64,000 bases of DNA, taken from Sminthopsis crassicaudata (taxonomy: Eukaryota). Made by a program: the position numbers and the translations under genes. The notes beneath the pieces were generated by a model. It saw only the letters and a list, made by a program, of their open reading frames with translations. It did no database searches and was not told the DNA's origin. The DNA lies in assembly GCF_048593235.1 (NCBI RefSeq), contig NC_133621.1, forward strand, positions 280,013,238 to 280,077,237. The letters run 5' to 3'. Within the stretch, counting starts at the first letter, position 1. Each line of letters opens with the position of its first letter. Shown one piece after another: positions 1 through 64,000 of this stretch.

Positions 1-27
1 CTTCACTTTGATTACATTGCCCCCCCA

Positions 28-92
<65 letters not shown>

Positions 93-108
93 CTTTGACA
101 GACTAGAA

Positions 109-251
109 CAGTGGTGTCAAAACTGAAATAGAAAGGAGAAGACCTGTAGGGCACATCTTGACTTAATTTGAAATATCATATTTTTATTTATTTTGTTAAT
201 TATTTCCCAATTAAATTTTAATTTGGTTCAGAGAATGTTTTGACATATCTG
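109..251 (+). mobile_element. Putative short hAT-type MITE
   Basis: Ends cagtggtgtcaaa / tttgacatatctg. The interior resembles 62065-62236. No clear TSD. Confidence 0.5.
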
Positions 252-954
252 GGCTGGGCTATCAGGCAGTGGAAGAGAAAGCTAGATTTATGGACCTGTT
301 TCTTACCACCCTCTTCCTCTCTCCTCCCTTCCCCTTCCTTCCCCTTCTTCTCCAGATGACAGAATGTAAACTCTTTGAAGACAGGGTTTACTGCTTCTTT
401 TTTTTTTTTTTTTTTGGAGGGGGGTATTCTCAGTTTCTACATGACAAATATTAGCCACTTAATAAACGCAAATGACTTTAGGAATGACTGAAAGCCCTCT
501 CCTGGGATTGCACCTTCATCACTCTCAAATTTCTGAGGTCCCTGTTAAGAATTCAATAGCAATAGAATGACAGAGTTTCCTGTCCTCCCCAGGAAGCCTT
601 TTGATTTGTGCAGCTAATGAGAATGCTTTAGGTCCGATTCCCTGACCCCAGTAATATATTTGCCTAGGTTTTCCCTAATTTAGTCACCTAAAGGCAAGAT
701 GAAGAAATGACTGTGGAGGCAATCTAACCTGCAGGAAAGCTTATTAGTTCAGAGGGCGCCGGGATGGATACACATACTGATGATTAGGGGGAAAAGGAAG
801 AGTTGTAAGAAAGGGAGCTGATTTAACAGAGGGCAGTGCATAATCCTGGAGTCCCCCGGGAACAGCATAAAAAATAGAAGCCAGTCTAGCTCATTAAGGA
901 AGAACACCAAGAAACAGCACACATTTGTTAAGGGGAAATCAGGAAAGCCATAGC

Positions 955-1390
955 AAAAGACAGAGAAACACAGAGAGAGACAGATGATGGGGTGGAGAGG
1001 AGAGGAAGGAGAAAGAAGGGAGAGATAGAGAAACAGAGAGAGACAGAGATGATGGGGTGGAGAGGAGAGGAAGGAGAAAGAAGGGAGAGATAGAGATGGG
1101 GAAGAGGAAGGAGGGAAGGAGAAAGAAGGGAGAGACAGAAACAGAGACAGAAATGGGGAGGGGGTGAAGAGGAGAGGAAGGAGAAAGAAGGGAGACATAG
1201 ATGGGGAGTGGAGAGGAGAGGAAGGAAGGAAGGAGAAGGAAGAGAGAGACAGAGAAACAGAGACAGAGATGGAGAGAGGGGGAAGAAAGGAAAGGAAGAA
1301 TGATGAAAGAGAGAAAAGGAAGAAGAGGCAGACAAGTGAGAGAAGGGGAGAGGAGAAGGAAGAATGGAGGAGAGAGGAAGGGAGGGAGGG
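955..1390. repeat. Purine-rich degenerate tandem repeat (unit about 50-65 bp)
   Basis: The core ggaaggagaaagaagggaga and the segment gatggggtggagaggaga recur 4-5 times. Confidence 0.9.
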
Positions 1391-1439
1391 AACACACTAT
1401 AGCTAACAATATAAAGGAAGGCCACATGATGTGCTAGAA

Positions 1440-1910
1440 ATAGCCCTGGGTCTAGACTAGCCCCTGAGGTGATCAGAAACTGGCTCCTGAGCTTTTGAAG
1501 TTTTGAAGTTTTAAGGCATATGAGGCCAAAAGACCAAAGTGAAGGAGGAGGGCAAGCCCGGCAGGAGCAGCAGCCTGGAAAGCCAGAGCTGGGAGATTGA
1601 CCATAGTGTGGGAGGGACAGTAAGCAGGACAGTTTGGCTAGATCGTGAAGGGTGTGAAAGGGAGTGAATAACATGGGAAAAATCTAAAAAGTTTGGCTGA
1701 GACCTGATGAGGAAGGGTCTCAAAGACCCTCTAAAATACAGAGTTTGTGTTTGATCCTGAAGCTAATACAGAAGCATCATAGTTAAGTCAGGTAGCATTT
1801 ATTAATCACCTACTGCATGCTAGGCATTGTGCTAACACCAGGGATACAAAGAAAGGTCAAAAATAAAACTTAAAAACAGCCCTTGCTCTGTCTAATGGGG
1901 GAGATGATAT
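1440..1910 (-). mobile_element. L2 remnant including 3' tail
   Basis: gcatttattaatcacctactgcatgctaggcattgtgcta is the antisense L2 tail; upstream purine-rich L2-like text. Confidence 0.6.
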
Positions 1911-1914
1911 TTTT

Positions 1915-2150
1915 GAGTCATTTCAGTTATCTAACTTTGTGACCCCATTTGGGGTTTTCTTGGCAAAGATACCAGAAGGGTTTGCCATTTCCTTCTCCAG
2001 CTCCTGTGGTAGGTGAGGAATACTGAGGCAAATGGGGAAAAGTGACTTGCCCAGAATCGCACAGTTAGTAAGTATCTGAGTCCAGGTTTTAACTCAGACC
2101 TTCCTGATTCTAGACCCAGAACTCTGTTTACTGTGACACCTACCTGCTCC
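1915..2150 (-). mobile_element. Mar1 CORE-SINE
   Basis: gtgaccccatttggggttttcttggcaaagatac...tttgccatttccttctccagctc...gtgacttgccca. Confidence 0.85.
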
Positions 2151-5149
2151 TCCAATGGGAGAGATAACATGCAAATAAGCTATATGCANNNNNNNNNNNN
2201 NNNNNNNNNNNNNNNNNNNNNNNNNNNNNNNNNNNNNNNNNNNNNNNNNNNNNNNNNNNNNNNNNNNNNNNNNNNNNNNNNNNNNNNNNNNNNNNNNNNN
2301 NNNNNNNNNNNNNNNNNNNNNNNNNNNNNNNNNNNNNNNNNNNNNNNNNNNNNNNNNNNNNNNNNNNNNNNNNNNNNNNNNNATTTTTGTATATAATACA
2401 AACACACATATTTTCTGTATGCAGGATAAGTTGGAAGTTCCTTCAGTGGGAAGGCACTAGTATTAAGGAGTGTTGGGAAGTTTCTTGCAAAAGATGGGAT
2501 TTGTACTGAGACATGAAGGACACCAGGAGGTAGAGGAAGGGGAAAGAGAGAGCTCTAGGCATAAGGGCAGCCAGTGTAAAGGGATGGGCCACTGTTGTGT
2601 CTGATGCCAGCGTCCCTGGATTGCAGACACATGAAGAAGAGTTAAGGGCTAAGAAGATTAGAAAGGCAAGAAGTGACCAGGTCGGAAGGAGCTTTCAAAG
2701 CTAGACAGACAATATGATATTGGCTCCTGGAAGCCGTGGGGAGCCACTGGGTTCATTGAGTTGGAGGATGACTGCTGTGCTGTAGAAAGATCATTTCAGC
2801 AGCTTTGTAAAGGATGGATGGGGCAGGTAGGTTGGAAGACTCATCTTCCTCAGTTCAAATCCAACTTCAATCACTTTCTAGCTTTGTGACCCTGAGCAAG
2901 TCACTTCACCTTGTTTGCCTCAGTTTCCTTAATTGGAAGATGAACTGGAAAAGAAAATGGCAAACTATCCAGCGTCTTTGCAATGAAAAGTCACTCAATA
3001 ACAACCACCATCAGGTTTGTGAGAGGTGCTTGAGATTTTTTTCAGTAACAAGACCTTTTTTTTCCCCCAAAAGGTCAGAAGTCTCAAGGAAGTTCACAAT
3101 TCACAATGGCTTAACCCCATTCAGCACTAGATTTGAGAATTCCCAACCTGGGGGTCCAGTAAACCACATCTCTCTCTCTGCCTCAGCTGCCAAACAATTC
3201 CATTTTCAGTTGTGTTATTTCAAATTCTATTTCTTTTGTTTGTTCTGTTGAAAATTGGAGAAGAGTTGAGAGGTGGGTCAGGCTTCCTGCAAGAGCTCGG
3301 GTCAACAGACTCAGCACATGGGAAGTTCAAAATTCACCTTTGAAATTCACATTTGGACTTCCTTCTTTGAAACCAAAACTTTGCTTTTACTCTCTAGTTG
3401 CATAAAGTCAATTCAGCAGATAAAATAGTAATAGGAACAAGAAAATGCAAACCAAGCTTCAATTTTTACCTAGAATTATGGGAGACGATGCCCCAAGTAT
3501 TCTGAGTACTTCTGCAAATCCCCTTTGTGCCATCTAATTTAGGGGCATGTAAACAAAAACGGCCTGGGAGAACTTGACTTAAAAGTCTTACTGGAAATAA
3601 AACATATTGGAAAGTAGAAAGAAACAAAATTTTTTTTTCATCCTAAAAAAAAAAAAAAAACTAGATGTTTGAGGTAATGTTTTCAGCTTCAAAAAGGTTA
3701 TTCTTAACCTCCCTCCCCCAATTTTCTTGTTTTTTCCTTTTCCAATGGTTTTTTAAAGCTATTAGTTGGGTTTTTGACTCATTTTCCAAAGAAATTAATT
3801 ATCATTTCCTAATTAATTATCACAGGATCATAGATTCAAAGTTTAAAGGACCCTTCAGAATTCATTTCAGTAAGCATTTACTAAATGCCTACTATGTGTC
3901 AGGCAGATCTTCTCCCTTCAGAGCTGTCAAAGTTTCCGCTGTATTATACACTCTCTTATGTAGTGTAGATAAATGTCTTCTGTTTGTTTTTAGGTAAGGA
4001 GTAAAATAATTTATTTTGGAACAAGTGATGGGGTGGATAATGAGGACACCAAAATCTGAGTTCAGATTTGTCCTTGTCCAGATCCTTGTTTGATTTGGGG
4101 CAGGAAAAAAGTCTCTTAGTGGCCCCTGGCAAATCTCTAAAACTAAAGTTAAGGAGAAAATACTGATCTGTGGGGGTAGAAGCTGTTGCTCACCCCTTCC
4201 ACCTACTCTAGGAAATCATACCTTCATTCAAAAAAAAAGGATGAGTCAAACTCTGATTGTGGCTTTTGTGTCTGTTGCAAATCAGTTGGTAAAGATCATT
4301 GGATCGAGGAGAGGAGGGGTGGGAGAGAGGAAGAGAATTTAGAACTCATGTTAAAAAAAACTGTTTAAAAATTGTTTTTGCATGTAATTAGGGAAGATAT
4401 TAAATGAAAAAAAAATAAATTACTTTAAAAAAACAACAATATAGGTTCATTGATCTGGAATTGAAAGAGACCCCATAGGCTTATCTAGTCCAACCTATTC
4501 ATTTTATAGTTGAGGAAATGAAAGCCTAGAGAGATGAAAGGTCACATAGGTAGCAAGTTATCCAGTTGAGATGCACATCTGAGTCCTGTGATTACAAATA
4601 CTAATCTTTCCATTTTTGCTACAGAAGAGGAACTTAGGGGATCCACTTGAGGTCCACACAGTTATTAATCTATTTTTGAATACTGAATATTGCTATTACT
4701 TACTATAATGTACAAAATGAACATCGCCTGGGGTGGGATCCCAGCTCTGATTTTTAGGAGATATAGATGAAACAGTATGTAAATGTGAGCGATTAGCAGT
4801 GATAAATAATATTTTTTATCTGTATGATCTCAACCCTCGGTATCCATAGCCATAGTTTAGAGTTATCTTATTGCTTCAAAAAATAAATTAAAAGATGAAT
4901 GAATGAATAAATAAATAAATGAGAATAATGAAGTGGCTCTTCTTCCAATTGGAATATTCAATTGTGTCCCATGAATCCTGAATAATTATTTATTATGCAT
5001 TGTAAGGGTTTACGGAAAATATAAGCCCTTAGGCCTTTAAGATTAGCAAATAGTGTTACTCCTTTATTAAAATTGAGTTTGGTATAATAAAATGGAGTTT
5101 TCATTTCCTTTGCATCTCATGAATAATACAAGTATCTTCTTCTCCTCAG

Positions 5150-5188
5150 TCAGGTGGCTTTACCCACATCTTCACCGAAGACATGCAT
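5150..5188 (+). CDS. PLXNC1: Plexin C1 coding exon (39 nt, phase 0-0): SGGFTHIFTEDMH
   Basis: Acceptor tctcctcag ends at 5149 and donor gtaagt starts at 5189. The peptide matches the plexin C1 juxtamembrane cytoplasmic segment as I recall it, and the exon joins in frame to the next one. Confidence 0.92.
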
Positions 5189-5436
5189 GTAAGTATCTTA
5201 AGTTTTCATTTTTAGCCTGGAGACTGGCATGTATCTAGGTAGCATAATACCCTCCCTCCCTTCTCCCATCATCATCATTATCATCATTATTAGCTTGGAA
5301 TTGATTTGTTGTCTTTTTTCGGTACAATAAATTCAATATTAAATTAGCAATTCATTGATTGTCTAATCCCACTGTGAATATCCTGTTTAGTTTTTATTTC
5401 CCCCCAAAAAGAGATAAATAAATTTGTGTGTTCCAG

Positions 5437-5561
5437 AGCCGGGACCCAGGAGATAAGAATGAAAGCCTCATTGCTTTAGATGCATTAATCTGCAACAAAA
5501 GTTTCCTTGTTACTGTCATTCATACTCTTGAAAAACAGAAGAGTTTTTCTGTGAAAGACAG
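5437..5561 (+). CDS. PLXNC1: Plexin C1 coding exon (125 nt, phase 0-2): SRDPGDKNESLIALDALICNKSFLVTVIHTLEKQKSFSVKD(R)
   Basis: ttccag acceptor and gtatgt donor. Contains the plexin cytoplasmic motif L..LI.NK.FL...IHTLE.Q..FS..DR. Confidence 0.96.
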
Positions 5562-6552
5562 GTATGTGAGTATCAACCCACCTTGATGTGTCATTCATAC
5601 TTCATGGGATCGTAGGTTTAGAGTTTATTGCCTTCAGTTACAAATGGGAATACTGAGGTCCAGAGAGATGAAGGGAATTGTTCAAACTCACAAGTGAATG
5701 AGCTGAAATTTTAATCCAGTGCTTCCTTCCATCCCATTATACTACAATAACTCTCAAAAGAACTAGGATTTCATCAACAGGGATACTCCCTCTACCAATG
5801 TAGATGTGGCCCCTTCCATGCCTAAGAACTAGAATTCTTAATCTATAATTCCCCCCATGAATAAATTTCAAAGAGTCCATAAACCTGGATGGGAAAAAGA
5901 AATAACATTTTCCCTCTCATTAACCTTTGTTTTTAGTGATATTTTATGCATTTAAAAACATTCTGAGTAGGGGGCCATAGGTTTCACCAGAATACCAAGG
6001 GGGTCCAAAGCACCATAAAACAAAATAAAATGAAATAAATCTCATCAGCCTGAGAGATATTGTGAGTTGCTGTGGCCTAAACAGTTAATCTGTTGGGTGA
6101 GTCCTGTGGTGATAAATCTTTCCAAATGTAGCTAGGGTGGTCTTTGGGCAACATTCTGTCTCTGGGCATCTTTCCAGCTTCATCAAATCCATTCAGTCTA
6201 AAGACCAGCCAAAATGATCTCACACATGGCACCTCATCCCCAACCCTGGGATGTCCCCCCTCCCCCTTTCTTTCCTGGGAATCTTCGGTTTCCCTCAATG
6301 CTCTGCTCACTTGCTATTATCTGCAGGAAGCCTTCCATCCCCACCCCTGGTTGCTAGTATTTCCCGTCTATACCAAGGGGAACCTGTGTGTTGATTTTGC
6401 CTCATTTGTGTATTGTACAAACGTGTCTCCCTCTTTAGAATGTAAGCATCTTGAGGATAAGTAGAGTTTCATTTTTGTTTGTCACTAGTGCCCCGCACAT
6501 AAAAGGTGCTTAATAACTGAGCTGCACTGCCCTAATATTTGGCAATCCAATT

Positions 6553-6600
6553 CTTTTTTTTTTTTTTTTTCTGAAGTAATTGGGGTTAAGTGACTTGCCA
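6553..6600 (-). mobile_element. 5'-truncated WSINE1-type SINE 3' end
   Basis: A poly-T run followed by ctgaagtaattggggttaagtgacttgcc. Confidence 0.7.
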
Positions 6601-8104
6601 TCTGACATCAAAGTCAGAAAGTAGTGAAAGGTTAGCACTTAAAGACCATGTCATATAGAAAACGAGATAGCTGTAGTCTAATGGGAAGCAGAGAGCTGTA
6701 GTATCAGAATGGTCCACGTTCAGGTCCTGCCCTGGATATAGCTGGCTTTGTCAACCTGGGGAAGTCATGGATGTCCTCGTGCCTCCAGGCAGATACACAG
6801 AAGGTACCAGCCAACATTGGTAGAGGAATCCCCCAGCCAATGAGATTAATTATAGGACACAAAGCATCGTGAACCTTGATTCTAACTCCATTTGGACTAC
6901 TAAGTGACTTAGAGGATAAAGCACTCGATCTGGAATCAGAAGGTCCCAAGTTCAAATCCAGTCTCAGGCACTAACTGTGCCCCAAATCACTTCTGTCTGC
7001 CTCAGTTTCCCAACTATATAATGCCTTCATAATAGGATTGTTGTAAAATTCAAGTAAGATTAATCAATTTACAGTCTTTGAGCATTATATAAATGCCAGG
7101 TATCATCCTCATTATCCTCATCACTACATCACTTACACAACCTCATGTGCCCTTTAAAGACCCTATTACAACACCATGAAAAGGCACGAGTCTTTCTTCG
7201 AAAAGCAGAAGTAGCATTTTCTGTTTTTTTGGTTTTTTGTTTTTTTTTAAGAGTTGCATGACTTATAAATAGATGGATGTGTGATGACATCAGGGTGGGA
7301 TTCTTTTTTTCCACTCTTTCTCTTATATGCATCTGTCCACAAATCTTCCAAAGAGATTTCCCCCCTCTCCCAGAGCTGGGGAGATTTCCTTTTGGTTAAC
7401 AAACTGTCTTTAAAAGTACAGTGTCACACTTGGTCTGTCTCTGTATTACTTGTGCTTCAATCCATGACCAGTCTTCCCCTTTTTTTTTCCTAATGTCATA
7501 CATAGCCTTGTACCTGTCATCATCATTTTTGACATCAATACTTCAAATATATGATTTCATAGACTATTATTTTGCACAAACCTGTTCATATTTGTATTTA
7601 AAGAGTGTTAGTTTTACCTGGTGTTATGTCAAGCTTGAGCAACTTATTACACGTTATTCCATGTTTATAGAATTTGATTTTGAGCCAAAATGACCCCCTG
7701 CCCCCATGTCTTTGCATCAGGGAAAGTTCCTTATGCTTGAAATGCCTTCTGTGTCACCTCTGCCTCTTCATCCAGAGCTCAGCATCTATAGGAAGCTTTT
7801 CTAAGCCACTGAATTCTTCATCATATTTCTCTCCTCCAGTGATCAAATAGATGGTTAAAGGATGGGTTTGTTTAGTTGGTTATGCTAATGTTTACAAGAG
7901 AGGATTTTCTTTTTAAAAAAATCATTGGGGAGAATTGGGCATGATGGCAGGCAATAGTGATGCAAAAAAGAAAGAAAGAAAACAGTGATAAACATTTCAG
8001 GGAAGCATTTTAAAGTGCCCAGAAGAGAACAGGAGGTGGTTCAGACAAGAAGACCAGCATTAGGATTTATGTGCTAAATTGATATTTTATATAAACACGT
8101 ATAC

Positions 8105-8107
<3 letters not shown>

Positions 8108-8148
<41 letters not shown>

Positions 8149-8163
8149 TGTGTGTGTGTGTGT
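8108..8163. repeat. (TG)n microsatellite
   Basis: Seen directly in the sequence. Confidence 0.97.
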
Positions 8164-8559
8164 ATAAAATCAAGATTCATAGTTTCACAATGGTTCAGAC
8201 TCACACAAAAAAGATTTTTAAAGTATCCGTTGGTATCAGTTTGTATAGTACTTGCCTATATAATCTTATTTGATCCTTACAATAAGCTTGGACAGTAGGT
8301 ATTGTTATTGTCCCCCCTTTACAGATAAGGAAACTGAGGCTAAGAGAAGCCTACTGCCCCAGGGTTATACAACTATTGTGCATCTGAGGCAATATTCATG
8401 CTTACATTTTCTTGCCTTTTTTTTTTCTTGCCAGTATCTTATACCCTTTCCTTCAACCAAAATAAAATCATTTTGTGTCCAATATCAAAAATGAGCCTTT
8501 ATTTAGTCTGGGGTAGGCCAATACTTGATGTCTTTATATAAACTATCAGAACTTGTGAC

Positions 8560-8795
8560 TACCTAACACAGAACACTGGATAAAGTCTGGAGTCAGGAAT
8601 TCTCATCTAACAGTTCAAATTCAGCCTCAGACACCTTAGAGGTGTGACTCTGGGCAGGTCACTTCACCCTGCTTGCCTCAGTTTCCCCATCTGTGAAAGG
8701 AATTGAAGAAAGAAATGACAAATTGCTTTTCAGTATCTTTGCCCAGAAAACCGCAAATGGAGTGAAACATGACTAAAGTGCCTGAACAACAAACA
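8560..8795 (+). mobile_element. Mar1 CORE-SINE
   Basis: tRNA-like head (ctggagtcagg..gttcaaattcagcctcagacac), CORE (gcctcagtttccccatctgt) and tail (atctttgcccagaaaacc..actaaagtgcctgaacaacaa). Confidence 0.85.
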
Positions 8796-9496
8796 CCCCG
8801 TGGTCACTTCCCCAGCATGATAAGGCCCTGGAGTAGAAAGGAATTCATTAGTTTACTCAGTTCTGCCCAAACCTACTGTGCATTATATACTGTACTGGTC
8901 ACAGGGCATACCAAGACCTCGATATAAAAAGGGAGCCTGTGGGTTCATTCATCTAGGAAACTCCCTCTCGTAATGCCAGTCAGCACTTTCTATTTAACTT
9001 AGTCTTAAGAGATTTTTCTGAGAAAGTAAATGAGTTATTCAGAGCCACACAGTCTCTATGTGTCAAAAGTGGTCCTGGAACCCCCGTTTTCCTTTGACTT
9101 CAAAGTGGCTCTCTACTACACCACACTAAACATATTCAGAATTAATACAAAGTAATTGTGGAGGGGGAAGCAGTTCCTGATGGTGCTTTGAAGAAAGCTT
9201 AGAATTATATAAAAGAGTTGGGAGTGCAACGAAGAAAAGAACCTCTTTCCAATCCGTAGTCTATCTTCAGGGCATTAGCAACATTGGGTTAAGTAACAGT
9301 CAGTGGGGCATCTGTGCCCAGAAAGCGAGCAATGTCCTGGGCTGTTATGGCAGGAGTTGACTCACACTTCATGAGGTGGCCAGAGTTCTCCCAAAGAATT
9401 GTGTGACATCCAGAGTGGAGTTGTATGTGTCCCTTACTCAATCTGTCTCCCAATCGGCTCTCATCCGCTAACATCCATTGTCTCTTTCTCATCCAG

Positions 9497-9695
9497 GTGT
9501 CTGTTTGCTTCATTCCTAACCATCGCCCTCCAGACCAAGCTCGTCTACCTGACCAGCATCCTCGAGGTCCTCACGCGAGACCTGATGGAACAATCGAGTA
9601 ACATGCAGCCCAAGCTGATGCTCCGACGGACCGAGTCTGTTGTGGAAAAGCTCCTCACAAATTGGATGTCTGTTTGCCTCTCTGGCTTTCTCCGG
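9497..9695 (+). CDS. PLXNC1: Plexin C1 coding exon (199 nt, phase 2-0): CLFASFLTIALQ...KLMLRRTESVVEKLLTNWMSVCLSGFLR, GAP C1 segment with the conserved RR motif
   Basis: Branch-point-like gctaac at 9467-9472, ctctttctcatccag acceptor and gtaagt donor. Lies within ORF-track 9399..9734. LRRTESVVEKLLTNW is the plexin GAP signature. Confidence 0.98.
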
Positions 9696-11184
9696 GTAAG
9701 TAAGTGCCTCATCTTTCTGCAGTGTCAGAGGTAAGACAATCTCGGGTCTTATTTTTAGCAGACATTGACTTCTTTTGCAGTACAGACCCTGAGTACTCCA
9801 TAGTGTCAAAACAACAGCTTTTCTGCCTTGGCCCTCATCCCGAGCATAGAGATGCCTGGGGGAAAAAAAAGCAGCTAGTAGAACGAATATCTTGTGAATA
9901 TTATTCATTTCCCCAGACATAATTTCTTTATGAAGAAAGACATTAAGATATTTTAGATGTACCTTGCCTCTATCAATTAAAATTAATTAAGTCCCTTCAG
10001 TTTCCTAGTCATCCTAAAAAGTACAGCATAAGAGAGGGAATATCTAAAATATTAAAAAGAATGTACTTAAAAATAGCTGGAAGCACTTGAAAGAGATCCA
10101 TTTACATAATAACAAAGGATGTGCTAATTACAAATAATGTCTAACTGGTCCTTAAAACAGATCCCCTAAGGACCCTCATTTGCCTAGTTTGAGTTGTTGT
10201 ATGGACATACAGATAGAAGGAAATTGGATTTCTCAAACCATTCGTCACTTCCAACTGTCCACTTAATTCAGCTATGTTTTCCCTTCGTTTTATCTTTGGT
10301 AAATAAAACAAAATAAAGATGTCAAAAGTGATAGTTGTGTGACAGTAAAGCTATTATTCTCCTTTAATTTCATTCTGTACCCATTTCAAGAAGAAAAACT
10401 GTGTATTTATAGCCAGTCCTAGAACTTAATTGAACCTTGAACAGGATGTATTGCTATGCCACTAATTTTCAACAATAGTATTTAAGTACAAGACTGAGAT
10501 GTGGGTCTAAATAGAGGGTGGCATCCACAGCTGTGCTTACTTTAATGTTTAATGCTGCCTTGAAAGAAGACATATGATGTTTTCCTACCAATCCATCTTG
10601 CCCCCAAGCAATACCTGAATAGAGAGGCTAATTAAATCAGCCTTTTCCCCCTCCCCTTTTTATCTGATACTTAAAAACTAGTTGGATTCCTGGTATCTTC
10701 ATCCTTGTCTTTCTCAGCCCTATAATCATCATCTCATCAATAATGACAATCCCCCATTTGAAACTTTCCCTCCTTTATGATACTCATCTTTTTCCTTTCC
10801 TAAATCCTCCATTCATCCTTGTCCTTCCATTAACCCTCCTTTATTTACCTGATGTACTTGAGTTCTTATTGGAGTTTGTTTAATATTTCATGAGTCCCCT
10901 TGCAAACCTTCAGGTATCCAACCTCTATTATCTCTCACCCTCATTACATAACCAGCCTTCTCCTTCTCTGATCAATAATATCTTTTACATCACTTGGTGT
11001 ATATGGTTAAATTTGGTAATACACCATCTTTCCTTGGCCCTTTGGGGTACCTTTAATTCATTTTAATTTATTTGGATTAGTCATATGGTTTCATTGCTAT
11101 AAGGAACTCCCAATGAGAAAATGCTCTATCCATATAGATGGGTCCCTTCCTTTCGGTTTGCGTTCTTGGAGAGTTGTCCTAAAG

Positions 11185-11375
11185 CTGCTGTTCTCAAAAA
11201 CCCAAGGAGTCTCTAACTCCCTTCCACGAAGTCTGCAAAATTGTGATATCAAAAGATTTTAATTTTTAATATTATAATTATAAAAACATCAGTAGTTATA
11301 ATCCACATAAACAGAAGCTTTTTGTGAATGAAAACTTCAATAAAGTCCTGAGACCAAAAAGTTTGAGACCCATTG
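11185..11375 (-). mobile_element. Old hAT/Charlie-type MITE
   Basis: Ends c.gctgttctcaaa / gtttgagacccattg. The interior is the reverse complement of the copy at 41140-41349. Confidence 0.65.
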
Positions 11376-12389
11376 CCCTAGAAACTTGTTAAATTCAATT
11401 CAAAGAGCATTTATCAAGCACATGCCACGTGCTAATCACAGTTTCCAGTACTAAGTGACTTAAGGAATTTACTTTACCTCTGTTTGCCTCAGTTGTCTCA
11501 ACTGAAAATGGGAATAATAATAGTAGTACCCACTCTGTAGGGTTTTTGTGAGGATCAAGTAAAATTATATTTGTAAAAGTACTTGACATAGTGCCTGGTA
11601 CACAGTAGGTATTACATAAAGGTTTATTTTTCCACCTTCCTTCCGCCCATCAAAGATACAAAGACAAAACCAGAACATTCCCTTCCCTCAAGGAGCTTAA
11701 ATCCTACAGGGCACACTAAAATAAACTCTTTGGAATTTTAATTATTCTCAACAATAAAAAAATCATCAAAGCGATTTATTAGGCAAGTCATTTATCCTTT
11801 TTATGTTGAGAAATTCTCAAACTGAAATTGGAACCCCTAAAAAGAAACAAAAAGAGTTGCCATTCTTTAACTCTGGCTAGGTAATTGGATTCTCATTGCC
11901 TAAAAAGACAGGTATATTCCCCATGTTTGGGGAATAGTAAGGGAGCCATCTTGGAAGACACAGGAATTATGCTGGGGACTAGTAGAGATGAAGTTAGAAA
12001 TGATTTGTTTAATTGAGGACTGCTTTAATAATGCAAAAAAGAAGCTATCAAGCTTGGCAAATTGGTCAATTAGTTTTGGTTTATTCTTATTTCTGAGGTT
12101 AATTGTTATATTATTTAGTGTTTGAGTTGTTTGGGTTTTGGTTTTTTTTAATATTATTACTATCTTGAGGTCTAGATATTCTTTTAACTTTCAAGGATCC
12201 ATGATTTGGGATGGAAATGGGTATTTCACAAAATTAATTGTTAGATTAGTCCTCAAGAGCAGACTACCATCAGACCATTTTTTAAGCCTACCCAGTTTAT
12301 CAGAAACTTGTTGACCCCTGGCTCTGGATATTATGGTAAGGCAATAGTATGGGATTTTGTTGGAAGAGGAACCCCTAATAAGAACAGTT

Positions 12390-13010
12390 AAATAAGCATA
12401 CCATTTGTAGGTAGTTAACAGTTTGTCTGAAGAAGATCTGAGGATATTAGTAGACCAAAAGCACAAAACTAAAACAACAATCAAGCAAAGCAATCAAGAA
12501 AACGAATGTGATTAGAGGCTGCAGTTGAGCAGTGTTTTGTCCAGGACACAAGAAGGAGGTCACAGTCCTTTTGTGCTCTTCCTGAGTCAGGTTACTTCTA
12601 TACTATTATATTTAGCTCTGGGCAACAGTTTTTTCAGAAGGATATTGATTAAATTGGAGAATGTCCAAAAAAAGGCAACTCTCTGGATGCTGATGTAATC
12701 TCCTGTTCATGTCATTGTTTGAAAGAACTTGGAATTTTTTTTTAAGTTGAAAGAGAGAAGATGTGGGAAAGGGCAATATATGATAGCTCTCTTCAAATCA
12801 AGGACTAATACATAGAAGAATTCAACTTATTCTGCTTGGCCCAAAAGGGGAGGACCAAGAGTAATGATGGAAGTACACAGATTTAGATTTAATTGATTTA
12901 GAGTTAATTTTTTTTTTCTAACAATTAGAACTGTCCCATAGCAGGAGGAGTTGCCAGGAGGAGGCTATTCCTCATACATAAGGTTTTCAAGAAAAGACAA
13001 ATGGACATTT
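12390..13010 (+). mobile_element. Decayed CR1/L3 LINE 3' region
   Basis: Motifs gaagatctgaggatattagtagac, aaattggagaatgtccaaaaaaaggcaac, tgatagctctcttcaaat and ctaacaattagaactgtccc are characteristic of the L3 ORF2 end. Confidence 0.75.
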
Positions 13011-14299
13011 GTTGGGTGGTCCAGTTGGAAAAACATTTCATTTGGATTCAGATGAGATTTATTTGCTTCCTGGCTGTGTGTCACTTGTGTGTCACTTGAC
13101 CTCGGTTTATAGATCTGTAAAAGGAGAGAGTTGGGCTAAATGGCAACTAGAGTCCCTTCTAGCTCTGTGTCCTGTGATGTGAAAAGAATTCTTGTTGAAG
13201 TGTATTTTCACCTCATTGGCTTCTCAAGTTCCTTCCAGCTCGGAGATTCTTTGGTTCTCTGGAAATTTAGCTGAGAATAAAAACCTATACACAAGCATGA
13301 TGGGTCCATTGGTTGCTATTGGACATTAAACATCTGATAAACTTTAAATGCAGAAGTTCATTCAGATGTCATAGCCACAGGGATAATATGGTATCATGAG
13401 AAGAAGCCTAGATCCTTGGGATGCAATCCTGGCCTTCCATTCATTAGCTGTGTGGTATAGGATAATTTTCTGAATCTCACTATCTTCATCTATAAAATGG
13501 GAATAATAATACACCAATCACCTTATAGGATTATTTTGTGGAAAGTGCTCTATAATGCATGTTATTAGTAAATACCTAATCTCTAAAATGTGACTCTTAG
13601 CTCTCTATTTTTTGGGGGGAGAGGGGTTTAGAGTTGTGATTTAATTGGAACAAGGAATTCCCATTAAAGAAACTCCCTCTACCAATGCAAATTTCTAATT
13701 CTTCTATGACTGAAAGATTTGAATAGTTTCTCAGGGCATCAAGAAGTGATTTTCCCAGAGTTGTTCAGTTATGGCCAATGCTCTGTGTTATCACCACTCT
13801 GTGATCCTTTCTATGGGGTTTTCTTGGTGAAGATACTGGAGTGATTTTTCATTTCCTTTTTCAGTGGATTGAGGCAAATACTTTAAGTGACTTGTCCAAG
13901 ATCACTCAGCTCGTATCAGAGGCAACACTTAAATCCAGGTCTTGCTGTAAGTCTGAGGACAGCTTTCTCTTCTCTAGGCTGTGACACTTCAGACACATCA
14001 TTTTTCTATAGACTTAAAATTCTCAAGAGAATTTGTGATCTTGTCAATATACATCCATCCTCCCTCCAGTGATGTGCACAGAGACTCGTTTATGTATTTT
14101 GCCACGTCCTCACAAAAATCTGCACTGGGTGGGAGACAGAGCACCTGTCACGAGGATGGGTGCCTTCCTGGCTTTCTTTTGACATTTTGAGGAATGAGTA
14201 TCCCACCAGTGGAAAATCTGGCTACCTCTCAGTTATTCCTCGTTCTCCCCAAAGGACCAGCCTGTCTTCTTTTTAAATTATATATGCTTCTGTACTATT

Positions 14300-15000
14300 T
14301 GTGTATGCACCCATACATGTATGGGTGTACTATGTACAAAATAAATGTGTGTATATACATATAAAATATGCTATATGTATATTATGCACAAAAATAGGAA
14401 TCCGTGCGCACACAAATAGGTGGAAATATGTCATGGTGCATATTTCCATGCATTTGCAAATAATATAATTATAAATGTTTTGTGTTTGTGTGTGTATAAT
14501 TTAACTATATATGCATGCAACATAAGTTATATATATGTGTGTGTTATATATAATATAACTATATGTACATACACATAAAATTTGCATTATGTATATTATG
14601 CACAGAAATAGGAATGCATGTGTGCACTAATAGGTAGAACTATGTTATGGTGTATTTTCATGCATGTGTAAGTGACATAATTATAAATGTTTTGTATTTG
14701 TGTATGTGCATGAAACATAAGTATGTGTTATACAATATAAATATATGTACATACATATAAAATGTGCATCATGTATATTGTGCACAGAAATAGGAATACG
14801 TGTGTGCATGAATAGGTAAAATGCACATACCTATAAATATTTTGTGTTTGTGTATATACAATATATTTTGCATGCAACATGTGTTATATATAATAAAAAT
14901 ATGTACATACAGATAAAATATACCACATGAAATTATGTACAGAAATGGGAAAACGGCTACACAAAGAGGTAGAAGTGTGTCATGTGTATATGTTCCTGTT
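14300..15000. repeat. Degenerate AT-rich tandem repeat, 4 units of decreasing length
   Basis: The anchor (a/g)tg(c/t)aca(g/a)aaat(a/g)ggaa occurs at 14384, 14598, 14780 and 14935. Confidence 0.85.
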
Positions 15001-15675
15001 TATGTAAACAATATAAATAATTACTTGTATATGCATGATAAGTATGTAATTGTACGTGTTTAGATACAATATGTCTATGTGCATATAACATACTGCATGT
15101 ATATTGTGCATAGATAGATTACAAGCATGTACCATATACATGTGATCTCATTAACATGGCTACCTCCACATACAAAATGTGCATCGTATAATAACATAGT
15201 AAGTATGTAGACATGTCCACCTGTATACCTGTGCACACTTATCCACAGTGGTGCACGCCCGTGTATGCAGAGCCAGTGTTTTATGCACGAATATGTGTAT
15301 ATGGTATTGTGCTTAGTGGCTGGGAAAAAGCTCAGAATTACCATCAGGAGATCTGGGTTCAAATCCTCCCTTAGATACCTAGAACCCGATGTCTTTGAGA
15401 AGGAAGCTGTGGATCTTCAGCTTCCTTAGCTCTAAAATGAGGGTCCTCATGGGGGCCTCTTTCAGGCCTGTCCAAGATCCCATGACCTCACACTTTGGGT
15501 CCTTGGACTACATGAAACCGCAGGTCTTCCCTCTGCTAGAATTGGAGGGAGGGATGCTCACCTATGTCACTGGGAACCCCTGCTCCGTTTCCCCCTCCTG
15601 GCTGTCGCCCCTCGACCACGCGCTGCATCCCACTGAAAACTAATCATTTTGTCTCTTGTATCGTTCCCTCCCAAG

Positions 15676-15822
15676 GAGACTGTTGGAGAGCCCTTCTATT
15701 TGTTGGTGACAACCCTAAACCAGAAAATAAACAAAGGTCCAGTGGACGTCATCACCTCCAAAGCCCTGTACACTCTTAATGAGGATTGGCTCCTGTGGCA
15801 AGTGCCTGAATTCAGCACTGTG
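15676..15822 (+). CDS. PLXNC1: Plexin C1 coding exon (147 nt, phase 0-0): ETVGEPFYLLVTTLNQKINKGPVDVITSKALYTLNEDWLLWQVPEFSTV
   Basis: ttccctcccaag acceptor and gtatgt donor. Has the plexin KGPVD...A.YTL.ED.LL motif. Lies within ORF-track 15649..15873. Confidence 0.98.
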
Positions 15823-15899
15823 GTATGTTTGCTATTACGCTTTCCTTCCAAATGCATCAGGATTTACCAGTAGAGGCAAGAGGAGAGGGGGGACCTGGT

Positions 15900-17060
15900 C
15901 AGGAAAGAGAGAGGCAAAGCCATATCAAAATGAAAGGATATAATTCCCGCTGTGAGAGGACTCATCCATTTCATTAATTAAAAACAATAGTTGATAAAAT
16001 ATTAACGCCATGTTCAAATAATAGATTTTAATTACTTGGATGCAGGGAGTGTCTTAATGACGCCTGGGGCAGTCATCAATTTCCAAAGATTTTAATATCA
16101 GGATGGCTTATGGCTCTCCACGTTGTCAGAGAAGCTGCAAAGTGTTCCCTATTCAGTTCTTGTAATTGCAATCAGGATTTCTCAAACCGTTCTTCTCGGG
16201 GAGACAATGTGTGAAGATGCGCCACAGCTGAATCGGAACGGGGGGCTTATTTTAGAAAGATAACATGAGATTAATTCAGCTCGAGTTTCCTGTGCCACAC
16301 GACACACGTACTTTATTTCCTTGGATTAGTTACAAATGTTTGGTGTCGTGCACTTAATATACTGTGATTTCATCACTATTTTTGGAGTGATGCCGTAAAT
16401 AATGAGCGGCGTCGGCTGGGCTAGCTGTTTGGGGGATTTCACGTGGTGGGAGAGGAGGAGGAAGGAGAGAAAAGCGAAGGACCCTCCCCCCCTTCCCCGT
16501 GGCCTTCCCCACATAGGGAGAGGCTGCTTACATTGGGCAATGAGAGAACCTCGCAGGGAGCCAAGCCCTGTAGTCACTCCGAGTTCATTTAAGAATTCTC
16601 TCCCTTTTTCCATGAAGGCAGATTGGAGGAAGAGATGACTCGGTCTTGGGGGGCGGGGTGGGGAATTATGAGCGCTTCCAGCTGCAAGATGTACATCCAT
16701 ACAGTGGCTCTGGGCCTCTTCCCAACTTCTTGAGTGAGGGCTGGGAGGAGGAGAAGAGCAGAAAAATGACAGTGAGTCTTTGGTATTGCTCATTTGTGTT
16801 GCTGATTCTCTTGTGGCTTTGCCTGGGACGGCAAGCATGGCGACGTTGTTTTGGACGAATGCACCCGTTAATTGGAGAAGGCACCGCGTTGGCTTGGACT
16901 GTGTTTTGGCTATGCTTTCTGTCTGTTATGGATGAAACTCCCCATATCTGCTGTTATGGGTGATCAGTCACTATTACCACGTGAGACTGGCCGTTCCTGG
17001 AAGGAGAATGCTTTGCTGACGCATGTGGCACAGGAGATGCTGGGTATTATCTTCCCCTAA
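15900..17060 (+). promoter_or_regulatory. Candidate internal promoter / alternative first exon region in the large PLXNC1 intron
   Basis: No recognisable SINE. About 35 CpGs counted by eye, in an otherwise CpG-poor window. Inverted CCAAT (attgg) at 16532 and 16622, GC box ggggcgggg at 16650-16658, E-boxes cacgtg at 16440 and about 16979, and a donor-like aca|gtgagt at 16771/16772. Confidence 0.55.
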
Positions 17061-19379
17061 AGTGGCCCTGGTCTCCAGCCTGCCTCCCAAGGCTGATTTC
17101 ATTCTCATATAATCCCAGATGGAATCTATAAATCCTGCAAAATTGAATGACATTGCATGGTAATGCTTGATTCCTGTAGCATCCATAAAAGAAACTGGGA
17201 TCAGAGATTTAGAAGCAGGAGCCGCCTTGGAGGCCATTGAGTTCCAACCCTCTTTAGTTTACAGGTGCCTGTCCCGGGGCACAGAAAGGTTGTTTGACTT
17301 CTCCTGGATCACACAGCTAGTGGCGGAGGAGGATTTGAATGTAGGTCTTCCCTGTTCAAGGTCCAGTACATGTAGAATCTCTGAGCTGAAGAGTACCCTA
17401 GAGGCCATACAATCTAGCAAAAATTGGAGCTGATTCTCTGAGAAGGTAGGATGCCTCTTCCCTCATGGTATACCATTCCACTTTAGAACAACACTGACTG
17501 TTAGGAATTTGCTCTTTCTATGGAGCTGACATCTTCCTGGCTACAATTTCTACCCATTATTCCTGTGTTACCCCTCTGGGACTTAGAAAAACAAGGCTAG
17601 AGTATCAGGCAGGCCCTGAACGAGCCATGTTGCCAGGGAGTGGAGACCCCCAAACACATTCTGTTCTCAAGATGCTTACATGCTAACGGGGGAGACAATG
17701 TGTGTACGGCACATACAAGGTACTTGCAGAGTAGTTGGAAGAGAAAGCTGGACACCAGGAACAGAATAAGGGGCCCCTTGAGCTAGAAATCAATGATCCA
17801 ATGTGTTAGTGAGCTCACTGGAGCCTCACACAATCCTTAGAGCTGTGTAGAATGGTGATTATTTACTCTTTTTAAACACGAGGAAGCCCAGGTCCACAGA
17901 GATTCAGTGTGCGCCCCCTCTGCTCACACAGCATGTAAGTGTTAAGGCCGGTTTTCCCAGAGGTTTGCCTTGACTCCCCCATGAGGCTTTCCCGGAGAGC
18001 ATCTCCCGAGTGCTCCTTGTACCCATTCCCATCGGTCCCCACTCTGGTTGAATGTTGTTCAACATTCAGATGAAGAACAAGGAAGTAGCTTTACATGTAT
18101 TTATTTGACTCTGGGCTGGTTTGATTCCAAACCCCTAAAAATTCCCCAAAGAAAATTGATTTGAAAGTAAAAATAGGTTGGGGGAATCCAACAGTGTTTT
18201 GGTTTCATCAAAAACATTAGACCAGAAGAAGGAAGGTGTGAAAAGAACAGTCGAGGTGGGGGAAGGGAGTGAGAGAGGGGGTTATTTGTAGGTTTGCAAG
18301 AGTATGTTTGAGGTTCACTTCTGGGTTTTTTTTTAAGCTAGTTTTTTTTTTTAAAGGTTTTTCATCAGAGCAGATTTTTTTCTCCCTTTCATTTAAAAGT
18401 ATTGTTTATTTCACGGCCAATTAAGGTCATATGTTTTTGATTTGTTAACACTGGGCTCATGAGTTATTTGATGTTGAAGAAATTTATGAAGACTCTTCTT
18501 ATTTCCTTATGGGCCCTGGGGAGGAAAGCTAATGGGTAATGACCATTTCAGAAATCCACAAGAATCCTTCCCTTCAAAGAGGAATTTGTCTGTAGAGAAA
18601 ACAGAGATTTGTGAACTAGAAAAGAGACAGACCTCTCGTTCATTACGTGGCCCCAGCTTTTAAAATTACTTTGTTTCGAATGCATTTTATTGACCATGGA
18701 CCGGGCTCTCTTTAGTGGTGGATTACACTAGAAATCGTTGGAAAGTCATATGACTCGGTCAGGTTTTGTGTGATTTTAGCAGAAGGTCAAGAGAAACTCC
18801 TAAAAATGGCATTTCCTCTGTAGGAAATTCTTCATACTGTATCTGCCTTATTTCCCTTCCCTCTTTCCTCCTCTCCTTCATCATTCTGAACAGGGCTCAG
18901 AGTTGCCTCAGCCTCAGTTTCCACATGTGTCAAAGGAGGGGATTGGACGTGGAGCCTCAGAGGGCCACCCCCACCCCCTGCAGCCTCCGAATCTGTGCTG
19001 TGTCTGGTTTTCGAAGGTTCCTGTGGTTGTCTGTGCAAATGTCACAGGCTAATGTTGCATCTAGACGTACCCAAGAAAGAAATTATCTCAAAGAAGGGGA
19101 GGGAAAAAGGATCATCAGAAAGCAAGAGGAAGTCATATTAGTGATCTGAGACGGCAGAGCTGGGACGGCAGAGCAGGGTTAAATTAAGAAGTCAGAGTCA
19201 GGATTGCCAGGAAGGGAAGCAGGCCCATGTGACAGAGTAACAAGGAGGCTTCACACCTCTAAGATTAGGACAGCTCCAGAGGAGCTGTTGGCTTCAGCTT
19301 CAGGCCTCCTGCCCCTGCCTTCTCCATGGGTCACTGCTGACAAGCATGTTCTGGGCCTGGATCATCACTGAGAAGAGGC

Positions 19380-20150
19380 AGACGGAAGGGAGAGAGACAA
19401 AGAGACACAGNNNNNNNNNNNNNNNNNNNNNNNNNNNNNNNNNNNNNNNNNNNNNNNNNNNNNNNNNNNNNNNNNNNNNNNNNNNNNNNNNNNNNNNNNN
19501 NNNNNNNNNNNNNNNNNNNNNNNNNNNNNNNNNNNNNNNNNNNNNNNNNNNNNNNNNNNNNNNNNNNNNNNNNNNNNNNNNNNNNNNNNNNNNNNNNNNN
19601 NNNNNNNNNNNNNNNNNNNNNNNNNNNNNNNNNNNNNNNNNNNNNNNNNNNNNNNNNNNNNNNNNNNNNNNNNNNNNNNNNNNNNNNNNNNNNNNNNNNN
19701 NNNNNNNNNNNNNNNNNNNNNNNNNNNNNNNNNNNNNNNNNNNNNNNNNNNNNNNNNNNNNNNNNNNNNNNNNNNNNNNNNNNNNNNNNNAGACAAAGAG
19801 AGACAGAAAGAGACCCAAAGAGAGAGCTAGTGAGAGACAGAGAGAGAGACATGGACACAGAGTCAGAGACACACAGAGAGNNNNNNNNNNNNNNNNNNNN
19901 NNNNNNNNNNNNNNNNNNNNNNNNNNNNNNNNNNNNNNNNNNNNNNNNNNNNNNNNNNNNNNNNNNNNNNNNNNNNNNNNNNNNNNNNNNNNNNNNNNNN
20001 NNNNNNNNNNNNNNAGAGAGACAGAGGGAGAAAGGGAGAGACAGAGACACAGAGATAGACAGATGGAGAGAGATAGAGACAGATAGAGAGAAGAGAAAGA
20101 AAGGGGAGGAGGGGAGAGACAGACACAGAGATAGGGAGACAGAGAGTCGA
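19380..20150. repeat. GA-rich low-complexity repeat with two N-gaps (19411-19790, 19881-20014)
   Basis: gagagacaga-type units flank both gaps. Confidence 0.9.
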
Positions 20151-20924
20151 CCTTCCCACAAACTAAACAATCAGGTCCTAGATTTCAGACTGGCAGAGCC
20201 TCGGACACCTCAGGTCTAAGCTGCTCATTTATAGAAGATACTTCTTCAGAGAGGTGGGTTCTATGGCAGGGTTTTGTGAGCCCAGCACTCTTCCTCCTGT
20301 GCCATCCAGATCACACTTAGAATAACAACCACAAGAAGTAATGAGTTAAAATATAGTCCTTATAATAGCTAGCATTTATTTATCTAGAGGGTATCACAAG
20401 CCTCAGTGTAATTTTAAAGTTTAATGGCATAAAGCTGTACCTAGGACTTTTGGGACACCCTGGATATCCCTTGAAGGTTGTACCACACCTCATGGGTGTC
20501 ATCTCATTTGACCTGCACAACTCACAAATCAGGTGTTATTATTATCCCCATTTTACAGATGAGGAAACAGCCTGATAGATAGGAAGTGACTTGTTCAGGG
20601 TCTCACAGCCAGTATATACTTGAGGTAAGATTTGAATTTGATTCCTACCTGACAAGTCCAACACTATCCCCTGTGCCATCGAGGAGATGAAAGCAGCAGC
20701 ATCCTTGGAGACCCCAAAAGGAGTTTTAGGATCATACACTTAGAACTGGGAGGGACTCTAGAAGGTCATAAAGTCCATTCCTTCATTCTCCTGAAAAAGA
20801 AACTGAGTCATGGAGAAATAAGATTACTTAGAGCTGTGGGTCCCAGCTGCCCCAGAGTTGGAATTTGAAGGTAGAACATAGAATGTTAACATTACTGATG
20901 TAGAGCTGGGAAGGGACTGTGTTG

Positions 20925-21150
20925 TTCAATCACTTTTCAGTCACATCTGATTCTTTGTGCCCCCATATGGGATTTTCTTGGCAAAGACACTGGGATAGTT
21001 TGCCATTTCCTTCCCTAGTTCATTTTACAGATGAAGAAACTGAGGCAAACAGGGTAAGTGACTTGCCCAGGATCACACAGCTAGGGAGTGTCTGAAGCTG
21101 GATTTTAAACTCGGTTCTTCTTCACTTCAGGCCCAGTGCTCTAGGTGCCG
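20925..21150 (-). mobile_element. Mar1 CORE-SINE
   Basis: gttgttcaatc...gggattttcttggcaaagacac...ttttacagatgaagaaactgaggcaaacaggg. Confidence 0.85.
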
Positions 21151-21989
21151 TTTAATCTAACCTCCTCATTTTACAGAAATCTGAGGGCCAGAAGTAAGTG
21201 ACCTGCCCCTTTAAGGGCATAGAGGTAGGAAGTGGCAGAGGTAGGATTTGATTCCAGATCTGTTGTTCATTTCCTTACCCTGTTCTTCTCCAAGCATCCC
21301 CAAGTTTAACAAAGGGAAACATTTTCAGGACAAAATACTTTCTGAAAGTTAAAGGAAGGGAATAAGCATTTATAAAAGAGCTACTATGTTCTAGACACAG
21401 TGAGAAGCTCTCAAGATAACCCTGAGAGGTGGGTGCTCTTATTATTCCCATTTTTACAAACATGGAAACTCGAGGTAGATGGAGAAGAAGTGACTTGCTT
21501 AGGGTCACATTTTAACTCAGGCCCTCCTGACCCAGCTCAGGGTACCATCTAGTTGCCTTGGAGAAAAGATGAGGAAACCGTCCCTCCTTCTAGTAGAGAG
21601 GTGGGGGACTATGGTGTACAATACTGCGTGCCTTCTCAGATACAGTCACTGCATCTCTTATTCTTGGGTAATGTCACTGTTACAAGGAAAGCTCATTTTG
21701 AGAGGTTATAGCAAGGAACTGGCATATCTGGAAATAACTCATGTGAAAACAAAAGGAATCAATAAAACATGTTAAAAATAAGTCGGGGGGAAATTTAAAG
21801 GGCTGTGTAAAAACGCAGCTCCTCTGGCTTCCCTTCACGCTTTCTGATCTTTCCCTCTCTCTCTTTCTCCCACCACCCAAAGCACTAACTGTGACCACGA
21901 GCAAAGAAATGCATTGACAATCATTAGTCCCGTTTCCTTTTCCTTGTTGTCCGACAGATTTCATTTTGTTAATTTAGACTCATCAGCAC

Positions 21990-22235
21990 AGTGAATAGAG
22001 CACTCGGCCTGGAGTCTGGAAGTCTCATCTCCCTGAGTTCAAATCCAGCCTGGAGTCAGGAAGAGCTGAATTCAAATCCAGCCTCAGATACTTAGTAGCT
22101 ATGTGACTCTGGGGCAAATCACTTCACCCTATTTTCTTCATCTGCCAAATGACTTGGAGATGGAAATGGAAAATGACTCCAGTGTCTTTGCCAAGAAAAT
22201 CCCAAAGAGGGAGAGTCGAGTGTGACTGAAAAACA
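21990..22235 (+). mobile_element. Mar1 CORE-SINE with internally duplicated head
   Basis: The segment gcctggagtc..ggaag..tgagttcaaatccagcct occurs twice in tandem, followed by the Mar1 tail. Confidence 0.8.
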
Positions 22236-24369
22236 ATTCACGCTCGACTTTGAGCTGTCGAAGGAGGTTTTCCCTTCCTGACACCTTGGGGTGCTAGGGC
22301 CGAGGAGCCTAGTTGTGTTGAAGTAGGCTACCTGGGGAAAAGGAAATTGTTTCAGTTCACAACCAAGATGAGAAAAATCCAATAACCCAGAGCAAGTTCA
22401 TTTAATTAGCGAGTCAACTTCTAGTTGTAATCAAAGTTAAGGGATCAATTTCTTCTTAGCACTTGAAGCGAGGAAGTAAGTCGGCATCATCCTCTGGTGG
22501 AGCTGGTGCGGAGAGCTCCCGGACCGTAGGGAGCAATCTTTCAGCAAACACGCTGACCTTATGTAACTCATTATGAGAAAGGCCTTAACGTAGTTAGAAA
22601 GTCTTGAAAATTACTTATGGGGCCTGATGCAAAGCCTGCAGTGACCCATAAATGATTTATTTAAGGTTTCTGCCTTTTTTTCCCCCTTGGAGGAGGCAGA
22701 AGAATTAAGTGGTGGGCAGAGTGCAAAATTTGGCATCAACCCAGATTGGAAACCCAGCCCTGCTGCTCGTTAACCCTGTAACTTTGAACAAATCACCCTT
22801 TCTCTCTGGGTCACAGCTTCCTCATCTGTAACATGAGATAGCCTGAAATCTCCCGTAGTTCTGAACGTAGGCTTCCGGCTACGTGGTGCCATACTGGATA
22901 GGATGATATCAAAATCATCCCGATTTCAAATCTGGCCTTAGACACGCACTAACTGTATGATCCTGGACAAGTCACTTAACCCTGTCTGTCTCAATTTCTT
23001 CATCTATAAAATGAACTGGAACAGGAAATGGCAAACTTCTCCCAATAAAACAACAAATGCGGTTACAGAGTCAGACATGACTCAACAACAATAATTTCCT
23101 GACTGAGACAGGCTCTGTATCCGTAGCCCCCCTCAAGGTTGTGGAGGCCTTTGCTGTTTGTATTTTCATTACGATCCCATCAAGTCCAGCCAGAGCTCCC
23201 TGGAGCAGTAACCAGAAGTCTGCCACCTTTCTAGCCACCCAGCGTTCCCCACCACTGCTTCCAAATCCTTCCTTTGCCCTGACTTTATCCTTCCCCACGA
23301 TTCATTTTTTTTTAGTAATTAAGCAACCCATTGTCCCGATTAAGTCATTCTGTGATGCTCCCATTACATCCTTTCCTGATGTTTGCACTTCAGCGGTCTG
23401 GTTTTTAATACCCCTTGCTATTGTGTAGAAACAGTAAAGTTAATTAACAATCCTCCAGGTTCCCCCTCCTCCCCCTTCTCTTATAACATCGTTTGCAAAT
23501 TATTTTCATTATGACTTAGGATAAAACTGAAACTAAGTCTAACTTCAGAACTGCTGTTTGCAACTTCACATCAAAGAAATGAAACCATTTTCTCTTTTTC
23601 CTCTTTGCCCTCTCTTCTTCTTAAAATTTTTCTTATTAAAAAATGAAGGATCATTAACCAATGTAGATATTTCAATATATAATTTTTCCTTGTGTGTTTT
23701 TTCTTTTAAACAAATTATTCCCATCTTGATGGCAAGGAGTGGAAATGAGATATTAAATGAAATTGAAATTATTAATGATTCTTATTCAAAACCTTTCCTC
23801 CCACCACCTAGAATTTAGAAAGTAAAATTATGTAGTTGTTTCAATACAAAGTCATCTAATTTTCTCCTTTCTGACTGAAAGGAGGGCTGTATGTTCTCTC
23901 TACTTTGGATTTAGAGTTTTACTTGAGTTCCAAACTTGGAAAGTTACACCCAAACCCTTAGCGATAGTTACAATATAATCCACCTGCAAAGCAACCTGGG
24001 AATGGGAACAAACTTGTTCCCTAGTCTAATCTTCCTTGATTTGTTAACATAGTAGCACTTTTAAAAGTGATGGAAAATGGGGAAGAGGGAGAAAGAAGGA
24101 GGCAAGCTGAGTTAGAAATGTTTAGTGGTGTGTCATGGGTCTGCTTAGCAAAGACTGTTTCTTCCTCCACAAAATGGGGTGGGAATAGCAGCTGGAAATG
24201 TTGGTCAAGACAAAAAATTTCTTTCTTTTTTCTTTTTTAAAATGTATTTTTGTTATTCTGAACCCCATACACCCCAACTCTTCTGTATAAAGAACAGTAA
24301 AAGAGGATTACATATAAAACTACAAATCTACTACATTGAACTTTTTTCTTTTTTTTTTTTAAGTTTACA

Positions 24370-24515
24370 ATACACTAGCCTGGAGTCAAGAGGAATTGAG
24401 TTCAAATCCAATCTCAGACACTTATTACTTGATAAGTAATTACTTAATTATTACTTAGTAGTCATAGATATATGTCTGGACAAGTCATTTAATGCCAATT
24501 GCCTTTCAAATACAT
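24370..24515 (+). mobile_element. WSINE1-type SINE with AT-rich internal insert
   Basis: cctggagtcaagagga..tgagttcaaatcc..tctcagacactta [AT-rich insert] ...ggacaagtcatttaatgccaattgcct. Confidence 0.65.
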
Positions 24516-24861
24516 ACATACACACACACACATATATATATGTGCCAGCCCACCTGCATTGAGCCTCTTTTCTTCACCTGAAAAATGAGGGATTAAACCC
24601 TTAACTGCTCCATGGGCATTTCTGGAGGGGAATTTAATGAGGCTGTCTACAAATTAAAGTTTTTAAACTGGAAGGGGGAGATAGTTTATTATAATTATAT
24701 CATTTTACAGGTGGGTAAACTGAGTCAGAGAGAAGTAACCCTTGCTTGCCTTAGAGTCACACAGCTAAGAAGTATTTGAGGCAGGATTTGAACCCAATTT
24801 GTCAAATCTAGAATTCAATCCACTGCACCACCCAGCTGACTGAACAAGAGGCAAGATAATT

Positions 24862-25155
24862 GTATAAATATGTATGCCTATATTGGATTTATATATATTT
24901 TAATATGTCTAATATATATTGGATTACTTGCCATCTAGGGAAGGGGGGGGAAAGGGGGAGGAATTGGAACAGAAGATTTTGCAAGAATCAATGTTGAAAT
25001 ATTATCTATGAATATGTTTTTTGTGGTTGTTGTTTATTTTTGTTTTTGTTTTTGGTGAGACAATTGGAGTTAAGTGACTTGTCCGGTTAAGAAATATGCA
25101 TGTGTTTTGAAAATAAAAAAGCTTTAATAAAAAATAATTAAAATAAATAAATAAA
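24862..25155 (+). mobile_element. Marsupial L1 3' UTR with A-rich tail, interrupted by an antisense SINE fragment
   Basis: tattggattacttgccatctagggaagggg...ggaacagaag.ttttgcaag...gttgaaa.attatc, followed by aataaaaaag and an A-rich tail. Confidence 0.75.
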
Positions 25156-26124
25156 TGAAAACTGCTGGGTTTGAAGTTGGGAGGTATGTTTTCCAGTTTC
25201 AGCTCCTCTCCCTGCTTCCTATGTAGCTTTTATTCCTCCCCCAATTCTTATACACATCTCAACTTAATATCTTATTGAGATCAGTCTTTAGTCTGTTCTC
25301 ATGCTATCCATTCTTGGCCTCAGTTTCCTTATCTGTAAAATAGTGAGCTTGGTCTAGCCAGCCATTCTATGTCTGTGATCTTTCAAGGGGGAAGAAAAAG
25401 GCATCCAAAATTTATTTGAGACCAACAAACCCAAATAAATATCCATAATCTTGTTTCTGTTCTCTTGGGAGAAAAAAAAAATTTCCCAAAATTGTTTACC
25501 TCTCTTACAAGCACGTCATTGTCCTGTACGCTGAGTCTTGAAATATATATTTATTCTTTTTTTTTTTTTTTTTTGGTGCCGACTGTGAAAACCTTAATTA
25601 ATGGTAGCAATGTTCAGAAAGACCTTCAGAATGAAGTTGACAGGTTTAGCAAGATACACTTAGGTATTCTGGGAAAGGCAGAGAGGGGATGCAAAAGAAA
25701 TAGAAAACAATTCCATACCCGCAAAGAATTTGTGATTTAGCTCATTGTCTTCCCCTCAGTATGAGAAAGGAATGATGATGGGCATGATCATAAGCAAGTC
25801 ACTTTTGTCTGAACCTCACTTTTCTCATCTGTAAGATCAAGCTTGGCTTAGATCAGGGGGCCTTCACCTTTGCTATGACCTATGAAGCCTAGGGAGTCTT
25901 TTCAGATTCCAGTTTTTAAATAATTGAAGCAAATGCTTGATTTCAGAGAGACATTAATGAGAGTGAGATGTAAATTTTTTTCCTCCTCTTTGTTCACAAA
26001 ACCTCTGGAATCCATCTATGAACCTGGGGTTAAAGATGCCTGGTTTAGATGGTCTATAACAGAGACTGCAGCTGAAAGTCTTAACCAGATAGAAATTGAG
26101 ATATTTTAAACAAAAGTAAATAAA

Positions 26125-26340
26125 CATGCAATTGTTGTTCTGTCATTTTCAGTCATGTCCACTCTTTGTGACAGCATTTGGAGTTTTCTCGGCAAAGATA
26201 TTGTAGTGATTCATTATTTTTTTCTGTAGCTCATTTGAGGTAAGTAAGGTTAAAGTGACTTGCTCAGGATCACCCAGCTAGTAAGTGCCAGATTTTAACT
26301 CAGGTATTCCTGACTCCAGTTCAGTGTTCTAAATATTATA
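26125..26340 (-). mobile_element. Mar1 CORE-SINE
   Basis: ttgttgttctg...cagtcatgtccactctttgtgac...ttttctcggcaaagata. Confidence 0.8.
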
Positions 26341-26659
26341 CCTGCCTGTCCCACCCCTAATAAAATATACCATAAATCATGCTAATTTGTGGCTTTCTAT
26401 GTCAGTATATGACCCACAGGGATCCCTGTTTGATACCACCAAAAAATGAATAAATATACATTTCAAGGCTCATTTCAGTGCACAGGATAATGATGTGCTT
26501 ATAAGAGATGTAAACAGTTTTGGGAAGTCTTATGATATAATATTTGATCCCTTTGATCCATGTTGGTGCTGTCTGCTTGATTCATAATGAAAAGAGTGCT
26601 AGTTCTGAAGACAAGGATCTGTGTTCAAATCTCACCTTTAAAATTTGTTACCTGAAGAT

Positions 26660-26795
26660 AACTGTACAACTATGTATACATATATTGGATTAAACATATA
26701 TTTTTAACATATTAACATGTAATGGACTACTTGCCATCTGGGGGAGGTGGTGGGGGGAAGGAGGGGAAAATTTGGAACAGAAGGTTTTGCAATTA
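26660..26795 (+). mobile_element. Marsupial L1 3' UTR fragment
   Basis: Same motif as 24862-25155 (ggactacttgccatctgggg...tttggaacagaaggttttgca). Confidence 0.7.
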
Positions 26796-28439
26796 TAAAA
26801 TTGAGATCAGTTTTCCAGTCCGTTCTCACTCTTTCTCTCTTGGGCTTCAGTTTTTTCATCTGTAAAATTAAGGCATAGAACTAGATGGTCTTTGAAGGTC
26901 CTTTTCTGTTCTGTCATTGTGATGATGGCCAAGACTGAAGTGCATATAAGACTAAGATTTATAAAGCTCTTGACCTGCATTATCCCTTTGACAACGACAG
27001 CCCCATGAAGAGATTGAGACTCAGTTATCTTAAGTAGTGCAATGTGTTACAACTAGAACGGGCACAGCCAGGTTTCAAGCCCAAATCTCCCAACTGTAAT
27101 TCCAATGCACTTTTGCCTCCATGGTCATCTGCTTCTTTTTTCCTATTCAATTATATCGACTCCACTCTTACTCTCTCCTTTACCCTTCTGGTTTCACAAA
27201 ACTGAAATGGCCAAGTTGGATAGGGGAACAGAAAATAAAACAGAACAAAAAAAAAAATCCCTAGAAAAAGTGATGAACTTTAAATCAGAGACAAATGACC
27301 TTCATTTAGACCTTGTAACATTAAAAACAATTTTGTTCTATTAATCATCAATGGTCACCAAAAAAAAAAAAAAAAAAAAAAAACTTGAGAAGGATGAGGA
27401 AAAGGGGAAGAGGACCCTAAGGGGAAACACATGAGCTTCTCTACCATGTATGGTGCATTTAGAACATATATACATGCACGTATTGAAAAAGATGCATGGT
27501 AAATTTTTCTCTATATGTATAAGTACACATGTGTGTGTGTGTGTGTTTAAGTAGAAACAAAGTTGTCTACTTTTAATCCCTTCTGCATTTCCCTTCTCTT
27601 TTCTCCATGCATCTTTTCAAATGATTTACTGTGAGGTAACTCAGATATTCCTGACTCCAGGTTCAGTGCTCTAAACATTATACATCAACCTGCCCTCCTC
27701 AAAGTAAAATATACCATAAGTAATGTTAATTTGTTGTTTTCTATGTCAGTATGTGTCCCGCAGGGATCCCTGTTTGATACCACCAAAAATGAATAAACAT
27801 GTTTTTTGAAATGATTTATCATGAATAGTCTACCAAGAAGTAGACAGTATATTTCATCATCAGTCATAAGACAACTAGGTGGCACAACCCTGGACCTGGC
27901 ATCAGGAAGATCTAAGTTTAAATTCTGCCTCAGATACTTACTCGCTATGTGAACCTGGGCAAGTCACTCAAATTCTGTCTGCCTCAGTTTCCTCATCTGT
28001 AAAATAGAGATAATAGCACCTACTTCCCAGAGTGGTTATGAGGATTAAAAGAGGTAACAATTATAAATTTCTTTGTAAACCTTAAAACACTATATATATA
28101 TTCATTATTATATGACTTTGGAAGTCATAATTGGTCAATTCTTTGGTCCCCTTTCTGTGCTTTTTCAGAATTAATTTTCTTCCCAGTTCTATGTTCATCG
28201 TATATGTTATTCTCCTGGTTTTGTTCTTTTTACCAATTCATATGAGTATTTTTATATTTCTTTAAATCTTTCATATTTCTTACTTATAATGTGCAAAAAA
28301 TTTCATTACCGTAAACTAGCACATTTTGTTCAGCCATCTCCTCATATTTTCCCATTTCTTTGAGTCAACAAAAAGTGCCGCTTCATGTTCTTGTACACAA
28401 GCCCTTTCTTTCCCTTTGTTCTTGACCTCCTTAGAAATG

Positions 28440-28680
28440 GTTTTGTTGTTCAGTTAGGTCTGACTCTTCATGATCTCATTTGGGGTTTTCTTGATAAAGA
28501 TGCTGGCGTGATTTGCCATTTTTTCTCCAGCTCATTTTAAAGATAACAAAACAAAGGCAAACAGGGTTAAGAGTCTTGCTCAGGGTTACACAGCTAATAA
28601 GTGTCATGCATCTGAGGTCATAGTTGAACTCAGATCTTCCTGACTCCAGGCCTGGTGCTCTATCCACTGTGCCATCTAAT
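28440..28680 (-). mobile_element. Mar1 CORE-SINE
   Basis: gttgttcagtt...tttggggttttcttga...ggcaaacagggttaag...cttcctgactccaggcctggtgctctatccactgtgcc. Confidence 0.85.
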
Positions 28681-28705
28681 CATCCTTTATAGAAGTACAT
28701 GACTA

Positions 28706-28794
28706 GGGGCAGGCAGGTGGTACAGTGGGTAGAACACAGGCTCTGGGGAAGAGGGCAAGTTATTTAACCCCAATTGCTTTAAAAAAAAAAAAAA
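28706..28794 (+). mobile_element. Internally deleted WSINE1-type SINE
   Basis: ggggcaggcaggtggtacagtgg.tagaacac...ggcaagttatttaaccccaattgct plus a poly-A tail. Confidence 0.7.
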
Positions 28795-28924
28795 GCCAAT
28801 ATTTCTCAGTGGGTCAACACTGTTGAGTGACTTTAGGGATGTAGTTACATCTTGCTTTCCAGATTGGTTGAGCGAATTCACATCTCGAGCAAATTCACAT
28901 CTCCAGCAACAGAGCATGTTTGTG

Positions 28925-30260
28925 TGATATTGGGCCCACAGCTCCTCCTACAATTGTCACTTTCATCTTCAGTCCTCTTTGACAGTCTGGTGGGTGTGAG
29001 CTGTTTTGATCTGCATTTCTCTTATTAGAGGTTTGGATCATTTTATCATATGGTTGCCAATTGCTTATATTGCTTCATTTGAGAACTGCCTGTTCATAGC
29101 CTTAGAGAACATATATTAGGGAATGGTTTTTGTTCTTATATATTTGTATTGATTCTTTATTATGTTGGATATTAAACCTTTATCAGAAAAAAATTTGCAA
29201 GACTTTTACAAATTAAATATACCTTTTTTGATTTTAACTGCAGTTATTTTGCTTATAGAGAAAATTTTTTAATTGTACCATTTTATCTTCTATGATCATC
29301 TCTGTCTCTGCATAAGAATTCTCGTGAAATAGTAAAAAAATTATCTCTTTGTCTTCTTTTTTTTAAAGCTCTTTTGTTTTTAGGTCATATGTTCATCTGA
29401 ATATCATATTTGTGGTATATGGCTTAAGGTAATGTTGTTAATCTAAGTTTTGCCAGAATACTTTCTAATTTTACCAATTAATTTTATTAAATATGGAATC
29501 CTTATTCCAGTAGTTAGTATCTCTGGGATTGTGGAACATTGAATGTTCAATGGTTTCTAAATCTTGTGTATTTAATCTTTCTCTGTGATCAACCTTTTTC
29601 TTCTTTTTTTTTTTTTTTTTAACCAGAGACAAATTGTTTTGATAATTTCTACATTTATAAATTAGTTTTGAAATCTAGGATATTTAGACCCTATTAATAC
29701 TTTCTCCCCTTCCTTCTTATATTCTCTGAAATTCTTGTCCTTTTGTTTCATATGATGAATTTTATCATTATTTTTCTAATTCTTTAAAATAATCCTTGGT
29801 AAATTGATTTGGTATGACACTACATATGTCCATTTTTTTTTTTAATCAGCACTTGATTCTTCTTTTATTTCTATTAAAAAGTAATTGTTTTCATTTTAAT
29901 TCTGACTATGATTTGATAGGTGATGATAAAAAACCTGCATACTTTATATATTCTGTAGTTAATTTGCTTTGATTTCTTTTTCTTGGGTTAATTTTCTTGG
30001 ACTAATGACTTTTGTGGATTTATTTCATATTCTTCGACTTTACTGAAGTCTTGGTTTTTTTTGTCTCTTACTCAATTTTTAACAAACTCTCTAGTGTTCT
30101 CTAAATAAACTATCATGTCATCTCGTAAGCATTATTTTGTTTCCTCTTTGTATTTTCTTATCTTATTGCAATAGCTAGCATTTCTAAAAATATATTAAAT
30201 AATAGTGGTAACAGTGGCCATTGTGATTTTGCCCCTGAGCTTACTGGAAAAGCTTCTAGA
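28925..30260 (-). mobile_element. Decayed LINE-1 ORF2 3' fragment
   Basis: T-rich strand with L1 antisense hallmarks (ttttgatctgcatttctc..., gagaactgcctgttcata, taaatagtggtaacagtggccat...). No intact frame. Confidence 0.75.
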
Positions 30261-31299
30261 ATATCTCCTTTGATTAATTTTTAATTTTTGATAATTACTC
30301 TTAAACAATTATATTCCAAAAAATTAAATGAGCTTAAACAGCAAAATCAAAACTGTGGGTAATTATTTCATTTCTCTGAGTCTTGATCTCATTGTCTTTA
30401 AATTGAGGAGGGTGCATTAATAACCTCTAAGTTCCCTTCTTTCTTCAAAACTATGATCCTTATTTGTTCCTATTTTATTGTTAAGTTCACTCATGTTTTA
30501 ATTAGATCTAAGTTATCTGAACTATTCTAGATTCTAAACTGTTAGCAGGCAAAGATCCCAGAATCAGAGTTGGGCTTTGGGGGGCTGAATGGAAGACATT
30601 TCTTAAGATCATTGAATCTTAAATCCAGTGGAAGGCATCTCAGACTATCTCCTCTACTTTTTCACTCTGAATAGGATTTTCTTCCGTCATTACCAGTATT
30701 TGCTTTGGAGACCTCAAATGAGGGGAAGAATCCCACCATCTTGATTTCACTTCTACCTTTGGACACCTCAGTTGTGAACAAGGTTTTTTTTTTCCTTATG
30801 TCAAGTACAAACAAGCCTCATTACAACCTGCATCCAGTGTTCCTGGTTCTGTCCTTTGGGACCAAGCAGAGCAAGTCTTATCTCTTCTTTTTCTTCTTTT
30901 CCTTCCTTGTTAGGTTGTGAGCTCTCGAGGTGCTTCCCAAGGAGTTCATAATCTAATGTGTCCCTAATATATAGTATGCCCACATACCTTATCTTTTGCC
31001 TTTTTTATTAGTATCCCTAACACTTAGCACTGTGTCTGACACACAATAAATATTTATTGATAAGACAAATGTTTACAATTTTTGCTAATAGATCCATTTT
31101 ATGAAATGGACTTTGTAGGCAGTACTGTACATAGAGCAGTGGGAGAGAAATAATTTCTTCACCTCTTTCTTGGACAAATTTTTATACATTTATAGTCAGT
31201 TAGGAGCTTTTGGATAGTTTTGTGGGTTTCAGGTTATAAACATGCTCCATGAGGATACAGTGTTCAAACTTTTTGGTTTTCTGATCTCTTTAGAACTGT

Positions 31300-31560
31300 T
31301 GTTGCTAAGCCATTTTTTCAATCGTGTCCAACTCTCAGTGACCTTATTTGAGGGTTTTCCTAACAAACATGCTGGAGTGAATAGTTAGTTGGCCATTTCC
31401 TTCTCCAGCTCATTTGATAGATGATGAAACTGAGGGAAACAGGGTGAAGTGACTTGCCCAGAGTTACCCAGCTAGTAAGTGTCTGATGCTAGATTTGAAC
31501 TCATGAAGAGGGTTCTTCCTGATTCTAAGCCCAGTGATCTATCCACTGCCTCACCTACTT
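31300..31560 (-). mobile_element. Mar1 CORE-SINE
   Basis: gccatttccttctccagctcattt...aacagggtgaagtgacttgccca...tctatccactgc. Confidence 0.85.
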
Positions 31561-32174
31561 GCACTCTCTTCAGAGCAAATGACACAAAGTCCTTGTTCTC
31601 ATCATCCAGCTCACCTAAAGCATGTGAACATTGCCTGTTCTTTTTCCTTTTCCAATACCATTCAGTGAGAGAGGGTGCTTTTTCGACATCAGGCATTAGA
31701 GCAGACAGTAACAGGCTTTCAGATGATTAACTCATCTTTAATCAGCTTGCAGCTCTGCTAATAACTTGGCTATTGCTTTGATCTCCTATGGGGTCAAGCC
31801 AAAATTTCTTCCTTCCACATTGCTGGGTACAAACATCTTCTGAAGCCTTCGGTTTTGGCAATAGAGCAGAAAAGGAAAGCCACAAGGATAGATTTTAAGA
31901 AAGCTACCATGTCACCGCAGGTATCTTTTTTGTTAAATACTTGTTCACTAATGTGACACAAAGTGGACACTTAATAAGTTTATGATGGAAAATGTGTAAA
32001 TGATATCCAGTGCCCTTCCTTAGTGACAGTAACTTATTAAGCTTAACTTGTACAACTGAGATAGGAAGCAGTATCCTAGACCTAGAATTCATTTCTGGTG
32101 CATCTGATTTGTGGGCTCTAGAGAAGCATAAAATCTAGATCTACCCAGATACCTAGAAACACTCCCACTTAGCA

Positions 32175-32480
32175 CAATGCTATTGCCTCCTGATTTTTCC
32201 TTCTCTTTCCCCCTTCATTCCTCCGTTTCTCCTTCCCTTCCTTTCTCCTTTCCTCTGTCCCTTCATTCTTCTTTGCTTTCCTCTCTACCTTTCTCCCTTT
32301 TTCTTTATCTCTTTCTTCCTGTCTACTATTTCTTTCTTCTACCCTCTCTCCTTTTCTCCTTCCTTTTCTCTCTCCCATCCTCTAACTTCCCATCCTTTCC
32401 TCCCTCCCTTTCTTCCTCCTTTTCTCCTTGCCTTCCTTCTTTCCTCTCCATTTTTTCTTTCCTTTCTTCTTTCTCCTTCC
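32175..32480. repeat. Polypyrimidine (CT-rich) low-complexity tract
   Basis: Seen directly; a similar tract lies at 59885-60150. Confidence 0.9.
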
Positions 32481-35400
32481 ACTGTACATAACTTGCCTCA
32501 TACTCATTCAACACCTTGTATAATCCTTTTCCATCCAGGATATCTCAGCACTCTCCCCATTTCCCAGAAGAAATAGCCTAAGAGAATCAGGAAGTGATAC
32601 TTCAGCTCAACTTTGAAGGTTAGACTTAGAAGAATATACTCATCACATGGTCAAAAGCCTGAGCAAAGGTTTGAAATGGCAGATATAATATCTTGTAAGA
32701 GAAAGAGACGAAGGGGCTGTTTGATTCAAATATTTGTTATTGTTGTTCAGTTTTCAGTTATGTCCAACTTTTCATGACACCATTTGCCATTTCCTTCTCC
32801 AGTTTTTTTTTTTTTTTTTTTTTTTAATAGATGAGGGAACTGAGGCAAATAGGGTCAAAGTGACTTGCCTAAGATCACACAGCTAGGAATTTTCTGGATC
32901 TAGGAAAATGATTGCCCAATTATAGAGTGTATAAAATAGAGTAATCTGTAATAAGCCTGGGAAGGTAGGCCAGAACCAGACTGTGTGGATTTTTATATAA
33001 CAAAGAGAAGAATGAATACTTTTATCTTCCATGCAGCCCCTGGAGCTTTTTGAGTCCAGGAAGTGTTTTGATTAGATCTCTTCTTTAGGAGGCTTTGTGG
33101 TGCAGGGATAGAATTGGTGCTAGAAGACATTGGAGACCAGGAAACCATTGAGAGTCCAGGGGAGAGGTGATGAGAGCTTGTGTGACTGGGGAGAAAGGGA
33201 CATATATACAAATTATCCTGGAAGTAGAATCAAGGACAAAATTGGTAACTCCTTCATAGGATCATAGATAGATTTTTTTTTAGCTAAAAAAGAACTTTAG
33301 AGATATTTTGTTTGATATCCCTGCCCCCCCTCTTCTGTTTTACTGACGAAAAAACTGAAACCCAGAGATACTAAGTGACTTGCTAGGTTTGTCCAAATAG
33401 TAAGTGTCTGAGGCAGCACTTGAACCATGGCCTTCCTGAATCCAAGCCCAGGACAAAGGAGGAGGGGATTGAGGCATCAGGGATGAAAGGGGCAGCACAC
33501 CAGGGCAACTCAGAGGATGTGGGTGCCCTTTGGAGAAATAGGAATGTTTAAAAAAGAAAAGGCTTTAGAGAGAGAGAGAGAGATAATGAATTCTATTTTG
33601 GCCATGCTGAATTGGAAGTGCTTATTAAGTATCTATTCACTCTATTACTGGGAAAATTGAGTTAGACAGAAAACTGTCTTCTGAGGACAGTCTGAGATAG
33701 CATTGAGCTGGACAGATGTATAAAGGTGAGGCAGACACAGATGGTCATTTATTTTGTTTTCTTTTTCTTTAAAAACAATTTCTAATGTAACAAAATAGAA
33801 AAAAAAATAGAAAATAGAACCTAAAAATGGGGCTATATATGAAACTCTGAGTCTCTTTTCCACATGGCTTGCTTATCTTTAATTTTTGTATTATCCAAAT
33901 AGCAACTTTTTGTTCCAATATTTTCCACATATCTGACACTTTCTTTTTCAAAGTGGCCAATAATCATAGTTGACATTGAAATGATACCTTTTATCATTTA
34001 AACATAAAGCACCTAAAAATCTGGTCTCTCAATGTAAAAACCGAAAGGTGGATGATAGCAATTATGTTCTTACAGTGACATTGAAGCAGATAATGAAGAT
34101 ATGGAAGTAAAAATTGCTCATTCCCTCTGATGCTCCATCATGGGGATGGCTTGTACTTCTGGGTCAAAAAGCATCCTTAAATAGTTATAGGGGAAAGGCA
34201 GCAGAGCTTTCAAGTTATTTAGTATAATCTCTTTATTTTATAGATAGGAAACAGATTCATAAAGCTTAAGTCTCTCTTGACTAAGGTTGTCTTGACAAGT
34301 TCCACTTGACAAGTGAAAGCAAAATTGACTAAAGCTAGAGATTCCTTATAGGGATCCATTGGAGCTTGTTGAGGTGGGGAACCAGCTGCTAAGTCCTGTG
34401 CTTCAGAATGCTCATCTTGGCAATAGTGATTGCCTATTATTATGTTTCTTTGCTTCATGAATTGCTATGGCCAAGAAATTCATCACTAATGGCCACCTAC
34501 TGGTAATGAACCTCCCCATGGAGGAGGCTCATTACCAGTAGGTGGTCTTGTCTGGTCTCAGACAGGAGATGCAGTTTGCTAAAACCCACAGGAGCTTGGA
34601 TTCACTCAGCATTTCCTTTGGGAATCCAAGGTCATTTCCATACCATAATGAAACATTGGGGTAAGATTCTTGTTCAGGGGAAGGATCTCTAGAGGAATTT
34701 TTAATTTTTTATTCTTAAGGATAGAGATTATCTGATCACATTTATAGGCAGAAAAAGGATAGATTGAATAACAGATTGGACTAGATTGAAGAAATGATCA
34801 GCAAGGAAGGCGTAGAATACAAATTGACATTAATAGGGAGGAGCCACGTTATTCTTAGATTGGAATAAAGAGAGAAGTGCTGAAGAAAGAGATTTCAAGA
34901 AATGCCAGATAGGGATAAGGAGAATATTCACAGTGAATGGTCTTGATTTCTTCAAAGGTCAATTTATTAATCAATAAACATTATTAAGGGCCTTTTATAT
35001 GCGCCAAGCACAGTGCTAAGTGTTGGAGGAGGATGTCAAGTCATCTTCTGAGCATGAAGGAGGGAGCACTTATTAAGTGCCGGGTGTATACTGAGTACTT
35101 TCCAGGTTCTGGGATTATAGAGAGGGAAATGAGATTCTCCCTGCTCTTGAGGAACTCACATAATTACACATACTTATATGTGTACATATAATATTTATTA
35201 TATATAAATATAGGATAAATAAAATAAATTTGTTGTTATTCAATCTTTTTTTAGTTATATCTAATTCTTTATGACCATATTCTTGGCAAAGATACTAAAG
35301 TGGTTTGCCATTTCCTTCTCATACATACACATATATATATACATACTTACATATATACATATGTGCACATATATATGACCTATATCCACATGTTTATCAA

Positions 35401-37084
35401 TTGTGTGTGTATGATAAATGTGTATATAGTGGTACTAAAGTATCCATCAGACATGAATAAAATAATTGCCAAGTAGCAGTCTGGGGCCATTAGAATCTTG
35501 AGAACCTGGATTTTCAATAGAGCCAGCCAGCCAATTAGACATATTTCTGTTTCTTTCCTTAGTAGATCATGAATAGGAACAGAAAGGGTACATGGTGGGC
35601 TTGATCCAGAGTTAAGAATGAAGAGATAAAAAGTTGAAGGACCAGAGTTTTAAGGATGCAAGACTAGGTCTTATTGAGATGATGGATTGTCTCAAGAATG
35701 TTAAATGGGGAAAGTAAACCCCCAACCTTCTAATGAGGAGAATCAGCAGGCCTGGATGAAGATGAAGAGTAAGTTTATAAAGATGTGAAATGAAGGGAGG
35801 GTGAAGTGTGCCACATGGAATCCAAGCAGGAGTCCTACCTCTTCTTTAGTTTTCATCTTGTCCTCAAAAAGCAATTTTTAAAAATCCCTTTTTCCTAGTC
35901 CTTAGCATTTCTTTATCTTTGTTTTATTTTCCATTCACTGCAGGTTCTGGGCTTTAGTGTTTTCTATTATTATTCTTACAGGGATGCGCTACCCTCCTAT
36001 ATTCATCCTCTGGGTCCTACCCCTTGACCTCCATCCTTTATATGTCTTCTTTTTAATCTGAGATGGTTGATGAGTTTCCCCAGTAACAACACACATCGTT
36101 TATCTCTCTTGGTTTTAGGAAGACAGACTGATTTCTCCTGTTCTTTCTTTTTGAAAGTACTTATTGAGTACCTACTAAGTACAGGAACTTTTACTATAGG
36201 AGATGGAATAGACCTAGTATCTACTCCTCAAGTAGTTTATAGTCTAGTTGGGGGGGGGGAGATTTTAAGGGGATGGAGAAGGAAATACTAATTGAAATGT
36301 ATTTGGATTAGTTCTGCTTATTATTATTATAAATGTATTAGGATGTGTTCTGTGAAGGCTTCATAGAAGTCTTGTGGGATCTTGGTCAAGTCAGAATCTT
36401 TCTGGACCTCAGTTTCCTCAACTATAAAACTAGATGATGTTTTCTTCCATCTTAAATCCATAATCCTACGATGATTCAGTGGAGGAAAGAGGGGTAGGAA
36501 GTGCTTAAAAAAAAAAAGAAAAAATCATGTAACCTTTTAGACCACATGTGAATTGAACCACTGGGAGGTTGTTCAGTCACGACCCCACTTGGGATTTTCT
36601 GAGACAAACAGGGTTAAATGACTTGCTTAGAATCTGAAGCTAGATTTGAACACAGATCTTCTTGATTCCAGACTCAGTGCTCTATTGTGCCACCTAACAG
36701 CTGTAAGAAAGAGGCAAAAGATGTGGCAATAATTCATGGGGGAAAGACCTGAATTCTAAAGGACTTCAAGTTCGGTTAGCCAATAGTGTGATGCTGGGTT
36801 TTGATAGTTGAAGATAAATCCCCTGAACACTTTCTTTTACTATATGATGCTCCACTGTCTTGGGACATTTCCTTAAAAAAGCAAGAAATGTAAGAATAGA
36901 ACTGGGGTGTAGTATCACAGACATGAAGAGTCGGACTGGATTGGAAAGACGAACAAACAGCCTCATCCTAAAGTCCCAATACAAGGGCTCAATCTGAAAG
37001 CAAACCAAGATTCCCATTAACAGTTAAAGCGGTTTTCCCCAGAAACTTTTGTTAATTTGTTGATTAATCAATGGATGAATTTGA

Positions 37085-38790
37085 GATCGGTCTTCTCTCA
37101 TTTATTAAGAACCTGTTATATGCCAGGTACTTTGCTGAGTGTGCCCTGGGGATGCAAAGGCAAAAGACAGCCTCTACTCTCAGAGAGCTCCATGTCTAAT
37201 AAGGACAGCTGTATACAAATAAGCTACCAACAGGATACAATGGGATTAGAATCAGAGGGAGGACTCTAAGATTAAAGAGATGGGACTTTAGCTAAGACTT
37301 GAAATATTCCATGATGTGGAAAGGAGGAGATCAAGAGCATTTTGGAGATGGGAGACAGCCAGTGAAAGTGCTTGGTGTTGGGACATGAAGTATTTTCTGC
37401 AAGGAACAGAAAGAGGGCAATGTCACTGGATCGCTAAGTATTTGGAGGGAAGTAAGGAGTAGAAAGACTAGAAAGGAGTATGGAAGGGAATGGTGGAAGG
37501 GATGCAGCTGATGAAGAACTTTGGGAACCAAACATAAGATTTTATATTTGATCTTGGAGGTGGAGTTTACTGGATTGGGGGATGGAGTAATATTGTTAAA
37601 TCTGCATGTTAGAAAAATCAGTTTGACAGCTGAGTGGAGGCTGGATCGCAGTGGAAAATGCTTGAGGAAAGAAGATCAACCAGCAGGCTATTGAGATAGT
37701 CCAGGGTGAAGGGATAAGGGCCTGCATCAGGATTATGGCAATGCTGAAGGAAAAAGGGGGCACATATGAGAGAAATTGTAAAGGTAGATACAGCAGATTG
37801 TGACAACAGATTGCATGTTGGGGGTAGAGGTTGAGAGAGAATGAGCACGTGAAGATGACCCAAGATTATGAGTTTGGGTGACTGGGGAGATGGCACTGCC
37901 TTGGACAAAAAGAGGGAAATTTGAGAGAGAGAGAGAGAGAGGTTTTGGGGGAAATACAATGAGTTCAGTTTTAGACAAGTTGAATTTCAGATATCTATCT
38001 ACAAGCCATTCTATTCAATATGTCTAACATCTAGACAGAAAAATTGCCAATGGAGAGATGAGACTGGAAATCAGGAGAAAACTTAGGACTGGACAAGTAG
38101 ATCTGTGACTCAGCTGCATAAAAACTCACAGGAGTTAATGAAATGACCAACAGAAAGATATATAGAGAGAAAGCTGAGGAAAGAGCTGTAGGGGGTTCCT
38201 ACTGCTAGTGCTCATGGTGGATGAAGAGTTCTCAGATCAGAAAGGTAGAGAAAAATAAGGAAAAAACAGTGTCATGAAAACCCAAAGGGAGAGAGTTTTA
38301 AAGGAACAAAAGGTGATCTACAGGGTCAGTGGCTCCAGAGAGGTCAGGAGGGACTGAGAAAAAGCCACTGTGTTTAGCCATTAAGAGATCACCAAAGACT
38401 TTGGAGAGAGGGCCATTTTATTTGAATGAGAAAGTCAGAAACCAAACTTTAGAGAATTAAGAAGGATGCTAGTAAAGGCCCCTGTTGTAGAGGATCTTCT
38501 CAAGGAGTTTGGCCACAAAAGAGAGGAAGAGATAGAAGATAGCTAGCAGGAATGGACCTATCAAGTAAAGGGTTTTTGAGAATGGAGGAGATAGAAGCAA
38601 TTTGTAGGCAGTAGGAAAGTAGCCAGGAGATAGGGAGAGTTTGAATATTAACGAGAGCAAGAAGATAATGCAATCTGCTGCCCCAAAAGGGATGGAATGG
38701 GATCACTTGTGCATGCAGAAAGATTTTCCTTGGCAAGAAGTCTTCTTCGGATGGGACAGGAGAAGACAATGGCAACAAGCCATTGCTAAC
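37085..38790 (-). mobile_element. Decayed LINE-2 (L2): 3' part of ORF2 reverse transcriptase plus 3' UTR
   Basis: Minus-strand ORF fragments LSLIFKLSLSPGYFPTAYK...FVAKLLEKI (38469..38660) and KTELIVFPPKP...PVTQTHNLG (37733..37978) are typical L2 RT segments. L2 tail motif (catttattaag..cc...atgccagg) near 37100. Confidence 0.85.
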
Positions 38791-41139
38791 TCACCACACT
38801 GGTATTTCCAAACATTTTCATCTACCCTAGGTTTCCTATGGCCCTGTCCACATCCCTTCTAGCTGAGAACCCTGAGCAGGTTTCACTGAAACAATTGAGG
38901 GCATTCTGAGAAAGCAAAACTTAGGGTAGATGAAAATGTTTGGAAATACCAGTGTGGTGAATTAGCAAATTGGTTTCGGTTTTATATCAAAAGGGTTGCC
39001 GATTCTGTACCATAATTTGTAATTGATCCAATCCACATGGCTTCATGATACATTGTGAAGACTGAGTTAGCACCCTGGATACCTTAGAATCAGCCAGAGT
39101 CAGGATAATCAAGAGTCCTTGGTCTTTATTCTTGGTCTTTAGGGGTAGAAATGAATTGGATGGATGCAGGATCTCCATGACCTCTCTTCTCTTTGTCTAC
39201 CGCCAAAGTGACCCTGGCTCCTCTTCCTCCATCCTCTAATCCCTCCCACAATTCTCTGTATCCACCAAAAGATCCAACCAGCACAGGATAGTGGGAAGGG
39301 CCATTTTCCAAGCATATGCTAATAGAGTATTGTCCAGTCGGTAATTACCCTTAAGTGCTCAGTTGTCCAACCCCGGTGCATCAACTCAGAGTTTCAGCTC
39401 TTTATAATTCATTCCAACTTTGTTCAGTTGCTGAGTAGAAACAAAGGCAGAAGCTTAAGGTGGATATGATCCAAGGCTGGAATTTGGTAGGACAAGATCT
39501 TCCATGGACTAAAAAGGCAAAGAGAGAACCCCTTCACCAAGGTGTGAAACTGTCCCCGTGCAGAATAACTAGTGAAGATATTTTGATCTCAGAACTGAGG
39601 AGGTCGGGATTATTGTGAGGACCAAGAACAGGGTTTGGAGTCGAGAGGCAGAGGTGGAATGTTAACAGATTATGAGTAAGTAAAAAAAATTCAGACGTTA
39701 TGAATATTTATGGAGGATGGTAAAATGAAGGACACAGCCATTCCTGTGTACCTGTAGTAGGGTGAATGAGTAAGTCATGGAAATGAGAGATTGAGAGGTT
39801 AGGGTATGTTGAAATCCTCTAGTTTGAGGGCAGGAGTAAGGAAAGAAAACTGCAAACCAACTACTGAATTCATTGAGAAAGTAGAAAGTACTATAGAACA
39901 GAACCTTCTTCAACTTTTTCCACTCATGATCCCTTTTTTTGCCCAAGAAAATATGTTTAAAATAGGTCTACAAATCAAACATTTACTGATAATAACTTGT
40001 AATTTCACAACCCTCACATTCAGTGACATGATCCCATATGGGGTTGTGACCCACAGTTTAAGAAGCTTTGCTATAGAAGTCATCAACTCCAACCCCTTCA
40101 TTTTACAGATGAGGAAATAGACCCTGATGAAAAGAAGCTTGGCCATGATCCCACAAGTAGTAATGGCAGGTTAGGATTCAAACCCACATTGAGAGGTAGT
40201 AGTGTAGTAGCACACTACTATAATGGCTAGAACTCTGGGCTGAGGGTCAGGAAGACTCCAATATTTACATGCTGAATAAATGAGGAAGTCTTTCTATCTA
40301 TGTAACAGGACATAGCTGGACTCACAGTCTCTACCATCCCTTCCAGCTCCAAGGCTCTGTCTGATCTTTTGGTTCCATTCAGGGTCGTCTTTCTTTTTGT
40401 ATTGCCACCCTTCTCCCACTCCCCCGCCTGTTTTGATAGATTTATGCTTTGAGGAATTGCTATTTGAACTCTAAGTGTTAGTAGCATAAAAATGAACATA
40501 AATCAATTTGTGTCTGAATTTACTCTCAAAACTCCCCGGGGACTTGAAGAAATGTCATTCCTCCCCCCTTATTCCCCCTACCCAGTAAGCTGCAGAAACT
40601 CTACATTATTTTACATCCTATTATAATTTTTTTTTTTGGTCTGATTTTTGAAGAGGACATTTATTGCCTAAGAAGGCATGGATGATCTAAGGCAATCATG
40701 CCCGTTAGGAACTACAGAATGTTGTTGTTATTTTTAAAATAGCTTTAAGACCATTTAAAGGAGCTCTGATCACTAGGGCTCTGTCCTGAATAGGCGATTT
40801 ATACTCCTTTTTATCTTTGGGAAGCCCTTCGAGAGAGCTGTGCAATCATTACTTCCAATCTGTCCAAAGGGAGACCAAGTCTCTGAAATTGGAAGAGACA
40901 TTCATGAAGCCACATTGAGAGTCAGTGAAGATAACTAATATAGCTCAGGACTACAGAGCCTCGTGTTGGTGTCTAATGTCGGATGCCATTATAGGGCCTG
41001 GTAGTTGTCCTGGTTTAATTGACGAAAGCTCTTGGGCTGTATGAGTAGCAATCTCTGAAGGAATGGGGAGATCACATGATTGTAGTTGGGGGAAAGAGAG
41101 GAAGGAACTATTTCAGAGAGGTTTGTGGGTATTCCACCA

Positions 41140-41349
41140 TAGTGGTGCTCAAAACTTTTGTTTATACTATTAAAAATTATTGAGGATTTGTCCAAATAGT
41201 CTTTGTTTATGTGGGCTAGATTTATAGATATTTGCCATATTTGAAATAAAAACTGATTTTGAATTAGTACATACTCTGAAAAGATTTCAGAGGACCACTC
41301 CCCCTCCCTGCCCCCCAGGATTCTCTGGACCACTCTTTGAGAACCACTT
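41140..41349 (+). mobile_element. Old hAT/Charlie-type MITE (same family as 11185-11375)
   Basis: tagtggtgctcaaa...taaaaattattgagga...tttgtttatgtggg...tttgagaaccact. Confidence 0.65.
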
Positions 41350-42719
41350 GTCTGCCATAGGAAACCTAATGTCTGAGACTAATAGATTTATAGATTTCTG
41401 AGCCAAAAGGGACTCTTTGTTCTTCTGTGTCAGTATTGGTCCATTAATGGGTTAGCTCAAGTATTGGGGCTCAAAAAACTCTTTATAATCTATACATGAC
41501 GTGGAACTAAGATTGGGCACAAGAACAGAATTTGTTCTGTGGTTTCAGTCATGTTCAATTCTCTGTGACCCATTTGGGATTTTCTTGGCAAAGATTCTGC
41601 AGTTGTTTCTTTCTCTAGCTCATTTTACAGATGAAGTGACTTACCTAGGTTTGCACAGCTAGATACTAGAGTGGTTGGCCATTTCCTTTTCTAGCTCATT
41701 TTATAGATGTGGAAACGGAGACAAACAGGGTGAAGTCACACAGCTGTTAAATGCCCGAGGCTAGATTTGAACTCTGGAAGATCTTGGCCAGATGCTGGAT
41801 CCACTACCCCCTTAGTAACTTAAGTGACTTAATTTCTTTGGGACTCAGTTTCCTCATCTGTGAAAGGAAAGGGTTTAGACTTAATGACCTTTATCATCCC
41901 TTCCAAGTCTACCTGTGAAATTCTTTTTGAACTAAAAGATCTTTACAATTCCTTCCAGCTCTAGAATTCTGATAGGATTATTATAAAATATTCTTTATCT
42001 ATTTACCAAACCAATTTCCCCTCAGGACCTCCATGAGATAAATTCTTGTTTGTCTAGTTCTACTGCCCAGAGATGTAATGAAGATAAAATGAGATAAAAG
42101 GCTTTGCAAATCTACTTCAGGTTGCTTTTTCCCCTGTAAGAATTTAAAGTACTTTTTTTTTTTTTTTTTCCTTTTTGGCTAGACCTGTGATCTTAGTGGC
42201 ATAGGAAATTCCATGTGAGGAAACTCCCTCTACCAATATAGCTTGCTGCCCTCTCAGTGCTTTACAGTCTCAAAGAGTTGTGATGTTCACAAGGTCACCA
42301 GCCAGGATCTGTCAATCTGTTGTGTAGTTTTGGGTAGTTTTAAGCTTTAACAGGCTATCTTATATTCTTTTAACACTGCCTTTTACATTTGATCCTGGAG
42401 GCAATAGGGAGCCACTGAAATTTATTGATTATCTCCAATTTATTCTTTATGTCTTTTTATACAAAATGTTTGCATGTTATTTGCCTAATTCCACCTTTCC
42501 TACTTTATCCTTCTTCCTTCTAGGAGTTCATTAAGGTCAGGAAGTATTTTTTTCCTTCTGTTTTTACCTTTCTTTATGTCCCCAGAACTCAGGACAGTAA
42601 TAAATACTTAATAAATGCTTGTTGACTGATTATTGAATAGGGAAGTAATCCAATCATAGAATAAGGATCCTTAGAGTTTCCATGGGACCTCCTTCAAATG
42701 CTGTGAAAACAAGTCTTAC

Positions 42720-42930
42720 TGGCATAGAATGTCAGGCCCAGAGCCAGAAAGTCTCATCTCCCTGAGTTCCAGCCTTTTAGCTGGGTGACCCTAGGAAAAT
42801 TTGCCTCAGTTTCCTAATCTGTAAAATGAACTGGAAAAGACAATACTTAACAACTTCAGTATCTTTGCCATGAAAACCTCAAATGAGGTCACAGAGAGTC
42901 AGACATGACTGAAAACAACTGAACAACAAC
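42720..42930 (+). mobile_element. Mar1 CORE-SINE
   Basis: gcctcagtttcct..ctgtaaaatgaactgga...agtatctttgcca...gagtcagacatgactgaaaacaactgaacaacaac. Confidence 0.85.
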
Positions 42931-43435
42931 ACAATCTATTATAATCGGTGCATGTTTAAAAAAAAAAAAAAAAAAAAAAGCTAAGCTTCCTGCTTGCTCA
43001 GTACAGTGACTTCCCAGCTTTTCTGGTCATTCAACTCAACCCTCTGAAGGGAATATGTGGCATATTCACTTTAAGAAAAGGAACATGGGGAAGAGCCAAA
43101 AAAAAAAAAAAAAATAGTTGCTAGTTTTCCCAAATTTACTGTTGCACAGCCCCTTTTTGAAGTTGACATAATTTTCAAATATTTATATGGGCATATTTTC
43201 CTTTCAAATAGGTCTGTTCTGCAAAGATTTTACTTTTTATTTTTGTTTTGTTTTGTTTTCTTACTTTTATCCCTGAAAAGAACAAATTATAGGAAGAAAG
43301 ATTAATGGTAATGCAGCGTGATATAATGTTTGCTAATAGGCTGTCAAAGGTATTGCTGGGAATTACAAAGGTTTGTTTCGCTTATGAATTCAATTATCCA
43401 ATAGGCTTTGAAATATGGTGTTTGCATCCTTTCAG

Positions 43436-43613
43436 GCACTCAATGCTGTGTTTGAAAAAATCCCAGAGAATGAGAGCACCGATGTCTGTCGGAGTATTGC
43501 TGTCAACGTCCTAGACTGTGATACTATAGGACAAGCCAAGGAGAAGATCTTCCAAGCATTTTTAAGCAAGAACGGCTCTCTCTATGGGCTCCAGATCAAT
43601 GAAATTGGCCTGG
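43436..43613 (+). CDS. PLXNC1: Plexin C1 coding exon (178 nt, phase 0-1): ALNAVFEKIPENESTDVCRSIAVNVLDCDTIGQAKEKIFQAFLSKNGSLYGLQINEIGL, start of the Rho-GTPase-binding domain
   Basis: tcctttcag acceptor and gtaaga donor. Has the plexin RBD motif V.VLDCDTI.QAKEKI. Confidence 0.98.
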
Positions 43614-44348
43614 GTAAGACAGTGGTGGGGGAACAGAAGTATCTTATCTCTTTCCTCTCCTATTTCCAAGGCTCCCTTTCCTAGACATGTATTATTGTGA
43701 AGAAGGCAAGAATAAGCTAATGATTTCTTTTGGAGGCATGTGGGATGAAGAGGAGATTTTTGAATTAAGTATTCTCTATAATATCAGGTTCTTAAGGATC
43801 TTTTAGGCACAACATGTTACATTTGTTTTACATTGAAAATATTAATGGTAAGAGCCTAGTACAGTCTCTAGGTATTTTGTATGTGTGTCTTTGATGGGTC
43901 TGTTGTGACACTGGGGGCTGAGCCATTATTAGCAGAATCTCAGCTCTCCCCGGTTAGCACCAGTGTGTTGGAGAAAGACATTCTCAGTTCTGTCCTCCTC
44001 ACCCCACCCCACCCACCTTTTTTTTTTTTTTTTTTTTTTGGTTAATAGCATACAGCATTAAGTATCTTCTCTGCCTTCCTCCTACATAAAGTAGCATCTG
44101 CTGTGAATTCATTTTGGACTCTTATTGGTACACTGAAACCAAGAACATATGCGTGAGCAAAGTAACCGGGACCTGCTTCCCTCAAATGTTCATAAACATT
44201 TTTAAGTTCGACTCTGTAGTAATCTCCCAAAGACTGCCAGAGGATTTCCAAGGGGATAATGGGATAGAGAGAAAAGAAGGCTAAGAAATCACAGCCACAA
44301 GTAGATAAGTTTCATTTCTTCTTCAGTTACAGCTATATAGTGCTTTGC

Positions 44349-45082
44349 NNNNNNNNNNNNNNNNNNNNNNNNNNNNNNNNNNNNNNNNNNNNNNNNNNNN
44401 NNNNNNNNNNNNNNNNNNNNNNNNNNNNNNNNNNNNNNNNNNNNNNNNNNNNNNNNNNNNNNNNNNNNNNNNNNNNNNNNNNNNNNNNNNNNNNNNNNNN
44501 NNNNNNNNNNNNNNNNNNNNNNNNNNNNNNNNNNNNNNNNNNNNNNNNNNNNNNNNNNNNNNNNNNNNNNNNNNNNNNNNNNNNNNNNNNNNNNNNNNNN
44601 NNNNNNNNNNNNNNNNNNNNNNNNNNNNNNNNNNNNNNNNNNNNNNNNNNNNNNNNNNNNNNNNNNNNNNNNNNNNNNNNNNNNNNNNNNNNNNNNNNNN
44701 NNNNNNNNNNNNNNNNNNNNNNNNNNNNNNNNNNNNNNNNNNNNNNNNNNNNNNNNNNNNNNNNNNNNNNNNNNNNNNNNNNNNNNNNNNNNNNNNNNNN
44801 NNNNNNNNNNNNNNNNNNNNNNNNNNNNNNNNNNNNNNNNNNNNNNNNNNNNNNNNNNNNNNNNNNNNNNNNNNNNNNNNNNNNNNNNNNNNNNNNNNNN
44901 NNNNNNNNNNNNNNNNNNNNNNNNNNNNNNNNNNNNNNNNNNNNNNNNNNNNNNNNNNNNNNNNNNNNNNNNNNNNNNNNNNNNNNNNNNNNNNNNNNNN
45001 NNNNNNNNNNNNNNNNNNNNNNNNNNNNNNNNNNNNNNNNNNNNNNNNNNNNNNNNNNNNNNNNNNNNNNNNNNNNNNNNNN
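44349..45082. other. Assembly gap (734 N). Other gaps: 2189-2382, 19411-19790, 19881-20014, 57518-57679
   Basis: Runs of N. Confidence 0.99.
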
Positions 45083-45277
45083 CCCTAGTAGAATCTCCAA
45101 GTTAAATCGAAGACAAGGTTAGTCATAAGCCTAGTCATAGTGGCCACTAGATAGCAGAGATAGCTTGAGCAAATCCATAAAGAACAATATTCACTTGTGG
45201 GTCCCAACTGAAAAGAAAGCAAGGTAGACAAAAACCATTTGACAATGAGAGAGGCAACACAATTTACACACACACAC

Positions 45278-45278
<1 letters not shown>

Positions 45279-45327
<49 letters not shown>
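45279..45327. repeat. (GATA)n tetranucleotide microsatellite
   Basis: Seen directly in the sequence. Confidence 0.97.
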
Positions 45328-45329
<2 letters not shown>

Positions 45330-46544
45330 ACAGTAAAGACAGTGATACACATATCTACATACATACATACATAAAATGTTATACTCAGAATCAATGAGTC
45401 ATTGATTCAAATCAACGTGCCCCCTATATGCCAGGTACTGTGACATAAGTCACACATTCCCAGTCAAGTATTCAGTTCAAGCCCTGACTCTGATCCATAC
45501 TGACTACCTGACTCTGGAAAATTCACTTAATTTCTCTGTACTTCATTTTTGTTAACTGTCAGTTGATGAGGTTGCATCCCAGTGTCCCATAGGTCCCTTC
45601 CAACCCTAAACCTATGATACTTTAATCCTTTGATTTAGCCCTTCTATGTTTGGGGCAACTCTATGACTCTAAATTACAGAAGATGTACCAATCTGCACTG
45701 GAAGAGGGAATTATCCCAATCAGAGTTTCCTCTAACTTTTTTTTCATCGATTCCTAATCTTTTAGAATTGGAGAGGATTTTGGACATCATGTGGTTCAGT
45801 GCTTTCATTTTCTAGGGGAGGAAACTCAAACTAGAGAAGCTAACCCATCTTAACCTTAATTCTGAGGTCACACTGCTAGCTGGTATTAGGGTGAATCCTA
45901 GAAGTTAGGTCACCTGACTCTCACTTCTGTGTTCTTTTCATGATTTGATTTATGTATCAGAGTCTCTGGCTTGAACGTGGCTCACAAGTCTAAGATCCAT
46001 AGGATCATAGGATTTAAGACTGGGGAGAACACCTGATCTAGTCTTCTCATTTCACAGCTGAAGAAATTGAAACTCAGACAGGTGAACACACATGTGGGTA
46101 TAAGTGATGGAACCGGAACTATTCTTCTGATTTCAGTACCATGCTCTTTCCCAAGAGAGCCCACTTTTTTGACTGGGTTGGGGAGGGAAGAGATGGGGAA
46201 GACTACCCCTAAAAGGCATTATTGGCAGATTTCAGTGAGAAAGCCCTCTTCCTGTGTGGATTTGTAACATTGTTGTCTAAGATAGCAGAGAGATGGGCTT
46301 GAATGCAGACTTTCATGACTCAGGGTCCTTCCCTGTCCACTACCTCCAGTTGCTTCTCATTGTCCACTTAGCATTGAAAAAAAAGAAAAACAAATGTTAT
46401 TAGCGCCTCAAGGTACATTCTGATTCTTCCTCATTCAGTCAGCTTACAATGATCTCACAGGGAACCATGGGAGAGATTGTGGATGATGACTCCGTGCAGT
46501 CCATCTATATAGCATCAGTAAATAGACTTGCAAACGGTCTGTTG

Positions 46545-46775
46545 TGGTATCATAGTGCACAGAATGCCATGCCTGAAATAAGGAAGATTCATCTTCCTGA
46601 GTTGCATTCTGACCTCAGCCATGTGACCCTGGGCAAGTCACTTAATTCTATTTGCCTCAGTTTCTTCATCTGAAAAATGAGCTAGAGAAGGAAATAACTA
46701 CTATTTTTATCAAGACAACTCCAAATGGGTTCATAGAGTCAGACATGATTGAAAAATGACTGAACAACAACAAAC
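46545..46775 (+). mobile_element. Mar1 CORE-SINE
   Basis: gtgaccctgggcaagtcacttaa...gagtcagacatgattgaaaaatgactgaacaacaac. Confidence 0.85.
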
Positions 46776-48089
46776 TCACAGCTCCTGTACTACATTATAT
46801 CATACTGTACAATACTGTACTATAAAGATAATAGTCAGTACTATTATCTTCATATCTTCATCAATGAATGATACTTTTTAAGCCCTTACTATGTGCTAAA
46901 TGATGAGCTAAGTGCCAAGAATAAAAGTAAGAAAAAAAAGATTGTCCTTAATGTCAAGAAACTTATTCTTTTTTTTTTTTTTAACTTCCTGAAACATTCA
47001 ACTAAAATAAGCATTTCCATATGCATTGTGGAAAAGAAAAGGATTGTTGAGGGAACTGTGAATGACTTATACAAGCACTCACATGCTCATAAGATGCAAC
47101 AGCTCATTTAAAAGAGCAATGACCATGCAAGGGGGTTTATATCTTGGCAATCACTAGGTAGACACATTAATGTCTGGGCAATCAATTGACCACCCTTTCC
47201 AGAAGTGATGGTACATGCTTACTATATGTTGATGTTTTGGTTCTCCAAACATGGGGTCATAGATGCGTGCATGTAGAATTGAATTCCTTTCCATAAGTAG
47301 TCTAGTCCATATTCCTCATTTTACAAACGAGGAAACTAAGATAGCAAGTGGTCAGGAAAAGAACCTGGACTTTGGGCTCAATGCTAGATCGGACATTATA
47401 TCCTAGTCTCCTTGGGCTGTCTGTCTAATAAAGTCATTCTTTAAATGCATAAAACAAAAGATATCCAATTACAAAAGAAACAGACTATAGTGAAAATAAA
47501 GGTCACTTGTTCCCAGTTAAGTTACTAGATCTTTGGGAGTGCTTGGATCTTATGTCAAGAGCCAGTTTTCTTTCCACTGTATCGCAGTAGAAGTGTGGCC
47601 AGAATGGGAAGGGTCACCATTGGTCAGTGTGAACAAATTTTTGCAAATCTGTTAATATTCTAAAATTCTGACTGAGCTTCCTCTAAAAAAAAAATGGCAA
47701 TGAATCCAGTGTGTTCTCCATAAATCACATTCCAGCTTAGTTTTGACACCATGGTTTTTTTCATGGATGGTCTCAGGGTGCATGCTTAAGGGATAGGATG
47801 CTACATAGTCTTGGTCTGCTTTAAAGAGTCCCAAGGCCTGTCATATCTTCCCAGATATTCCCATCACAAAATTTGGTAAATATCATCTCAAAAGGGAGGA
47901 TTTTAAGAACTGTTTTGTGCCAGTCCAGCTAACTCTCCTATCTTCAAATGAATGTTTTTCACATTTTTGTTTGTTTTATTTGATCATAAATAAAACTCTT
48001 AAAGTTGAGAGGGTAATGTTTCACGTGAATGGTTCTTTTCATTTAGAATCTTGAAAAGAAAGGGGAAAAATGATTTTTGTATCTTTCAG

Positions 48090-48193
48090 AGCTTCAACTG
48101 GGTACACGGCAGAAAGAACTTTTAGACATAGATAGCTCTTCCGTGATTCTGGAGGATGGAATAACCAAGCTAAATACCATCGGCCATTATGAG
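48090..48193 (+). CDS. PLXNC1: Plexin C1 coding exon (104 nt, phase 1-0): (E)LQLGTRQKELLDIDSSSVILEDGITKLNTIGHYE
   Basis: atctttcag acceptor and gtaaga donor. Has the RBD motif L.D.D......G..KLNT..HY. Phase matches both neighbouring exons. Confidence 0.97.
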
Positions 48194-48529
48194 GTAAGAA
48201 CAATGCTGGCATTTGGGCATCAGAAGCATCCTCTGTTCGTTGTCCCATCTGATCTTCTCTATCTATAACCTGGGGAGTTAGCAGTGCAAATATTAGGTTT
48301 CTTATATTTTCTTACATTACAAATTACAGATTACACATAGAACAACTGAGGCACAATTAGATTTAGAGCTGAAAGGGAGTTACACACACATTTTCATTTT
48401 CTTTCAACCTCATTTTCTCCATCAATACTAATCTTGAGAGTTCCTCTTACCATGTTCTACTAAGCTCTGGGAGATACAAAGACAAGATCATTTGGGTCTC
48501 TGTCTTAAGGAGTTTATATTCTTTTTCTT

Positions 48530-49330
48530 TTAATTATTTTTATTATTAAAAATTTCACAAATATCAATAAACATGAATATTTTCTCATACAAAAAAAAAA
48601 CAAAAGAAAGAAGGGGATTACCTATAAACTATGAATTTCTAGCACATACAGCTTATTTTTAAAGTTAACATTAATTATTAATCAGTAGTTCAAAACTTCC
48701 CTGAATTCTTTTTCTTCTTTTCATCAATGTCCTTTCTATTTCTACCACTTTCCTATTCCCAGTATATGAAAGGAAAAAAAAAAAAAAAAAAAACCAAAGA
48801 CTTTCCTTATAACAAGTTAGTCAAGTAAAACCAATCTACCCATTGGCCATAGGTAAAATTTTGCGGAAAATGGATATTTCTCACCTCTCCATCAAGAGAA
48901 GGATATTTGCTTCATCATCACTCTTAGAGTCATAGTTGATCATTGTATTGATCAGAATTCTTAAGCCCTTTATAGTTGTTTTTCTTTACAATGTTATTAT
49001 TATAAATTGTTCTCTTGATTTTCTTCACTTCATTCTTTATCTTTTTCATATACATCATTGCAGGCTTCTCTTCCATCATTTCTTACAGCACCATAATATT
49101 CCATTATATTCATACACCATAACTTGTAATGTCATTTACCAATTGGCAGGAACATTCTGTTTCCAGTTCTTTGCTACAACAGAAAATTTGCTTGTATTTA
49201 TGAGTCCTTTCCTTTCTTTTGGAGGAGGGTGCTAGTTTAGTTACTTTGGGGTTAACCTTCCTGATTGGCTTCCAGAATGGTTGGAGTAATTTACAAGCAA
49301 AGAATTTATATCCTAACAGAAATGGAAGAG
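48530..49330 (-). mobile_element. Old L1-like LINE remnant
   Basis: T-rich strand with gattggcttccagaatggttggag.aatttaca and similar L1 antisense motifs. Related pieces at about 33770-33960 and 51095-51330. Confidence 0.5.
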
Positions 49331-49434
49331 ACAACATCTCAGATAACTATCCTAGAGAGATAGACTGTTAGTGCTGGGAGAAACTGTAAAGATCATCTTT
49401 AAAGTCCAAAGCCCTCATTTTTTTTCCCCTTAGT

Positions 49435-49710
49435 AGTATTTTATTTTTTCAAATTACATTTAAATAGAGTTTTCAGCATTTCCTTTTATAAGATTTTTAC
49501 TTCCACTTTTTTCCCCCTCATCCCCCATTCTCAAGATGGCAAGCAGTCTGATAATGTTATACATGTACAATCATATTAAGCACACTTCCACATTAGTCAT
49601 GTTATGAAAGAAGAATCAGAACAAAAGGGGGAAAACCATGAGAAAGAAAAATCAAAACTAAAAATGAAAATATCCTCTTTTGATCTGCATTCAGACTCAC
49701 TCCATAGTTC
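49435..49710 (-). mobile_element. Marsupial L1 3' UTR fragment (antisense)
   Basis: ttattttttcaaattacat...agatggcaagcagtctgata...tacatgtacaatc; homologous to 60652-61075. Confidence 0.65.
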
Positions 49711-49974
49711 TTTTTCTGGATGTCTACCCCTTCATTTTTACAGATAAAGGAACTGAGGCCTAGAGAGAGAAGAATGGCCTTGCTTGTAGTGACACTAATA
49801 ATTAGTAGCAGAACCAAGAGCAGAATCCAGATTTTTCTGCTTCCCTAAAGCCCCATGATTCCCTGTGGGTTTTTCTGCCACTTTAATTTACATTTGGGAG
49901 AATGTGACCTAATGGTTATATGAGCTTATAAAAAGTATGTTTGTAGATTATATCATCAAATCATTCATTTAATG

Positions 49975-50145
49975 GATTTTTATTATATATAGATATAAAA
50001 TACATATTATGTATAATATTTATTATATAGTAATTATAATAATGTATAATTATATATTTTATATTATATGTAAATATGTGTATTATATATTTTTATTTAT
50101 TTATATTATTTATTATATATATTACATAATCTATATTTTTATTTA
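49975..50145. repeat. AT-only low-complexity tract
   Basis: Seen directly in the sequence. Confidence 0.9.
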
Positions 50146-51486
50146 TTTATGTTGTGTGTGTATATTCTCTCTCTTCTCCCCTCCCCTCAGCTTTTCTAGA
50201 TATTTGAGTTGTTTTTTGATAGACTCCTTTTTGTCAGTGGATTATAATTGCTTCACAGACCGGCCTACCAGCTAAGAAACTGGTTGCCATGTTTGGCTGC
50301 CTTTTCCTCGGTCATAGTCAGATGTTACTGAAGATGCTATTTCCTTCAGGTGTCAGGGAGAGGGGACAGAGAGAGTGAGGGATTTGATCGCTTGGCAAGG
50401 GTCGTGCAATATCCAGGTGAAGTTTTGTTGTTCAGCTTCCTTCAGAGTCTGCTTCTGTCCCTGGGGCCCAGGCAGCAGGCTGGTACGTCCAGAAGTCAAG
50501 AGGCCGGCCTTCTGAGAAATGCCTTTCTCCTTTGTTTTTGATTGATTTGTTTGACCTGTGCAGCTGTGACAGTGAGGATGGTGCCAGCATCAGTGAGTCT
50601 CCTGGCCTGGCACGGTAACGATGTCCTAATGGGCACGGGCACTGTAGGAAAGAGGCCGATTCCACTTATTTTCGTTAATTGAGAAAGACAGAACAAGCGA
50701 CTGGAGCGGGGAAAATGAACTGTTAGAGCTGTCAGCAAGGCAAGGGTAAGACTTGTCAGGGGAGATAGAGAATCAGTCTTCACTGGAGACAGCGGCCATG
50801 CTAGACACCTATCTGCTTAAAGATGATAATGAAATTAATCCTGCCTCCAGCCACTTCCCGTCCAAATGATTTATTGGCTTTATACCAGAGTATTGCCGCA
50901 TAGTAGTAATAAATGACAAGACTAGAACTCGAGGGCTTAAGAGTTCTCCTTCGGATTTTAAAATCCATGCTGGAGAAACTCAGAGCTCGAAGGAAGCCTC
51001 AGAGGTCACTGAGTGACCCGCTCTTCCGCGCTAGACCAGACCGAAGCTATCACAAACAGAGGAGGGATTTGCTATTTCTTCATTTCAGATGTTATTTGTT
51101 TTGTTTCCCAATTGATAAGTATTTTATTTTCTCTCTCTACCATTTAATGCCCACTGGAAAAAAAGAAAAAAAAAGCAAAAGCAAAACCTTATAACAAATA
51201 TGCATATAGTCAAGCAAAACAAATTGCCACATTGGTCATATCCAAGAACGTCTCATTTTGCTTGTTGGCCCATTGTCTCTTCCGGGAGTTGAGGTGGGTA
51301 GGGAATACAGGTAGCGTTTTTCAACATTGTCCCCTGGAAAACCTACACTATTCCTTAAAAATTCCGTGAATTTGGCCACTTCTTATAGTCTCTTTCCATA
51401 TCTACTAGTATAATAAAGCAATACTTATTATATATTTAGTAAACTTTCAACAATGTTAGATTGTTTGGGAAAAAATTATATTTGAA

Positions 51487-51564
51487 ACTACTACTATTTT
51501 TGCTGTTGCTGCTGCTACTGCTTCTGCTACTGCTACTATTGCTACTGCTACTGCCACTACTATT
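51487..51564. repeat. (CTA/CTG)n degenerate trinucleotide repeat
   Basis: Seen directly in the sequence. Confidence 0.9.
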
Positions 51565-54500
51565 TATATTGTACTTTAAGGTTTTCAATGTACATTATAT
51601 ATGATAAAACCTTCTCTTTGAGGATAGGCATTGTTTCATTTTGTATTTCTAGTTTCTGGCATAGTGCTTTGCCTGTAGTGGATGCTTAATAAATAATTGA
51701 TTGACCAATCCATTTCAGATGCTAATATGGTTGATTTTGGGGGAAAACTGCTTATCCTCTCATGTTGGTCGTCATTAGGGAGCATGATAGCTTGAGAGCT
51801 CAAGCAGTAATTTAGGATCTGTAATACACCTGTAGCTAATCAGTCATCCAGCATATATTTGTTAAATAGCTAATGTCTTTAAAGAATTGAACTAGGTGCT
51901 GATATACAGAGAATTCACATAAGATATATATAGTCCTTTTCTTCAGTGAAGGTAGAGTCATTTGAGTTTCACAAGCCCATTTTACAGCTGGAGGAACAAA
52001 CTCAGTGAGGCTAAGTATCTTGCCAGTGAAATAGCAGCTTCTGCAGTGTTCTCATAATTTCTCTTTCCTCCCCTCCATTTTTAAGAATCCCAGCTTTCTT
52101 TAAGGTGCAGCTATCTGCTGCAGGAGGCTTTTCCCAGATCCTAGTGCTTTCTCCACCAGGGATATTCTACATCTACTTTGTATGTATCTTGTGTGCACCC
52201 AGTTATGTCCCTGTTGTTCCTTGGAGAGAAGGACTTTTCTTTCTGTTCCTAGTAGTTAGTATAGTGCCTGGAAAATAGGAGTGCTTAATACATGTTGATT
52301 GATTCGTTGATTGATTGGTGAGTATAGGAGTCTGGGAAAGGACATAAACCAAGTTCCTCAGCATTCAGAAATCAAATTTTACCAGTCCCTCCTGAATTGA
52401 TTGGTGCATCTCAAGCCAAACTCATAAAGAGATCGATTTATGAGAATGCAAATTTATTCATTTGTAGTGGCAGACAAAGGAGATAATATGACCAGTCATT
52501 TTTAAATGATACTATTTCCTTCCTGATGGGTAGCCCTCTCAGGAAGTTAGATTAATTGGACAGTCTTTTGAGCAAAAGGAGCGGGCTATTTATTCTTAAG
52601 GAATATATACATACATTCTTATGTGTATGTATGTATGTATGTGTGTATTATTTTTTTTTTTGAATCAAAGTGGTAGCTTGATAAATTGTTCTTCTTGACT
52701 CAAGGTTGGCAACCATCGAACTTGCACTTTTAGAGACAATTCTGTTGGCAAATATGCTGCCCCTCTGTCCCCATAAACCACAGAAATGTCTTGGAAATGT
52801 CAGTATTTCAGCCAATCTGACTGTAAGCATTTCCATAAAAATAGATCCAGGGCATGAAATATGGATGATCAGTGACTGGAGAAGCATCCCAACTCCTCAC
52901 CCATTTTAACCCAGTCTGTGGCTCTCTACATAGTACACTGGCTGTCAGTAAGGAGGGGGTGGTTCCTAATGGCCTTGAATTTTCAAGTTATAAAGCTTTA
53001 AAACAGAGGCTCAGGGGCACTAATGCAAAGATCAAGGCCTAATCTCCTGAGCTTTCTGAGCATAGTTTTCGTCCTTTGGGATAGATGATGAACCCAGTAT
53101 TTTTGCCAAGAAAACTCCCAATGGGGTCCCAATGGTTACTACTGAAACAACTGATCAACCACAACTAAATAGGAATAATAATAACACCTGCATTTAGGCA
53201 ATTGTGAGGTTTAAATCAAATCATGTATGTTATAGCACCTGGCAAACCTTAAAATGCTATATAAACATTAGCTATCATTACTGTTGCTGTAGTCAGTGCT
53301 ATGAACACTGGAGTTGGAGTGAGAAAGATCCAGTTTTGAACTTTTTTCAGATTCTAGCTTATGACTCTGGGCAAATCACTTAATCCTGTTTGCCTCAGTT
53401 TCCTTGTCTATAAAATGAGCTAGAGAAGGAAAATGGCAAACTACTTCAGTATATTTGCCCAAAACAGTCAAATTCCAAATGGAGTCAAGAAATGACTGAA
53501 CAATGTGGTCCCCTAACGTGTGGAAGAGGGTGGCTGTGATGTTGTAGACTAGATTTAGCTTCTGGGACTCCCATTTTATATTTATATAAAAATTGCCCAT
53601 ATAGCAGCTAGTAATCATCTTATCCATGGCCCTTAACATGATCTGATCCCAGCAAGGGGCACAAAAGCCATCCCTATTCTATTTTGGTCTTGAGAGGATG
53701 TTGCTCGGCTTGCAGCCACTGAGGGGTTAAACTTACAGACTGCCTTGCAAACACATTAAGGGAGCAGCATTTCTCTTCACTATAATTAAATCCTCCCCGA
53801 ACTGCTTCTTTCTCTGACTTTTGCTTCATGTGGGCTGTTCCTATGAAACGGATTGATGCCTGAGCATCCCAATGGGTGCATGATCCATTTCTCCAGAGAA
53901 ATCCGCCCCTTGAGTACACAACAGTTTCTTTTAGAATCCATGCTTTTTCTCCATCTTTACTTCTAAGGTCACCATTCATCCAATAACAGCTAAGCCCTTT
54001 TCTTGAGCAGTATTTGTGTTCTGCAGGCAGCAAGAGGAGAGATATTTTTTCAGGGAATAAAAATTACAACCTAAAACCACTTCAGTCATTCAGTTATAAA
54101 GTTGTGTGATGTGGAGAAAAATTTGGCTATCATTTATTTCAACTATGACTGGAAAATCTTCCTTGCTTCAGGTTTGCAAAGTCATTGCTATTCACAGCTA
54201 TTCCTCACAGTGTCACGGAACCTCGAGAGTTGGAAGGGCCCCCAGAGACCATTGAAAACAGTAGTTCTTAAGCTGTTTTTTTCACTTACACATCTCAACG
54301 GTGGTCAAATGAAGCCTCTGGAACCATTCTCAGAATAATTTTTTAAATACATAAGTGGTCATCTATCTACCTCTAAAACAAAGAACCAGAAAGAATTTGT
54401 TTCCTCAGACTACTTGGCGGCAATACTTCCTTCACAAAGGTGGTAACTTGGTGAGATCTTCATGACTCAAAGAAGAATTATAAGTCATTTCCCTTTTATG

Positions 54501-56959
54501 AGCCTCAGTTTCTCCTGTTGTAAAATGAGAGGATTGGATCAGATCCCCTTTGAGGTCCCTTCGATTAATCAGGAGACATTTATTAAGTATTAAGTATATG
54601 CCATGTACTATACAGGACATTGAGGATATATACAGAGACAAAACTGAAACAATCCCTTACCCCCAGTAAGGTTAAATTCTATCAAGAAAGACAATATGTA
54701 ATCCACATAAGTAGGTTCAAAGATCTTGATCTATAAGAATAAAGCCCTGTCAGTCCAGAGCTCATTTTAGACAAAGAAGGGTGAAGGAACAGAGATGTAT
54801 GGGCCAAGCATCTTTAGTGTTTTGCCTTGTTTTGGAAATCCTTTTGGACGTTCTGTCTTGGGTGTCTCAAGAGTCAAGTTTATATGATGTGATGTGATAT
54901 GCCTGCTGTGACAGGTCTGTGCCAACTAGCCCTGAGCTTCCTTCACTGAAGGACCAAGCAAGGTCATGATCCTGAAGCCTTGGGAGCAGAGCAGAGAGAT
55001 TTTAATGGAGTGTCTTTGGCTTTAGATTCCAATCTTGGAGACAGAGTTGGGCTGTGGCTGAAAGGCAAGAGGGCAGGCTGGGAGGAAGGAGCTTGTGACA
55101 CAAAATAATAATTCTGTATAATTCCCTTTTAGCACATTTGCCAAATCAGAGATTGCGATATTTGAATTTTTATAGAGGTTTTTACATTTTCTTCATTAAT
55201 TATTTGAGGGGGAGAAAAAGGCACATGGAGAATTCAATTTACCTTCACAATTCAAACAGAATGACTTCAATACAATTCGAAGAGCAAATTAACAGTGGAT
55301 ATTTTTCTTTTTATTTAGTATTTTCTATTTCCCCAAATACATGTAAAAAACCAATTTTCAATGTTAATTTTCAAAACTGAGTTCCAAATTCTCTCTCCCT
55401 CCTCACCCATCATTAAAAAGCCAAGCAATTTGATATGGGTCATATCTGTGATATGCAAAACATTTCCATAAAATGGATGTTTTTCAAGAAAATTGCTATT
55501 TGTGAAATTGTCATGTTAGATCTCACAGAACCATAGAGGATCTCTAATCCAAATTTTTTACTTTTTACATGTGAGGGAAACTGAGATCCAAAGAGATCAA
55601 GAACTTAGCCCACTGTCACAGATGTAGTAAGTAGGAATTTGATTTGGGATACCAGTTGAACCTGGGAGCCTCAATGATTTATTCAGATCCATTCAGTGTA
55701 TGGGAGAAGCTGAATTTGAAACGAGGTCTTGGCAATTCCAAAGCTGACTTTATGTCCTCCTGTGTTCTGGTAGATTTTAAAAGTGTCACTTGATTTATTG
55801 ATTTATGGATTTCTCTCTCTAGATGCTTATGATTTGTAATTCTGTTGCTGGGAAGGCTTTGAGGGTCCTTACCATCCCCCTTCTGCTACCCCATACCAAA
55901 GTGTCCAGTTGGTCACAGAAAAATAATTATCTCTTTTTTTCATCCAATCCTCGAGTGTTATGAGAAGCTGGAAGGAATTTAATTTAAAGTTAACATGGGG
56001 ACCTGTTTTGCCCTCAGTTGGAGAAATTTGTCTCTGCCACAGATTCAGCCAGTGACATTAACCTTTCTTAGATTTAATTTAGTTTCCATCCCAAGCACAG
56101 AGGCCCATCAGAAGCAACCTGCTTCCCGATTAATGAGGTTTTTGGACTTCCTCATACAAATCACACAGAGCCATGTTTTTAATTCTTGTGATTTTATAGA
56201 TGTTTCCAAAAGCTTTTCTCTTTTCAACTTTGCAGTAGCATGAAGGAGAAAACAGAAATATATTTTTTAAAAAAACACACAAACAAACACATCTGTACAG
56301 GAACATTTTTTTTTTTTTTTTTGTCTTCACAATGGAGTTAAAGTGTCTTATGGGAAAAAAAAAAATGCACCAGCCCCAGAGCAGCTGTGAAACGCTTCAC
56401 AAGATAAGATTAGGCTTGTCTTTAAAACAACCACCACCACCACACATACGCATATACACACATACCCTCTACTAATAAAATACATTTACACTTGCTCATG
56501 AGAGATAATTTCAGAGTAAAAATCTCTTGGACGCCAGCCCCATCTTTCTGCACAATATCTTAGAGCCTGAGATCAGTGCCAACCGTTGGCTTTGTTGCCA
56601 GCTTCTGAAAAGACACTTGAACTTCTGGCAAAGATCCCTATTGGAGGGGCCCGTCCCTTGTTTTTGTGATTATAGAGTAAGGGTGCTTGCTTTTGACAAA
56701 ACACAGAATCTGACAGCAGTGGCGTATTGGCGCAACACTCAACAGGGTCCGTTGGGGATGCATTCTTTGACAATTACCCACAATGATTCACTCGTTTCTT
56801 TTAAAAAAGAATTTTTTTTTTTTTACTGGCATAGGAATAAAGCATATTCAACTCTCCATAAAAAATGAAGAAATTTTGTAAAACTCTTCAGATAGTCCCT
56901 GAAGTTCAGTTTGATTTGAAGTTTTGTTAAAGCGAAGTAGGTAGGAGCTTCAGATGGTC

Positions 56960-57345
56960 ATGGAGGGGAGAGCGCCACCAAATGGGATTGATTTTCATTT
57001 AAATTGGAACGAGTATTGATGAGACAGGTAAAAAAACACTCCTTGGAGGAAAGAGATGTGGAGAATTTGGTTAAGGGGACTAGAACGGGGTGTCCAGTCA
57101 TAGGCGGGGCATTGTCTCACCGTACTCTGACCTTTTTGGACTTCTCACTTGGTGTATTCTGTTCAGTTGTGGATAAGCTAATGTCCAAAAGAACCATGAT
57201 GGGGCTTGAATTCATATGTTGTATGAAATGACCACAATTCGCCAAGAACAGTGAATACTCAGGGAGGACACGAGAGGTGTCTCCAGGTATCTGAGGGGCT
57301 TCCATGTGAGGGAGGATAAGACCTGAATCCAGAATGGTGACAAGA
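56960..57345 (+). mobile_element. Decayed CR1/L3 LINE fragment
   Basis: cgtactctgacc...ctcacttggtgtattctgttcagttgtgg resembles the L3 LYSALVRPHLEYCVQFW-coding segment. Confidence 0.65.
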
Positions 57346-57389
57346 AATTGCAAAGAGACCAAACCTTAGAAAAAACGACTCAGTAATTA

Positions 57390-57720
57390 TTGTTTTGTTA
57401 TTCAGCTGGATTCAACTCTTCATGACCCTATTTGGGGTTTTCTTGGCAGATACTGTGGCTTGCCATTTCTCTCCAGCTCATTTCACAGATGAGAAAACTG
57501 AGGCAAACAGTGACTTANNNNNNNNNNNNNNNNNNNNNNNNNNNNNNNNNNNNNNNNNNNNNNNNNNNNNNNNNNNNNNNNNNNNNNNNNNNNNNNNNNN
57601 NNNNNNNNNNNNNNNNNNNNNNNNNNNNNNNNNNNNNNNNNNNNNNNNNNNNNNNNNNNNNNNNNNNNNNNNNNNNNNNGATTTGAACTCAGGAAAGTGA
57701 GTCCTCCTGCACTATGGTCT
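57390..57720 (-). mobile_element. Mar1 CORE-SINE spanning an assembly gap
   Basis: Mar1 tail and CORE lie before the N-run 57518-57679; the head (gatttgaactcagg) lies after it. Confidence 0.8.
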
Positions 57721-58419
57721 GCCCCAAGATTGTAACTAAGAGTCTTCTATAGTCCCCGACCCCCACCACTGAAGAGACCTAAGTAGCACATTGATGGAAA
57801 AATTCAATCAAAGAGCTTCAGAAACGAACTGGAGTCCATCATGGAATGACTGGTTTGGATTCTGAAAGCATAGAATTTCCCCGTGATAATAGAAGTTACC
57901 CAGGTGGCAACCATGCTAACCAAAGTAACTAGATTTAAAATGAAGATTATATGCTGCAGGGGGGCTGAGGGTGAGGGTGGGGGAAGCCTCATAGAGTACC
58001 CAGAATTTAATCCAAGTTCAGGAGCCAACTTCTTGCCATATGGTTTCTGGATGAAACTGGCATCTGTGTGTGAGCCAGCAGCCATAAGGACCAGAAAGTA
58101 GCTCCAAGAGGATGGGGAGATTTCATTTCTGCCCAACAAAGGCTTGTTTTTCCACTACCTAGCCTGTTGACACTTTAGTAGCACTTAATTAAGAGTCAAC
58201 TTGAAGTAATTGAGTTTTGCCAAGACATGGAATATTTCTTTTTTCTTCCATTCATATACGCTGCCTAGAAGCTCTAGCCTTTTTGAAATTTCTATTACAG
58301 AATTCTAGCAACTTTAAATGCAATTTTCAGCCACCACAGCTTTTCCTAAGCCTCAGACATCATACAGCTGTTGCCCCTTTAGAGTGTGGTCCCTTTATTA
58401 TTCACCCTTTTTCTTTTCT

Positions 58420-58586
58420 TTATTTGTATAAGGACCACCCTTCTCAGAATCTTGTTTTTAAATTTCTCAATAAAATACATAGCATTAAAAAGGAAGCCCA
58501 ATGTACTGGATTAAAAATGCCATTTCTTTTGTCTCTCCACTATATGGACTCCCCAAAAATCTGTGGACCCCAAGTTAAGAACCCTG
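58420..58586 (+). mobile_element. Old hAT/Charlie-type element, internally deleted
   Basis: cccttctcagaat..tttttaaat...aataaaatacatag...ggaccccaagttaagaaccctg. Related pieces at about 5830-6010 (reverse), 54255-54350 and 63375-63498. Confidence 0.55.
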
Positions 58587-58900
58587 CTTTAGATGTAGGT
58601 AGATGACTTCATATAAGAATGAAGAAAGATGTATTTTTCCCCCATATTTTTTTTTAAAAGGTAGATAACTATTTGTCGATGTAGAAATAGTCTTACCTCA
58701 CAGATGAAAAGTAATTCAATTCAAATTGAGTCATATGTTCAATAAACATCGGGCTTGCAAATGTCAAAGTGTCACCAAATTGAACCTGCCCTCTAGGAGT
58801 CCCCTGGCCCTGGCTTCTTCTTAGGGCCCATTTAGCTCTAGAATTCTCAGATTTTCTTCCAGAATGTATACTGAGCCATCTTTTATCTTTTTGCTTTCAG

Positions 58901-58955
58901 ATTTCAAATGGATCTACCATCAGTGTCTTCAAGAAGCTATCAAACTTTACATCAG
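58901..58955 (+). CDS. PLXNC1: Plexin C1 coding exon (55 nt, phase 0-1): ISNGSTISVFKKLSNFTS
   Basis: Long polypyrimidine tract ending ttgctttcag, and cag|gtaaca donor. Continues the RBD in frame. Confidence 0.93.
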
Positions 58956-59166
58956 GTAACAGAGGCAGCTGGATTCCTTTCTGGTTTCAAGAAACAACTG
59001 TTCTCACCAGTCCCCCATGGACTGTCCCCACAGTGAGGGTCTGCTACTGTGCAAATCTGTGAATCTCTAGGCAGATCACATGGGCTTCTTTCTGCATCCA
59101 AGAAAATTTGGGAAATGAGACCAAAAGAAAAACTGAAATTATAATTCAATTTAAAATGAAAAGATA

Positions 59167-59209
59167 GTTATAGTAGTAATAGCAGCAGCAGTAATAGTAG
59201 TAGCAACAA

Positions 59210-59271
<62 letters not shown>

Positions 59272-59458
59272 AAGTAATAGCTGCAACAGTAGTAGTAATG
59301 GTAGTGGTAGTAGTAGTAGTAATAGCAGCAGTAAGAGGAGGAATTGCAATAGCATTTGTAGGAGTAATGGGGGGAAGTAAGAGTACCATCACCATTACTT
59401 CTACTATTACTATACTATCACAACTACTACTGCTACTGCTACTACTACCACTATTATT
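59167..59458. repeat. (TAG/CAG)n tract followed by a complementary (CTA/CTG)n tract
   Basis: TAG-rich at about 59167-59332 and CTA-rich at about 59386-59458. Confidence 0.92.
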
Positions 59459-59482
59459 GAGTCTTTATATGATGTTTTAAGG

Positions 59483-59672
59483 CAGGGGTTCTCAAACCTC
59501 TACCTTTGAGCCAGATGTGGCCCACTGAGGACGTTTATGCGGCTGCCATGTTATGGCAAATGGGATGAGGGGCGGAGACAGAGTGTGAGCTTTTGTTTTT
59601 ACTATAGTCAGGCTCTCCACCAGTCTGAGGGACAGTGAACTGGCCCCTATTTAAAAAGTTTGAGGACCATTG
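59483..59672 (+). mobile_element. Non-autonomous hAT MITE, OposCharlie1 (OC1)-like, 190 bp
   Basis: Imperfect TIRs caggggttctcaaacct / aagtttgaggaccattg. 8-bp TSD ttttaagg (59475-59482) / ctttaagg (59673-59680). The internal ctgagggacagtgaactggcccc..tttaaaaagtttgagg matches the OC1 3' end as I recall it. Confidence 0.85.
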
Positions 59673-60651
59673 CTTTAAGGTTCGCAAAGTACTTTATATA
59701 TTACATATCTTATAGATCCTCTCAGCAATCCTGTGAAGTATTATTATCCACATTTTATAGATCAGGAAACTGAGGCATAGAAAGGTTAAATAAAGAGCTA
59801 TTAAATGTCTGAAAAGGATTAAAATTCAAACCCTCCTTACTCCATTCAACATTTCATCTGTTGCAACTTCAAGAAATTGCTAAGGAAAATACCTCTCACC
59901 TCCCTTTCCTCTTTTCTCCTCCTTTCCTCCCTTATTTTCTCTTTCTTTTCTCTGGTTTCCTCCTCCCTTTTCCTTCTTTACTCTTCTCTCTCCTCTTCTT
60001 TCCCTTCTTTTCTCCTCTCCTCCCCTATTCTTCTTCCTTGATCTCTCTCCCCTTATTTCCTCACCTTTCCCTCTTCTGCTTTTTCCTCAACTCTTGTCTT
60101 CTCCATTTTTTCTTTTCCTCCTCTTCCTCTTCTTTTTATTTTCTTTCCCTTAGGAAAAAACAAACAAACAGATCCATGATTTCATTGGGATACGGAGCTC
60201 CCAGTGGGGATGCTCCCTCTACTACAGCAGCTCAGAATCTCATTTTCAATCTGTGGCTTAAGTATTGCCTGGAGCACTGAGAGTTTAAGGGTTTTGCTCA
60301 GGGAATCATAGCCAGAATGAATCAGAAGCAGATTTTGAACCCAAACGCTTTCTGATTTTGAAGGTGGTTGGCTCCCTAGCCTCCATGGCACCTCTTTGAG
60401 AATCATTATCAGTATTATCCAATTTGCTATAATTTAATTGATTCTGGGAACTCCCAATGAAATCATTCCTTCTACAAATGCTGGTCACCATTTAGACAGT
60501 TGCTTGTTTCCAGAGAGGGGACTTGTCCAGAGTCACACAGTTAGTTAAGTGACAGGCAGGACTTGACTCAGAGGCCATCTCTAATCACTTTACTACTTCA
60601 TCAGGGCCATCCTCAAGCTGAAATCTCAGATGTAGCTTTCTTTGGGTATAT

Positions 60652-61075
60652 TTTTTCACTTTTTTAAAAAAATAACTTTTTATTTTCAAAATACATGTAA
60701 AGATAGTTTTCAACATTCAATCTTGCAAAAACTTGTTTTCCAAATTTTTCTCCCTTCCTTCCCCCCACCTTCTAGACAGCAATTAATCCAATATAGGTTA
60801 CACATGTACAGTTATTCTAAACATATTTCCATATTTATCATAATGCACAAGAAAAAGCAGATCAAAAAGGAAAAAAAGAAAAAGAAAAAAGCAAACAAAC
60901 CAACAATAACAAAAAAGGTGCAAATACTATGTTGTGATCCACATTTAGTCCCCACAGTCTCCTTTCTGAGTACGGATGATTCTCTCAATCAGAAATCTAT
61001 TGGAATTGGCCTGAATCACCTCCTTGTTGAAAAGAGCTGATAATCACATAATCTTGTTGCTGTGTACAATGTTCT
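60652..61075 (-). mobile_element. Marsupial L1 3' UTR (antisense)
   Basis: ttttattttcaaaatacatg...ttcaacatt...cttgcaaaac...ttccaaattttt...ctagacagcaattaatccaatata is the reverse complement of the motif at 24862. Confidence 0.75.
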
Positions 61076-62064
61076 CTTGATTCTGAGTATTTTTTCCCTA
61101 AGGATTTTTTGTTTTGTTTTTAAGAGGATGCTGGAAGTTATTCTAGTGATCAGAGTAGGAAGACTGCAGATAATTTTGAAAGTCCCTTGACTTCTGAATA
61201 AACCAGATAATCTCCTTGGGCAGTTGTGGGATTTCCACTTGGGAAAATACAATAGTATTTGTGAGATTCCCAACAAATGGAATGGGCCACTCTCTCCCAC
61301 CACCCTATATCTCTGCTCTCCTGCACTCAGGCCAGAAGGCTCTATGTGGCCACAAGATTCGGCTTGGTCAGAGTCCTCTAGGTCATAAGCAATGATAGCA
61401 ACTAGACCTCTATTCATTGACACAATGGGTGTGTGTGTGGGGGGAGGAACTTAAGCCCAGGTGGCCAGCTTGCTGTTCACTTTGCCATGCCTGAGTGAGG
61501 GGAAGGAAGCCTTGGTTTAGTCCCAACCTCTCATTTTAGAGATGAATAAGTATGCTTACGAAAATTAAGGGACTTGCCTATGGCTAACACAGCTAATAAG
61601 TGTCTAAGGAAAGATTTGAACTCAGATCTTCCCCAATACAATGCTAGCACACTGAGTTGACACCCCTCCCCCAATTTTTTCCCCCTTTAGAGCCGGTATA
61701 TTCCAGCTAAGACTCTTCTGTCCCCTGAAAAATGCTGTTTGTTAGGTTTTCCTGTTTATAAAATCCTCAATTATTGAAGCCCTATGGATATACTTCAGAT
61801 ATTCTGTCTTCTTTACTAAAAAACAACCTTAAAATGCAGGTCCTAGAAAGGGGAGGGAAATCATACCTATATATCGGATCATTGCAAACCTCCAAACCAG
61901 GGCTGTCTCATATATTGGGTTCTTCAGGGAGAAATAAAGGAGCTGCTGGTACAGTGGGAAAAGTCACTGACGAGTCAGAGGAACTGGATTCAAATCTGTT
62001 ATTTTCAACCTTTATGAGCTCAGGCAAACCACTTAAAGCCTAAAATGAAGACGTGTGATTAGAT

Positions 62065-62236
62065 CAGGGGTGTCAAAGTCAGATAGATACAGATCCTTGT
62101 GGGTCTTGTACTGACTTAGAAAACCCACAGATTAACATTATACCATATTATATTTTATTTTGTTAAACATTTTCCAATTATATTTGAATCAGGCAACGTT
62201 GGGCAGTTGTATGGGTTGCTTGCATTCTGGACACAG
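62065..62236 (+). mobile_element. Putative short hAT-type MITE (related to 109-251)
   Basis: Starts caggggtgtcaaa and shares tattttattttgttaa..attt.ccaatta.attt with 109-251. Confidence 0.5.
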
Positions 62237-62438
62237 CATCTCAGCACTGAATGCCTTTAAGGTCACTCTCTATTAGCTCTAAATCTGTGATCCCATGACT
62301 AAGTTTGTTCATTGGCACATGAGGAGAAAGGGAGGATCATTCTTTGGCAGCATCTCTTCTGAGGACTTAAAAGTTCAGAAAGACGTTTAGCTACAATTAA
62401 GAAAGCCTCCTACAATGAATTTCCATTTTCTTAAAAAT

Positions 62439-62677
62439 GGGGCATCTGGCAGGTGGTGCACTGCTAGGCTGGAATTGGGAAGATCTGAGTTCAAATCTTG
62501 ACTCAGCCATGGACATGAATTAGCTAGATGACCTCTAGGCAAGTCATTTAACCTTGCTTGCCTCAGGTTCCCCATCTGTAAAATGAACTGGAGAAGGAAA
62601 TGACAAAGCACTCCAGTATTTTTGCCAAGAAAACCCCAAATGGAGTCACAGAGTCAGACTTGACTGAAAATGAGCAA
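62439..62677 (+). mobile_element. Mar1 CORE-SINE (near full length)
   Basis: ggggcatct..gtggtgca...gagttcaaatc...ggcaagtcatttaacc...ggagaaggaaatgacaaagcactccagtatttttgccaagaaaaccccaaatgg. Confidence 0.88.
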
Positions 62678-63053
62678 ATACAATATAAATGTTAGCTATT
62701 ATTATTAAGTCTCTTACAAGGAGTATTTATTCATTTCTAAGTTCAGTATGAATTAACCTGCATTAATTTACATTTATGCATTAAGCATAGGGAAAGACAA
62801 GAATGTTGGAGAAGACTGCCCACACAGTGACACTCAAAGTTTTATTGCATTTTTAGAAGGAAAAAAAAGCCTTTTATGTGCCTGAAAAGAAAGAGTTTTT
62901 GGTGCACTTGGAAAGCTGTTAGTATGGAATCTTATGGACACCTAGAATGATGAGGTCATCTTCTGTTTAAATGGTTGGTCACTTCTGAGCTAGCCTATTG
63001 GTCAGTAACTTTATTTAATGATTTTTTTTCTTCTTTTCTTTGTTGCCTTTCAG

Positions 63054-64000: not shown

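What the first reader, a model, noticed from the sequence alone, without database searches (positions are those of the whole stretch)
34491..34547. Pre-miRNA-like hairpin with a perfect 17-bp stem in mid-intron
Seen: ccacctactggtaatga (34493-34509) is the exact reverse complement of tcattaccagtaggtgg (34529-34545). Inside are an A.C mismatch, 5 more pairs (cctcc/ggagg) and a 7-nt loop (ccatgga); outside are a G.U and a G-C pair. Total is about 57 nt. It is not low complexity and not within a repeat I recognise. A rough uniform-base estimate (64 kb x about 20 spacer lengths / 4^17) gives about 1e-4 by chance. On the sense strand of the PLXNC1 intron it could be a lineage-specific intronic miRNA or endo-siRNA source. 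Alternatives are a recent template-switch inverted duplication or the core of a palindromic MITE. Caveat: the stem is about 25 bp, shorter than the roughly 33-35 bp typical of Drosha substrates. I do not recognise it as a known miRNA.
Basis: seen in the sequence. Interest (0 to 1): 0.7.

Follow-up and report, generated by a model that had tools for sequence, protein, structure and literature searches.

The report
Neutral inverted-duplication hairpin in an intron
The hairpin is real and not a chance match, but it looks like a scar of a DNA-copying accident (one arm copied backwards from old repeat-derived sequence) that has drifted at the neutral rate in five related species, and nothing tested supports a microRNA gene.

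Summary
Observation confirmed. The arms 34493-34515 and 34523-34545 pair over 23 nt with one A.C mismatch, around a 7-nt loop. RNA MFE is -45.4 (+) and -47.5 (-) kcal/mol, z -7.5 and -9.1.

I laid contigs of four related species (about 6% diverged). All four carry the hairpin at the orthologous place. It differs from the window as often as its flanks do (3-4 of 57 against 26-29 of 419 sites, Fisher p = 1.0). Every arm difference is lineage-specific and breaks or weakens a pair, and none is compensatory. Taken back, the repeat was 23/23 perfect shortly before the species split.

The 5' flank and 5' arm belong to a low-copy dispersed repeat. Paralogous copies run through the 5' arm to 34516 and then diverge. 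No other place in any of the four genomes covers the 3' arm. So the 3' arm is a later reverse-complement copy of the 5' arm, most likely a replication template-switch mutation. This is a described source of perfect hairpins (PMC10710096, PMC8794818).

The stem stays at 25 bp in longer context, which is too short for Drosha. There is no Rfam match at threshold and no MITE signature. Small-RNA evidence could not be tested.

The scan has noted other perfect inverted repeats elsewhere in this genome. None of those notes shows a follow-up.

The parts
34493..34515 (+). 5' arm of the inverted repeat. Inferred to be the source (older) arm, continuous with dispersed-repeat sequence upstream.
   Evidence: In one search, paralogous contigs align over 34461-34508 (records 6, 14, 30). 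By-eye alignment of their loose ends to the window shows similarity up to 34516.
34516..34522 (+). 7-nt loop (CCATGGA). It holds the 6-nt palindrome CCATGG, a possible switch microhomology (inference only).
   Evidence: Loop differences in relatives are 34519 T>C (B, C, E) and 34520 G>A (E).
34523..34545 (+). 3' arm. Inferred to be the later reverse-complement copy of the 5' arm. It keeps the older state C at 34528, opposite the window's derived A at 34510.
   Evidence: In one search, only the orthologous contig covers bins 34516-34553 in each of four genomes, and the paralogs diverge after 34516.
34491..34547 (.). Whole hairpin including the two outer pairs (G-C and G.U). It folds on either strand.
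34440..34492 (.). Piece of a low-copy dispersed repeat (family not named) that runs into the 5' arm. It includes a small 7-bp stem-loop of its own.
   Evidence: the depth pile-up at 34440-34496 is 7-14 times the orthologous contig, from many contigs of 41-48 nt at 80-90% likeness in all four runs.
34546..34567 (.). Small adjacent stem-loop (6 perfect pairs around GTCT, up to 9 pairs counting a wobble). The stem exists in this form only in the window's species.
   Evidence: all four relatives differ at 34549, 34555, 34557 and 34563.
34611..34667 (.). Second piece of dispersed repeat downstream. It is context only and is not an inverted copy of the first piece.
   Evidence: pile-up on different contigs from the first. 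(no similarity between the two pieces on either strand).

Best explanation
The hairpin is a mutational scar, not a gene. The stretch 34440-34516 descends from an old, low-copy dispersed repeat. At some time before the window's species (A) split from species B-E, a single event wrote a reverse-complement copy of 23 nt of that sequence 7 nt downstream of it. The event was most likely a replication template switch, in which the growing strand briefly copies the opposite or its own strand and then returns. It created a perfect 23-bp inverted repeat. Since then both arms have drifted at the neutral rate. Lineage A changed G to A at 34510, which gives the A.C mismatch. The B-E lineage changed C to T at 34494 and lost the C at 34530. 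Species D also changed G to T at 34502. If the intron is transcribed (not tested here), its RNA would fold into a 25-bp hairpin. No known step would release or process such a hairpin in mid-intron, because it lacks the roughly 35-bp stem that Drosha/DGCR8 measures. What is shown: the repeat, its presence and differences in four relatives, equal divergence in hairpin and flanks, and paralogs that share the 5' arm but not the 3' arm. What is inferred: the polarity of each change (by parsimony from a faithful copy), the single-event origin, and the mechanism (template switch rather than another fold-back repair).
For: Searches show the exact geometry and stability. One search puts the chance expectation for a 23-bp perfect repeat at 0.002 per genome. 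In one search, each of X13, X14, X16 and X17 has one contig across 34250-34800 (33-37 substitutions, 22 gap letters). Inside the hairpin these contigs differ from the window only at 34494 C>T (all four), 34510 A>G (all four, restoring G-C), loss of 34530 (all four, bulging G34508), 34502 G>T (D only) and the loop sites 34519 and 34520. One search gives divergence of 3-4 of 57 in the hairpin against 26-29 of 419 in the flanks, Fisher p = 1.0. One search shows the relatives' hairpins are weaker (-32.5 to -44.4 kcal/mol) and the inferred original stronger (-52.1 and -49.9, 23 of 23 pairs). No arm mismatch is shared between the lineages. In one search the repeat pile-up ends within the 5' arm, and only the ortholog covers 34516-34553. 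By eye, a paralog loose end matches the window 11 of 12 up to 34516 and then 3 of 12. It also carries G where the window has A at 34510, in agreement with the 3' arm. PMC10710096 and PMC8794818 describe template switching as a frequent source of perfect hairpins: over 6,000 in primates, with most of the miRNA-associated loci in sense introns.
Against: No species without the 3' arm was seen, so the state before the event is not observed. The polarity rests on effectively one paralogous locus plus the absence of other matches. All four relatives form one sister lineage, so the direction of each change is inferred by parsimony (3 changes against at least 5). It is not excluded that lineage A re-perfected two pairs, by selection or by a second template switch. 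About four substitutions per ortholog are not listed. They are probably near the ends of the stretch, where no differences are listed, but a hidden one in the hairpin cannot be ruled out. Template switching cannot be told apart from other fold-back or hairpin-repair routes with these data. Expression and small RNAs were not tested.
Confidence: 0.78

Rival explanations
1. A young, lineage-restricted small-RNA locus: a template-switch-born intronic hairpin that is transcribed with the host gene and processed into a miRNA or siRNA, still evolving almost neutrally as very young miRNAs do.
For: The hairpin is very stable on both strands and has persisted in five species. Two of the changes are tolerated in RNA as G.U on one strand.
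Against: The stem is 25 bp with a 7-nt or 3-nt loop and does not extend in 161-nt context. The stated preference is a 35-bp stem and a loop of 10 nt or more (PMC10710096). No Rfam family reaches threshold. No paper holds the arm sequence. Divergence equals the flanks, there is no compensatory change, and one relative has a stem-breaking G>T.
Confidence: 0.07
2. A fold-back product of double-strand-break repair, or a footprint of a hairpin-forming (hAT-type) transposon excision, rather than a replication template switch. The outcome is the same (a neutral inverted duplication) but the mechanism differs.
For: The geometry (an inverted copy directly beside its source with a short spacer) also fits fold-back priming at a broken end. 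Next to the hairpin, the lineages differ by a 20-nt indel at 34571 flanked by a 4-nt direct repeat, and by four clustered substitutions.
Against: From general knowledge, palindromic additions at excision footprints are usually a few nucleotides, not 23. No transposon end or target duplication is seen. The adjacent cluster is not significant after correction for about 32 windows.
Confidence: 0.08
3. The core of a palindromic MITE, or a hairpin that belongs to the dispersed repeat itself.
For: The 5' flank and 5' arm are part of a dispersed repeat.
Against: No contig other than the ortholog covers the 3' arm or the whole hairpin in four genomes at 80% likeness or more. The paralogs diverge after 34516. 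There is no other copy in the window. There is no direct repeat at the hairpin's borders. The two flanking repeat pieces are not inverted copies of each other.
Confidence: 0.03
4. A selected structural element that is not a small RNA, such as an intronic RNA hairpin acting on splicing or editing, or a DNA cruciform or pause site.
For: It has persisted in five species. Together with three smaller stem-loops it gives z -5.3 and -6.5 over 161 nt.
Against: The z-score is carried by the one hairpin. Stem-loop 1 is part of the dispersed repeat, and stem-loop 3 is not kept in the relatives. Divergence is at the neutral rate and changes break pairs. Persistence over about 6% divergence is what drift predicts (about 3 changes expected in 46 nt, 3 seen).
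Confidence: 0.03
5. A chance inverted repeat.
For: One of 90 composition-preserving shuffles of the window produced a 17-bp perfect stem. About 8 such stems are expected per 3.4-Gb genome.
Against: The repeat is 22 of 23 now and an inferred 23 of 23 at the split. The expectation for that is 0.002 per genome.
Confidence: 0.01

Closest known systems
Template-switch mutations (TSMs) that create perfect hairpins (Monttinen and Loytynoja, PNAS 2022, PMC8794818; Monttinen et al., PNAS 2023, PMC10710096)
   Same: A reverse-complement copy of adjacent sequence written a few nucleotides away. The pairing is perfect from one event. The reported location is a gene intron. The sequence had no prior hairpin. 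The product drifts afterwards.
   Different: The pre-event state is not observed here, since all species examined already carry it. The origin is argued from paralogous repeat copies, not from an ancestral reconstruction. No small-RNA product is known.
Canonical animal pre-/pri-miRNA hairpins
   Same: A stable stem-loop of about 57 nt in what is reported as an intron. There is a weak, sub-threshold structural resemblance to the mir-627 model (31.9 bits).
   Different: The stem is about 10 bp too short and the loop is short. The flanks fold into other small hairpins instead of forming a basal stem. There is no conservation signal, no family match and no read evidence.
MITE-derived miRNA hairpins (for example MADE1/miR-548; from general knowledge)
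   Same: A near-perfect palindrome involving repeat-derived sequence.
   Different: Only one arm is repeat-derived. The whole hairpin is single-copy in four genomes. There are no terminal inverted repeats with a target-site duplication.

Membership tests
Canonical miRNA precursor (Drosha/DGCR8 substrate) | Stem of about 35 bp with an unstructured apical loop of 10 nt or more (as stated in PMC10710096) | tested here: not met
   25 bp including a mismatch. The loop is 7 nt (+) or 3 nt (-). The stem does not extend in 161-nt context.
Canonical miRNA precursor (Drosha/DGCR8 substrate) | Match to a described miRNA family | tested here: not met
   The best Rfam hit is mir-627 at 31.9 bits against a gathering score of 86. 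No hit reaches gathering score anywhere in the window. miRBase and MirGeneDB species-specific entries are not available here.
Canonical miRNA precursor (Drosha/DGCR8 substrate) | Stem conserved more than the flanks, or pairing kept through compensatory changes | tested here: not met
   3-4 of 57 against 26-29 of 419 substitutions, Fisher p = 1.0. All arm changes weaken pairs.
Canonical miRNA precursor (Drosha/DGCR8 substrate) | 21-23-nt read stacks from both arms with 2-nt 3' overhangs | not testable with these tools
   The run index works on 31-letter words of contigs, so small-RNA libraries cannot appear.
MITE / palindromic transposon | Many dispersed copies of the whole element | tested here: not met
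   Only the orthologous contig covers 34516-34553 in each of four relatives' genomes. There are none in the window. Genome A itself was not surveyed.
MITE / palindromic transposon | Terminal inverted repeats bounded by a target-site duplication | tested here: not met
   The letters directly outside the arms (34485-34492 and 34546-34553) share no direct repeat.
Template-switch mutation product | Target segment is the exact reverse complement of a source within tens of nucleotides | tested here: met
   22 of 23 now, an inferred 23 of 23 at the species split, spacer 7 nt.
Template-switch mutation product | Source present and target absent in the ancestral or outgroup sequence | tested here: inconclusive
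   All four relatives already have both arms. Only paralogous copies of the repeat show the source arm followed by unrelated sequence.
Template-switch mutation product | Arises in one step, not by gradual accumulation | tested here: inconclusive
   No arm mismatch is shared between the two lineages, which implies a perfect repeat at the split. The step itself is not observed.

The most novel reading that the evidence does not exclude
The hairpin is a template-switch-born, marsupial-lineage small-RNA gene caught early. It would be transcribed inside the host intron and cut by a non-canonical route (Dicer acting on a short hairpin released by some other nuclease). It would have been kept for the time of about 6% divergence and perhaps re-perfected in lineage A by a second template switch.
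Probability: 0.05. Interest if true: 0.45.

Novelty: new member of a known kind. Interest (0 to 1): 0.15.

Why it matters
It matters little in itself. It is a clean, datable example outside primates and rodents of how one replication accident can write a perfect hairpin into transcribed DNA, which is the proposed raw material for new miRNA genes. Its arms record which changes came later. It also shows that a striking stem in an intron is not evidence of an RNA gene: the cross-species rate test separates the two readings cheaply. If small-RNA data later showed processing, it would add a marsupial case to the template-switch model of miRNA birth.

Tried and rejected
I looked for other copies of the arm and of 33491-35500, 34430-34520, 34600-34675 and 34300-34700 in the window, using pattern search with 3 mismatches and blastn with words of 9 and 7. 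There were none, so the repeat family could not be named from the window.

Six-frame translation of 34200-34800 shows no recognisable transposon protein. Stop-free segments of 70 aa or more across the window show no obvious exon, so the host gene and its strand were not verified.

Rfam gave only sub-threshold generic hairpin hits with permissive E-values on 33000-36000, and nothing at gathering scores on the whole window.

A full-text search for the arm sequences in DNA or RNA letters found 0 papers.

A metagenome scan with a 21-nt pattern of the 5' arm found one hit, L001. It lies in an AT-rich 380-kb contig with no other similarity to the window, so it is a chance match.

The cluster of four substitutions at 34549-34563 looked like a second template switch. 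It has P = 0.015 per 15-nt window, which is not significant over about 32 windows.

I checked whether the two flanking repeat pile-ups are inverted copies of each other, which would fit MITE ends. They share no similarity.

Full report
**Observation.** The repeat finder reports arms 34493-34515 and 34523-34545, 23 nt, 96% complementary, 7 nt apart. The only mismatch is A34510 opposite C34528. As RNA, the 77-nt stretch 34481-34557 folds at -45.4 kcal/mol on the + strand (z -7.46) and -47.5 on the - strand (z -9.11). On the - strand the mismatch becomes a G.U pair and the loop shrinks to 3 nt. None of 200 shuffles folds as well.

The hairpin is the only non-microsatellite perfect stem of 14 bp or more with a loop of 40 nt or less in the window. 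About 8 such stems are expected in a 3.4-Gb genome, and 1 of 90 block shuffles of the window produced one. The full 23-bp repeat is what excludes chance, at 4e-8 per window and 0.002 per genome.

**Is it a known RNA or a repeat in the window?** Rfam with permissive thresholds gives only a generic hairpin match to mir-627 (31.9 bits, gathering score 86). At gathering scores the whole window has no match. No paper in the library holds either arm. The window has no other copy of the arm or of the surrounding 2 kb.

**Related genomes.** The look-up of sequencing runs found the stretch in the window's own species (organism A; two samples that may be the source, plus other samples). It also found about a fifth of its words in organisms B, C, D and E. 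I spent the single read-laying run on one run of each relative at 80% likeness. Each has one contig across the whole of 34250-34800, with 33-37 substitutions and 22 gap letters, so these are orthologs about 6% diverged. All four carry the hairpin.

Inside 34491-34547 the orthologs differ from the window as follows:
- 34494 C>T in all four (T opposite G34544).
- 34510 A>G in all four (this restores a G-C pair with 34528).
- Loss of C34530 in all four (G34508 becomes a bulge).
- 34502 G>T in D only (this breaks a pair).
- 34519 T>C in B, C and E, and 34520 G>A in E, both in the loop.

The gap letters are fully accounted for: 1 at 34530, 20 at 34571 and 1 at 34655. About four substitutions per ortholog are not listed. 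No difference is listed within 37 letters of either end of the stretch, and about 4.5 are expected there. They are therefore probably at the ends, but this is a caveat.

**Rate and pattern.** Divergence in the hairpin is 3-4 of 57 sites, against 26-29 of 419 in the flanks (Fisher p = 1.0 for each species). About 2.9 substitutions are expected in the 46 arm sites between A and B, and 2 substitutions plus 1 deletion are seen. I rebuilt the relatives' hairpins from the window plus the listed differences. They fold more weakly (B and C -44.4/-39.1, D -37.0/-32.5, E -43.6/-39.1 kcal/mol). The state with G at 34510 folds at -52.1/-49.9 with 23 of 23 pairs. No arm mismatch is shared between lineage A and lineage B-E.

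If the repeat began as a faithful copy, the most parsimonious history has three later changes, each weakening a pair: one in A and two in the B-E stem lineage. D has one more. The reverse polarity, in which A regained two pairs, needs at least five changes. It cannot be strictly excluded without an outgroup, because B-E share most of their differences from A and so count as one sister lineage. A perfect repeat at the split implies that the event was not much older than the split. The probability of no change in 46 sites is 0.25 at 3% and 0.03 at 8% pre-split divergence.

**Which arm is older.** One search also shows two depth pile-ups made of many short pieces (41-48 nt, 80-90% alike) from other contigs, at 34440-34496 and 34611-34667. 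These are pieces of dispersed repeats. Matches of that length and identity are far beyond chance in a 3-Gb genome (my own estimate, not a tool result).

The first pile-up runs into the 5' arm. One paralogous locus, seen in B, C and E, aligns over 34461-34508 with 3 mismatches. By eye, the loose ends of paralogs continue with similarity to the 5' arm. One matches the window 11 of 12 over 34505-34516 and then only 3 of 12. It carries G at the position of 34510, as do the relatives and the complement of the 3' arm. In bins 34516-34553 the depth in every run equals that of the orthologous contig alone.

So the 5' flank and 5' arm are contiguous in the repeat family, while the 3' arm is found nowhere else. 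The 3' arm is therefore the later, reverse-complement copy. This rests on effectively one informative paralog plus an absence of matches, which I rate as moderately strong. The repeat family could not be named: there is no copy in the window, no recognisable protein frame and no repeat library at hand.

**Mechanism.** The pattern is an exact inverted copy written 7 nt from its source, in sequence with no prior hairpin, and perfect at birth. This is what replication template switching is described to produce. PMC8794818 shows it can create and maintain RNA hairpins. PMC10710096 counts over 6,000 suitable hairpins of this origin in primates and at least 18 human miRNA genes; most of its TSM-associated miRNA loci lie in sense-strand introns. 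I therefore read the hairpin as a template-switch scar. Fold-back repair of a break would give the same product and cannot be told apart here. The loop contains the palindrome CCATGG, which could have served as microhomology for the switch. That is speculation.

**Why not a miRNA.** The same paper states the preference of the processing machinery for a 35-bp stem and a loop of 10 nt or more. Here the stem is 25 bp and the loop 7 or 3 nt. In 161-nt context on either strand the stem does not extend; it is abutted by small independent stem-loops. There is no family match and no excess conservation. Very young miRNAs can evolve nearly neutrally, and small-RNA data could not be examined. I leave about 5-7% for a small-RNA locus.

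**Why not a MITE.** The whole hairpin is single-copy in four genomes. There is no target-site duplication at its borders. The two flanking repeat pieces are not inverted copies of each other.

**The 'four stem-loops' note on the same stretch (s1-180409).** The first small stem-loop lies in the dispersed-repeat piece. The third (34546-67) exists in this form only in species A, because all four relatives differ at 34549, 34555, 34557 and 34563. The low folding z-score of the 161 nt is carried by the main hairpin. I see no structured module.

**Not done.** No exon was evident in the window. Expression was not tested. The metagenome scan gave one chance match. Other notes of this scan report perfect inverted repeats elsewhere in this genome (s1-192242, s1-173126, s1-189972). 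As listed, they carry no follow-up, and they suggest only that such scars recur.

**Verdict.** This is a real, non-chance hairpin explained by a known mutational process and evolving neutrally. Interest is low. It is a new example of a known kind.

Noticed in passing
window 34549-34572: Directly 3' of the hairpin, all four relatives differ from the window at 34549, 34555, 34557 and 34563, each time reading A. In them a perfect 12-nt palindrome (34551-34562) replaces the window's stem of 6 pairs around GTCT. They also carry 20 extra letters after 34571. The extra letters begin with the same four letters (CAGT) as the sequence that follows them, so this looks like a microhomology deletion in lineage A. 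The substitution cluster has P = 0.015 per 15-nt window and is not significant after correction.
   Followed up: partly
window 35150-35420: A TA/CA-rich simple-repeat tract gives several sub-threshold Rfam hits to repeat-derived miRNA models (mir-297, mir-3149, mir-466, mir-1277 and others; 20-39 bits against cut-offs of 75-101). This is low-complexity palindromic sequence and no evidence of a gene.
   Followed up: no
window 35280-35320: A roughly 40-nt segment has many copies elsewhere in the window on both strands (82-90% identity at 1957, 62591, 53423, 22157, 41661 and others). It is probably the end of an abundant SINE or LINE.
   Followed up: no
window 32000-32500: A strongly pyrimidine-rich stretch on the + strand (GC skew -0.61, AT skew -0.47), which translates as long S/L/P/F-rich frames. 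It is a CT-rich simple sequence.
   Followed up: no
window 45-92: An (AT)n microsatellite accounts for almost all other 'perfect stems' of 12 bp or more in the window.
   Followed up: no
runs X19, X20 (organism F) and X7-X12 (organism A): Two metatranscriptomic RNA runs hold 14-15% of the sampled words of 33900-35100. Six runs guessed to be RNA hold 34-81%.
   Followed up: no
L001:2294-2314: There is an exact 21-nt match to the 5' arm in a 380-kb AT-rich metagenome contig (NPIE01001064.1) with no other similarity to the window. It is a chance match in a very large collection.
   Followed up: yes
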